From the sequence record SRR20825006_1817: a stretch of 43,755 bases of DNA, one strand, 5' to 3'. A model generated the notes under the pieces. The model had not been told where the DNA came from, did not search any database, and saw nothing but the letters and a program-made list of their open reading frames with translations. This document shows, one piece after another, positions 1 to 43,755 of the stretch (positions within the stretch are counted from its first letter, which is position 1; each line of letters begins with the position of its first letter). Both the position numbers and the translations under genes were made by a program.

Positions 1-174
1 TTTTTTGCTTTCCGTGTTTTTAACGGGAACGTCCTTAAGATTAAGGTGTTAAAACATTGATATTTAAATACTTATAAATTGGATGTGGTTTCTGCCACTA
101 CATCAGGGGTCGTTTATGCCGGAAAATAACGAATTGTCAAACGAACGATGTCTTCGACCACCTGCTCAAGGACT

Positions 175-624
175 TCAGGACAGGTCGATTCCCTTAAGGG
201 AAATGACCATTCCGTTCTTTTCCATCTCCTCAGCGAGAACGGAAATGGACTTATCCTTGAAATTACGAAGGATTTCTTCCTTGAACGGAGAAACGATGTG
301 GTGAACCGGACAGGGGTTTTCGTTGTTGCATTTGGAAAGACCCAAGAAGCAGTCATCAAATTTGTATTCACCATCTATGCTGGTAACCACCTCCCAAAGC
401 GCATTTTCCCGATTGCTCTGGTCCAAATAAAAGCCTCCTCCCGGACCCTTACTTGAAGAAACCAATTTGTTCGTGGTCAATTTCCGGAGCAGTTGTGCCA
501 AAAAAGGTTGGGGGACTTCGAGCTCCCCTGCAATTTCCTTTGCCCTTAATTTTTTGTCAACAGAACTGTGGATAGCTAGATAAACTATGGCGCGAATGGC
601 ATATTTACAGGCATTTGAAAGCAT
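175..624 (-). CDS. Rrf2 family Fe-S transcriptional regulator (paralog 1)
   Basis: MLSNACKYAIRA start, wHTH with SSKGPGGGF wing, C-x5-C-x5-C-x2-H (CFLGLSKCNNENPCPVH). Confidence 0.93.
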   Translation of the reverse strand: MLSNACKYAIRAIVYLAIHSSVDKKLRAKEIAGELEVPQPFLAQLLRKLTTNKLVSSSKGPGGGFYLDQSNRENALWEVVTSIDGEYKFDDCFLGLSKCNNENPCPVHHIVSPFKEEILRNFKDKSISVLAEEMEKNGMVISLKGIDLS

Positions 625-647
625 TTGTTTCTTATGTTGGATGCGGT

Positions 648-655
648 CAAAGATA
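648..655 (-). promoter_or_regulatory. Bacteroidota -7 promoter element (TATCTTTG) for Rrf2 paralog 1
   Basis: Exact TAnnTTTG on the minus strand about 24 nt upstream of the ATG. Confidence 0.65.
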
Positions 656-659
656 ATAA

Positions 660-677
660 AAAGATAATTTTATCTTT
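660..677. promoter_or_regulatory. Putative Rrf2 operator, 7-4-7 palindrome AAAGATA-ATTT-TATCTTT
   Basis: Perfect arms; four related copies elsewhere in the window. Confidence 0.7.
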
Positions 678-681
678 CATT

Positions 682-725
682 ATGATTTTTATCATTTTTT
701 TCCTTTGGTGAGACCGCTAGTTTCG
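682..725 (+). promoter_or_regulatory. Fnr-like box ATGAT-TTTT-ATCAT + 22 bp + TAGTTTCG (-7 element), nadA promoter
   Basis: Same architecture recurs at four other promoters. Confidence 0.65.
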
Positions 726-803
726 ACCCGCAAAATTTCCGCAAATACATCCCGGAAACACAAAGGTTGGTAAATACCGTGCGAAAAATGAAACAACTAT
801 ACT

Positions 804-1769
804 ATGAAATTTGGACGACCTGGTGATTTTATTGCTCCCGAAATCGACCTTTATCATGAGATCATGGGGCTCAAAAAGGAAAAAAATGCGGTTATTCTTT
901 CCCATTACTATCAACGTCCAGAAATCCAAGAAGTTGCTGATTTTATTGGTGATAGCTTGGCCCTTGCACAGGCTGCTGCCAATACCGATGCAGATATCAT
1001 TGTATTTGCCGGAGTACATTTTATGGCAGAAACGGCCAAGATCTTAAATCCGACAAAAAAGGTGTTATTGCCAGACCTGAACGCAGGTTGTTCGTTGGCC
1101 GATTCCTGTCCGGTAGCGGATTTTGAACCCTTTGTGAAGGCCTATCCAGAACACTTTGTAGTGACCTATATCAACTGCTCGGCCGAAATCAAGGCCTTGA
1201 GTGATTATGTATGCACCTCGTCCAATGCCCTAAAAATCATATCGGATATCCCTAAAACCGCTCCCATCATTTTTGCACCGGACAAAAATTTGGGAAGCTA
1301 TCTGATTAGGGAAACGGGTAGGGACATGTTGCTTTGGGATGGGAGTTGTCTTGTCCATGAAGCTTTTTGTATCGATAAATTGCTGGATCTATGCCAGAAA
1401 CATCCTGATGCCACTATCATCGCCCATCCTGAATCTGAGGAACATATTTTAAAGATAGCAAATTATATAGGTTCCACTTCGGCCCTGATCGCTTATGTAA
1501 AGTGCCATCCCGATAAAAAATACATTGTAGCCACGGAGGTCGGTATCCTTCATGAAATGCAAAAGGAAGTACCGGACACCATACTGATTCCAGCTCCAGC
1601 TGTAGAAGATAACAGTTGTGCCTGCAGTGAATGTGCTTTCATGAAGACAAATACCCTTCAAAAAACATATCGCTGTCTGAAGGATGGAACCCCTGAAATA
1701 GAAGTGCCAAAAGCCATTGCGGAAAAAGCATGGACTCCCATTGAGCGAATGTTGAAACTTTCCAAATAG
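804..1769 (+). CDS. nadA: Quinolinate synthase
   Basis: [41 protein letters not shown] motifs. Confidence 0.97.
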
Positions 1770-1776
1770 GTTAGAA

Positions 1777-3345
1777 ATGGTTACATTGGATTACCTTGTG
1801 ATCGGGTCGGGAATTGCCGGACTTTCCTTTGCCCTAAAGATGGCACATAATTTTCCAGAACGGACCATCTTTCTGGTTTCCAAAGCTGACGAAGATGAAT
1901 CCAATACCAAATATGCACAAGGTGGGGTGGCATCGGTTTTCGATTTGGACCAAGACTCGTATCAAAAACATATAGCCGACACCTTGATCGCCGGTGATGG
2001 ACTTTGTGATTCGGCCATTGTGGAAATGGTTGTCATGGATGGCCCAAAACGGGTCAGGGAACTGTTGTCCTGGGGCGTACGATTTGATAAGGGCAAGAAT
2101 GGGCAGTTGACATTGGGTCGTGAAGGAGGGCATTCCGTACACCGGATTATACACCACAAGGACAGTACAGGACTAGAGATCGAACGAGCTCTTCTGGAAA
2201 GGGTGCGTAGGCAATCCAACATCACAATATTCCAACACCATTTTGCCATTGATCTCATAACAGAACACCAAATCCATGGCACAAAGCCGACCGTACTGAG
2301 CTGTTTTGGAGCCTATATCCTAGACCAAAACACCGGTATTGTGGAAACTTTCCGGGCAAGGAACACCATCTTGGCCACTGGAGGAATGGGCATGGTCTAT
2401 GGTCATACAACAAACCCGGCCATCGCGACCGGTGATGGCATTGCCATGGCGTATAGAGCGGGGGCGCGGATCCAAGATATGGAGTTTGTCCAATTCCACC
2501 CCACAGTGCTATACGATGGTAAGCCAGGTCAGTCATTTTTGATCTCCGAGGCCGTGAGGGGGGGTGGGGCTTATTTAAGGAACAAAAGAGGGCATAGATT
2601 TATGCCCGACTACGACTCCAGAGCTGAGCTTGCACCTCGTGATATTGTTTCCCGAAGTATTAACCAAGAACTGAAAAAGTCTGGTGATCCTTGCGCTTTT
2701 CTCGACTGTACTCACCTTGACCCTGAAGCTTTTAAGACACATTTCCCCAATATTTATGACGAATGCCGGGCTAGAAATATTCCCATTGAAACTGATTGGA
2801 TTCCCATCGTGCCAGCGGCACATTACCTATGTGGCGGAATTGTAGTGGATCCACAGGGAAGGACAACCATAAACAATCTATTCGCATGCGGGGAATGCTC
2901 ACGGACAGGTTTACACGGGGCGAACAGGTTGGCCTCCAATTCTTTATTGGAGGCCTTGGTCTATGCCCATAATATTTTTGAATATTTGGAACATCAGGAA
3001 GCCCTCCCAGAATCAATTGCCATACCCCAATGGGAGGATACGGGGTCACGGGATGCCGGGAAAAATACATTTATCAAACACAATAGGGGCCGTTTACAGG
3101 CCCTGATGCAGGATCATGTGGGAATCGTACGTAGTACCGACCATTTGAATAAGGCCATGGACCTCCTGGATATGATCTATACTGAAGCTGAGGAACATTA
3201 TCGGACCAAGAAAGTTAATGTAGGGATTTGTGAATTGCGGAATATGATCAATGTAGCACACCTGATCATTGGTCAGTGTTTGAAAAGAAAGGAAAATCTA
3301 GGTGGCTTCTATAACATTGATCTCAAACCTTATCCTAACGATTAA
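1777..3345 (+). CDS. nadB: L-aspartate oxidase
   Basis: GSGIAG FAD motif, AQGG, REGGHS, QFHPT, LHGANRLASNSLLE; directly follows nadA. Confidence 0.97.
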   Translation: MVTLDYLVIGSGIAGLSFALKMAHNFPERTIFLVSKADEDESNTKYAQGGVASVFDLDQDSYQKHIADTLIAGDGLCDSAIVEMVVMDGPKRVRELLSWGVRFDKGKNGQLTLGREGGHSVHRIIHHKDSTGLEIERALLERVRRQSNITIFQHHFAIDLITEHQIHGTKPTVLSCFGAYILDQNTGIVETFRARNTILATGGMGMVYGHTTNPAIATGDGIAMAYRAGARIQDMEFVQFHPTVLYDGKPGQSFLISEAVRGGGAYLRNKRGHRFMPDYDSRAELAPRDIVSRSINQELKKSGDPCAFLDCTHLDPEAFKTHFPNIYDECRARNIPIETDWIPIVPAAHYLCGGIVVDPQGRTTINNLFACGECSRTGLHGANRLASNSLLEALVYAHNIFEYLEHQEALPESIAIPQWEDTGSRDAGKNTFIKHNRGRLQALMQDHVGIVRSTDHLNKAMDLLDMIYTEAEEHYRTKKVNVGICELRNMINVAHLIIGQCLKRKENLGGFYNIDLKPYPND

Positions 3346-3366
3346 ACCATTAAATATTAAAATCCA

Positions 3367-3975
3367 ATGAAAGAATATGTACATAAAATGATTCAAGACG
3401 GAATCCGTAGGGGGATGGACTATACCGGCTTTATCTCAATGGTCAACGGCCTCGTCGCTAATGGAGAAACGACAGGGCCCGTGCAAAGCCAAGAAAGGAT
3501 TGCCAATACCAAATTAAATGCACATAGATTGCGAAGAATCGAAAAAACAATCACCATTCCAGATGAAAGACTTGTTGTGTTCCAAGAGCTCCCGGAAAAG
3601 CAGGTTTGGCTGGTATTGCTGGAAAGTTGGTGCTCGGATGGGGCACAGGCCGTACCACTGCTTCATAGGATTGCCGAGGCATCCCCGAAAATTGAACTGC
3701 GATTGGTGTTAAGGGATGAAAATCCACGGCTCATGGACTGTTTTTTGACCAACGGGACCCGTTCCATTCCCAAGCTGATTATCACCAATGGTGCCGGAAC
3801 GGTAATTCATGAATGGGGACCAAGGCCGAAAACGGCTTCCAAAATGGTAGCGGAATATAAAAAACGAAATGGAAAGGTGGACGACAGTCTCAAAAAGGAG
3901 CTACAGATTTGGTATAATAAAGATAGGGGCAATACCATGTTGGATGAACTTGTAGAAATGGTTCGGCCCCATTGA
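3367..3975 (+). CDS. Thioredoxin-fold protein (single-Cys WCSD)
   Basis: ESWCSD, LTNGTRSIPKLI, WGPRP motifs typical of Bacteroidota Thioredoxin_9-type proteins. Confidence 0.85.
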   Translation: MKEYVHKMIQDGIRRGMDYTGFISMVNGLVANGETTGPVQSQERIANTKLNAHRLRRIEKTITIPDERLVVFQELPEKQVWLVLLESWCSDGAQAVPLLHRIAEASPKIELRLVLRDENPRLMDCFLTNGTRSIPKLIITNGAGTVIHEWGPRPKTASKMVAEYKKRNGKVDDSLKKELQIWYNKDRGNTMLDELVEMVRPH

Positions 3976-4093
3976 TATGGTTTTCTTCATGTAGGAAAAT
4001 ATAATATCCATCCCTCCTTGAAAGGGAGACGTAAAGTTTCGTTCAGATCGTGTCCATGGAGCAAAATGGCCATGTGATGGTGAGGTGGTGCTC

Positions 4094-5902
4094 CTATTTG
4101 GCGTTGATGATTTTTAAACTATGGATCTCACCTGAGAGCTTGTCCAGAACGGTTTTGGAACCATCCAAGACCCTTACCATTTGGGAGTTGTCCAAAAAGG
4201 CCTTGCCGATAGTTTTCAGTAGGGTTTGATAGTAGGAAATCCCCTCGTATAAGTTGTTGGTGTATGTGGTTAGATATGCCAATTGCCTTGGGGTTGTGGA
4301 ACCTCTGGCTTCTTCGATCTTGATTTTGAGATAATCAATATAAATGCCAAGCTCCTTGATGAACATATTCGGTCGATCCAACCTCTCGATCAAATTGGAT
4401 ACGCCATAGATATGTTCTGTCATTTCCCTGAGCCCGACAATCTTGGAGAAGTAGGCCATATTGGGACCGGGGCAAACGGAAACTCCTTTTCCTTCCTTCT
4501 TGGTATCCAAACCATATTTTAACAGGGCTGCGGTTCCCAAGCCCACACAGGCACAGGATTTCTCTACAATTTTTTCAAAGGCCTCCTGGCGTATAGGGGC
4601 AGGAAGACCCAAGTTGTCCAACTCTTTTAATTTGAGGTGCTGGTATTGACGTGAGGCCGTGCAAAGGCCTTCATTGGTAAACTCCTTGTTTAGGGCCACA
4701 TATTTTTTGGGACAGGGACTTCCCGGTCTTCCTTTTGTAATTCGGGCCATTTTTTCCAAGTCCTTGGTATTTCCTTTTAAGCTATTGAAGGGAACCCCCA
4801 AGGGCGAAATGTTGCTCAAATAAAGATCGTTCTCTTTGGCCTTGGATAGTTTTGCCATCGTCAGGTTATCCACTGTAGTTACTTCGGGAACCAATAGAAA
4901 AGGGGTTCCCCAGCCTACGGAATCCAGTTTGTAGTGCTCCAATAGGAATTGATGCTCTTCCGCGGTACCCACCCCACCCTGGGCCGAAATCTTTACTTGC
5001 AAGGGAGACTGGGGTGCATTCCGGTTTTTTTCTGATAAGGCCCGCACCAGTATAGAATGGGTTTCCGCCACTAAAGTTTGTTTTCGGTCACGGAACTGTG
5101 CCAATATAGGTCCTAAGAGATGTCCTTCCGTGGCAAAGGCATGTCCGCCACAATTCAGTCCCGACTCCACGCGATACTCTGATACCCAAAGCCCTTTTTT
5201 TGCCAGGAATTTTCCCTGTATCAATGCCGATCTATAATCACTCACCTTGAGAGTTATTTTCTTTTTAATGCACCCTTTTTCATCAGGAAAAAAATCTTCA
5301 AATTCTTCTAGGTACCCATATAATCTTGGGTTCATTCCCGCAGAAAAGACCACGGACGAGTTCAAGTTGCTTTTGGCGAAACCCCTAAGTGCGGCATGGG
5401 CATCATTGTAAGTATGGCCTAAGGGCACTTTTTTACGATAATTCTCCCTATCCAATTTGGTCATGATGTTCACTTCGATGTTTCCCATGGAAAGGTTGGT
5501 GTCAATAAGACGTTTGAGTGAATTCACATCATAAGCACCGAGTTCCCATGCTTTGAACCGTTTCTTCAGGGAGGAGCTGTTGGGCAACATATCCAAATAT
5601 TGCTTTAACCCCTCACTCATTCCATGGGTGATATCTTTTATCTGTTCGAATTTCTTTTCTGACTGTTCTTTGATGAGATCGAGATAGGATTTGATTCTCT
5701 TTGCCCGAAAATCATGCATGTTTTCACTGATCTCGTGATAGGGTATTTCAAAACGTTCGCAATACATCTTTCTCATTTTTTCCAATAGAATATCATCCAC
5801 CAGTGAAATGGACGAGTCTATGCCAAAAGGTGCAACTTTCAGTGGGGTATCTATCGTAAATGCAATTCCCATTACTGGTATATGGAAGGAATGTACTGTC
5901 AT
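4094..5902 (-). CDS. Uncharacterised 602-aa protein, probable FMN TIM-barrel (nitronate monooxygenase/FabK-like) with Cys-rich C-terminal region
   Basis: Long intact ORF; ESGLNCGGH, AQGGVG, GWGTPFL resemble NMO/FabK motifs; several spaced Cys. Confidence 0.6.
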   Translation of the reverse strand: MTVHSFHIPVMGIAFTIDTPLKVAPFGIDSSISLVDDILLEKMRKMYCERFEIPYHEISENMHDFRAKRIKSYLDLIKEQSEKKFEQIKDITHGMSEGLKQYLDMLPNSSSLKKRFKAWELGAYDVNSLKRLIDTNLSMGNIEVNIMTKLDRENYRKKVPLGHTYNDAHAALRGFAKSNLNSSVVFSAGMNPRLYGYLEEFEDFFPDEKGCIKKKITLKVSDYRSALIQGKFLAKKGLWVSEYRVESGLNCGGHAFATEGHLLGPILAQFRDRKQTLVAETHSILVRALSEKNRNAPQSPLQVKISAQGGVGTAEEHQFLLEHYKLDSVGWGTPFLLVPEVTTVDNLTMAKLSKAKENDLYLSNISPLGVPFNSLKGNTKDLEKMARITKGRPGSPCPKKYVALNKEFTNEGLCTASRQYQHLKLKELDNLGLPAPIRQEAFEKIVEKSCACVGLGTAALLKYGLDTKKEGKGVSVCPGPNMAYFSKIVGLREMTEHIYGVSNLIERLDRPNMFIKELGIYIDYLKIKIEEARGSTTPRQLAYLTTYTNNLYEGISYYQTLLKTIGKAFLDNSQMVRVLDGSKTVLDKLSGEIHSLKIINAK

Positions 5903-6025
5903 AAGTTGAATTTATATGGTGGGCTTGTTCGCCCGGTTTGATAACCTGTATGGATCATTTAATATGATGAATAGAGCAGAAATGGCTCATCGGAATCTTT
6001 GTGGAAAGAATGTGTTGAGCCACTA

Positions 6026-6046
6026 TGAAAAAGGGACACTTTTTCA
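6026..6046. terminator. Hairpin TGAAAAAG-GGACA-CTTTTTCA downstream of nrdD
   Basis: 8-bp perfect inverted repeat 15 nt after the nrdD stop; AT-rich stem. Confidence 0.35.
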
Positions 6047-6060
6047 GTGTTAAAAAATGA

Positions 6061-7926
6061 TCAGATTCTCATTGCTTTTTGGTCTTTATTGCTTTTTTGA
6101 TTTTCCGAAAGGATTTTGGTCCTTTTTTCCATCAATCTTTGTCTGTCATCCTGTTGCAGATGGTAATGACGCAGACCATGTTCCCTTTGCCTTCCGGAAC
6201 TGAAATTGGAAACCCGTTTGAGGTAACCGATGACCCGGGTGGCATGGTCCACATTGTGTGAATGGCATGAACTGCACTCCCAAAGGGTCCGTTTATCGAT
6301 ATGGGAGCAATCATTGCATATGGTAATTCGTATGTTAAAGCAAAAATAGTTGCAACCAGCCCTGGCCGTGGCATGGATCAATTTCTTGAACCCGTCTTGG
6401 TTGGGGGTCTCCTCAAGGTTGAGATGAAGGGCCGATCCCCCATCCAAATATTGGATGGTCTCCTTGCCGTGCAACATGATCTTGTCCAAGGCATTGGTAC
6501 GCTGATCCTCTACCACATAGAAGTAGGAGTTGTAACAGTCCCGCGGAACAAAGAGGCCATCCTCCCGGTCCCATTTGGCATTTTTCACCCCCAAATTTTC
6601 GGCAGGGACAAACTCGGTGTTGAACATATAGCCATACGTTTCCCGTGCCTCTCGGTTTTCCGAATAGATGGCCTTGAGATAGCGATTCACGAAATCTTTG
6701 TAAACCGTATTGTTGCCTACCTGTATGCCCTGGCTTTCCGCCGCCTCGACCATACCATTGATGCCCACGGTAAGGAATTGCTTGTCCAAGGAAATCAATC
6801 CTGCATTGTAAACAGGTAACATGCCCGCTTTTTCATAGTCATCGATAAGCAATCTGAAAGCGACCTGGTACTTATGGATTTTTTGTACCTCGTTGGCAAT
6901 ATCCGCCCCTTTCTGAACCAGGCGGTTCATGTTCAATGTGATCACATTGATGGAACCTGTGGCAACACCACCGGCCCCAAGGGAATAACTAAAGGTGTGG
7001 TCACTTATCTCATTTCGTAAACGACAACAGGACGCCAGACTATCGGCGTTTTCGGATTGATAGATGAAAAAGGAGTTTCCCTTACCTAGTTCATGGGCGC
7101 ACATATCGGTGAATTCTGTATCAACGGGTGCCCCATCCTTGATCAACATGGCGGCAGTTACCACAGGGAAGGTAAGGATGGCCTTGGTACGCTCTTGGTT
7201 GAACCAATCCATAAAGAAAGATTGTAATCTTTTTACACTCTCCCAATCTGGCCTACCCAAGTCGGGAAAGACAAAATCCCCGAACATATTGTCGAAATAC
7301 GGCTTGTCATAAATGGAAATGTTCCAGAATACAGACTGGTACCCTCTTGCAGCGGCAGGCTGGTTGATGGCATATACGACATGCTGCAAATGGTTGGCAA
7401 TGATTTTTTTATGGGTGTCCAGATAGTCAGGCCCATAATCCTTGGAGGCAAAATGATCAAAGTACATCAAAAACTCCACCGTGGCCAATGCCCCTGCAAA
7501 TTGGGAACTGACCGCAAAGACCAAATTGACAAATTCCCCACAAAAGCTCTCCAAGTGCTTTGGGGCCTGGCTTTCACCGCCCAATTTGGTCAATCCATCC
7601 AACAGAAAGGGGTACATACTGATTGAGGCACAATACGGTTTTAGGGAGGTCTCATCATGGACATAGATTTCATGGGACTCTATTTGCCTTACATACTCAT
7701 TGGCCAAATCGTTCCCGAACAAGGACGCGATCTTTTGTTGGACCAGGGCCCTGTTCACTTGGATGTTGATATCCTTGTTGAGTTCGGCCTCCATGGTGGC
7801 AATGTTCTTGGAGGTGACATTGGCATTGGCATCGACTTTGGACCCATCCGCCGCATTGTCGGAATGTAGGTAGTGGTCAATGAATGCAATTTTTTTGGCA
7901 ATCTGATTTTCGGTCAGGCGTATCAT
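6061..7926 (-). CDS. nrdD: Anaerobic (class III) ribonucleoside-triphosphate reductase
   Basis: YVHD, SCCRL, GSINVITLN, CNDC/CSSC Zn site, glycyl-radical loop TRVIGYL. Confidence 0.95.
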   Translation of the reverse strand: MIRLTENQIAKKIAFIDHYLHSDNAADGSKVDANANVTSKNIATMEAELNKDINIQVNRALVQQKIASLFGNDLANEYVRQIESHEIYVHDETSLKPYCASISMYPFLLDGLTKLGGESQAPKHLESFCGEFVNLVFAVSSQFAGALATVEFLMYFDHFASKDYGPDYLDTHKKIIANHLQHVVYAINQPAAARGYQSVFWNISIYDKPYFDNMFGDFVFPDLGRPDWESVKRLQSFFMDWFNQERTKAILTFPVVTAAMLIKDGAPVDTEFTDMCAHELGKGNSFFIYQSENADSLASCCRLRNEISDHTFSYSLGAGGVATGSINVITLNMNRLVQKGADIANEVQKIHKYQVAFRLLIDDYEKAGMLPVYNAGLISLDKQFLTVGINGMVEAAESQGIQVGNNTVYKDFVNRYLKAIYSENREARETYGYMFNTEFVPAENLGVKNAKWDREDGLFVPRDCYNSYFYVVEDQRTNALDKIMLHGKETIQYLDGGSALHLNLEETPNQDGFKKLIHATARAGCNYFCFNIRITICNDCSHIDKRTLWECSSCHSHNVDHATRVIGYLKRVSNFSSGRQREHGLRHYHLQQDDRQRLMEKRTKILSENQKSNKDQKAMRI

Positions 7927-7934
7927 ATTGAAAA

Positions 7935-8384
7935 TTATTTAGGGTTGAATAAATGGTTCAGTGATGTGTTGGTGGCAACTTCCCGGAACACTTGGTTCGT
8001 GGCCTTGTGGTCAAGGCCTCCAAGTTTTTGGTTCCACTTACCGGTCTTTATAAAGGTCAAATGCTCAAGTAATGAAGAGGGTACCTGGTCCAATCCAGTA
8101 TAAAGACAAGTTTTATAGCCAAGTTTCCTGGCCTGTTTTAAGTGGGACAGCAGTACCTTATGATGCCATTCCCCACCCATAAAAAGTACACAACTTGCAA
8201 GACCCTCATACCGGTCCAAGTGATTTTGGAAAACCCCGGGAGTAAGCTTGTTTCCCTGTCCCTCTTTCCATAGAAATGGGGAATGGCAGCCAATACAGCG
8301 CAATGGACATCCCGAGATGGAAAAGCAGAGACTGATTTCGCCTGGAACTTCTTGAAACACTACTTGAAAGTCATAATAGAACAT
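7935..8384 (-). CDS. nrdG: Class III RNR activating radical SAM protein
   Basis: EVPGEISL, CPLRCIGCHS (CxxxCxxC), MGGEW; adjacent to nrdD. Confidence 0.93.
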   Translation of the reverse strand: MFYYDFQVVFQEVPGEISLCFSISGCPLRCIGCHSPFLWKEGQGNKLTPGVFQNHLDRYEGLASCVLFMGGEWHHKVLLSHLKQARKLGYKTCLYTGLDQVPSSLLEHLTFIKTGKWNQKLGGLDHKATNQVFREVATNTSLNHLFNPK

Positions 8385-8644
8385 ATAGGGTGGGTAAATT
8401 TTGATCCAGTATAAAATTAGACCAAGGTCTTTTTTGATTTTTTCCCTTGGGCAAAAGTTATAAAAGGATTTATTAACAATAAAATGACCTTTTTATCATT
8501 TAAATAAAAAAATGAACCAAAGTTCATAGGAACCGGTCCATTTATTGGATAGTGTAACCATTAGGAATGGAACTTCATAGAGAAATAATCCTTAGGGGAA
8601 TTGTCAAACCCAGTTTAGGAAGGATTTGATTGTCCAATCATCAT

Positions 8645-8926
8645 TTATATGATCTGGAATAGGATGACCAATACGCTGAATGCCACGCTAAGTATCAAAA
8701 TATTAAAAGTGGTTAAAGGTTTTAACTGGGCGAGTACCGCACCATTAAAGGCCATACAAAAGATTATTACAAAAAAGAGCAAGGTCATTTTTAGGATCGT
8801 GTCCATTTCAGACATCAAAAGGACCATTGCCGCAGCCGAACCAAGGCAACTTTGACCAATGATGGCTATGGTTGCATAGCCCATTTGATTTTTTTTAAAC
8901 TCCAAGAATAAATACTTGTGTACCAT
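8645..8926 (-). CDS. Small 3-TM membrane protein (93 aa)
   Basis: Start moved to ATG 8926 to avoid overlap with the upstream gene; three hydrophobic segments, QSCLGS motif. Confidence 0.75.
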   Translation of the reverse strand: MVHKYLFLEFKKNQMGYATIAIIGQSCLGSAAAMVLLMSEMDTILKMTLLFFVIIFCMAFNGAVLAQLKPLTTFNILILSVAFSVLVILFQII

Positions 8927-8948
8927 TTTCAATCTTCCTTCTTTCCGC

Positions 8949-9410
8949 TCAGTTCCAGAATGGGTCATGGGTATTGTCGTTGAATCTTTCATGTTTATGG
9001 TGTTTTTCAATAGTTTCCAGTTGGGCCTTGTTGGCCACTTGCTGGATATGGTTGAACAATTGCCGCTCTTCAAACCGTATATGCGCTTCCAATTCTTCCT
9101 CGATCTGTCCCATTATTCTTATATCAGAGATTGGAGAGGAGAACAACCGTGTCAACCTACGGTGGTCGGTGAGGGCTTTTTTTACCCAAGGATGTTCTTT
9201 TCCAAGGATGGGGAAGATGAAGGTTTCTTCAAGTTCGAAATGATTACACAAGTAGGTATCATAAAACCAATCCATATAGGTCTTGATCCGTTCAGGTTCT
9301 ACCTTTTTTGATAGCCCTGTCCTGATTTTCCAACAGAGGAGCAGGCCATGATGATGTTCACGGCTCACTCCCTGTAGGGCACTATGCCTTTTAATTGGGG
9401 AAGGTGCCAT
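8949..9410 (-). CDS. Hemerythrin-domain protein
   Basis: SREHHHGL, HFELEE, DH, HIRFEER di-iron motifs. Confidence 0.9.
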   Translation of the reverse strand: MAPSPIKRHSALQGVSREHHHGLLLCWKIRTGLSKKVEPERIKTYMDWFYDTYLCNHFELEETFIFPILGKEHPWVKKALTDHRRLTRLFSSPISDIRIMGQIEEELEAHIRFEERQLFNHIQQVANKAQLETIEKHHKHERFNDNTHDPFWN

Positions 9411-9416
9411 TTCTAT

Positions 9417-10145
9417 TTAATTGGAAAGCAGTTTTTTTTCCAAGATTTCTGCTTTTGGGAAAAGAATATTATTTTCCAAATGAATGTGCCGGTGGAGATC
9501 ATCCTCAAATTCCTGCAATAAGGAATATGTCACTCGATAGGTGTTGCAGGCATCCGCTGGGGGTGTGTAATCGTTGCTCAGTGCAGCAATCTTTCGAAAT
9601 CGCTCCCCTTCGTTGTCATGTTCCTGCATCATCATTTGGATGGGATTGCGTACCGTACCAAAGTGGGGTGGGTCTAATGCTTCACGATCGGCGATACCCT
9701 CGACCATTTTACGGATCCAAGGGAAGAGGACGAGTTCCTCTTTTTTCATGTGCATGGCCAGTTCCCCAGATGATTGCCTGAAATGTTCAAATATTTCGAA
9801 CAGCTCTGGATGACGTTCTCCGTGTACCCTGCACAGTTTGTCCAAATATTGATTGAGTATGGGAATGTGCTCTTCCACATAGCGATGGTGCTTCTTTTCA
9901 ATATAATCGACTAACAGATCCAATGGCCAGGATGCTACATCGGGCCGGTCTCCTTGGTCTTTACTTTGTACTTGATCCAATTCTTCCATCAATGTTTCTA
10001 GATCCAAACCTTTTTTGGAAGCGACTTCTGACAGGGTTCGGTTCCCCTTGCAACAGAAGTCTATTTTGTGTGCTTTAAAGACCTGGGCAGTCCTGTAGTC
10101 ATCCGCCACCATTTGCCCAATCGTTTTTTCCATGGTACTGTTCAT
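9417..10145 (-). CDS. ric: Iron-sulfur cluster repair di-iron protein (YtfE/ScdA)
   Basis: IDFCC, HH, HMKKEELVLFP, EHD, HIHLENNILFP. Confidence 0.96.
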   Translation of the reverse strand: MNSTMEKTIGQMVADDYRTAQVFKAHKIDFCCKGNRTLSEVASKKGLDLETLMEELDQVQSKDQGDRPDVASWPLDLLVDYIEKKHHRYVEEHIPILNQYLDKLCRVHGERHPELFEIFEHFRQSSGELAMHMKKEELVLFPWIRKMVEGIADREALDPPHFGTVRNPIQMMMQEHDNEGERFRKIAALSNDYTPPADACNTYRVTYSLLQEFEDDLHRHIHLENNILFPKAEILEKKLLSN

Positions 10146-10161
10146 AGTTTACAATTTTAAT

Positions 10162-10179
10162 TCAGACAAAAATGTCCTT
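10162..10179. promoter_or_regulatory. Putative Rrf2 operator TCAGACA-AAAA-TGTCCTT upstream of ric
   Basis: Matches the 7-4-7 motif family. Confidence 0.65.
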
Positions 10180-10198
10180 TATTAGTATAAATTTTTTT

Positions 10199-10633
10199 TT
10201 AACGCTTCAAATAGGTCAGTCCCACTTCCAGGCCCGAAGCAAGTTCGTACAGGCTCGTACTCTGCAACATGGTCCGTAGATTGGTTCGGATGTCAACGAA
10301 CCTGTCGTGCAGCGGGCAGGGCATTTCAGCATTACATTCCTTTAGACCAAGACCACAACCTACATAGATCTTGTCCCCATCAATGGCCTTTACGATCATA
10401 CTGAGCTTTACCGTATCCATAGCTCCGCGGTCAATCTCAAATCCACCTGTAGGCCCCTTTACCGAATGGACAATATTGTTCCGGGTGAGCTGTTGTAGGA
10501 TTTTCGCGGTGAAGGCCACCGGGGAATCGATTTCCTCCGCGATTTCGGTTACACTCACGCGTCTCCCATCTAAGGACTGTAGCGCAATGTAAACCGCTGC
10601 CCGAATACCATACTCACATGCTTTTGAGAACAT
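10199..10633 (-). CDS. Rrf2 family regulator (paralog 2, NsrR-like context)
   Basis: MFSKACEYGIRA, SVKGPTGGF, CGLGLKECNAEMPCPLH; directly upstream of ric. Confidence 0.93.
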   Translation of the reverse strand: MFSKACEYGIRAAVYIALQSLDGRRVSVTEIAEEIDSPVAFTAKILQQLTRNNIVHSVKGPTGGFEIDRGAMDTVKLSMIVKAIDGDKIYVGCGLGLKECNAEMPCPLHDRFVDIRTNLRTMLQSTSLYELASGLEVGLTYLKR

Positions 10634-10654
10634 TTATCACTGTTTCTTGCGCTA

Positions 10655-10694
10655 CAAAGATAAGGTTTAATTTAACTAGGACAAAATTATCCTT
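10655..10694 (-). promoter_or_regulatory. -7 element TATCTTTG (10655-10662) plus putative Rrf2 operator TAGGACA-AAAT-TATCCTT (10677-10694)
   Basis: Exact TAnnTTTG and palindrome copy upstream of Rrf2 paralog 2. Confidence 0.65.
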
Positions 10695-10723
10695 TATTAT
10701 TTTTTCAAACAACTCTGAAAAAA

Positions 10724-11923
10724 TCAAGATTTGGTTCTATTATAAAATAGTATCAACATTAATCCCAAAAATATAAATAAGGAACAAAGGTTTAAGGCTA
10801 GGGCATATCCAGAAAAAACTTTCCATTGCAGCCAAGCCGAAACTCCTTTAAAGAAAATAAGGGTTTCCGTAAGCAAAAATCCCACCATATAAAAGGCAAT
10901 TGAAGATTTTGAAATTCGTAAAAGGTTACAATAGTCCATAAAAAGAAACAGCCCTAAACTGAGGACCCCTAAAAAGGTCAAATGCAGATAACCAATGGTA
11001 AAGTCAAGGTATCTTGTCGCCATTGTGGCAAAGTAGGGGATAGCAGTAATTAGTTGCAATATTATCTTTATGCAGGTAAGTACCACAACGGTCCATAACA
11101 ATCGGTTTTGCAGATTTGAAAGCAACAATACACCAATCCCGGTTTTGGTGAGTTTCCAAAAAAATAGAAAAGCACCAATCTGGACCATCGCCCCAATGCC
11201 TCCAAGAACATATAGCCATGTTGATGGTTCTGTCCATAAGGTGGATAGGAAGAATGTAAGGATGATGCCTATATGGATTGCTTTAAAAAAAAGGACAAAG
11301 CTTTTTTGGGGGATGATGTGGCCCCGTTGCTCCAAAACAAACAAGAACAACCCTAACAACGCCAATAGCATCCAACCATTATACTGAAAGTGAAGGTAAA
11401 AATAGATGGACAAACGGTACCAGATGGATTGGGGCCCCAACGTACTCATGATGGCTCCCAAAGCCCACGGCCCCAAACTTGAAACCACCATATAGATCAG
11501 TGAAGCTTTTACGCATTTTAAAGCATTGCTTTTTTTATGGGTAGGAGCAATGTTCTTCCAGAAATGGTAGGTGAAAATATAGGATACGATTAGGAACAAC
11601 GTGGAAAAAATAATGGAAAACAAGGCATAACCTTGGAAGGGAAAGGTCAGCAGCATCCCTACCAAAGTAATCTGGGTGCACCAAAAAATCCAGTTATAGG
11701 TGTTTTTGGATGTATCCTTCGCAAAACAATAGTGCAGTAAAGTGGTCAGGGCCACATATACCCAACCCAAAAGGGCAATGTGTGAATGGGCATGGACCAC
11801 GTACTTATAGTTGAAATCAAAAGAGAGCATGGAAAAGGAGCGGAGCAATAGGCCCAAGACTGCGGCTATGCAGAAATATAGTAAGGCAATTTGAAGCTGC
11901 CGTTTGTGTAGGTTCTTTTTCAT
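10724..11923 (-). CDS. Polytopic membrane protein with repeated His motifs (NnrS / heme-copper oxidase subunit I-like)
   Basis: About 12 hydrophobic segments; HAHSHIALLGW, YLHFQYNGW, YLHLTFLG. Confidence 0.6.
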   Translation of the reverse strand: MKKNLHKRQLQIALLYFCIAAVLGLLLRSFSMLSFDFNYKYVVHAHSHIALLGWVYVALTTLLHYCFAKDTSKNTYNWIFWCTQITLVGMLLTFPFQGYALFSIIFSTLFLIVSYIFTYHFWKNIAPTHKKSNALKCVKASLIYMVVSSLGPWALGAIMSTLGPQSIWYRLSIYFYLHFQYNGWMLLALLGLFLFVLEQRGHIIPQKSFVLFFKAIHIGIILTFFLSTLWTEPSTWLYVLGGIGAMVQIGAFLFFWKLTKTGIGVLLLSNLQNRLLWTVVVLTCIKIILQLITAIPYFATMATRYLDFTIGYLHLTFLGVLSLGLFLFMDYCNLLRISKSSIAFYMVGFLLTETLIFFKGVSAWLQWKVFSGYALALNLCSLFIFLGLMLILFYNRTKS

Positions 11924-11953
11924 GTTCTTATGGAAATAGAGCTACGGTCCCTA

Positions 11954-12736
11954 TTAAAAGTCCTTTCTTTTTGCTTTATGGCCCAAACCAAGTATGGGCA
12001 ATATAGTCCAAAGTAAAAGAATGGCCATGGAGACCAAAAAGCCCAGATCGGTACCGAAGAACTTTTTAAAAATGGCCCCAGTGTACCCCAGTAGGGCAGA
12101 GATGTCCAATTTGAGCAAGATCAAAATTCGGGAAAGATCAATAGGGTTGAGGGCAGTGGCCACCAAAGAAAACGTATCCAAAGGGTACTCCTCAAAAACA
12201 ATCAGGGACATCAGGAACAGCCCATCATAGACCACGGCCAAGAAAAGCCATAGTAGGACCGCATAGCCAAATCCCTTTATCTTGTTTTCGTTGGATATGG
12301 CAATCACAAAGGAAAGCCCCACAAATATGAAGGTCAGGAAAGCCCCGGTGACCAGCAGTAAGGTAAAATCAAAAATGGCATTGCTCCGCAAAAGACCATA
12401 CAGAACAAATGGAATGCCCAAGCCCAGGACCAGACTTAAGGTCAACGAGCCTGACACGCCAAAATATTGGCCCATAAAAATAGACCTTCGGTTGATGGGC
12501 TGTGCCAATAAAAGTTCGGTGAATTCACGGGAATTGTAGTAGTACATCACCCCAAATATGGTCCCTATCAATGGAATCAGTACAATGATGACGTTCATTA
12601 AGGTGATCACGGCCTTGGAAACATCGTTGTTCAGGAACAGTAGCACAAATCCAAGGGCAAGGTAAAACAAAAAGTAGACGTAGCTCCAGCGGCTGCGTAT
12701 GAGGTCGTAAAAGCTGTATTTCAATATTTTAAACAT
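11954..12736 (-). CDS. nosY: Nos ABC transporter permease
   Basis: Six TM segments, ELLLAQPINR, NPIDLSR; follows nosF. Confidence 0.92.
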   Translation of the reverse strand: MFKILKYSFYDLIRSRWSYVYFLFYLALGFVLLFLNNDVSKAVITLMNVIIVLIPLIGTIFGVMYYYNSREFTELLLAQPINRRSIFMGQYFGVSGSLTLSLVLGLGIPFVLYGLLRSNAIFDFTLLLVTGAFLTFIFVGLSFVIAISNENKIKGFGYAVLLWLFLAVVYDGLFLMSLIVFEEYPLDTFSLVATALNPIDLSRILILLKLDISALLGYTGAIFKKFFGTDLGFLVSMAILLLWTILPILGLGHKAKRKDF

Positions 12737-13442
12737 GGTTCCCTGTGGTGGTTATGGCCGCGATGGCGTGTTCAAAGTTATTTTCCCCGGTCTGTTCCAA
12801 AAGCTTTTCAATGCTCCCTTTAAAATAGATTTCTCCCTCGAGTAGATATAGGATTTCATCTGCCATTTCCTGCACAAACTGCATAATGTGGGAGGTAATC
12901 AAAATGGTCTTTCCCCTTGCTTTTTCTTTTTGGATCAATTCCTTTAAATGAATCAATGCCCTTGGGTCTAGACCTGTTGTGGGCTCGTCCAGAATAATCA
13001 GGGGACTGTTGAACATAAAGGTCAACACAATGTTCACTTTTTGCTTGGTACCCCCTGATAGCGTGGATAATTTTTTGTTCAGAAAGGGTTCCAGACCAAA
13101 GTGTTCAATGAGCTCTTTTTCTGCACTGGGACTGTTCCTTAGGTCCTTGATCATATGGATCAGTTCCTTTACCTTGATATTTGGGGGAAAGTTGGCAATC
13201 TGTGGAAGGTAATTGATTTGTTTTCGATACCTCCAATCCTTTTTAATGGGCTTATCCAGAATGGAAATGTGTCCCTTGTCCGGAATGACCATGCCCAGAA
13301 TACTCTTGATCAGGGTGGTCTTTCCCGAACCATTGGGTCCCAGAATCGCATAAATATGGCCTTCATCAATGGTCAGGTCCACACCTTTCAATACTTGGTT
13401 TTTTCCAAATTTCTTGTAGAGATCTGTTATTTCAATGGTCAT
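12729..13442 (-). CDS. nosF: Nos ABC transporter ATPase
   Basis: GPNGSGKT, LSGG, ILDEPTTGLD; between nosD and nosY. Confidence 0.92.
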   Translation of the reverse strand: MTIEITDLYKKFGKNQVLKGVDLTIDEGHIYAILGPNGSGKTTLIKSILGMVIPDKGHISILDKPIKKDWRYRKQINYLPQIANFPPNIKVKELIHMIKDLRNSPSAEKELIEHFGLEPFLNKKLSTLSGGTKQKVNIVLTFMFNSPLIILDEPTTGLDPRALIHLKELIQKEKARGKTILITSHIMQFVQEMADEILYLLEGEIYFKGSIEKLLEQTGENNFEHAIAAITTTGNHV

Positions 13443-14689
13443 GGTCGCGTTTTCATTAGAGGTTGGGCATCTTTTAAGTTATCTGGCGTGAACACAGGAG
13501 AGACCCGCTCAGAGAAATCAATGATATCCATAAATAGGCTTCGCAATAGGACAATGGTCTCAGGGGTGCGGTTTACCACATATGAAAATAGTTTTACAGG
13601 GCGATAAGGCACATCGCCAATACCGTCTTTGTCCAGGTCGTAGCCTGTATAACTGCTCCAAAAATTACCCTCGAAGACATTATCATTGAGTTTGCTGTTA
13701 TAGGAGATATCAAAGGTGTTGTACATAAAATTATTGGCCTTAAAACTATTGGTGTAGCAGGCCCCAACAACTCTAATGGCCCAACCATTGCCAATAAAGT
13801 CATTTTTGGTGTACTTGATCCTGTTAGATCCTTCAATATTAATACCTATGGTGTTTTCCTCAAACGTATTCCCAACAATCTCCGCATCATTGATTTCTTT
13901 CAGCAGCATCCCATAAGCGGCTGTTCCCCAATTTTTACGAAATGCATTGTTCTTCATGGTGATGAACTTGGAGAACATCACCGCGACTCCGGCACCGTTG
14001 TTTTCAAAAGTGTTGTTGGAGTACAGGTCATTGTTTGAGAACATAAAGTGGAGTCCATACCGGAGATTGTCCATACTTACATTGTCTGTAATGGTGATAC
14101 GGTCGGAAAACTCAAGATAGATACCATCCCTGGTACCTTGGACATGGTTTTTGAGCACTTCAATGTCCGAAGAGTACCAAAGTTGTATACCATTGCCGGA
14201 ATTGTATTCGTCCACGGCTTCCCCAATGATTCTATTATGGTATACCTTGCCGTGTGAAGACTTTTCCAGATAGATGCCAAAAAACAATTGTTCCAGCACC
14301 ATATTCTGAATGAGGAAGTTTTTGCTCTGAACCACCCGTATGGCGGCATTATCTTTGGTGTAACTGACCCCAACATTGATGATGAACAGACCGTCCAAGG
14401 TTACATCATCTGATTGTACCCTAAAGATTTCCCCTTTCTTTTCTCCATCAACAATGGGATAATCAATTCCTTTTATCACCAAGGGTTTGTCCACCAAAAT
14501 CTCAAATTCTTTGTAGGTGCCTTTTTCAATGCGTATCGTGTCATAATCAGAGGCCTGGGATATGGTTTTCTTAATGGAATTGTTCTCGCAGGTAGTACAG
14601 ACAGTCCATGTGTGTGCCATGCCCATTTGAAACCCCATCAATAGAATACAAGCCAAAATGAATTTTATATGTCTTTTCATTATTTTCAT
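13439..14689 (-). CDS. nosD: Nitrous oxide reductase maturation beta-helix protein
   Basis: GNGIQLW, RDGIY, RYGLHFMFS, GNFWSSYTGYDLDKDGIGD. Confidence 0.95.
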   Translation of the reverse strand: MKIMKRHIKFILACILLMGFQMGMAHTWTVCTTCENNSIKKTISQASDYDTIRIEKGTYKEFEILVDKPLVIKGIDYPIVDGEKKGEIFRVQSDDVTLDGLFIINVGVSYTKDNAAIRVVQSKNFLIQNMVLEQLFFGIYLEKSSHGKVYHNRIIGEAVDEYNSGNGIQLWYSSDIEVLKNHVQGTRDGIYLEFSDRITITDNVSMDNLRYGLHFMFSNNDLYSNNTFENNGAGVAVMFSKFITMKNNAFRKNWGTAAYGMLLKEINDAEIVGNTFEENTIGINIEGSNRIKYTKNDFIGNGWAIRVVGACYTNSFKANNFMYNTFDISYNSKLNDNVFEGNFWSSYTGYDLDKDGIGDVPYRPVKLFSYVVNRTPETIVLLRSLFMDIIDFSERVSPVFTPDNLKDAQPLMKTRP

Positions 14690-15120
14690 AATATACCTCC
14701 GCTTCGTGCACTAAACCCAACAAAAACAAACAATACGGCAATGATGGTTACGCTTAGAATATGCCAGGCCAAAGGCCGTAATTTCTTTTTGGGAATCAAG
14801 AAAAAACGAGCATGTGTGGCCAATCCTATGGTCAATATCAGCAAAATGAGCTTAAAGATAATATGCCTCGTATAATGGTCTTGCATTTCCAGCTTAAAAA
14901 GAGTCGGGGTATATACAGTGGCCATATAAATACCTGTTATTACCAAGACCAACAAGGAGGGGATACCGATTTTTTCATAACGCTCTTCAAAACTGGAAAT
15001 CACGGAAAAGTCATTATTTTTCAATGCTGCGGGCAAAAAACCAATGGATAAGATTAGATGTCCCCCTGTCCAGATCATGGCTGCCAATAGATGTACAAGT
15101 ATGACGATTTTTGGAACCAT
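14686..15120 (-). CDS. CopD-like 4-TM protein
   Basis: VHLLAAMIWTGG N-terminal motif, four TM helices with His residues. Confidence 0.7.
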   Translation of the reverse strand: MVPKIVILVHLLAAMIWTGGHLILSIGFLPAALKNNDFSVISSFEERYEKIGIPSLLVLVITGIYMATVYTPTLFKLEMQDHYTRHIIFKLILLILTIGLATHARFFLIPKKKLRPLAWHILSVTIIAVLFVFVGFSARSGGIL

Positions 15121-15125
15121 AACTT

Positions 15126-15425
15126 TTATCGGATAATCAAGAATTTTGTATCCTCATTGGCCATTACCCAATGTTCCACATTCTTTGAAAAACTAAAATG
15201 TTGTTGCGTTGTTAAATTAATCATTTGATTTTCTATAAAAAAATCGATGGAGCCTTCCAGTACAAAGAGATGTACATCTTTAGGAGACGAATGTTTAGGG
15301 AATAGGGCTCCCTTTGCCAAACTAACACTCAAAATTTCCATTGATGGGTTATTGACCAGCTGCTCCACTTGTAAGTCATCAAAAGGTTGTTGGGCAATGG
15401 TGTTATCGATACCGCTCATGTACAT
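15126..15425 (-). CDS. Cupin domain protein
   Basis: PKHSSP...VLEGSIDF...VEHWV cupin pattern. Confidence 0.8.
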   Translation of the reverse strand: MYMSGIDNTIAQQPFDDLQVEQLVNNPSMEILSVSLAKGALFPKHSSPKDVHLFVLEGSIDFFIENQMINLTTQQHFSFSKNVEHWVMANEDTKFLIIR

Positions 15426-15443
15426 TGTTGTTGTTTTTTGGAG

Positions 15444-15875
15444 TTATTGGTATTCTTGCTTCAATTGATTCCAGGTGAAAAGTTCCCCACCATTGTTATC
15501 CAAGGCAAATTGCGCAGCCTGATCTTCCGCAAATGCACTTAAAAAGGCACCCATTGGGCTTGGGATGTTCTCGCTGATCAAATAAGTGGCTTCTGCGGCA
15601 TCCATCAACTCACCCGGTTGGTCAAAATCATTGACCAAAAACAGGGCCATGGCGGATTCATCCTCGTCTTTCAAATGGTTCATCATGCACTCAATGGCAT
15701 CAAAGTTAAAGACCTTTCCCTTTTTTGTGACCAATTGTGCGGCGTGCTGTTTGTCCACAATGGTCATGCTGCAATAGTGGCAGCCCACGTGGCCATAATC
15801 AATAGGTTTGGGGCCTACGGAACATCCAATGATCAAGCAGAGAATGGTGAATAAAGGTATGATAAGGTACTTCAT
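15444..15875 (-). CDS. nosL: Copper chaperone lipoprotein
   Basis: Start at ATG 15875; lipobox IIGC, CHYCSM, FDAIEC, SPMG. Confidence 0.92.
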   Translation of the reverse strand: MKYLIIPLFTILCLIIGCSVGPKPIDYGHVGCHYCSMTIVDKQHAAQLVTKKGKVFNFDAIECMMNHLKDEDESAMALFLVNDFDQPGELMDAAEATYLISENIPSPMGAFLSAFAEDQAAQFALDNNGGELFTWNQLKQEYQ

Positions 15876-15886
15876 AGTGATAGGGA

Positions 15887-16498
15887 TTATTGTTTTTTTG
15901 AACTCTTCCAACCAATATAACCTGCAGCTAAGGTGAGCATCATACCCACGAACATGAGCCATCCCCCGGTGGAAGGTAAGGAGGTCACATCAAAATTGAG
16001 CATCTTCACATGTCCCAACAAAGGGGGTTTATAGGTCATCGGGGTACCGTCGGGGTTGGTCAATTTCATAATGGCATTGGGATCCAAGTTGGTGCCATAA
16101 TCCATAAGCCATGCATTAAAATCGTACATGCCCAATACACCCAAAATGGACATTAGTACAAACCATCCCCAAAACCATTTGTGGCCCACTTTGTTGAAAT
16201 ATCCCAAAATACCGATCAATACACCTAAAGCTACCATAGCTCCGATTATAATTGGGAATGTACCAAATTCCCACATATCCTCCACTTTGGGGAGGGTTTG
16301 CATGCCGATATAGTGGTTGAGACCATCTATATTTTGAATATCAAACTCATTGACACCTTTTAGACCGTTTATATGAATGTTCATCCCTAATGGGTCCGGA
16401 TATTGGGGCGCTCCCAACATAATGTTCCAAAGAGGAAAGAAGTACAATCCCAATAGAAAGAGAGGGCCAACGATCATTATTATACTAGCCTTTTTCAT
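15887..16498 (-). CDS. nosB: Clade II nos membrane protein
   Basis: PLW...APQYP, LNHYIGM, YGTNLDP, YKPPLLG; immediately after nosZ. Confidence 0.88.
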   Translation of the reverse strand: MKKASIIMIVGPLFLLGLYFFPLWNIMLGAPQYPDPLGMNIHINGLKGVNEFDIQNIDGLNHYIGMQTLPKVEDMWEFGTFPIIIGAMVALGVLIGILGYFNKVGHKWFWGWFVLMSILGVLGMYDFNAWLMDYGTNLDPNAIMKLTNPDGTPMTYKPPLLGHVKMLNFDVTSLPSTGGWLMFVGMMLTLAAGYIGWKSSKKQ

Positions 16499-16562
16499 TT
16501 TTTAAAAATTTATAGATTACAAACTGAGTGTGGTTTTTGAAGGTGGTTGATGTTCAATTTGT

Positions 16563-16599
16563 AAAAAAAAGCGGGCAGGTCATGGACACAGCCCGCTTT
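16563..16599 (-). terminator. Intrinsic terminator/processing hairpin after nosZ
   Basis: AAAGCGGGC...GCCCGCTTT stem followed by U8 on the minus strand. Confidence 0.7.
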
Positions 16600-16622
16600 G
16601 TTCATTGGTAAATCAATCCGAA

Positions 16623-18575
16623 TTATTCACCAAGTGACCATTTGAGCTCTATGTTGGAATTGGCAGGGGAGACCCTAACATAGCCTTGCATTTCTTGGTG
16701 CAGGGCAGAGCAGAAATCCGTGCAATAGAACGGCCATACTCCAACTTGTTTGGGTTCCCAGACCGAGGTCTTGGTCTGCCCGGGCATGATCAGAAGCTCG
16801 GAGGTGTTCTGACCGAGGATAGAGAAACCGTGCGGTACATCAAAATCCTGTTCGTGGTTGGTAATGTGGAAGTACACTTTGTCACCCACTTTAATACCTT
16901 CAATATTATCGGGGGTAAAGTGGCTTCGTATGGTGGACATGTACACATGGACCTCGTTGCCTTCGCGTACCACTTTGGAACCAGTGGGCGAGGTTACGGC
17001 ATAGGGGTGCTTGTTCTCATCCAAACGATAGATTTTCTTTGATTTTGGAGCCAAAATATCGGCTGGAATCCCTGCAGCATAGTGAGGCTCACCGTGCGTT
17101 GGAAAATCATAGATCAGTTCCATTTTCTCGCCAGAAATGTCATAGATCTGTGCGGAGTGCTCCATTTCGGGGCCTGTAGGCAAATACCTGTCTTTGGTGA
17201 TCTTGTTCATGGCCACTACGTATTTACCAAAGGGTTTTCTGGAGTTACCCCCTGGAATCATAAGGTGTCCTACGGAATAATAGGTAGGCTTTCTATCGAT
17301 GACCTCCCAAGTGCCCAATTTCCATTTTACCACTTCAGAAGAGATAAAGAAGGTAGTGTAGGCGTTTCCTTTACCGTCAAACTCGGTGTGCAATGGGCCT
17401 AGACCACCACTTTTTACCTGTCCGGCCAATACATCCTCAAACTTAAGGATTGGAATACCGTAGGCTTCACCGTCGAATTTCTCACCTTCTATGGCCGCTA
17501 TCATCTTGTCAAAAGAGTGTACGGTCAAGTCTGCAGACAGTTTACCATTTCCAATGATGTATTGCCCAGTTGGATCCACATCACAACCATGTGGCGATTT
17601 TGGAGTGGGCAAGAAGAATACGGCACCGGGCACCTTTAAAGGATCAACGGTCAATACCTCTTTTTTCATGGTGGTGGTTGCCATATGGGTGCTTTCATCA
17701 TAAACGTTGTGGGCATAGTTGGCAGGCATTTTGGTACCGCCGCCATTGTTCACGTATTCTTCGATTTTCTTCCAGTTGACCGCGGCAATAAAATCCTTGT
17801 CGTTCTGTGATGCATTTACCTCTTGAAGCGTGTGGGCTTCTTCTGTGTTATAGGTAGTAAAAAAGAACCATCCGTGTGATTTCCCACGACCGGGATGCGA
17901 AAGATCATAGTTGAACCCGGGCATCAACAATTGAAACTTCAAGTCCATATGACCGTGTTCTGGATCTACGCTGATAAAGGACAGAGATCCCTTGAAATTA
18001 CTTTTGTATTCATTGATGGGCATATCCCTTTGAGGAATGGGAACGGAGAAACGTGTTCCTGCCACTACATACTCCGTGTTCTCGGTAATGAATGAAGAAC
18101 TGTGGTTCCCGGCACTATTGGGTACCTCGATAATTTCTTCCGTTTCAAAAGTGCTCAAACTGATACGGGCAATCCTTGGGGTGTTGTTACCGTTGATGAA
18201 TATCCAACGACCATCCAACTCGCCATTGGTCTGCGAAATATCAGGGTGGTGGGCATCATCCCAAGGTACAAAACCGTGGGAGGTGGTCAGCATGGGCTTT
18301 GTTTCTTCAGAATATCCATATCCTGATGTTGGGAACTGGGAGAACACCGGAATCTCCTTGAACATCCTTCCAGAAGGAAGCCCATAAACGGTAAGGTTAC
18401 CGCTGTACCCGCCAGAAAGGAAAGCATAGTATTCGTCCTGCTCCCCAGGGGCAACATACACTTTTTCGGCGGCACTCGACGATAGCGCCCCATTGGAACT
18501 CTTGTTTTGTTGGCCACAGGAAACCAGTAATAAGGCGGCTCCCAGGCACATGGTCAATTGTCTATAGATTTTCAT
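16623..18575 (-). CDS. nosZ: Clade II (Sec/lipoprotein) nitrous oxide reductase
   Basis: Lipobox LVSC, no Tat motif; CuZ His motifs DAHH, GNH, SPHG, LHT, GH, EPH; CuA CTDFCSALHQEM. Confidence 0.98.
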   Translation of the reverse strand: MKIYRQLTMCLGAALLLVSCGQQNKSSNGALSSSAAEKVYVAPGEQDEYYAFLSGGYSGNLTVYGLPSGRMFKEIPVFSQFPTSGYGYSEETKPMLTTSHGFVPWDDAHHPDISQTNGELDGRWIFINGNNTPRIARISLSTFETEEIIEVPNSAGNHSSSFITENTEYVVAGTRFSVPIPQRDMPINEYKSNFKGSLSFISVDPEHGHMDLKFQLLMPGFNYDLSHPGRGKSHGWFFFTTYNTEEAHTLQEVNASQNDKDFIAAVNWKKIEEYVNNGGGTKMPANYAHNVYDESTHMATTTMKKEVLTVDPLKVPGAVFFLPTPKSPHGCDVDPTGQYIIGNGKLSADLTVHSFDKMIAAIEGEKFDGEAYGIPILKFEDVLAGQVKSGGLGPLHTEFDGKGNAYTTFFISSEVVKWKLGTWEVIDRKPTYYSVGHLMIPGGNSRKPFGKYVVAMNKITKDRYLPTGPEMEHSAQIYDISGEKMELIYDFPTHGEPHYAAGIPADILAPKSKKIYRLDENKHPYAVTSPTGSKVVREGNEVHVYMSTIRSHFTPDNIEGIKVGDKVYFHITNHEQDFDVPHGFSILGQNTSELLIMPGQTKTSVWEPKQVGVWPFYCTDFCSALHQEMQGYVRVSPANSNIELKWSLGE

Positions 18576-18609
18576 TGTATTAGGTTTTATTCGTTCTTTT
18601 TTGATTACA

Positions 18610-19191
18610 TCATTGAGTAGGGGGTAGGATGACTTTGTCCACTACATGTACAATCCCATTTCCTGCGGGGATACTGGCGATTATTTTGGCACCACCCACA
18701 AAAACATCATCCCCTTTGATTTCCACAGGGACATTTTGGTCATTGGCCTGTCCCAATTTTTTGAAGTTTTTCAAAAAGTCCTTGGAGTAGTTGCCAGCGG
18801 TGACATGGTACTTGAGAATATTGGCCAAGGCACCCTTGTTCTCGGGCTTTAACAGGTCTTCCACGGTACCTTCGGGCAGGGCCTCAAAAGCACTGTTTGT
18901 GGGGGCAAAAACCATAAGAGGGCCCGCGTTGACCAGGGCATTTTCAAGGTCTGCTGCCTGTACTGCTGCGACCAACGTACTGTGGTCAGATGATATAATG
19001 GCTATCTGTAACACATTAGGGGTGGATTCATCGTCTTCAATAAAGGCCTGACCCTTATTGTTTTCCAGAATGGCCTCGGTATCATTTTGGCCAGAAGCTG
19101 TGGTATCGTTCTGGGCTCCGTTTTTACAACTGCTGTTGAGAGCGAGTGATAAAAATAGCCCCATCATACTGAGTTTGATGGTTGATTTCAT
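18610..19191 (-). CDS. Fasciclin domain lipoprotein
   Basis: Start at ATG 19191; lipobox NSSC, VFAPTNSAF, ILKYHV, NGIVHVVDKVILP. Confidence 0.92.
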   Translation of the reverse strand: MKSTIKLSMMGLFLSLALNSSCKNGAQNDTTASGQNDTEAILENNKGQAFIEDDESTPNVLQIAIISSDHSTLVAAVQAADLENALVNAGPLMVFAPTNSAFEALPEGTVEDLLKPENKGALANILKYHVTAGNYSKDFLKNFKKLGQANDQNVPVEIKGDDVFVGGAKIIASIPAGNGIVHVVDKVILPPTQ

Positions 19192-19196
19192 ATATT

Positions 19197-19706
19197 TTAT
19201 TTTAAGGTCCTGAAGTATTCTAGAACGGCCCGGGCCTGGTCTTCGGTCAATCCTTGGTTGGACATGGGCGATCCGTTGAACTCCTTGAGTAGGTCTTTTG
19301 CAAGTGGGTCTTGTTGAACCATTTCCTGGGGATTCAAGATCATGTTCATAATCCATTCGGGAGTTCTTCGCTCCAATATACCGTTGGGGGGTGGTCCTAT
19401 GAATTTCTTGCCTACCCTATGACAGGCCAGACACATTTGTTCATAGACCCCCTTGCCATTTTCGGCCATTGATTGATCTATTTCTGGGGCCAAGGTTACG
19501 GATTTGATCGGGCCCACGCCTTTTGAGGTCAAATCCACACGCTCAGACGCTTTGTCGTTAGAGGTGTTGGTTTCAACACGCTGTTCGGTTGAAGCCTTTT
19601 TCCGTTGTACGCTAAAGCCCTCTTCTTTTTTCTCTTCTTTTTTTCCTCCACAGCCCATTAAGATGAGCGCAAAGAGTAGGGTCATTCCTTTAAGAATTGT
19701 CTTCAT
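19197..19706 (-). CDS. Monoheme cytochrome c lipoprotein (probable NosZ electron donor)
   Basis: Lipobox LMGC, CLACH, distal PM; first gene of the nos operon. Confidence 0.9.
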   Translation of the reverse strand: MKTILKGMTLLFALILMGCGGKKEEKKEEGFSVQRKKASTEQRVETNTSNDKASERVDLTSKGVGPIKSVTLAPEIDQSMAENGKGVYEQMCLACHRVGKKFIGPPPNGILERRTPEWIMNMILNPQEMVQQDPLAKDLLKEFNGSPMSNQGLTEDQARAVLEYFRTLK

Positions 19707-19731
19707 TTGTTAAAAGGTTAAAATTTCGTAT

Positions 19732-19775
19732 CAAAAATAGTGTAGGGGCTATATCAAAAACATGATATAAATCAT
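19732..19775 (-). promoter_or_regulatory. Fnr-like box ATGAT-ATAA-ATCAT (19762-19775) + 22 bp + TATTTTTG, nos operon promoter
   Basis: Perfect arms and exact -7 consensus. Confidence 0.75.
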
Positions 19776-19778
19776 AAA

Positions 19779-19796
19779 AAGGATAAAAATGTCTTT
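19779..19796. promoter_or_regulatory. Putative Rrf2 operator AAGGATA-AAAA-TGTCTTT
   Basis: Motif copy in the divergent nos / Rrf2 paralog 3 spacer. Confidence 0.7.
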
Positions 19797-19821
19797 TAAT
19801 CTTTGTTTGATATAAAATAAC

Positions 19822-20253
19822 ATGCTTTCCAATTCTTCCAAATATGCCATTAAGGGAGTTCTTTATTTAGCTTTGAATTCCGATGAGACCCATAAGATCA
19901 TGGTCAGGGATATTTTTGAAGTGGTCCATGTACCTGAGGCGTATCTAGCAAAATTGTTGCAGGAACTCTCCCGTCACAACATTATATCATCTACTAGGGG
20001 GCCCAGAGGCGGGTTCTATTTGAGTGCGGAAGATAGAAAACGAACCTTGATGGACATTGTCCGGGTCATTGATGGGGAAAAGCGTATAAAGTCTTGTGTT
20101 TTGGGTATTCAGGATTGTGACATGGATAATCCCTGTGTACTCCATAAATTGGTGGGCGCCAACAAATCTAAGTTCTTAAGAGTACTACAGAGAACGACTA
20201 TTTTGGATTTGGTGGAAGGAAAACAGGATATAGAAGAGTTTTTTCCCATTTGA
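19822..20253 (+). CDS. Rrf2 family regulator (paralog 3)
   Basis: MLSNSSKYAIKG, STRGPRGGF, CVLGIQDCDMDNPCVLH. Confidence 0.93.
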   Translation: MLSNSSKYAIKGVLYLALNSDETHKIMVRDIFEVVHVPEAYLAKLLQELSRHNIISSTRGPRGGFYLSAEDRKRTLMDIVRVIDGEKRIKSCVLGIQDCDMDNPCVLHKLVGANKSKFLRVLQRTTILDLVEGKQDIEEFFPI

Positions 20254-20310
20254 TTTTTTTTTTACAACCGAACCCATACCGCATCTTTAAGTTGGAAAAT
20301 ACAAAAAATT

Positions 20311-20342
20311 AAAAAGGTCATCCTATTGTGGACGACCTTTTT
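20311..20342. terminator. Bidirectional intrinsic terminator
   Basis: AAAAAGGTC-A-TCC...GGA-C-GACCTTTTT between convergent genes. Confidence 0.75.
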
Positions 20343-20374
20343 CAAACAAACGAATAAAAAGAATACAACAAATT

Positions 20375-21230
20375 TTAAAACTCTATCTCGAAGTACAAAC
20401 TGCTACTTTCGTTCTCTTCCGTAACACTTTCTCCTTTTAAGATTTCATCATTGGCATTGAGCAGCTGTAAGTTGATTTTCCAGTAACCGGTCATGGTAAA
20501 AGACAGTTTGCCAGTATAGTTGCCGGTAGTGGTGTCATAGGTTAAATCCTCATTGTTGGGGGAGCCATGGTTGCCCATACCCGGCATTCTAGGGTCAATG
20601 GTAATGGTGTAATCTTCCACAATGGAAAAACTCATCATGGATTCCATTTTGAACAGTACGGCCGATAGATCGTTGATAGCAACTTCTGGGGCAAGGGGCA
20701 TCATGGCCAAAACATAACGGGTATCATCTGCCCCCATGAAGACATTGACCGTTTTTTTACCATCAATTGGAGCGTTGACCTCTATGGTTTCCGAAATGGT
20801 ATAGGTGGTGCCCCCAAAGCTGTATTCCAGGTTCAATTCCCAATATTCGTTGGCGTTGGTGGCCATTTGTAAAGACCACAAAGCCTTTATAGACGGTTTT
20901 TTCCTCTGTTGCCAAAATCTCCGATTTTGGACAGGAATGGCTCATTTGGGTCATGTGCATAACGGGATTCCAAGTAATGGTTGCATTGGGGATATATTCT
21001 CCGGTTGACAAATCTTTGATTTGGAGGTATAGCTCATTGTAACCTGTGGTCAAAACCTCTTTTTCAGAATATAGCTCCAACATGTGGCCATTGGCCTCAA
21101 AACTACTCGTTAGATTATAGGCTTCCAATGGATTTTCAGTTACAGGCATTGGGTTTTCGTTGTCATCGGAGCAAGATGTTATTCCAACAGATAGTGCAAT
21201 CAATATGATTAGGGATTTTATAGTTTTCAT
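20375..21230 (-). pseudogene. FixH/YtkA-like Met/His-rich lipoprotein split by a 1-nt insertion near 20870
   Basis: Two overlapping ORFs join as GFVVF|QMATNANEYW if one A is removed; lipobox ITSC; PVMHMTQMSHSCP and PRMPGMGNHGSP repeats. Confidence 0.8.
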
Positions 21231-21253
21231 TGTTTTTGATTTTAATAATTAGA

Positions 21254-23314
21254 TTAATTAATGGCATAGGATAAGGTCATGAAAAAGTTCCTTCCCATGC
21301 GGGGTATATTGTTCCAATCGGAATACGTTGAGTAATAGGTGTCAAATAGGTTTTCAACCCCTGCCTTCACATACAGCGTATTCCCACCAAGGGAAAAGGT
21401 CTTCCCGAAGGATAGGGACAGTAGCGCATAGCCAGGCGTATGGTCCTCCCCAAAAGTGGGGCTGAAATTGGTTTGGTCCATTGCACCGGATAAGGTCACT
21501 GATCCCGAAAAACTTTCATGGGCATAGCTCAATTGGGAACGGTAGTCAACAGGACTGATAAAGGGCAGATTACGACCATTGTGATCTGTGCCCCTGTGAT
21601 AAGAGACCCGTCCACTCCAGTTAAGTTCAGGGGTAAACATGTACTCCATATCCATAGAAACATTGTAAAGGTTGGCATGTTTCAAATTGGTATAGACTTT
21701 AACACCATCGGCGCCTATGGTCATTTCGTTGAGCGCTGGCTCAATTTCACCAACAATATAATCCCTGGTGTGAAAGTAATTGCCCTCCAGACCAAGTTCC
21801 AGATTATCCAATGGTAATGTAACTTTGATTTGGGTCTCCAAGGCTTTTTCATTCTTGAGATCTGGGTCGCCAATGTAATCGTGGTTGTCAAAACTGTTGA
21901 ACAGATAAAAACCAAACCCCTCAGAAACTGATGGAGCGCGATCACCATAGGCAACACCACCGTTTACATGCCATTTCTTAAACTGTTTGTGATAATGCGC
22001 TGAAACACTTTTTAGTGTGCGTGTTTGCTTTTGGCCCATATCTGGATAGAAAATCCGAAGACTGTTCAGCCCAAAATCATCTGCCACATGAAACGATTGG
22101 TAGGCCAGTCGAGTAGCTAATTTTAGGACACCGTCATTGAGGTTGATTTTGTCCTCCAGATAAAGACCCGTATTCAACGTCCGTACATCTGGCCAGGTAA
22201 GCATGAACATTTCCTGCTCATTGGGGTTGTTGGGATACATGGTCATTTCCGCCAAGGAACGATTGTAAAATCCATCGATTTTACCCATAAACCTATGGTT
22301 ACCAAAAGAGAGCTCGGCCTGGGAATAAAACCCATAGGTGTCACTCCAACCGGGCATATCCATTCGAATGGGCACATCGGGTCTTTGGCTGTCATCCATA
22401 ATATGCGTAATGGTGTTGGCATATAGCTTGGATTCCCAATTCTCAAGGTTTCCAATAAAATTGGATTGCACCCAACTTAGAGATCCAATAAAGGCACGTG
22501 CCAAGGATACATCCATGGGAAGGGCAGGGTAGCCTACATCCCGGGCCTCGTCAAAAATAAAACTGGCTAACATTTTTTGGTCATCGGAGACTTTGTACCC
22601 AGCATTGGCCGACAGATTGTATTTTTCATATTGGGAAAAGGCAACCTCTTCCCCGCCACCAGCGGTATAGTTTTCTGCCTTCCGATAAATGATATCGGTA
22701 TCCAAATAGAAATTTTCATCAGAGTAATTGAGCTCTCCACCCACAATTTGAGAGGTGTTATTGGTCTCATAACCCGTCTCTACAGCGGCTGTCCAGCCCA
22801 AGGGTTTAAAGTTGCTCTTTTCCAATCGCATATCAATGGCTCCTCCAATTACATTGCCGTGTTGGGCACCTTGTTGTCCACTTTTCACCTGGACATCCGA
22901 AAGATTGGATACGTCCACATAGGATGTTATAGGGTCCATTTTATCCGTACAGGCCCCAAAAATGCGCATACCATCAATGGTAATGGACAATCGCTCAGAG
23001 GTCATGTCATTGAGCATTGGGTCCCAGGCATATGCACCACGCTTGACCATGGATACTTTCTTGGAAGATTCCAGGTATTCATCCAAAGTGGACAGTGGGT
23101 TTGGTTGCGATTTGTGTTCAATACTTCTTTTAAAGGATGAGATGACAATGACCTCCTTTAAATCGATGGTCAAAATTGAATCCAAGGTTTGGAACCCTAT
23201 GGGTTCTTGGGCCTGGAGCTTTGACTGAAAAATTGACATTAGGCAAAGCCCAAGGACAACCAACAGATATTTTATGCAAGCTGACCTGGCCCGAAATGAA
23301 TAGTTCGATTTCAT
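21254..23314 (-). CDS. TonB-dependent receptor, OprC-like copper type
   Basis: Plug GACTDKMDP (CxxxM) and barrel HIM (HxM); VENLFD...GRNF C-terminus. Confidence 0.85.
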   Translation of the reverse strand: MKSNYSFRARSACIKYLLVVLGLCLMSIFQSKLQAQEPIGFQTLDSILTIDLKEVIVISSFKRSIEHKSQPNPLSTLDEYLESSKKVSMVKRGAYAWDPMLNDMTSERLSITIDGMRIFGACTDKMDPITSYVDVSNLSDVQVKSGQQGAQHGNVIGGAIDMRLEKSNFKPLGWTAAVETGYETNNTSQIVGGELNYSDENFYLDTDIIYRKAENYTAGGGEEVAFSQYEKYNLSANAGYKVSDDQKMLASFIFDEARDVGYPALPMDVSLARAFIGSLSWVQSNFIGNLENWESKLYANTITHIMDDSQRPDVPIRMDMPGWSDTYGFYSQAELSFGNHRFMGKIDGFYNRSLAEMTMYPNNPNEQEMFMLTWPDVRTLNTGLYLEDKINLNDGVLKLATRLAYQSFHVADDFGLNSLRIFYPDMGQKQTRTLKSVSAHYHKQFKKWHVNGGVAYGDRAPSVSEGFGFYLFNSFDNHDYIGDPDLKNEKALETQIKVTLPLDNLELGLEGNYFHTRDYIVGEIEPALNEMTIGADGVKVYTNLKHANLYNVSMDMEYMFTPELNWSGRVSYHRGTDHNGRNLPFISPVDYRSQLSYAHESFSGSVTLSGAMDQTNFSPTFGEDHTPGYALLSLSFGKTFSLGGNTLYVKAGVENLFDTYYSTYSDWNNIPRMGRNFFMTLSYAIN

Positions 23315-23406
23315 GGTTAAAGGTTTTGAATCAATTCAAAAAAAATAAAGGGCACCTGGTAGTTGGGAAAGTATTGGAGATTTCCACTAGGGTACATCGA
23401 ATTTGT

Positions 23407-23784
23407 TTAAGCTTGCTCTGGAGGGTGGGGAATGTCGCTAACAAAAAGTGATGTAGGTAAATCTTGATAATAATAACCACTGGGGGTTATGCAAGTTTGG
23501 AATTGTAAGGACAAGTCAACGGATGGTATAGGTTGAAAGAAATCCATAGCTTGGACTTCCGTTTTTGACCGTTGATCTCCAAAGGGATTTCTATCGGAAT
23601 CTTTTTGTTGTTCTTTCAATTGTTGCGCCAAGTAGCACTTACCATTACATTGCAATTCTGGCTTATTCTTGTTTTTACAGAGCACTTCTGAGATATATTC
23701 ATAATTGGCTACGTATTCCATGATGGGCCAAAGGGGTTTGACCAACATCGAAAAAGCGACCAAAAGAATAATAGTGTGCTTCAT
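23407..23784 (-). CDS. Cys-rich small protein ending ...IPHPP (DUF2946/CruR-like), probably leaderless
   Basis: N-terminal hydrophobic segment, LCKNKNKPELQCNGKCYL, C-terminal HPP; ATG 5 nt after the -7 element. Confidence 0.7.
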   Translation of the reverse strand: MKHTIILLVAFSMLVKPLWPIMEYVANYEYISEVLCKNKNKPELQCNGKCYLAQQLKEQQKDSDRNPFGDQRSKTEVQAMDFFQPIPSVDLSLQFQTCITPSGYYYQDLPTSLFVSDIPHPPEQA

Positions 23785-23789
23785 AGGGA

Positions 23790-23833
23790 CAAAAGTAGGG
23801 TTGACCAAAAAGTCAGGACATGATAATTGTCAT
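23790..23833 (-). promoter_or_regulatory. Fnr-like box ATGAT-AATT-GTCAT (23820-23833) + 22 bp + TACTTTTG, copper uptake operon promoter
   Basis: Same spacing as the nos promoter; exact -7 consensus. Confidence 0.72.
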
Positions 23834-23836
23834 AAA

Positions 23837-23869
23837 AAAGATAAAAATATCTTTTAATTTTTAGTTTTG
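23837..23869 (+). promoter_or_regulatory. Putative Rrf2 operator AAAGATA-AAAA-TATCTTT (23837-23854) and plus-strand -7 element TAGTTTTG (23862-23869)
   Basis: Perfect arms; exact TAnnTTTG facing the kinase gene. Confidence 0.62.
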
Positions 23870-24021
23870 TGTCTAAACCTGCGTCTGTTCGTGACGGGAT
23901 AGTGTAGGTAAAGGGAATAATTGATGGGAATCCATCATACTGGTACACTATCAGGCAGTGTATTATGTAAAGAGAACTTTAATGAAATTACCAGAACTAT
24001 GGGATATCAATTAAATGACCC

Positions 24022-25140
24022 ATGTACCTTTATGGTCAAAACGTTTCAAACGCTATGATAAATACTGAGCAGAAATTAAAAGAGAGGGTTAAAGAGTTGA
24101 CCTGTCTCTACGAGGTCACTTCGATCATCGTGAATTCCGGCTATGATGATCTGTCCACTTCCCTGGAAGCCATTGCCTATTGTTTAAAAAGAGGGTGGCG
24201 GTACCCTGATGATGCCGTAGCTGTAGTATCCATTGGAACTTATAAGGTACAGACCAGTGGATTCGATAAGCAAATGAACTTCCTGACTAGTGATGTCATT
24301 GTGTTCAATAAGGTAGAAGGAACCATATCCGTGGGGTATCCGGCTTCAGCCTATTACGATGAAGACTTTCTTCCAGAAGAAAAGACCCTGCTCAAGAATG
24401 TATGCCTTGCCGTCGGCAACCTAATGGAACGTAAGCAGATCCATGACAGCGAAGCGGAAACGAAAAGACAAATGGAGCGTAATGACCGTTTGCATATCAT
24501 GGGAGAGATTACTGCCGGAATAGCACATGAACTGAATACCCCCTTGGCCAATATTTTGGGATTTGCCGAATTATTGATGGATAAAGCTACCGATACGGGG
24601 ACCAAAAGGGATTTACAAACGATTTTGGACAATGCCATCTTCAGTAGGGAAATCGTAAAAAAAATGATGTTCTTTACCTGCGAAATGCCTCAACAGATGG
24701 AATTGGTCGAGCTCCATAAAGTAGTAGACGGTGTGATACGTTTAATGGAACCCTCACTTAGAGCGAAACAATTATCGGTCATCAAATCCTACGACAACGA
24801 AGATTTAAGGATTCGGGCCAATACCGTCCAATTGACCCAGGTCATGTTCAACCTCATTATGAATGCGGCCTACTACTCACCCGTACGTGGAGAGATCAAA
24901 GTGGAGGTGCTTAAAAAGAAGCAAAAAATTATCATCAATATTGTCGATCAAGGAGAAGGGATTGCACCTGGTCAAGAAAACAAGATATTTGAACCTTTTT
25001 ATACTACTAAACCAATTGGGGAAGGGACCGGTCTTGGTCTGAGCGTCGTTCAAGGTATCATCAAAAGTTATAAGGGTAGTATTGTGTATAGGCCCAATGT
25101 GCCAAAAGGTACTATTTTTACCATGGAGTTTCCAAATTGA
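24022..25140 (+). CDS. Cytoplasmic sensor histidine kinase (NtrB-like)
   Basis: H-box AHELNTPL, N-box NLIMNA, DQGEG, FEPFYTTK, GTGLGL; no clear TM; true start may be slightly downstream. Confidence 0.92.
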   Translation: MYLYGQNVSNAMINTEQKLKERVKELTCLYEVTSIIVNSGYDDLSTSLEAIAYCLKRGWRYPDDAVAVVSIGTYKVQTSGFDKQMNFLTSDVIVFNKVEGTISVGYPASAYYDEDFLPEEKTLLKNVCLAVGNLMERKQIHDSEAETKRQMERNDRLHIMGEITAGIAHELNTPLANILGFAELLMDKATDTGTKRDLQTILDNAIFSREIVKKMMFFTCEMPQQMELVELHKVVDGVIRLMEPSLRAKQLSVIKSYDNEDLRIRANTVQLTQVMFNLIMNAAYYSPVRGEIKVEVLKKKQKIIINIVDQGEGIAPGQENKIFEPFYTTKPIGEGTGLGLSVVQGIIKSYKGSIVYRPNVPKGTIFTMEFPN

Positions 25141-25145
25141 CGCCT

Positions 25146-26477
25146 ATGCCATTGAACAAAGAGAACATTCTTATCATAGATGATGACATCAAGATCTTAG
25201 AGTTGTTGGTAAGAAGGCTCAAAGAGTTTGACTACCATGTTTTTAAGGCGATATCGGTCAAGGAAGCACTGTATATTTTAAAGGATAGTGTTATTGATCT
25301 TTTGATCACCGATATCCAAATGCCCGAAGTGGATGGCCTACAGTTATTGAAATATGCAAACGAACATTATCCCTTAATGCCCAAATTGGTGGTCACGGGC
25401 TATCCTTCGGTGGACGGGGCCTTGGAAGTCATCAAATCAGGCGCAATTGATTATTTGACCAAGCCCTTTACCAAAGAGGAACTCAAACAATCCGTTGAAA
25501 AGGCCCTGTACAGTAAGGAGAAACAACTTTTGTCCATAAAGAAACAGTCCGCACCTAACCTAAGTAATAACCGTTTTGAAGGAATGGTCGGCAGTTCGGA
25601 CGCCTTTCAGAAAATCCTCAATATCATAGATCGCGTGAGGGACAATAGGGCCACTGTACTGATCACGGGGGAAAGTGGAACAGGAAAGGAACTGGTGGCA
25701 AGGGCCATCCATTATTCCGGTAAGTTTTCCAAAGGACCTTTCATTACAGTAAACTGTGGTGCAATCCCCGAAAACCTCCAGGAGGCAGAACTCTTCGGAT
25801 ATGTGAAAGGTGCCTTTACGGGGGCCAATGAGAACCGCAGTGGATTCTTTCAGGCCGCCGAAGGAGGAACCCTTTTTTTGGATGAAATAGGAGCAGCGGG
25901 TTTGACGGTACAGACCAAGCTGTTGCGTGCACTTCAAGAAAAGGAAATCACCAGGGTGGGGTCCCGAAAACTGGAAAAAGTGGAAATCCGCATCGTTGCG
26001 GCCACCAATGTGAATCTTTTGGAGGAGATCAAGAACAAGAACTTTAGGGAAGACCTACATTATCGACTTACGGTTGTGGAAATCAATGTGCCGCCACTTC
26101 GGGATAGAAAATCCGATATTCCTTTGCTGGTGGATAAGTTTCTCCGAAAATATGGTGTTGAATATAAAGACCGTCGGCCAAGAATTAGCCCTGAAGCCTT
26201 AGGCATTTTGGAACGATATCACTGGCCAGGGAACATCAGGGAACTTGAAAATATAATCCAGCGCGTGGTAATCATGTCGGATGGCCCAATAGGGATTGAA
26301 GATTTACCCGAGTTCTTGAAGTACCGGATTGATTTTCCCCAAAAAGGTCTTGTACCCCTTAGGAAAATGGAAAAGGAATATATCAAAAAGGTACTCTTGC
26401 ACACAAAGGGCAATAAGACCAAGGCCGCCGAAATACTGCAGATAGATCGCAAAACCTTGCGTGATAAACTGGATTGA
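25146..26477 (+). CDS. Sigma54-dependent response regulator (NtrC family)
   Basis: Receiver (IIDDD, TDIQMP, KP), GESGTGKE, GAFTGA, WPGNIREL, Fis-type HTH. Confidence 0.96.
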   Translation: MPLNKENILIIDDDIKILELLVRRLKEFDYHVFKAISVKEALYILKDSVIDLLITDIQMPEVDGLQLLKYANEHYPLMPKLVVTGYPSVDGALEVIKSGAIDYLTKPFTKEELKQSVEKALYSKEKQLLSIKKQSAPNLSNNRFEGMVGSSDAFQKILNIIDRVRDNRATVLITGESGTGKELVARAIHYSGKFSKGPFITVNCGAIPENLQEAELFGYVKGAFTGANENRSGFFQAAEGGTLFLDEIGAAGLTVQTKLLRALQEKEITRVGSRKLEKVEIRIVAATNVNLLEEIKNKNFREDLHYRLTVVEINVPPLRDRKSDIPLLVDKFLRKYGVEYKDRRPRISPEALGILERYHWPGNIRELENIIQRVVIMSDGPIGIEDLPEFLKYRIDFPQKGLVPLRKMEKEYIKKVLLHTKGNKTKAAEILQIDRKTLRDKLD

Positions 26478-26479
26478 AC

Positions 26480-26496
26480 CGGTTATAAAATAACCG
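26480..26496. promoter_or_regulatory. Candidate enhancer (UAS) palindrome CGGTTAT-AAA-ATAACCG
   Basis: Perfect 7-3-7 inverted repeat about 110 bp upstream of a -24/-12 site. Confidence 0.45.
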
Positions 26497-26602
26497 ACTG
26501 GGGAAATATACCTCGTTTCCATTTCCATTCCAAAATTTTTAATACTCAATTGTGTATTGATAATCAGTTGATTACAGCTAAACCTTCTTTTTTTTGAACA
26601 TT

Positions 26603-26617
26603 GGGTACGGACTTTGC
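26603..26617 (+). promoter_or_regulatory. Sigma54 -24/-12 promoter GGGTACGGACTTTGC
   Basis: GG-N10-GC close to TGGCAC-N5-TTGC; IHF-like AATCAGTTGATTA at 26562-26574. Confidence 0.6.
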
Positions 26618-26687
26618 CCTTTTGATTGCCAAACGTGCCAAATCTAGACAATACTGGTTGACAGATTTGTGAAAATAAGAGAACCTT

Positions 26688-27137
26688 ATGAAGTATGGCA
26701 GTCTCATTTTGGAAAAGAATGATTTTCTGATGACCAGAAAGTTCATGAAACAGAATTGTATATGGGAAGATTATATCCATACAGGTGTATTGGAGATCTT
26801 GGACCTGAATTTGAACAATGCTGTGGTGTTGGATGAGGGCCAGATGCCCTCTGACATTGTTCGACTGTATTCCGAGGTTACCCTTATTGGTCCCTCGGAC
26901 CATCGGGATTCCTTCCGACTTGTACCTCCTGGCGAAGAAGACCCGATGACAAACCAAATTTCTGTGACCAGTAGTTTGGGCGCGTCATTGATCGGTTTCT
27001 CCAAAGGTGACCGAATTACCTATGGCCTTCCCGGAAGTAAAATATCTTTTACGATCGAAAAAGTGAAGCAGGGTAGGCAAAAGGTCAAACTCTCCATTTC
27101 AGATGGTGACATGCAAAAAATGGTACCCGAACAGTAA
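26688..27137 (+). CDS. GreA/GreB C-terminal domain protein (Rnk-like), copy 1
   Basis: MPSDIVRLYSEV, LVPP, ISVTSSLGASLIG. Confidence 0.85.
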   Translation: MKYGSLILEKNDFLMTRKFMKQNCIWEDYIHTGVLEILDLNLNNAVVLDEGQMPSDIVRLYSEVTLIGPSDHRDSFRLVPPGEEDPMTNQISVTSSLGASLIGFSKGDRITYGLPGSKISFTIEKVKQGRQKVKLSISDGDMQKMVPEQ

Positions 27138-27160
27138 GTGATTTATCGATTCTAAATATT

Positions 27161-27532
27161 ATGGTTATGATTAAATATGTAATTGTCCTTTTGTTTTCTA
27201 TAAACCTGTTGCATGTACAGGCCAATGCATCCCAAACGAACACAAAAGTCAAAGTCGCGGATGTATTCCAAATCGGGAAACCTGAAACGAACAAGTACAA
27301 GTATATTGACTTCCTCAAGGCAAACTTTATCATCAAAAGACGGGGTATCGCAAACTACAAACGTGTGGAAGTAGAAAAAGTGGTGGTGACTTCCGTCAAA
27401 GAAAAAAAGGATGGACCTACAAAGATCAAGATCAAACGAGTTGATGGTAACTGGTTCTTTGGCAGTCAGAGCAAAGTGGCCGTCCACTTTTTTGGGCAAT
27501 GGAGTCCGGAGAGCTCCAAACCTTATAGTTGA
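27161..27532 (+). CDS. Secreted basic hypothetical protein
   Basis: Signal peptide, Lys-rich body; possible C-terminal frameshift. Confidence 0.7.
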   Translation: MVMIKYVIVLLFSINLLHVQANASQTNTKVKVADVFQIGKPETNKYKYIDFLKANFIIKRRGIANYKRVEVEKVVVTSVKEKKDGPTKIKIKRVDGNWFFGSQSKVAVHFFGQWSPESSKPYS

Positions 27533-27559
27533 TTTATGATTGGTGGTTAGTTGATGATG

Positions 27560-27617
27560 TCCACCCGGTTTACCATAACTGTTATTTGCTCAACAAGGTA
27601 GTGACCGGGTGGATTTT
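27560..27617 (+). terminator. Long hairpin TCCACCCGGT...ACCGGGTGGA-TTTT
   Basis: 10-bp perfect inverted repeat followed by T4. Confidence 0.5.
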
Positions 27618-27663
27618 CGATCCAGAGGATAGTTCTTTGATGTAATACCTAAATGATTAAAAC

Positions 27664-28302
27664 ATGAAAACTAAATTTTCAATAAAACAACGAATATTGG
27701 TCGGTCTGGTCCTAGCCACCGCTTTTTTGTTGGTACTGGGCTCCAACCTGATGGACCGGAAATATTTTTCCGCAATACAAGCATCGGTCAAATCCATTTA
27801 TGATGATCGCATAGTGGTGCAGGATTATATCTATCAATTACAGGATATGGCCCATGAGATGGAAGTGGCACTCTTGCAAGGTGAGTATGTGCAGGGTAAT
27901 GAAAGGTCTGAAAAAATCAAAGCTTTGTTGACTGATTTTTCCAAAACCAAGTTGACACGGGACGAGGCCAGGCTGCTAGAGCGTTTGGACCGCCAATTTT
28001 CCGATTTGGAACACAGTGGGACAACCAATGCGTCAAAAGAAGGACAACCGTTGGCCGAAGCAAAAGTATTGCCACAATTGGCACAAATAAAACTAACCTT
28101 GGATGGCCTTGAGGAAATCCAAGTGGAACAAAGTGACATGCTGACCCAGCTATCAGAAAAAACCTTGGGAGTCAATAGGATGTTGTCCAATTTAGAAGTG
28201 GTATTTCTGGTCATCATAGGAATATCGATTTTGGTGCTAGCATTCAATCCAGTAAAGGTGCTAAACCCTGTGCATTGGAATTATTACCCTCAACTCAATT
28301 AA
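27664..28302 (+). CDS. Stand-alone MCP-type four-helix-bundle membrane protein
   Basis: Two TM segments flanking SIYDDRI and TKLTRDEA motifs; no signalling domain. Confidence 0.78.
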   Translation: MKTKFSIKQRILVGLVLATAFLLVLGSNLMDRKYFSAIQASVKSIYDDRIVVQDYIYQLQDMAHEMEVALLQGEYVQGNERSEKIKALLTDFSKTKLTRDEARLLERLDRQFSDLEHSGTTNASKEGQPLAEAKVLPQLAQIKLTLDGLEEIQVEQSDMLTQLSEKTLGVNRMLSNLEVVFLVIIGISILVLAFNPVKVLNPVHWNYYPQLN

Positions 28303-28319
28303 TAAAATTTAAATAATCC

Positions 28320-28484
28320 ATGAAAGAATTAGTACGGAGCCTATGCTCAACGTGCAAGCATGTGACCTATTGTTCCTTAAGTACGGACAGGACCAATATC
28401 CAATTATGTAATGAATATGTCCATCGACTTGATGAAGGAGACGGACCGGTTATAATGGTCACAAACGAAATGATTAGTAATTAA
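28320..28484 (+). CDS. 54-aa Cys4 small protein (not in the ORF track)
   Basis: MKELVRSLCSTCKHVTYCSLSTDRTNIQLCNEYVHRLDEGDGPVIMVTNEMISN; fills the gap before gdh; A-rich upstream region. Confidence 0.65.
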   Translation: MKELVRSLCSTCKHVTYCSLSTDRTNIQLCNEYVHRLDEGDGPVIMVTNEMISN

Positions 28485-28514
28485 GAAAATATAGTACAAA
28501 CAAAATTTTATACA

Positions 28515-29807
28515 ATGACAACAACGATAACATCGGAAAAAAAACAACTGAAACAAGGTATGTTGGACAATGTCATGAGACAGTTCAACAATGCAGCGGA
28601 CATTATTGAACTGAACAATAACATCCGTAAGATCCTTGAAGTGACGAACAACGAGTTCATCGTCCATTTCCCGGTCCGCATGGATAACGGGGAAGTGGAA
28701 ATATTCACAGGATACCGGGTTCAGCACAACAACGCCCTAGGTCCGTATAAAGGGGGGCTTCGTTACCATCCAACCGTGGATATCGATGCTGCACGGGCAT
28801 TGGCGATGTGGATGACGTGGAAGACCTCATTGGCAGGATTGCCCTATGGAGGGGCAAAAGGAGGTATCCAACTGGATCCCACAAAGTATTCGCAGGACGA
28901 ATTGCAACGGATTACCAGAAGGTTCACCTATGCGCTCGGGGACAATATTGGCCCCGAATTGGATATTCCGGCTCCGGATGTGAATACCAATGCCCAGACC
29001 ATGGCTTGGATCTTGGACACGTATATGTCCACCAAATCTCCCAATGAACGTTCAAAGAACCTACATGTGGTCACTGGAAAACCCATAGGGGCAGGAGGCT
29101 CCGAAGGCAGGGATAGGGCGACCGGTTACGGGGTGTTCCTGACCATTAAATTTTGGGCAGAAAACAAAAAGGTCGATCTGAAAAACAAAAGGTTCATTGT
29201 ACAGGGTTTTGGCAATGTGGGCTATTGGGCCGCACACTTTCTGGAAAAGGAGGGGGCAATACTCACAGCGGTACAGGATGCCTATGGAAGCATATATAAC
29301 GAGGATGGCATCTCCACTGAAAGATTATTGGAATATGTACAGGCCAATAAGGGGAGTATCCTTGGCTTTAGTGGTGCAAATACTATGGACAGCGCCGATT
29401 TTTTTAGTTTGGACTGTGATATCTGTATCCCTGCAGCATTGGGAAACCAGATCACTGTTGAAAATGCCCCGAAGATAAAGGCCCGTTTGATCGCTGAAGG
29501 AGCCAATGGACCAACCGATGTAAAGGCCGAGGAAATCCTTTTGAAAAGGGGAGTCGATATCATTCCTGATATTCTCTGTAATTCCGGAGGTGTGATCGGA
29601 AGCTATTTTGAATGGTTGCAAAATCGCAACGGAGAAATATGGCAATTGGATGAAGTGCTGGAAAAATTGGAAAAAAAGATGAGGGAATCCTTTGGCAAAG
29701 TAGTCCATAAGGCGAAATCCAAAAAAGTGGATATGCGCACAGCCGCCTTTATAATAGCCATTGAACGACTTGAGGAAACGTATGTCCAAAGGGGGATTTT
29801 TCCATAA
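28515..29807 (+). CDS. gdhA: Glu/Leu/Phe/Val dehydrogenase, probably glutamate dehydrogenase
   Basis: GPYKGGLR, GGAKGG, DIPAPD, VTGKP, QGFGNVG, EGANGP. Confidence 0.93.
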   Translation: MTTTITSEKKQLKQGMLDNVMRQFNNAADIIELNNNIRKILEVTNNEFIVHFPVRMDNGEVEIFTGYRVQHNNALGPYKGGLRYHPTVDIDAARALAMWMTWKTSLAGLPYGGAKGGIQLDPTKYSQDELQRITRRFTYALGDNIGPELDIPAPDVNTNAQTMAWILDTYMSTKSPNERSKNLHVVTGKPIGAGGSEGRDRATGYGVFLTIKFWAENKKVDLKNKRFIVQGFGNVGYWAAHFLEKEGAILTAVQDAYGSIYNEDGISTERLLEYVQANKGSILGFSGANTMDSADFFSLDCDICIPAALGNQITVENAPKIKARLIAEGANGPTDVKAEEILLKRGVDIIPDILCNSGGVIGSYFEWLQNRNGEIWQLDEVLEKLEKKMRESFGKVVHKAKSKKVDMRTAAFIIAIERLEETYVQRGIFP

Positions 29808-29871
29808 TCCTAATAATCCATTTAGGGTCCTAATTGAAGGTGATGGAGGCTAAAACATAAAACGAAAAATA

Positions 29872-30291
29872 ATGAAATACGGTAGTTTGGTAATTGAAAA
29901 AAAAGAATATGTCCTTTTGAAGCGGTTGATGAACCTATCAGGATACTATAAGGACAATACCCTTAGGAGCTCGGTGAAAAAGCTCGTGGGTGAAATGGAA
30001 ACAGCCCGAATATTGGATGAATCGGAAATGCCGGAGGATGTCATCCGGTTCAATGCCGTGGTGACCATAATTTCCGAAAATGGATGGCACAAAAAATTCA
30101 AATTGGTACTCCCTAGTCGGAGTGATGTGAAAAACAGCCATATTTCAATCCTGACCCCCATGGGAGCAGCGGTCATGGGGTATGCCAAAGGGGATTCCCT
30201 AGTTTGGGAGTTTCCTTCCGGAAACCAAAAATTGACCATTGAAAATGTGGAACAGGAGAATGAACCCATAAACCTAAACATGGTGTTATGA
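29872..30291 (+). CDS. GreA/GreB C-terminal domain protein (Rnk-like), copy 2
   Basis: MPEDVIRFNAVV, ISILTPMGAAVMGY. Confidence 0.88.
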   Translation: MKYGSLVIEKKEYVLLKRLMNLSGYYKDNTLRSSVKKLVGEMETARILDESEMPEDVIRFNAVVTIISENGWHKKFKLVLPSRSDVKNSHISILTPMGAAVMGYAKGDSLVWEFPSGNQKLTIENVEQENEPINLNMVL

Positions 30292-30680
30292 AGCAGGTAA
30301 ACAGACCCTATTTTCATGAGTCCATAAGCCAGATCATAGTTAAAAAGGACAAGTTGGAGATTTCCAATTGGACCGAAGCCATGGAGTTGATCAATAATGA
30401 ATTGCAATATTTGATTCCATTGGAAAAATGCCTATTGGGAAACCCTGCGGTAAACCAAAGTCTCTTGGCCATCCAGCGAGATAACCAACTTCGCTTGGGC
30501 ACCCTGTATCGATACGAAAGGACAATGATAAATGCCATTGAGTGTGATACTACGGAATGTGACGCCTATTATCTCAACACCCATGAGAAAAATAGGGATA
30601 GTTATATGGACCATATCAAGACCTATACCAAGATCAAGGCGATATTGCTTTCAAAAATTTTGGAAAGGTGCCATAGGTAA
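30288..30680 (+). CDS. Hypothetical helical protein
   Basis: ATGA overlap with the upstream gene; ECDTTECDAYYLNTH motif. Confidence 0.75.
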   Translation: MKQVNRPYFHESISQIIVKKDKLEISNWTEAMELINNELQYLIPLEKCLLGNPAVNQSLLAIQRDNQLRLGTLYRYERTMINAIECDTTECDAYYLNTHEKNRDSYMDHIKTYTKIKAILLSKILERCHR

Positions 30681-31434
30681 CCTGGATAATCAATACGTAA
30701 GAACTAAAATTTAAAGAAGAATACAGTTTTTACCCCTTGTTGGTGAAACAGGGAGGGAACGACCAATGCTGCCAATGCCAACGGTTCATTCTGGAAGTAC
30801 CTTGGTCACCCCCCCCAAAAAAAAAAGATCGGTAGTACGTTAGTACAAAAATTTGATAATGTCTGGTTGTAGTTATCTGGGCATAAAAAGTACCGGATTT
30901 TGATTTAAAAAATCATAAAAACAACATAAGTGTTTTTTTCCAATTTATGGAACATATAAATGGTGTTAAAAACAAGGAAAGACTATGAAAATGTGGAATC
31001 TATAAATCTTAACAAGTTATTGTTCTGAATTGTCCTTTTGCTAGGAAATCTGATACCTCATGTGTATTTAAAAAAAAGAGCTTGGTGGGACATATTGGTT
31101 TTAAGTAGCTTCCCTATAATCTTTGGGAAGATAGCGGGATTGGTATAATTACTTACTTATCGCAGACCAATTTATGTTACGATTGGCGCCTCTTTAATGG
31201 AAGCCCTTAAAAGTGGCTTTATAATTTGAATATATTTAGTTGATTGCTAACCAAATCTAAATGTCGTTATTGGAAAGGATTCAAAGCAAATAATGAGTGA
31301 ATTTATATCCTGTCAACTTTTGAGAAGATTATTTTGATAAACCACAACACGGGGATACCTTTACTTTCCGTTAATTAAACCTTAGTTTTATGGAATCTTA
31401 ACCGAATGAAGAATTCATAAACTCCTAGCTCCGC

Positions 31435-31881
31435 ATGGGAATATTTGATTGGAGGAATCCAAAGAATAGAAAGAAAAACAGGACCATTACCGTGGAATGC
31501 AATCCTAATGAAGTACGCATCAATGGTATTGAAATCAGCTTTCCCACCAATTATGGCGAGCTAATTGGTGTTTTAGGCAAGGCTTCACGTATCGAACCCA
31601 TAAAGCAATCCAATAATGAGGTGTATTTATGGGACGAACATGGTATATATTGCTCCACAAATGATCCTGAAAAAATGCTTATGGTATTGTTTGTGGAAGA
31701 CAACAGATACGGTCTGGGACACCAGCCCAAACAAAATTATACCGGAGCTATTTTGATAGATGGGGCTCCAATTGAAACCAATATTGACAATGTGGGTTTG
31801 GATCGACCTTATATGCTTCGTTCCATAATCAAAGATGACAAACAAGTTGCCGTGGCTTTGGGATGGAATCCAAGTGTATAG
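31435..31881 (+). CDS. Hypothetical protein
   Basis: Intact 148-aa ORF with protein-like composition. Confidence 0.7.
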   Translation: MGIFDWRNPKNRKKNRTITVECNPNEVRINGIEISFPTNYGELIGVLGKASRIEPIKQSNNEVYLWDEHGIYCSTNDPEKMLMVLFVEDNRYGLGHQPKQNYTGAILIDGAPIETNIDNVGLDRPYMLRSIIKDDKQVAVALGWNPSV

Positions 31882-31902
31882 ATTTAGGACATGTTCTATT
31901 AC

Positions 31903-31946
31903 ATGACATATGTCAGCTTAATTAACGGTTAATTGGTAAATCTTTG
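31903..31946 (+). promoter_or_regulatory. Fnr-like box ATGAC-ATAT-GTCAG + 22 bp + AATCTTTG, porin promoter
   Basis: Conserved 22-bp spacing. Confidence 0.65.
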
Positions 31947-31972
31947 CAACAGGAAATTAAACTTTTGGAATT

Positions 31973-33256
31973 ATGGCCCATAAAAAAACCTGTATAACCC
32001 TATTTATACTTGTGGCTTTGGCTACCTTGAATATCAAGGCGCAGAGCCTAAGTGTTGATGCGGACCTAAGGGCTCGTTTTGAATATAGGCACGGATTCAA
32101 TAATCTTTTTCCTGATAATGCAGAGCCCGCTGCTTTTGTGAATCAAAGAACACGACTAAATATTGGTTACAATGCTGAAAAACTGCAACTTTTTATAGCG
32201 GTACAAGATGTAAGCATTTGGGGCGATACCCGTCAAATCTTACCCGTAGATGGCAATGATTCCTTTTCTTTGTTCCAGGCCTGGGGGCAACTTCAACTTA
32301 ATGAAAAATGGTCCACTAAGCTAGGGCGGCAAGTTATTTCTTATGATGACGAGCGCATTTTTGGTGGTTTGGATTGGGCCATGCAGGGACGCTTTCACGA
32401 TGCGGCTATAATTAAGTTTACAAAAGAAGATTTAATGCTCGATCTTGGTGGCGCCTTTAGCCAAGAAAGTGAACGCAATGAGGGCAACGACTTCAGCATT
32501 CAAGGTTTTTTCACCTATAAATCGATGCAATATGCTTATTTGAAAAAATCCTGGGAAAAAAGTTCGGCAAGTTTTTTGTTTCTCAATACCGGGTTCCAAA
32601 ATTATACCGGGGTAAATAATGATCAACCGGATGGTGTTTCTTACAGGCAGACAGCGGGATCTTACTTTAAATTTCCTATTAGTGCAGTGAATTTCGTAGG
32701 TAGCGCATACTATCAATTTGGCAAAGCCAATGCCAATACGGATTTAAATGCCTATGATATTGCTTTTGAAGCTACCTACAAACCCAAGGAAATATTGTAT
32801 GGAATTGGATTTGAGTTGCTGAGTGGTACCGATCAAGAAGGGGATACGAAGAATAGATCTTTCTTTCCGCTGTATGGGACCAATCATAAGTTCAATGGCT
32901 TTATGGATTACTTCTACGTGGGTAATCATGCGAATAATGTCGGTCTCAACGACCTATATGCAAAAGTTGTAGTTCCAACCGGGGAAAAATCGAATTTATT
33001 GGTAAAGGGCCATTATTTTGCAGCGAATGCCGACCTAACTGGGGATGCGGACAAATACCTGGGTACCGAGGTTGATTTGGTATATACACAGCAACTCATT
33101 GCCCATGTAAAACTGAATGTGGGTTACTCCCATATGTTCGCTTCAGAAAGCATGGGTCTGATAAAAGGTGGAAGGCCCAATGACAATACGAACAACTGGG
33201 GATGGGTGCAATTGATCATTAATCCCAACCTGTTCAAAACAGTTTTAAACCCCTAA
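31973..33256 (+). CDS. Alginate-export (AlgE-like) family outer membrane porin
   Basis: Signal peptide, RARFEYR, QRTRL, KLGRQ...DERIFG...W, YGTNHKFNG. Confidence 0.85.
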   Translation: MAHKKTCITLFILVALATLNIKAQSLSVDADLRARFEYRHGFNNLFPDNAEPAAFVNQRTRLNIGYNAEKLQLFIAVQDVSIWGDTRQILPVDGNDSFSLFQAWGQLQLNEKWSTKLGRQVISYDDERIFGGLDWAMQGRFHDAAIIKFTKEDLMLDLGGAFSQESERNEGNDFSIQGFFTYKSMQYAYLKKSWEKSSASFLFLNTGFQNYTGVNNDQPDGVSYRQTAGSYFKFPISAVNFVGSAYYQFGKANANTDLNAYDIAFEATYKPKEILYGIGFELLSGTDQEGDTKNRSFFPLYGTNHKFNGFMDYFYVGNHANNVGLNDLYAKVVVPTGEKSNLLVKGHYFAANADLTGDADKYLGTEVDLVYTQQLIAHVKLNVGYSHMFASESMGLIKGGRPNDNTNNWGWVQLIINPNLFKTVLNP

Positions 33257-33448
33257 GGCTATTGGTTTGAATTCCTTCGAATAATAAGGAAGTGGTCACA
33301 AAGAGTGGTTGCGCCTTTATTAATGCTCCAGAGCTATCTAGCTTGTTGTTGTTTTATTTCACTCCATCCTGTTGTGTTTGTCCTATTTTGAAAGAACAGA
33401 TTGTCAGAAAATAGGGTCAATTGGTTTTTTGGAAATTGGCCGTTTCGT

Positions 33449-34394
33449 CTATGGGTTTGCTGTTGGAGGTGTTTGCTTTTTTACCTCGTGCCGCGCACCC
33501 TTTAAAATCTTGAAAACGTGCAATACGGATGGGAAAATGGCATCCATGGATTCCTTGGCACCATTCGTGGAGCCCGGTAAGGCCAGTACAAGCGTGTTCT
33601 TTATAGTTCCGGCAACACTTCTCGAGAGCATGGCATATGGCATACGGTCTTGGCCATATTTACGAATGGCTTCTTCGATACCTGGAATTTTTCGATCTAA
33701 AAGCGGTTGTAAAGCTTCTGGAGTTATATCACGTTGTGATAAGCCGGTTCCACCAGTAAAAATAATTAAATCCATTCCCTCGGTTTGATAGGATTTTGCT
33801 TTTTCCTGGATAATTTCCTTCTCATCGGGAACAATGATATAATCCTTGACATTTACTTCACAGTCCCCAAGTTTTTCCACAATGGCCTTACCAGCATTAT
33901 CTTCCTTCTTGCCTTCAAAAACCGAATCGGAACAAACAATTACGACCGCCTGAATATCACGCTTAAATCGATCTTTAAAACTCGATTTGCCCCCCTTTTT
34001 TTTCAAGTAGTTTTATGGAATTGATCTCAATATCCTTGTCGATGGGCTTTAACATATCATACATGTTCAAAGCTACAACACTGGCACCGTGCATCGCTTC
34101 CACTTCCACTCCCGTTCTATAAATGGTCTTAACAGTGACCAATACTTGGATTTCAAGTCCATTGATCTGGTAATCAATACCCATATATTCAATAGGTAAA
34201 GGGAGGCAATCGGGAAGCAACTCCGATGTTTTTTTTATACCAAGCAAACCAGCGGCCTTGCTCATTGCAAAAACATCGCCTTTGGGTACTGTATGGTTTA
34301 TTATGGCCTCCATGGTTTCTTTCCTGCTTAGTTTTACAATGGCCTGTGCGGTTGCAGTACGCAACGTATTGTTTTTATGTGTGATATCTACCAT
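33449..34394 (-). pseudogene. moaCB: Bifunctional MoaC-MoaB/Mog fusion, frameshifted at an A8G6 run (33990-34003)
   Basis: MVDIT, KGDV, TGVEVEA (MoaC) then TGGTG, RDITPE, LPGS (Mog/MoaB); removing one base restores LLEKKGGKS. Confidence 0.85.
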
Positions 34395-34563
34395 ATCTAT
34401 TTCGTATTTATTTTTTTTGATGGATTGCCCTGGAATTGTTTGGTCCTAAAACGGGCATGTATGATTTAATGACCAAAAATTTCGACCCATAGGTTCCTTT
34501 TTCAGAGATTCGACTGAAACATATTTTTTATCGTGCATTTTGGTCATGCTCAAATTCTGCCGA

Positions 34564-35739
34564 TCAGGGGGTCAGTATGACTTTGACAGGTTCCCCTTGA
34601 GTGATCTGACCGGTATTTTCCGGTAAAAACACCAAAGCATTGGCAATCCCAAAAGACCGTAACATTGACGAGCTTTGTCCACTCAATATTTCGACTCCAT
34701 CAGCTAACACCCTTGCTTTTAAAAACTGAGGCTGATTTCCCTTTGGTATATAATCCTTTAGGATGGGCATGGTAATCCTTTCGAGCTGGGTGACGGATGC
34801 CCCTTCAATTTGTTTGAGCAGGGGGAATACATAAATATAAAAACAACTTAATGCCGCAGCCGGATTGCCGGGGAGTGCAAAAATGGCTGAGGTCTCCTTT
34901 TTTCCAAAAAACAATGGTTTTCCCGGTTTCTGTTTTACCTTATAAAACACTTCCTCGACCTTAATGGCCTTCAGTGCTTTTCCGACATAGTCATAATCGC
35001 CAACGGATATACCCCCCGTAACTAAGGTTATATCGTGGGTTTCCATGGCGTTGAGCAAGGCACTTTTCGTTTTTTCATAGTTATCTTTGACCGATACCGA
35101 GGAAACGTTTTTATAGCCTAACTCGGTTAAAACCGCAGTAAGCATTGCTCCATTGGATTCATATATTTTTCCTTGGGGTAGGGGGTGTCCCGGTGGCACC
35201 AACTCATTACCAGTGATCACTACTGCAACCGATGGCTTTAAATGGACCTTAACGGTTGTAAATCCGAGGCTTGCCAAATACCCGATGTGTGCGCCTTTCA
35301 GAGTTGTGCCCCTTTTTAATGCGATTTCTCCTCTACGAATTTGCTCTCCTTTGGGCCGGATGTTCAAACCTGCTTCTATGGAACCCTCAACGGTAATATA
35401 TCGTTGGTCTTGAATGATTTTTTCCTGCATTATTACCGTATCGGCCGAATCGGGAACGGTAGCACCCGTATAAATACGCACGGCTTCTCCAATTTGTAGT
35501 GATAGGTCCTTGTTATCCCCTGCTTTTATTTCACCGATAACGCTGTACGAGTTGTTTTTGCCAATACGTAACGCATAGCCATCCATTGCGGATTGTCGGA
35601 ACGGGGGCATATCAATCGTTGAGATTATGTCTTCTGCAAGCACAAAACCCAGTGCTTGCGGTAAAGCCACTTCTTGAACAGCTGTTAGCGATGTACCATT
35701 CTTTACGATGAGCTCGAGTGCTTTGTTGACATCAATCAT
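34564..35739 (-). CDS. moeA: Molybdopterin molybdotransferase
   Basis: PPFRQSAMDGYA, TGNEL, TGGISVGDYD, KPGKP, LPGNP. Confidence 0.95.
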   Translation of the reverse strand: MIDVNKALELIVKNGTSLTAVQEVALPQALGFVLAEDIISTIDMPPFRQSAMDGYALRIGKNNSYSVIGEIKAGDNKDLSLQIGEAVRIYTGATVPDSADTVIMQEKIIQDQRYITVEGSIEAGLNIRPKGEQIRRGEIALKRGTTLKGAHIGYLASLGFTTVKVHLKPSVAVVITGNELVPPGHPLPQGKIYESNGAMLTAVLTELGYKNVSSVSVKDNYEKTKSALLNAMETHDITLVTGGISVGDYDYVGKALKAIKVEEVFYKVKQKPGKPLFFGKKETSAIFALPGNPAAALSCFYIYVFPLLKQIEGASVTQLERITMPILKDYIPKGNQPQFLKARVLADGVEILSGQSSSMLRSFGIANALVFLPENTGQITQGEPVKVILTP

Positions 35740-36116
35740 ATTAAACGGGCTTTTCAAGTTTTAGGCGTGCATTATATTCAAATAGGCTAACGGTGTCCTT
35801 GGGGTAAAAATAAATACTTTCAATATTGTTCTGTACGGTGGGAATAAAAAATACAGCTTTACATTTTGATAGGATTGAATCCCATATTTTTTGTTTTAAA
35901 TCAGATGATAAAGGATACATCCCTATTTTATACTCAATCATAAAAACTTTTATTCGTTAAGCAATAAAAATGGCCAGCAAGGGTATCGATGGAACCTAAT
36001 AATAACCTTTAATTTTCTGCTTGGATAGCATTAAACAGATGTGCTTGGAAAACAATAACCTACAAACAATATCAATATCCCAAAACAAATATAATAGGAT
36101 TGGTTTTAAAAAATTG

Positions 36117-36160
36117 CTGACTTTTATCATCGTTTTTTTTCAATTGTGTCCTGATTTTTG
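36117..36160 (+). promoter_or_regulatory. Fnr-like box CTGAC-TTTT-ATCAT + 22 bp + GATTTTTG, nap promoter
   Basis: Conserved 22-bp spacing. Confidence 0.6.
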
Positions 36161-36226
36161 ATATATTGTTAAAACCGTTAACAAGGGATTGACCACAATA
36201 TATTTTCTTAATAAAACCAATACATA

Positions 36227-36463
36227 ATGCCAATAAAAAGCTACTTAGCTCTCGCTATACCTGGGAAAAAGAAGGAATTAATCCATGCTTTACAAGAAAT
36301 GGGGCAATGTGAAGTGGTCCCTGCGGAAAATCAAGATGTGTTGGCACTGGTAACCGATACAGCCAATGAAAAGGAGGACGAATTGCTCAAAGAAAAAATT
36401 GAAGGAATAGTAAGCCTTAAACTATTGTCACTTGTTTCCGGATTCAATGCTCCTCAAAAATAA
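36227..36463 (+). CDS. napD: NapD-like chaperone
   Basis: 78 aa with ferredoxin-like pattern, 2 nt before napA. Confidence 0.7.
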   Translation: MPIKSYLALAIPGKKKELIHALQEMGQCEVVPAENQDVLALVTDTANEKEDELLKEKIEGIVSLKLLSLVSGFNAPQK

Positions 36464-36465
36464 TC

Positions 36466-38799
36466 ATGTCTATGTACAAATCTATAACCAATAGAAGAAG
36501 CTTTATAAAAAAAATGGCAATGCTTTCCGCAATGACAGCAGCAGCTTCGATGTTTCCTGGGATTGTCTTTGCCAGTGAACAGGAAAAGGCTATTCCTGAA
36601 GATGCCAACCTGGATTGGAAAAAAGGTCCCTGTCGTTTTTGTGGTGTGGGTTGCGGTATTCTGGTAGGAACGGAAAATGGAAAGGCTGTTGCGGTAAAAG
36701 GAGATCCAAACTCTTCTGTAAACAAAGGCCTGTTATGTGTGAAAGGATATCACCAGATCATGTGTATCCAATCCAAGGATAGGCTCCAGCATGCCCTGGT
36801 CAAGAAAAATGGACGATATGTAAAAACCCCACTTAGCGAAGCACTTGATATTGTTGCTGACAAGATGAAGGGTACCATTGATACCCATGGCAAGGATGCG
36901 GTGGCGATGTACACTTCTGGGCAATCAACAATCCCAGAAGGCTATGTGGCCTCCAAATTCATGAAGGGAGCTATTGGGACCAATAACTTGGATTGTAATG
37001 CACGCCTTTGCATGGCAAGTGCTGTGACCGGGTTTTTAACCACATTTGGTGCAGATGAACCAATGGGCTGCTATGAAGATATCGACCATGCAGATTATTT
37101 TGTTACTTGGGGCAACAATATGGCAGAAATGCACCCTGTCCTATTCTCTAGAATGCTTGAGCAAAAAGCAACAAGGGGTGCAAAAATCATAGACTTTGCG
37201 ACAAGGACAACACGTTCAAGTACAGCATCGGACAAGTCCATACTATTTGAACCACAAACCGATTTGGCCGTAGCAAACGCCATTTGTTATGAGATCATCA
37301 AAAACAATTGGGTAAATACATCCTTTGTGGAAAAACACTGTAACTTCAGTAAGGGGCTTACCAATATGGGCTATGGGCTTGAGGACAACTACACCTTCAC
37401 GGACAAACCGGAACAGATAGATTTTGAAACCTATAAAGAATTCTTAAAGGATTACAGTCCCGAAAAAGTTTCAAAATATTCCAAAGTATCGGTTAAGGAC
37501 ATTAAGTATTTGGCCGCTATTTATGGCGACCCCAATAAAAAAGTCGTTTCCTATTGGTGTATGGGGATGAACCAACACACGAGGGGTACTTGGATAAACA
37601 ACCTGGTGTATAACATTCATTTGTTGACCGGAAAGATTTCACAACCGGGTAATGGACCATTCTCATTGACGGGCCAACCCTCAGCTTGTGGTACTGCACG
37701 GGAAGTCGGTACCTTTACGCACAAGTTGCCTCACGGTGTTGTTACGAATAAAAAGGATAGGGAAATGGCCGCCAAAATCTGGAAAGTTCCCTATGAACGT
37801 ATTCCCTCAAAACCAACCTACCATGCCACAGAAATGTTCAGGGCGGTGGATAGGGGCGATATTAAATTCATCTGGATACAGGCGACCAACCCTTTGGTAT
37901 CCCTCCCAAAAACAAGCCGTTACCGTCCCGGAATGCAAAAGGATTCTTGTTTTGTCGTGGTGTCGGATGTCTTTCCTACTCCTACTTCCGATGTGGCCGA
38001 TGTTATACTTCCCGCGGCTTGGCATATCGAGAAAAGTGGTCTGTACGGTAACTCTGAACGGAGAACACAACATTGGAATAAAATGGTGGAAGCCCCGGGT
38101 GAGGCCACTGAAGATGCATGGATGTTCATCGAGGTTGCCAGGCGGATGGGTTATGGGGATCTATTCCCTTATAGTAGAGAAAACCACGTAGAGGAAATCT
38201 TTAACGAGTACAGACGGTTCCATGAAGGACCAAAACACGGAATGGCACCTCTAGAGGTACTTAAAAAGGAGTCCGGGGTTATTTGGCCTTATGTAAATGG
38301 AAAATCCACCCAATGGAGATTCAATACCAAATATGACCCTGCCTGTTCCAATGGTGAAGACTTTCATTTTTATGGAAAACCTGATGGTAGGGCAGTCATA
38401 TGGCAACGTCCTTTTGAGGAAGCACCTGAAAAACCGGACCAAGAATATCCTTTTTGGCTCAATACCGGCAGAGTTGTGGAACACTGGCATACTGGCTCCA
38501 TGACACGAAGAATACCTGTTTTGCACCAGGCAATGCCCCATGCATATGTGGAATTTCACCCAGAGGATGCTAAATCTTTGGGAATAAGAAATGGTGAAAA
38601 GGTAAAGGTAACTTCAAAAAGAGGCTCTTGTACATTGCCTGCATCCATAAATGAAAGAGGTCTGCCTACAAAGGGACAGGTCTTTGTACCATTTTTTGAT
38701 GAAAATATGTTGATCAACGACGTAACCTTGGATGCCTTTTGCCCTATTTCAAAAGAACCCGATTATAAGAAGTGCGCTGTTAAGGTCGAAAAAGTATAG
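36466..38799 (+). CDS. napA: Periplasmic nitrate reductase catalytic subunit
   Basis: Tat RRSFIK, PCRFCGVGC, NARLCMASA, MGMNQH, GQPSACGTAREVG, EHWHTGSMT, DYKKCAV. Confidence 0.93.
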   Translation: MSMYKSITNRRSFIKKMAMLSAMTAAASMFPGIVFASEQEKAIPEDANLDWKKGPCRFCGVGCGILVGTENGKAVAVKGDPNSSVNKGLLCVKGYHQIMCIQSKDRLQHALVKKNGRYVKTPLSEALDIVADKMKGTIDTHGKDAVAMYTSGQSTIPEGYVASKFMKGAIGTNNLDCNARLCMASAVTGFLTTFGADEPMGCYEDIDHADYFVTWGNNMAEMHPVLFSRMLEQKATRGAKIIDFATRTTRSSTASDKSILFEPQTDLAVANAICYEIIKNNWVNTSFVEKHCNFSKGLTNMGYGLEDNYTFTDKPEQIDFETYKEFLKDYSPEKVSKYSKVSVKDIKYLAAIYGDPNKKVVSYWCMGMNQHTRGTWINNLVYNIHLLTGKISQPGNGPFSLTGQPSACGTAREVGTFTHKLPHGVVTNKKDREMAAKIWKVPYERIPSKPTYHATEMFRAVDRGDIKFIWIQATNPLVSLPKTSRYRPGMQKDSCFVVVSDVFPTPTSDVADVILPAAWHIEKSGLYGNSERRTQHWNKMVEAPGEATEDAWMFIEVARRMGYGDLFPYSRENHVEEIFNEYRRFHEGPKHGMAPLEVLKKESGVIWPYVNGKSTQWRFNTKYDPACSNGEDFHFYGKPDGRAVIWQRPFEEAPEKPDQEYPFWLNTGRVVEHWHTGSMTRRIPVLHQAMPHAYVEFHPEDAKSLGIRNGEKVKVTSKRGSCTLPASINERGLPTKGQVFVPFFDENMLINDVTLDAFCPISKEPDYKKCAVKVEKV

Positions 38800-38802
38800 A
38801 CG

Positions 38803-39522
38803 ATGAGAAAACGTTTGGGAATCATATCGTTCTTTGTGGTCATCTTTGTAGCATTTATAGTTATCTGGAACTATAGTTATTTACAAGGTCGGGAAGATGC
38901 CTATATCCCTGTGATCGACGTACCATCAGGAAACTATATTCCTTCTGAACGAGGAGCCTTTCTTCGATTTGAAAATCCAAATATGGATTATGCCAAAATG
39001 CCGGTGGATGAGAATCATCAGCGGTCATTGAAAGACTATTATGACAATAGGGCCTATCTGGGGGCACCGCCCAGTATCCCCCATCCAGTGGCAAAAGAAA
39101 GAAGTTTTGGAGGCAATACCTGCATACAATGTCATCAAAACGGTGGGTTCGTAGAAAAATTCAATGCGTATGCTCCCGTAACTCCGCATCCGGAAATGGT
39201 GAACTGTCGTCAGTGCCACGTTACCAAAAATACAAATACAACTTTTACGGAATTTAATTTCGATAAAATGCAACCTCCAAAAGTTGGTATAGGAGCAAAC
39301 AATGCCATGCCAGGAAGTCCCCCAATGATCCCACATCAATTGCAATTTAGGGAAAGTTGCATATCCTGCCATGCTGGTCCGAGTGCACCCAAAGAGATCA
39401 GGGTGACACATCCGGACCGCATTAATTGTAGGCAATGTCATTTGCCACAAGAAAATAGGGCCGTACAAGAGTTAGATACAAGCACTTTTTTAAGACAATT
39501 TGACCAGCTCAATGAAAAATAG
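38803..39522 (+). CDS. NapB-like cytochrome with duplicated domain (4 CxxCH)
   Basis: GAPPSIPH/GSPPMIPH repeats; CIQCH, CRQCH, CISCH, CRQCH. Confidence 0.85.
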   Translation: MRKRLGIISFFVVIFVAFIVIWNYSYLQGREDAYIPVIDVPSGNYIPSERGAFLRFENPNMDYAKMPVDENHQRSLKDYYDNRAYLGAPPSIPHPVAKERSFGGNTCIQCHQNGGFVEKFNAYAPVTPHPEMVNCRQCHVTKNTNTTFTEFNFDKMQPPKVGIGANNAMPGSPPMIPHQLQFRESCISCHAGPSAPKEIRVTHPDRINCRQCHLPQENRAVQELDTSTFLRQFDQLNEK

Positions 39523-40141
39523 AAACCCAATATATTATGTAATGCTCTTTTTTGCGGTCTCCTTCGTTTCTTGTAAGCAAGAAGGGGAGTACCATTCCAT
39601 TACCGATAAAATAGAAGCTCACCAAAAACCCTATCATGGTGGTTTATCCTCCGAAGAGTTGCTTGTAGGTACTGATTTGATACAAATAGCAGAGGGTGAA
39701 CATACGTTTCTTATCCCCGAACGAAAAGGACAGATCAAATCATATGCCTGTATAGAATGTCATAGCAAACCTTTGAACGAGATGAAGGGCGCTAACGGTC
39801 AGAAAGCACATTGGGATATAAAAATTAACCATGCGGCCATTGAAACAATGGATTGTGCAACATGTCACAATCCGGATAATATGAATAACCTCAAAAGCCT
39901 TACAGGAACAGATATCGATTATAATTTGAGTTATAAACTCTGCGCCCAATGCCACAGCAAGCAGTTTGAAGATTGGAAAGGTGGTGCACACGGAAAAAAA
40001 GTGGCAGGATGGGCGCCGCCAAGGGCATCCATGACCTGTGTCAACTGCCATAACCCCCATAATCCAGGTTTTGAAACCAGGTGGCCCGTACAGTTTAATA
40101 CTCAAAAAGTAAAGGAACGAAAAGATGGCCTAGGTCATTAA
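39512..40141 (+). CDS. Tetraheme cytochrome c lipoprotein
   Basis: Lipobox FVSC; CIECH, CATCH, CAQCH, CVNCH. Confidence 0.9.
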   Translation: MKNRNPIYYVMLFFAVSFVSCKQEGEYHSITDKIEAHQKPYHGGLSSEELLVGTDLIQIAEGEHTFLIPERKGQIKSYACIECHSKPLNEMKGANGQKAHWDIKINHAAIETMDCATCHNPDNMNNLKSLTGTDIDYNLSYKLCAQCHSKQFEDWKGGAHGKKVAGWAPPRASMTCVNCHNPHNPGFETRWPVQFNTQKVKERKDGLGH

Positions 40142-40151
40142 AAATATAGGT

Positions 40152-41279
40152 ATGAGCGAAAGTAAAAAATGGTATTCTTTAGACTTGGGTCTACATAAAA
40201 AATCGGAACCTTCAGAGACCTGTGGCTGTGGCCATACGCAAGGAAGTTGCGGCAGTAGCCCCAAACAAGAAAAATTGAGTGCTGAGGAATTCTATGAGGC
40301 GGCCATCAACGCTTCCATCGGTGACGAAAGAAAAAGGGATGGCTTTGAGCAGGTGTTCGATGTTAAAATGGACAGAAGGGATGCTTTTAAAAAACTAACC
40401 GCCAGTCTTCTTATTGGTGCAGGTGCGGTCAGCTCCTGTACAAGTGTGGTCCAAGGAGCGGATAGCAAGGAAAAAGCACAGATAGATTGGGAAGAGCAGT
40501 TCAAAGGCAATTATAAATTGATGACCGATGACGAAAAAAAGCGGACCGTTGATAGGTTAATGCGTTCTTATGAATTAAGAACAGGCAAGAGCATCAACAT
40601 GTCATCGAAGAATGCTGAGGAGGACGTGCTTTTTGGATATGCGTTCAATATTTCCAAATGTCAAGGATATATGGACTGTGTAAGTGCTTGTGTCGAAGAA
40701 AACAATCAGGACAGAAAATCACAGATGCAGTATATCCGTATCCATGAGATGAAAGATGGTAAAGGCTTCAATTTTAATGAGGCCGATGACAATTATTATC
40801 ACGAAGTACCGGCCGAAGGTCATTTTTATATGGGTACCCAGTGTTTTCATTGCGATAACCCTCCTTGTGTGGATGTTTGCCCTGTCCAAGCAACCTGGAA
40901 AGAAGAAGATGGTCTGGTAGTGATTGATTATGATTGGTGTGTTGGATGCCGTTATTGTATGGCTGCGTGCCCGTATGACGGAAGACGCTTTAATTGGAGC
41001 AAGCCCGAGGTTCCTGAAAATGAAATCAATAAAAATCAACACTATCTCGGAAATAGAATCCGTAAGAAAGGTGTAATGGAAAAGTGTACATTTTGCGTAC
41101 AGCGGTCAAGAAACGGTAAAAACCCTGCCTGTGTGGAAGCTTGCCCTACAGGAGCCAGAATTTTCGGAAACTTACTGGATCCCAATAGCACCATCCGATG
41201 GGTGTTGGAGAACAAGAAAGTGTTTCGATTAAAGGAAGATCTGGGCACGGAACCCAAGTTCTGGTATTTTATGGATTAA
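40152..41279 (+). CDS. NrfC/DsrO-like Fe-S protein
   Basis: CFHCDNPPCVDVCP, CVGCRYCMAACP, KCTFC...ACVEACP; internal RRDAFKK. Confidence 0.9.
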   Translation: MSESKKWYSLDLGLHKKSEPSETCGCGHTQGSCGSSPKQEKLSAEEFYEAAINASIGDERKRDGFEQVFDVKMDRRDAFKKLTASLLIGAGAVSSCTSVVQGADSKEKAQIDWEEQFKGNYKLMTDDEKKRTVDRLMRSYELRTGKSINMSSKNAEEDVLFGYAFNISKCQGYMDCVSACVEENNQDRKSQMQYIRIHEMKDGKGFNFNEADDNYYHEVPAEGHFYMGTQCFHCDNPPCVDVCPVQATWKEEDGLVVIDYDWCVGCRYCMAACPYDGRRFNWSKPEVPENEINKNQHYLGNRIRKKGVMEKCTFCVQRSRNGKNPACVEACPTGARIFGNLLDPNSTIRWVLENKKVFRLKEDLGTEPKFWYFMD

Positions 41280-41357
41280 AAATTAAAATACAGAAGAATC
41301 TACAACCTATGGGCTTTGTTGGTAACACTGTATTGGCAATGCGAAAAACAATAGAGA

Positions 41358-42590
41358 ATGAGACAATTAAAAGTGATCAGGAGCTTGGTGATCGATAGTT
41401 TGGACACGATTACCAAAGGCTCTAAAAAATACCACCTTTGGATGGGTTTTTTAACCCTTGTCATGCTCATTGGGATGTACTGCTATTCCATTCAGTTGGA
41501 TGAGGGATTAAGCGTAACTGGAATGACGGATAGGGTCAGTTGGGGGCTCTATATTTCAAATTTCACATTCTTGGTAGGCGTAGCGGCCGCAGCGGTAATG
41601 CTTGTAATGCCCACCTATGTTTTGAAGGATATTGATTTTAAACAGGCCGTCCTTATTGGGGAAGGACTGGCAGTGGCTGCTTTGATCATGTGTCTGGCGT
41701 TTGTTGTTGCAGATATGGGCGGGCCATCGGTGTTATGGCATATGATTCCAGGTATCGGTGTATTTAATTTTCCGAATTCCATGCTCACTTGGGATGTAAT
41801 CGTACTCAACGGATATCTCTTCATCAACATTAGTATTCCCTTTTATATACTTTACAGACATTATCAGAATAAAGAGGCCAAGAAGAGCATATATGTGCCG
41901 GGCGCTGTATTGTCCGTATTCTGGGCTGTCGGTATCCATTTGGTGACCGCATTCCTTTATCAAGGGCTACAGGCACGCCCTTTTTGGAATAACGCGTTGT
42001 TGGGGCCTCGATTCCTTGCCTCTGCATTTGCCGCTGGACCTGCGTTGATCATATTGGTGTTGGCGATAATCCGTTCTTTTACGGCGTTCAAAATACCAGA
42101 TAAAACCATAGGGAAAATTGCCATGATCGTCACGGTTGCTGCGCAAATCAATTTGATCATGCTGGTCTCGGAACTGTTCAAAGAATTTTATGCACCCACA
42201 CACCACAGTGAAAGTGCCTATTACTTATTTTTTGGACTCCATGGGAAAAATGCATTATTGCCCTGGATTTGGACGGCCATACCCCTTAATGTTTTGGCCA
42301 CGGTTATGTTGACCTTCGGAAAACTCCGAAAAAACCCAAAAATATTATACTTCTGTTGCTTTATTCTATTTGTGGCCATATGGATTGAAAAAGGGTTTGG
42401 TCTAATTGTGCCAGGATTTATTCCTGGGCCTTATGGCAAAATTGCGGAATACCTGCCTACGGGGATTGAGGTGGGCGTTACTTTGGGTATTTGGGCATTA
42501 GGGGCATTTGTCTTTACTATTCTTGCAAAAACCGCTATTGGAATCGAGCTTGGGGAATTACGGTTTAAATTAAAACAAACAGAATCGTGA
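41358..42590 (+). CDS. NrfD/DsrP/PsrC family membrane quinol oxidoreductase subunit
   Basis: WGLYISNFTFLVGVAA, ADMG, SMLTWD, RFLASAF; about 10 TM. Confidence 0.9.
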   Translation: MRQLKVIRSLVIDSLDTITKGSKKYHLWMGFLTLVMLIGMYCYSIQLDEGLSVTGMTDRVSWGLYISNFTFLVGVAAAAVMLVMPTYVLKDIDFKQAVLIGEGLAVAALIMCLAFVVADMGGPSVLWHMIPGIGVFNFPNSMLTWDVIVLNGYLFINISIPFYILYRHYQNKEAKKSIYVPGAVLSVFWAVGIHLVTAFLYQGLQARPFWNNALLGPRFLASAFAAGPALIILVLAIIRSFTAFKIPDKTIGKIAMIVTVAAQINLIMLVSELFKEFYAPTHHSESAYYLFFGLHGKNALLPWIWTAIPLNVLATVMLTFGKLRKNPKILYFCCFILFVAIWIEKGFGLIVPGFIPGPYGKIAEYLPTGIEVGVTLGIWALGAFVFTILAKTAIGIELGELRFKLKQTES

Positions 42591-42863
42591 GCAATCGTAT
42601 TGCTGGAAAAGGTAACAATTGCTGGATTACCCAATATGAAAAGTGATAAAATGGGTACTGTTGTTGTAAAGTATCATGTCCAATTTTTTACAAAAAAAAT
42701 GGTCAATGGTGATTGATGTTGATTAAAATAGAAACGATACTATTTTGATAGGCCTCTTTTTCGGTTCCATAAATTTGAATTTGTGTTGATTATGGTTGAG
42801 TAACATTCATGAATATCACCTTTGATTCAGATCAGATGCTTGCTTCTGATGTGTGAAGATGTT

Positions 42864-43484
42864 TCAAGTAGATTTTTTTACTCTTTTTACGGTGTTCAGT
42901 GCTGGTTTTGCGACTAATTTTATCAAACGTAAAAAACGTCCGTCCGCTGGGTATCGACGCTCCGGGGTCAAGTTGTTGAAGGTAAGTGCTACCAATAACA
43001 TGATGAGGACTCCACTGAAAACCGGGAAGAGGACATACCAATATCCCAATCCGATGATTTTTTCGGAACCTATTACAGCGATAAGAGCCGTTGCTCCACC
43101 AGGGGGGTGGAGGGTCTTACTGTATTGCATGGCCAGAATGGAAAGTGAGACGGATAGGGCAGCGGCAAGCCATAGAATATCTCCAAATAATTGACAGATT
43201 GTAACGCCTATGACAGCACTGATGACATGGCCCCCAATCAGGTTACGAGGTTGTGCCAAAGGACTATGGATGGCTCCATAAATTAACACTCCTGTCGCAC
43301 CAAAAGACCCAATGAGCAATATGTTGTCCGATTGGTCAAGATAATGGCCCTGAAAGACACCGATACAGGCAATACCAATAAAGGAACCCAAGAATGACCA
43401 AAGTTGTTCTTTGGGCTCCACAGAGGTTTCCCTATAAACGATATACCTCCCAATTCGATACCCTCGTTTGAAATTCTTTCGCAT
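42864..43484 (-). CDS. HPP family membrane protein
   Basis: SFGAT, SPLAQPRNLIGGH, LHPPGGATAL; ATG 43484 preferred. Confidence 0.92.
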   Translation of the reverse strand: MRKNFKRGYRIGRYIVYRETSVEPKEQLWSFLGSFIGIACIGVFQGHYLDQSDNILLIGSFGATGVLIYGAIHSPLAQPRNLIGGHVISAVIGVTICQLFGDILWLAAALSVSLSILAMQYSKTLHPPGGATALIAVIGSEKIIGLGYWYVLFPVFSGVLIMLLVALTFNNLTPERRYPADGRFLRLIKLVAKPALNTVKRVKKST

Positions 43485-43755
43485 AGGCGGCCAAAGATAC
43501 ACCCTTGCTTGGATGAAGCAATGTCCTTCTCTGATATTTTGGACTTTGTTTGGTACTTTTTTGTTATGAGGATAACGCTTATGGTAAATGTATAGGTTCT
43601 GTCACATTAGTATGGAGTGTTACATAATCATATACATATTAAGCTGGTTGAAAACTTAAAATTGGAAACTTTCACGTTTAGAAGTAAAATGCTTAAGGAT
43701 TATTACTATTTTTACCACAGTTTAACACATAAAAAATGTGTTCAAAAGTTGTTTT

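Follow-up and report, generated by a model that had tools for sequence, protein, structure and literature searches.

The 125-aa open reading frame (ORF) ahead of a TonB-dependent receptor gene in sequence record SRR20825006_1817 probably encodes a cis-acting leader peptide of the same kind as CruR and CutF. By analogy with CruR, the ribosome would stall at a Pro-Pro (PP) pair close to the C-terminus when copper is low, and would be released when copper binds. The whole stretch of DNA that was analysed, 43,755 nucleotides, is called the window.

The leader ORF (P0001) is found on the minus strand at positions 23407..23784, with the stop codon ending at 23407, and is a member of an unnamed Bacteroidota family. 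A -7 box of the Bacteroidota sigma-A type TAnnTTTG (TACTTTTG, minus strand, 23790..23797) is followed by 5 nt and the ATG at 23784. A start at the TTG at 23808 was discarded, as this codon is upstream of the -7 box and the homologues align from the ATG. The N-terminal hydrophobic helix (residues 1-26; 23707..23784, minus strand), assigned from KD19 and an AF2 model, has a conserved [KR]P-xx-P and a KD19 maximum of 1.89, and is probably an uncleaved signal anchor, as judged from the sequence. In the AF2 model the helix covers residues 2-26 at a pLDDT of about 90, whereas the overall model, three helices and an extended C-terminal half, has a pLDDT of 74 and a pTM of 0.27. The three-cysteine motif C36-x9-C46xxxC50, where the last part reads C46NGKC50 (23635..23679, minus strand), is invariant in alignment A2. 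Three more residues separate IPHPP, residues 118-122 (23419..23433, minus strand), from the stop. The intergenic region (23315..23406, minus strand) is 92 nt long up to the receptor ATG at 23314, and folding predicts two hairpins in it (23395-23352 and 23341-23324). The preliminary description of this locus had reported the box only 5 nt before the ATG, the 125-aa product with hydrophobic N-terminus, C-x9-CNGKC and C-terminal IPHPP, and the spacing of 92 nt, and all of this was borne out. P0001 is 98% identical to a protein in a record titled Flagellimonas lutimaris. It has no match in Pfam and NCBIfam at E<=0.1, and a structure search of its model against PDB gave no solved fold.

A profile search with the family resulted in 7,450 clusters at 50% identity (E<=0.001), with matches in 107 of 301 Bacteroidota genomes from many taxonomic families, aerobes as well as anaerobes. 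The tie to N2O respiration that had been proposed for the leader is not upheld for the family. C-x9-CxxxC was found in all 150 top representatives, PP was inside the last 10 residues in 141 of 150 diverse homologues (3% in shuffles) and inside the last 15 residues in 144, the remaining six appearing truncated or frameshifted; these counts are biased, as the search profile itself favours PP and the other motif features counted. In the weakest phylum-wide matches the cysteine spacing is relaxed or the motif unmatched. The C-terminal consensus is [ILV]-F-[HRK]-P-P, mostly 2-5 residues before the stop, and the distance from the last Cys to PP is 64-74 residues with a mode of 69-71. The residue directly before PP (n=144) is H in 58, R in 33, P in 18, K in 17 and Q in 10 sequences, and the residue two before PP (n=144) is F in 74, L in 25, T in 13 and others in the rest, with R in none. 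HPP, earlier suggested as the arrest motif, is not upheld as such, since PP alone is invariant and the His is not conserved. Of 134 aligned members, 131 have a hydrophobic N-terminus (KD19>=1.6). Conservation is high over residues 16-56, and the linker from there to PP is variable in sequence and constant in length. In the Atlas, P0001 is placed among unnamed Bacteroidota clusters, and the nearest named clusters, DUF2946/CzcI and DUF6660 (score 0.89), are taken as a lead only.

The downstream gene (21254..23314, minus strand), identified with phmmer and NCBIfam, encodes an OprC/NosA-like TonB-dependent receptor of 686 aa with CxxxM and HxM, motifs which we take to form the copper site of OprC. 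Both motifs aligned with OprC 6fok (phmmer E 8e-17), all 6 PDB matches of the receptor are OprC, and the best NCBIfam match was TIGR01778 with 133.5 bits, under the equivalog cut-off of 472. What had been described as a copper-type receptor is therefore an OprC homologue. Beyond the receptor, the window contains a YtkA-like lipoprotein gene, an Rrf2 gene and a clade II nos (nosZ) cluster. The YtkA-like gene (20375..21230, minus strand) is split by one extra base near 20870, as seen by comparison with L003, where it is intact (284 aa). This base is absent in L003 and in the metagenomic relatives X1 and X3 and present in X8, from which the window may itself originate, and is either an assembly error or a strain mutation.

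Gene neighbours were counted in a close set of 102 copies (83 loci) and a phylum-wide set of 72 copies (70 loci), both holding near-duplicates, and genes under 80 aa were skipped. The leader and the next called gene share a strand in 102/102 close and 72/72 phylum-wide copies, 174 in total. In the close set, the first neighbour is MbnP in 31 cases, an OprC-like receptor in 25, a YtkA-like lipoprotein in 21, YHS (then SCO) in 13, SCO in 4 and another gene in 8. The corresponding phylum-wide numbers are 16 for MbnP, 15 for YtkA-like and 14 for OprC-like proteins, 12 for an unnamed envelope protein bearing Cys, His and Met, 10 for other TBDRs and 5 for other genes (two AraC-like, one methyltransferase, two unassigned). 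OprC-like, YtkA-like, MbnP, MbnH, SCO or PCuAC proteins are among the next three genes in 52 of these 72 copies. All 55 near-full-length OprC-like neighbours match the CxxxM and HxM patterns, two of the first matches looking like chance. A minority of family copies precede genes without a copper link (AraC-like, SusC, methyltransferase). The expectation that homologues end in xPP and precede metal genes was looked at in these sets: near-terminal PP is common and the next genes are mostly of copper type. Motif counts and neighbour genes together support a leader resembling CruR and CutF, in which the Cys and PP motifs are fixed, ahead of copper-type operons.

The leader is repeated ahead of each sub-unit in several genomes. 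Chryseobacterium and some Flavobacterium loci have two or three family copies per cluster, one per sub-unit, for example YHS-SCO-SOD and then MbnP-MbnH with a leader copy each. Multi-copy loci are L025, L029, L036, L041, L045, L055, L064, L065, L071, L074, L078 and L081 as well as L159, L160, L116 and L120. Internal copies often begin 3-4 nt after the preceding gene and are without a -7 box of their own. Additionally, an envelope protein of 300-350 aa (L068:7168-8178; cluster C4) follows MbnH, or the leader directly, in many loci. It has an N-terminal CxxCxC or a His/Met-rich start and no Pfam or NCBIfam match, and is a candidate for an unnamed copper transporter.

In Flavobacterium the -7 box is found at -12 to -5, with 4-5 nt to the transcription start site (TSS) (PMC6847099 and PMC9723704, accessible parts), and leaderless mRNAs make up about 5% (the same sources and PMC7366714, accessible part). 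The pattern of TAnnTTTG, 4-5 nt and ATG occurs once in the window with 2.1 expected. Since the box plus ATG alone is not rare, the claim of a leaderless mRNA depends on conservation. A -7 box is located 4-5 nt before the aligned start, which is ATG, GTG or in a few cases TTG, in 52 of the 102 close copies (83 loci, near-duplicates included). Among the phylum-wide copies only 12 of 72 have it, and it is common in those of Flavobacteriaceae type; the leaderless start is therefore a lineage feature and not a requirement. Contigs X1 and X3 from RNA runs extend through the leader promoter and probably hold DNA, and from the X5 RNA run a single contig of 255 nt falls within the leader, with a depth of 2.9, which is too thin to count as evidence.

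Published expression tables are available for F. psychrophilum (PMC9723704, supplement; 60K arrays, two replicates, conditions without copper). The locus of THC0290_1633 in these tables has genes of 339, 807, 1044 and 963 nt with a first spacer of 123 nt, and the sizes fit the family's layout of leader, MbnP, MbnH and unnamed gene. A sigma-A TSS is given 33 nt upstream of the annotated start, and when counted on the sequence printed in PMC9723704 it coincides exactly with a GTG that stands 4 nt behind TAnnTTTG. Starting at this GTG, THC0290_1633 has 123 aa, and this fits the GTG(-34)/ATG(-23) pair of the family. Judged by gene order, lengths and promoter pattern, THC0290_1633 is likely the family orthologue; the F. 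psychrophilum leader DNA was searched for, and not found, in 401 genomes of the genus, in metagenome contigs and among the best 120 protein matches. Box spacing, conservation in close copies and the TSS of this likely orthologue are consistent with the leaderless mRNA that had been proposed.

For THC0290_1633, the log2 changes of leader and spacer were -0.57 and -3.66 in serum, -0.75 and -2.96 in plasma, -0.68 and -3.28 in mucus, and -0.9 and -3.87 in blood (PMC9723704, supplement). RNA just downstream of the leader thus falls about 7-15-fold, and the leader mRNA barely moves. Body fluids of this kind generally supply copper. An unlinked locus, 0922/0923, consists of a 137-aa gene of no known function, a 720-aa TBDR, a spacer and a membrane protein, a layout as in four family loci. 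Here the log2 changes of leader and downstream part were -1.0 and -3.6 in serum, -1.8 and -5.0 in mucus, and +0.3 and -2.5 in blood, and the co-expression cluster B76 consists of downstream parts of these two loci only (9 of 9 features; PMC9723704, supplement). In the same tables, neither P-type ATPase nor czcD, genes of putative exporters, was clearly up in liquid serum. A leader that stays flat while downstream RNA drops resembles CruR, and this downstream-only repression at two syntenic loci is in line with the leader reading, for loci whose orthology is by synteny and for stimuli that were serum, mucus and blood and not copper.

The mechanism that we propose starts with sigma-A, which would initiate at the ATG or one base before it, as mapped for the likely F. 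psychrophilum orthologue, so that the mRNA would be leaderless. The promoter has a CRP/FNR-type and an Rrf2-type site, both also seen at the nos operon, which would act as common operators. The N-terminal anchor is predicted to target the nascent chain to the membrane. From the spacing of the motifs, the three-Cys module would be outside the ribosome by the time PP, some 70 residues further on, is at the active site. If copper is scarce, the ribosome would, as in CruR, dwell at PP and receptor mRNA would be made or kept. With copper on the cysteines, folding or pulling may free the stall and the downstream RNA would be lost, which is modelled on CruR and on the F. psychrophilum pattern.

As effector step we lean towards Rho-type premature termination. 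The leader array signal in F. psychrophilum is 2-4 log2 (4-16-fold) under the downstream signal when the locus is on (PMC9723704, supplement), and plain termination does not predict this; a probe effect, an internal promoter or RNA processing may account for the low signal. The C>G skew near the end of the leader was 0.30 against -0.08 in controls, and 0.14 against 0.16 at four-fold sites. The raw skew is explained by amino-acid composition and was rejected as a rut-site signal; as it vanishes at four-fold sites, no selected rut site is demonstrated. Stall-dependent RNA processing or stabilisation is the less probable, still sizeable, possibility. Direct unmasking of the receptor start is improbable, and the spacer lengths in the family, from 30 to over 250 nt, argue against unmasking of the CutF/SecM type. 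A conserved attenuator in the spacer was rejected as well, as hairpins were no stronger than in control spacers (mean z -1.9 vs -2.5) and RNAalifold on 12 close spacer sequences gave no consensus pairs. A terminator scan of the 92-nt spacer found none, and Rfam had no family above the gathering score in the spacer, with one chance-level match elsewhere. By eye, a hairpin starting 11-13 nt past the stop recurs in close relatives and was left unaligned by MAFFT.

There is some chance, a low one in our estimate, that the family is a phylum-wide, non-RAPP arrest leader that acts by RNA fate and not by Rho or SD masking. The ribosome would then load at the extreme 5' end of the leaderless mRNA and stall at F[HRK]PP, with the three-Cys module about 70 residues out sampling copper beyond the membrane. 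The stalled ribosome would mark a processing point, shed the leader RNA and protect the hairpin-capped downstream mRNA, and this would explain a downstream signal 4-16-fold above that of the leader when the locus is on. If true, a phylum without Shine-Dalgarno control would have in this leader its main switch for copper import, and at the present locus the leader would gate copper to the N2O reductase.

The ORF could also encode a stable, membrane-anchored periplasmic metal-binding or accessory protein, where a transcription factor or an internal promoter regulates and PP is structural. We find this quite unlikely. The N-terminal 55 residues, with near-invariant Tyr, Asn, Pro and Leu, are conserved beyond what a bare Cys sensor needs, and the higher downstream signal in F. 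psychrophilum is as with an internal promoter. However, the TSSs listed in PMC9723704 (consecutive ids) include no further 5' end between leader and next gene, and no solved fold matches the protein. Furthermore, the C-terminal half lacks conservation and has an extended shape in the low-pTM model, yet it has a fixed length and ends in PP, and the gene heads units or sub-units whose downstream genes differ widely, with one copy per sub-unit.

A small probability is given to a cis arrest leader whose signal is not copper, but another thiophilic metal, the periplasmic redox (disulfide) state or the membrane-insertion capacity. Three cysteines could bind zinc or form disulfides, and some neighbours, a minority, are not copper genes. 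NaCl (-1.7) and dipyridyl (-1.2) likewise repress the F. psychrophilum locus (PMC9723704, supplement), so that repression by serum, mucus, blood, NaCl and dipyridyl does not single out one agent. Against this, the downstream genes are overwhelmingly of copper type (OprC-like, MbnP/MbnH, SCO, PCuAC) and not Sec or Dsb, and the leader operon here adjoins the clade II nosZ cluster.

A switch of the CutF type, in which copper induces the stall, an inhibitory hairpin melts and translation of the next gene is turned on, would agree with the CxxxC and export signal shared with CutF (PMC9973294 and bioRxiv 2025.02.05.636593, accessible parts) and with the hairpins in the spacer, but it is very improbable, as the targets are mostly import systems that copper should shut off, the spacers vary from 30 to over 250 nt and have no conserved structure, the first hairpin is about 30 nt past PP and by our estimate beyond the reach of a stalled ribosome, and the F. 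psychrophilum effect is on the RNA level and begins in the spacer.

The preferred reading, a leader with release by copper, was compared with known systems. CruR (Bp2923, DUF2946/PF11162) of Bordetella pertussis is the leader of cruR-bfrG-bp2921 (PMC9426467, accessible part), and its arrest has been demonstrated (PMC12992588, accessible part). The family shares with it a small exported leader as the first gene of a TBDT operon, a near-terminal PP that a constant distance separates from the Cys motif, and a long spacer, and the order leader-TBDT-PepSY_TM in some Flavobacterium loci is that of cruR-bfrG-bp2921. The family differs in having C-x9-CxxxC (150/150) where CruR has CxxC, [ILV]F[HRK]PP that lacks the RAPP Arg (R in 0 of 144), and a Cys-to-PP distance of 64-74 where that of CruR is about 45; the family is also often leaderless and from Bacteroidota, whereas cruR has a 45-nt leader. 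The PF11162 profile gave no match for P0001, for any of 31 aligned members at E<=1, or in any of 5 family-carrying Bacteroidota genomes. Profile, CxxC, RAPP and spacing thus place the family outside DUF2946, while the export signal and the position as first gene of a copper operon are shared.

CutF of Rhodobacter capsulatus has a cleavable signal peptide and activates a detoxifying oxidase by SD unmasking (PMC9973294; bioRxiv 10.1101/2025.02.05.636593; accessible parts). The family resembles CutF-like proteins in CxxxC, an export signal, a length under 150 aa, PP in the last 15 residues and a same-strand metal gene within 1 kb. P0001 with its 125 aa, PP at 121-122 and 92-nt gap passes the CutF-like filters for length, PP position and same-strand neighbour (Ozturk 2023), and the comparison with the CutF-like list D is by these filters only and not by list membership. 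In contrast to CutF, the family mostly heads uptake genes, is from bacteria not using SD and has a probably uncleaved anchor. List D holds 5,334 proteins, about 19% from Bacteroidota and frequently with TonB receptors as neighbours (PMC9973294, accessible part). The earlier proposal of a Bacteroidota analogue of CruR stands in that a conserved leader family exists there, and is less new than implied, because CutF-like proteins from this phylum were already predicted in that list in 2023.

DUF6660 (PF20365) and HYC_CC_PP (NF047658) proteins also have a hydrophobic N-terminus, Cys motifs and a near-terminal PP, and both are found in the nearest genome, G001, the small-protein loci being L153:1498-1806, L168:972-1388 and L169:1631-2047. 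For the one DUF6660 member compared, hhalign gave a probability of 4.7%, and no sequence relation was found; the 9 family members scanned in NCBIfam had no match to NF047658. At the sequence level, G001 therefore has at least three unrelated leader-like families. Arrest peptides with RAPP/RGPP, LPPP or Pro-stop are known upstream of sec/yidC genes, and arrest has been shown for sec-linked Bacteroidota uORFs (PMC10987492, PMC12992588; accessible parts). These uORFs also combine a localisation signal with a C-terminal proline motif, but differ from the family in motif and targets. Copper-related RAPP/RGPP uORFs are reported as lacking in Bacteroidota in the accessible text of PMC12992588, and the family may fill this gap. 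PMC4176338, in its accessible part, treats XPPP and leaves the strength of HPP unsettled. Our literature search, which mostly did not extend to subscription papers, found no paper naming the family or applying copper to it.

If the preferred reading is true, control of copper import can be named for a large part of the Bacteroidota (107/301 genomes sampled), an arrest motif is added that lacks the Arg considered essential for RAPP peptides, and a leader peptide would be working from a leaderless mRNA in bacteria without SD control. The activity of clade II N2O reductase is copper-limited, and at this locus copper supply would be linked to that enzyme. CruR and CutF had already established the principle, and candidates from Bacteroidota had been predicted by 2023. 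What is gained here is a defined family, a leaderless start that has been mapped in the likely orthologue from F. psychrophilum, and the first expression evidence found, which make a test straightforward in genetically tractable Flavobacterium.

Two palindromes are located upstream of the leader promoter. The first, of type AAAGATA-N4-TATCTTT (23837..23854, unstranded), is a putative Rrf2-family site. It occurs four times in the window (660-677, 10677-10694, 19779-19796 and 23837-23854) against a chance mean of 0.3, a count that is partly circular as the pattern was drawn from the same sites; three of the four are directly upstream of Rrf2 genes. This 18-bp palindrome, common to the leader and nos-operon promoters, is a candidate operator of a flavobacterial Rrf2 regulator for denitrification or NO stress. 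The second, a CRP/FNR-type palindrome ATGAY-N4-RTCAT (23820..23833, unstranded), has its centre at about -42 relative to the start and is separated from the -7 box downstream of it by 22 nt, with equal spacing at the cytochrome c/nos promoter. Sites of this type in the window are 682-695, 19762-19775 and 23820-23833. Of 47 distinct leaderless promoters of the family, 28 have it 22-23 nt upstream of the -7 box, and no other spacing was seen. By class II geometry, the site would serve an activator.

In G001 (L161-L174), 14 composite sites of palindrome plus box were found against 1 in the control, and these 14 promoters are a candidate CRP/FNR-type regulon. The sites precede two nos-type cytochromes c, OmpW, Usp, HPF, FtsH, UbiB-like, MlaE and two HYC_CC_PP genes; OmpW, Usp, HPF and nos-type cytochromes c are typical low-oxygen targets. 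The two palindromes are candidate upstream operators common to the leader and the nos operon and make co-regulation of the two plausible. The motif suggests that the leader operon may be induced under anoxia. Oxygen limitation had no significant effect at the F. psychrophilum MbnP locus, itself without a CRP/FNR-type box (PMC9723704, supplement). A CRP/FNR gene is just upstream of the leader in 15 Flavobacterium-type loci, and is divergent in those listed. Finally, the window at 6061-8384, 9417-10145 and 36466-42590 resembles an anaerobic-respiration region, having class III ribonucleotide reductase-like genes (from translation), a DUF542/hemerythrin (YtfE-like) gene, and a molybdopterin oxidoreductase cluster with multihaem cytochromes and NrfD.

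What the first reader, a model, noticed from the sequence alone, without database searches (positions are those of the whole stretch)
36227..42590. Non-canonical Nap: NrfCD/DsrOP-type quinol module replaces NapC and NapGH
Seen: contiguous napD, napA, tetraheme NapB-like, tetraheme lipoprotein cytochrome, Fe-S protein and 10-TM NrfD-family protein, with no napC, napG or napH. Known: 10-TM NrfD-family subunits in Qrc and alternative complex III are linked to ion translocation, while classical Nap is considered non-electrogenic. Inferred: a possibly energy-conserving menaquinol:nitrate chain with an 8-heme wire, which might also feed NosZ.
Basis: partly seen in the sequence, partly recalled or inferred. 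Interest (0 to 1): 0.78.

Follow-up and report, generated by a model that had tools for sequence, protein, structure and literature searches.

The report
Nitrate reductase wired through DsrOP-like module
This marine flavobacterium's periplasmic nitrate reductase operon replaces the textbook membrane electron donors (NapC or NapGH) with a haem protein, an iron-sulfur protein and a membrane protein related to part of the sulfate-reduction machinery, a layout that is common in its family but missing from current reviews of the enzyme.

Summary
Six tightly packed + strand genes (36227-42590) encode a probable NapD, a bona fide NapA, a membrane-anchored tetrahaem that is a tandem duplication of NapB, a tetrahaem lipoprotein, a Tat-exported Fe-S protein (DsrO/NrfC-like) and a 10-helix NrfD-family protein that scores as DsrP. 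The window's own genome is not held; the nearest genome (99% complete) has no NapC, NapG or NapH. In 151 Flavobacteriaceae genomes (one per genus) NapA and the DsrP-like gene occur in the same 31 genomes, always adjacent; none has NapH, and every NapC/NirT-family gene examined (14 of 14) is NrfH next to NrfA. The haem-FeS-membrane triad is a wider module: 40 of 40 informative metagenome loci keep it, about half beside NapA. It matches the 'DsrOhPh-tetrahaem' locus that 2026 papers list as of unknown function, and Geobacter Cbc4. Most likely it is the menaquinol dehydrogenase of Nap. Energy conservation is untested; the nearest studied relative (DsrP) releases protons to the periplasm, which here would be electroneutral. 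Feeding NosZ is not needed: 59 of 83 NosZ genomes lack the module. This scan found the same system before on other DNA. I found no paper describing it.

The parts
36227..36463 (+). probable NapD (78 aa), Tat-proofreading chaperone for NapA
   Evidence: 2 nt before napA; conserved in 76 of 80 related loci; Pfam NapD E 0.017, 15.6 bits, below cut-off 28; AlphaFold2 pLDDT 92.7, beta-alpha-beta-beta-alpha-beta; NapD 2pq4 TMq 0.76 and 2jsx TMq 0.69 among many ferredoxin-like folds; the Flammeovirga orthologue is named 'chaperone NapD' in RefSeq
36466..38799 (+). NapA, catalytic molybdoenzyme (777 aa)
   Evidence: NF010055 952.8 bits > 904; E. coli NapA 2nya E 6.7e-239; Tat motif, four FeS Cys and Mo-ligand Cys182 present; Mo-Cys motif kept in 76 of 76 related genome loci
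38803..39522 (+). membrane-anchored tetrahaem cytochrome c = tandem duplication of a NapB-like dihaem unit (239 aa)
   Evidence: four CxxCH; Pfam NapB 39 bits > 25.1; best PDB sequence hits are NapB 1ogy_B, 3ml1_B, 1jni_A; halves align with score 101 vs 25.1 +/- 5.0 for 500 shuffles, z 15; hydrophobic helix 5-23; in metagenome loci found only beside NapA-like genes, 11 loci vs 0 of 68
39512..40141 (+). tetrahaem lipoprotein cytochrome c (209 aa from ATG 39512)
   Evidence: four CxxCH, invariant Cys21 in S-C-K lipobox, invariant His28/100/107/160/183 in 38 sequences; Pfam Paired_CXXCH_1 40.4 bits; NapC/NirT 21 bits, below cut-off 24.1; hhalign vs NrfH prob 86%, E 5e-6 over 39 columns only; always directly upstream of the Fe-S gene, 40 of 40 metagenome loci
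40152..41279 (+). Tat-exported Fe-S protein, DsrO/NrfC-like (375 aa), with a conserved ~72-residue Cys-bearing extension ahead of the twin-arginine motif
   Evidence: DsrO NF045797 197.6 bits (cut-off 200), QrcC 147.2, NrfC 128.3; 35% identical to a DsrO with dsrJ/dsrP context, E 5e-48; 15 Cys in the mature part, first motif C-x5-C-x3-C; extension present in all 80 related genome loci
41358..42590 (+). NrfD-family integral membrane quinol-binding subunit, DsrP-like (410 aa)
   Evidence: Pfam NrfD 114.3 bits; DsrP NF045798 421.7 bits > 350, QrcD 41.5, TtrC 25.6; ten hydrophobic segments; 87-100% identical across 80 loci of many genera; nearest solved chain ActC 6btm_C E 5.5e-10

Best explanation
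The six genes are one operon for a menaquinol:nitrate oxidoreductase. Inferred path: menaquinol is oxidised at the periplasm-facing site of the DsrP-like membrane protein; electrons pass through the clusters of the Tat-exported Fe-S protein, then the four haems of the lipoprotein cytochrome, then the four haems of the membrane-anchored double-NapB, then the [4Fe-4S] cluster and Mo-bis-MGD of NapA, which reduces nitrate to nitrite in the periplasm. The lipoprotein cytochrome, Fe-S protein and membrane protein form a self-contained quinol dehydrogenase module (the job of NapC or NapGH elsewhere); NapD-NapA-double-NapB is the acceptor unit plugged into it. Shown here: gene content, cofactor motifs, co-occurrence, lack of NapC/NapGH. 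Inferred: the order of carriers, physical contacts, the quinol, and the direction of electron flow. By analogy with DsrP, quinol protons probably leave to the periplasm, so the step itself would be electroneutral.
For: Tight operon, gaps 2, 3, -11, 10, 78 nt. Same six genes in the same order in 76 of 80 related genome loci; 3 of the other 4 are cut by contig ends. In 151 Flavobacteriaceae genomes NapA over cut-off (31) and the full-length DsrP-like gene (31, plus one fragment in an 83%-complete genome) are the same genomes, same contig, 4-5 kb apart. No NapC, NapG or NapH in the 99%-complete nearest genome; NapH over cut-off in 1 of 151, not a NapA genome; 19 of 31 NapA genomes have no NapC/NirT member, and the 12 that do carry NrfH-NrfA (12 of 12 examined). 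Same operon on a Flammeovirga (Cytophagales) megaplasmid. In 80 metagenome loci of 47-77% identical relatives the cytochrome-FeS-membrane triad is kept in 40 of 40 loci with 2.5 kb upstream, while the double-NapB occurs only with NapA-like genes. Residues that a review lists for the quinone site and polar pathway of DsrP1 map by spacing onto invariant residues (Y65, T70, Y87, E102, D119, S141, D146, Y153, S186, H194, T197, R207, R218, S222, E272, K345). Short metatranscriptome contigs identical to the window cover napD, napA, both cytochromes and the membrane gene, and contigs of a second study bridge napA/cytochrome and FeS/membrane junctions.
Against: No experiment; no contact between any two subunits was tested (the complex prediction could not be run). 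The window's own genome is not held, so absence of napC/napGH rests on a near relative. One genome (Haloflavibacter, L073) keeps the four downstream genes without napDA and without any NapA-family hit at E<=1e-20. Of 18 metagenome loci with long flanks, 9 have no NapA nearby, and 5 of those 9 carry a large multihaem protein instead, so the module is not Nap-specific. RNA evidence is from assembled contigs only and DNA can be present in such libraries; two runs gave 13-25 kb contigs that look like DNA.
Confidence: 0.8

Rival explanations
1. The triad is a general menaquinol:periplasmic-cytochrome oxidoreductase (like Geobacter Cbc4) that also serves other periplasmic acceptors in this organism, NosZ among them; Nap is just one client.
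For: The triad occurs without NapA in 9 of 18 long metagenome loci, next to multihaem proteins in 5 of those 9, and in Haloflavibacter without any NapA. A clade II nos cluster lies 18 kb away in the window; 24 of 31 NapA genomes also have NosZ.
Against: Inside Flavobacteriaceae the module is never seen without NapA in the sample (0 of 120 NapA-less genomes, one fragment aside) and 59 of 83 NosZ genomes lack it. It is co-operonic with napA in 76 of 77 loci not cut by a contig end.
Confidence: 0.25
2. The module makes Nap energy-conserving: the DsrP-like subunit couples quinol oxidation to proton translocation or takes part in an electrogenic loop.
For: About 0.5 V lies between menaquinol and nitrate (established potentials; +420 mV for nitrate is quoted in the abstract of PMC6195509, listing). 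Polar and charged membrane residues are invariant between the Nap type and DsrP, including K345 at the place of the proposed gating Arg/Lys. The membrane subunit is the most conserved protein of the operon, 87-100% across genera. QrcD, a family member, is electrogenic (PMC6303296, passages).
Against: The DsrMKJOP cryo-EM preprint places proton release from DsrP on the periplasmic side and finds no clear structural basis for vectorial transport (passages). Qrc works in the opposite direction. Nothing computed here bears on charge movement.
Confidence: 0.2
3. NapA takes electrons from the alternative complex III and a soluble cytochrome c, and the four downstream genes do something else (for instance sulfur metabolism, as the RefSeq name 'DsrP' suggests).
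For: The nearest genome has a second NrfD-family gene elsewhere, probably ActC (not examined further). PGAP names the Flammeovirga orthologue 'DsrMKJOP subunit DsrP' and the protein passes the NCBIfam DsrP cut-off.
Against: No dsrJ-like gene: the lipoprotein cytochrome has no significant similarity to DsrJ (E 0.074). In the quick tree the Nap type lies outside the clade holding DsrP with dsrJO context. Perfect co-occurrence with NapA.
Confidence: 0.05

Closest known systems
'DsrOhPh-tetrahaem' locus (DsrOP homologues plus a tetrahaem cytochrome c) of cable bacteria, some Desulfobulbales and Gamma-/Betaproteobacteria (PMC13047784; also bioRxiv 10.64898/2026.08.25.746951; passages read)
   Same: A DsrO-like Fe-S protein, a DsrP-like membrane protein and a bis-His tetrahaem cytochrome encoded together, apart from dsrMK, also in organisms without sulfur metabolism; DsrPh forms a clade beside canonical DsrP, as the Nap type does in my quick tree.
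   Different: Those papers give no function ('candidate alternative complex III', 'unknown metabolic function') and make no link to Nap. Here the triad sits inside a nap operon. I could not align the named sequences with mine, so identity of the two families is inferred from architecture and tree position only.
E. coli NrfABCD (NrfB pentahaem, NrfC Fe-S, NrfD membrane subunit feeding periplasmic nitrite reductase)
   Same: Quinol -> NrfD-type subunit -> four-cluster ferredoxin -> multihaem cytochrome -> periplasmic N-oxide reductase (PMC8076601, PMC6303296, passages).
   Different: Different acceptor enzyme; NrfC scores 128.3 bits vs cut-off 377.6 and NrfD proper did not appear among NCBIfam hits. 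In these Flavobacteriaceae the roles are swapped relative to E. coli: Nrf uses NrfH, Nap uses the NrfCD-type module.
DsrJOP part of DsrMKJOP
   Same: Nearest sequence relatives: DsrP model 421.7 bits, 40-47% identity to DsrP with dsrJ-dsrO context; Fe-S protein 35% identical to DsrO. Quinol oxidation at DsrP, electrons to DsrO then a cytochrome.
   Different: No DsrM, DsrK or DsrJ; tetrahaem lipoprotein instead of trihaem DsrJ; Fe-S protein has a pre-Tat extension and a 45-residue insert that DsrO lacks; acceptor is NapA.
Classical Nap systems: napEDABC, napDAGHB, napCMADGH, napAGHBFLD (2026 review PMC13223375, passage)
   Same: NapD, NapA and a NapB-type cytochrome; periplasmic nitrate reduction.
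   Different: No NapC, NapG, NapH, NapF, NapL, NapM or NapE; NapB is duplicated and membrane-anchored; quinol dehydrogenase is of another protein family. This gene order is not among the four the review lists.
Geobacter sulfurreducens Cbc4 (CbcS tetrahaem, CbcT with four [4Fe-4S], CbcU membrane subunit) (bioRxiv 10.1101/2025.04.14.648717, passages)
   Same: Same three-part architecture, proposed menaquinol:cytochrome c oxidoreductase; tetrahaem with bis-His haems and NapC/NirT-like haem core.
   Different: CbcS is anchored by a helix, not a lipid; partner is PpcA-type cytochromes for extracellular electron transfer; no sequence comparison was made here.

Membership tests
NapA (periplasmic nitrate reductase catalytic subunit) | Passes the curated equivalog model | tested here: met
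   NF010055 952.8 bits vs 904; TIGR01706 916.7 vs 930.55, just under
NapA (periplasmic nitrate reductase catalytic subunit) | Twin-arginine signal, four Cys of the [4Fe-4S] cluster, Cys ligand of Mo | tested here: met
   RRSFIKK at 10; Cys56/59/63/91; Cys182 in RLCMASA aligned with E. coli NapA 2nya
NapB | Pfam NapB match over gathering score; dihaem unit with PPxIPH-type distal His | tested here: met
   39 bits vs 25.1, residues 65-113; NapB chains are the best PDB hits, E 0.0059-0.23. Departs from the family by being two such units in tandem with an N-terminal membrane helix
NapD | Pfam NapD match over gathering score | tested here: not met
   15.6 bits vs 28, E 0.017
NapD | Ferredoxin-like fold, small size, position directly before napA | tested here: inconclusive
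   pLDDT 92.7; NapD 2pq4 TMq 0.76, rank 21, among many unrelated ferredoxin-like folds; position met
NrfD/PsrC family | Pfam NrfD over gathering score; 8-10 membrane helices; no cofactor motifs | tested here: met
   114.3 bits vs 25.8; ten hydrophobic segments; no CxxCH
DsrP (subunit of DsrMKJOP) | Passes the NCBIfam DsrP equivalog | tested here: met
   421.7 bits vs 350; DsrP with dsr context scores 452-490
DsrP (subunit of DsrMKJOP) | Encoded with dsrM, dsrK, dsrJ, dsrO; falls in the canonical DsrP clade | tested here: not met
   Neighbours are nap genes; no DsrJ similarity; quick tree puts it in the other main clade, split support 91 SH-aLRT, careful search unfinished
DsrO | Passes the NCBIfam DsrO equivalog | tested here: not met
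   197.6 bits vs 200, a near miss
NapC/NirT family (for the lipoprotein cytochrome) | Pfam Cytochrom_NNT over gathering score; N-terminal membrane helix | tested here: not met
   21 bits vs 24.1; lipobox instead of a helix; local profile match to NrfH only, 39 columns, prob 86%
'DsrOhPh-tetrahaem' module | DsrO homologue, DsrP homologue and bis-His tetrahaem cytochrome encoded together away from dsrMK | tested here: met
   Gene content and invariant His set; triad conserved in 40 of 40 metagenome loci
'DsrOhPh-tetrahaem' module | Sequence clustering with the published cable-bacteria and proteobacterial DsrPh sequences | not tested

The most novel reading that the evidence does not exclude
The DsrP-like subunit translocates protons (or the module closes an electrogenic loop), so that this widespread marine Nap conserves energy at the quinol-oxidising step, unlike NapC-dependent Nap; and the conserved Cys-bearing stretch ahead of the Tat motif of the Fe-S subunit is a cofactor- or redox-sensing checkpoint that gates export of the module.
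Probability: 0.15. Interest if true: 0.85.

Novelty: new variant of a known kind. Interest (0 to 1): 0.62.

Why it matters
Nap is usually taught as a non-energy-conserving enzyme fed by NapC or NapGH. A fifth operon type, present in about a fifth of Flavobacteriaceae genera sampled and in other lineages, means that gene-marker surveys that look for napC/napGH, and annotation that calls the membrane subunit 'DsrP', misread nitrate-reducing capacity in abundant marine heterotrophs. It also offers a concrete physiological job (quinol dehydrogenase for Nap and for periplasmic multihaem reductases) for the DsrOP-homologue/tetrahaem module that two 2026 papers leave without function, and it gives a genetically simpler system than DsrMKJOP in which to test whether DsrP-type subunits move protons.

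Tried and rejected
The careful tree search did not finish in two 300-s runs; only the quick tree is used. A 14-sequence alignment was too divergent for the metagenome scan; a 5-sequence one was used. An FNR-type box search gave 5 matches vs 4.5 expected, none upstream of napD; promoter- and terminator-like sites were at chance level. DsrJ is not detectably related to the lipoprotein cytochrome. PDB holds no close relative of that cytochrome (best E 0.0034). Runs X2 and X3 gave 13-25 kb contigs at 90-95% identity, more likely DNA of a relative than RNA; stretches without RNA contigs say nothing. NirS search in the nearest genome found nothing but no control genome rang, so it shows nothing. Duarte et al. 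2021 (BBA Bioenergetics, survey of the NrfD family) and Simon and Klotz 2013 are not held (the latter not tried), and may describe this layout.
Full report
WHAT IS THERE. The region 36227-42590 holds six ORFs on the + strand separated by 2, 3, -11, 10 and 78 nt. The second is NapA: NCBIfam NF010055 952.8 bits against a cut-off of 904, E. coli NapA (2nya) at E 6.7e-239, a twin-arginine motif at residue 10, the four cysteines of the [4Fe-4S] cluster and the molybdenum-ligand Cys182. The third has four CxxCH motifs, a Pfam NapB match above its gathering score, NapB chains as best PDB hits, and an N-terminal hydrophobic helix. Its two halves align with each other at score 101 against 25.1 +/- 5.0 for 500 shuffles, so it is a tandem duplication of a NapB-like dihaem unit. 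The fourth is a tetrahaem lipoprotein: four CxxCH, an invariant Cys in an S-C-K lipobox and five invariant histidines in 38 sequences; an Atlas record starts it at ATG 39512. The fifth is a Tat-exported Fe-S protein nearest to DsrO (197.6 bits, cut-off 200; QrcC 147.2; NrfC 128.3). The sixth is an NrfD-family membrane protein with ten hydrophobic segments that passes the NCBIfam DsrP model (421.7 bits, cut-off 350), far above QrcD (41.5) or TtrC (25.6). The first ORF, 78 aa, is only a probable NapD: Pfam 15.6 bits (cut-off 28), a confident ferredoxin-like model (pLDDT 92.7) that matches NapD structures at TMq 0.69-0.76 but also many unrelated folds of that type.

SURROUNDINGS. Upstream on the other strand lie molybdenum-cofactor genes (MoeA, MoaC, MoaB); the window also holds a clade II nos cluster (nosZ 16623-18575), three Rrf2 regulators, ScdA, and an anaerobic ribonucleotide reductase. 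The closest public record is Flagellimonas lutimaris (100% identity of the membrane protein).

ARE NapC AND NapGH REALLY MISSING. The window's own assembly is not held. In the nearest genome (G001, 70% of the window's words, 99% complete) the best NapC/NirT hit is 19.2 bits and is the lipoprotein cytochrome itself, NapH reaches 31 bits against 213, and NapG gives nothing. That genome has two NrfD-family genes, this one and one elsewhere that I did not examine.

COMPARATIVE TEST. A scan of species genomes found 371 relatives of the membrane protein; the best 80 all bear Flavobacteriaceae or unclassified Bacteroidia names. All six genes stand in the same order in 76 of the 80; three of the other four are cut by contig ends. 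In a sample of 151 Flavobacteriaceae genomes, one per genus, NapA passes its cut-off in 31 and the full-length membrane gene occurs in the same 31, on the same contig 4-5 kb away; a 32nd genome, 83% complete, has a fragment. NapH passes its cut-off in 1 of 151, a genome without NapA; the other hits are about 530-aa proteins at 60-72 bits. NapC/NirT-family genes occur in 22 of 151: 12 of the 31 NapA genomes and 10 of the other 120. I examined 14 of the 22 (all 12 from NapA genomes and two others): every one is NrfH (155-176 bits, cut-off 134) followed by NrfA (635-679 bits, cut-off 595). So 19 of 31 NapA genomes have no NapC/NirT protein at all. Relative to E. coli the wiring is swapped: Nrf uses NrfH, Nap uses the NrfCD-type module.

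WIDER DISTRIBUTION. In a phylum sample of 401 genomes NapA passes its cut-off only in three Flavobacteriaceae. The membrane protein has 40-47% identical relatives in 63 of 87 genomes of one family and one genome of another; in all 8 such loci I looked at, the gene follows a trihaem cytochrome and an Fe-S protein, and in the two scanned these pass the DsrJ, DsrO and DsrP models. In a class sample of 401 genomes from 84 families only G001 matched at E<=1e-100. [quoted passage not shown]

THE TRIAD IS A MODULE. A search of 1.84 billion representatives gave 2188 relatives at E<=0.001 and 248 at E<=1e-30. A quick maximum-likelihood tree used 57 of the 150 listed (length 360-470 aa; 93 fragments or fusions dropped), 6 of 37 Nap-type rows and 7 DsrP rows with dsr context. 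It puts DsrP in one clade of 28 rows and the Nap type in the other of 42; the split has SH-aLRT 91, the root is at the midpoint only, and the careful search never finished. A metagenome scan seeded with members of the second clade returned 80 loci at 47-77% identity to the window's protein. All 40 loci with at least 2.5 kb upstream carry cytochrome, Fe-S and membrane genes in that order. NapA-like genes (tblastn 400 bits or more) lie in 11 loci, plus a partial one at a contig end; of 18 loci with long flanks on both sides, 9 have one and 9 do not. The double-NapB gives hits in 11 loci, all with a NapA-like gene, and in none of the other 68. Eight of the 11 NapA-like genes keep the Mo-ligand cysteine; three have Tyr or His there, which fits earlier notes of this scan on 'disarmed' NapA-like proteins. 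In 5 of the 9 long loci without NapA a 460-620-aa Pfam Multi-haem_cyto protein follows the membrane gene directly. So the triad is a portable quinol-side module and NapD-NapA-double-NapB is one of the acceptor units that plug into it.

MECHANISM. Review tables list quinone-site and polar-pathway residues for DsrP1; by their spacing they fall on residues that are invariant across 37 Nap-type and 7 DsrP sequences (Y65, T70, Y87, E102, D119, S141, D146, Y153, S186, H194, T197, R207, R218, S222, E272, K345). This mapping is inferred, since the Desulfovibrio sequence was not aligned here. A 2026 cryo-EM preprint on DsrMKJOP (passages read) reports menadiol bound in DsrP within 8 A of a DsrO cluster, a conserved Asp leading to a periplasmic cavity, electron flow DsrP to DsrO to DsrJ, and no clear basis for pumping. 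Transposed here: menaquinol is oxidised at the membrane subunit, protons leave to the periplasm, electrons run through the Fe-S protein, the lipoprotein tetrahaem, the double NapB and NapA. Because nitrate reduction consumes protons in the same compartment, that scheme is electroneutral, like NapC. The energy-conserving reading stays open but untested.

ODD FEATURES OF THE Fe-S SUBUNIT. Its twin-arginine motif is at residue 75-76, not at the N-terminus. The preceding 72 residues are conserved in all 80 genome loci (blocks KKWFSLNLG, SCGCGKxxGxC, DGFxQVFDVKM), and the Cys block is doubled in some Aquimarina loci. DsrO starts at the RR motif. Most metagenome relatives have RR 12-26 residues from the start; Cys-bearing extensions appear only in three Nap-linked loci. 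The mature part has 15 cysteines, and the first cluster motif is C-x5-C-x3-C where DsrO has C-x3-C-x2-C-x3-C, so one cluster may be [3Fe-4S] or have a non-Cys ligand. I have no explanation for the extension.

NosZ. NosZ occurs in 83 of the 151 family genomes: 24 of the 31 NapA genomes and 59 genomes that lack both NapA and the module. NosZ therefore does not depend on the module.

EXPRESSION. Seven short contigs of one marine metatranscriptome, identical to the window, lie on napD, napA, both cytochromes and the membrane gene; in a seawater metatranscriptome of another study, contigs at 95-99% identity bridge the napA/double-NapB and Fe-S/membrane junctions. These are assembled contigs from RNA libraries, which may hold DNA; they are a weak sign of transcription.

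LITERATURE. Nine full-text searches found no paper that describes a nap operon with an NrfCD/DsrOP-type module. By term search in the texts: the 2021 review of NrfD-like subunits has no 'Nap'; the list of NrfCD-type modules in PMC6303296 has no nitrate entry; the 2026 Nap review lists four operon types, none like this, and has no 'NrfD' or 'quinol'. PMC13047784 and PMC10926707 describe the DsrOP homologues with a tetrahaem cytochrome in cable bacteria and others, call the function unknown, and do not link them to Nap. PMC10732223 notes alternative-complex-III-like clusters beside nar and nap genes in Planctomycetota MAGs, a different module. Supplements were not opened. Duarte et al. 2021 is not held.

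EARLIER NOTES OF THIS SCAN. Five earlier reports on other genomes reached the same reading. I saw them after my own tests; two of them gave leads that I then checked (Mo-ligand Cys; Cbc4).

VERDICT. The replacement of NapC/NapGH is well supported by co-occurrence. Energy conservation is speculation, and a role for NosZ is unnecessary. It is a new variant of a known kind: a known enzyme joined to a known type of module in a combination that the literature I could search does not describe.

Noticed in passing
window 40152-40376 (residues 1-75 of the Fe-S protein): A conserved 72-residue stretch with three Cys (CGCGxxxGxC) lies ahead of the twin-arginine motif; present in all 80 related genome loci, doubled in some Aquimarina loci, absent from DsrO and from most metagenome relatives. 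No explanation.
   Followed up: partly
L073 5453-9248 (Haloflavibacter putidus): Double NapB, lipoprotein cytochrome, Fe-S and membrane genes are kept next to molybdenum-cofactor genes, but napD and napA are missing and the genome gives no NapA-family hit at E<=1e-20.
   Followed up: partly
L134 9001-10218 (Flammeovirga kamogawensis plasmid p1): RefSeq names the nap-linked membrane subunit 'sulfate reduction electron transfer complex DsrMKJOP subunit DsrP'; the window's protein also passes that NCBIfam model, so the same misnaming is to be expected across Flavobacteriaceae.
   Followed up: partly
L167, L176, L189, L190, L199 (metagenome loci): Where the triad has no NapA beside it, a 460-620-aa multihaem protein (Pfam PF13447) follows the membrane gene; L199 also has a hybrid-cluster protein and L176 an Rrf2 regulator nearby, hinting at another N-oxide reductase as client.
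   Followed up: partly
L177, L198, L211 (metagenome loci): NapA-like genes (50-51% identical) in the same operon layout have Tyr or His in place of the molybdenum-ligand cysteine.
   Followed up: partly
window 31973-33256: A 427-aa ORF with an 'Alginate export' porin match; homologues lie on the same strand within about 3 kb upstream of napD in 19 of 80 related loci, perhaps an outer-membrane anion channel linked to Nap.
   Followed up: no
window 42864-43502 (- strand): An HPP-family membrane protein directly downstream of the operon; found there only in the three Flagellimonas-like loci L007-L009.
   Followed up: no
window 33449-34394 (- strand): Two overlapping ORFs match the MoaC half and the MoaB half of a bifunctional MoaC/MoaB model; in L073 one 281-aa ORF carries both domains. 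Split gene, frameshift or overlapping starts not resolved.
   Followed up: no
G001:C14:197576-199525 and G001:C6:91685-93634: The nearest genome has two nosZ copies, 100% and 92% identical to the window's NosZ.
   Followed up: no
G001 whole genome: No NirK over cut-off, no NrfH/NrfA; with Nap and NosZ present the organism looks like a nitrate-to-nitrite reducer that can also consume N2O. The NirS search had no working control.
   Followed up: partly
G026:C6:189846-191768: In one family genome nrfH-nrfA follow the nap membrane gene directly, joining nitrate and nitrite reduction in one locus.
   Followed up: partly
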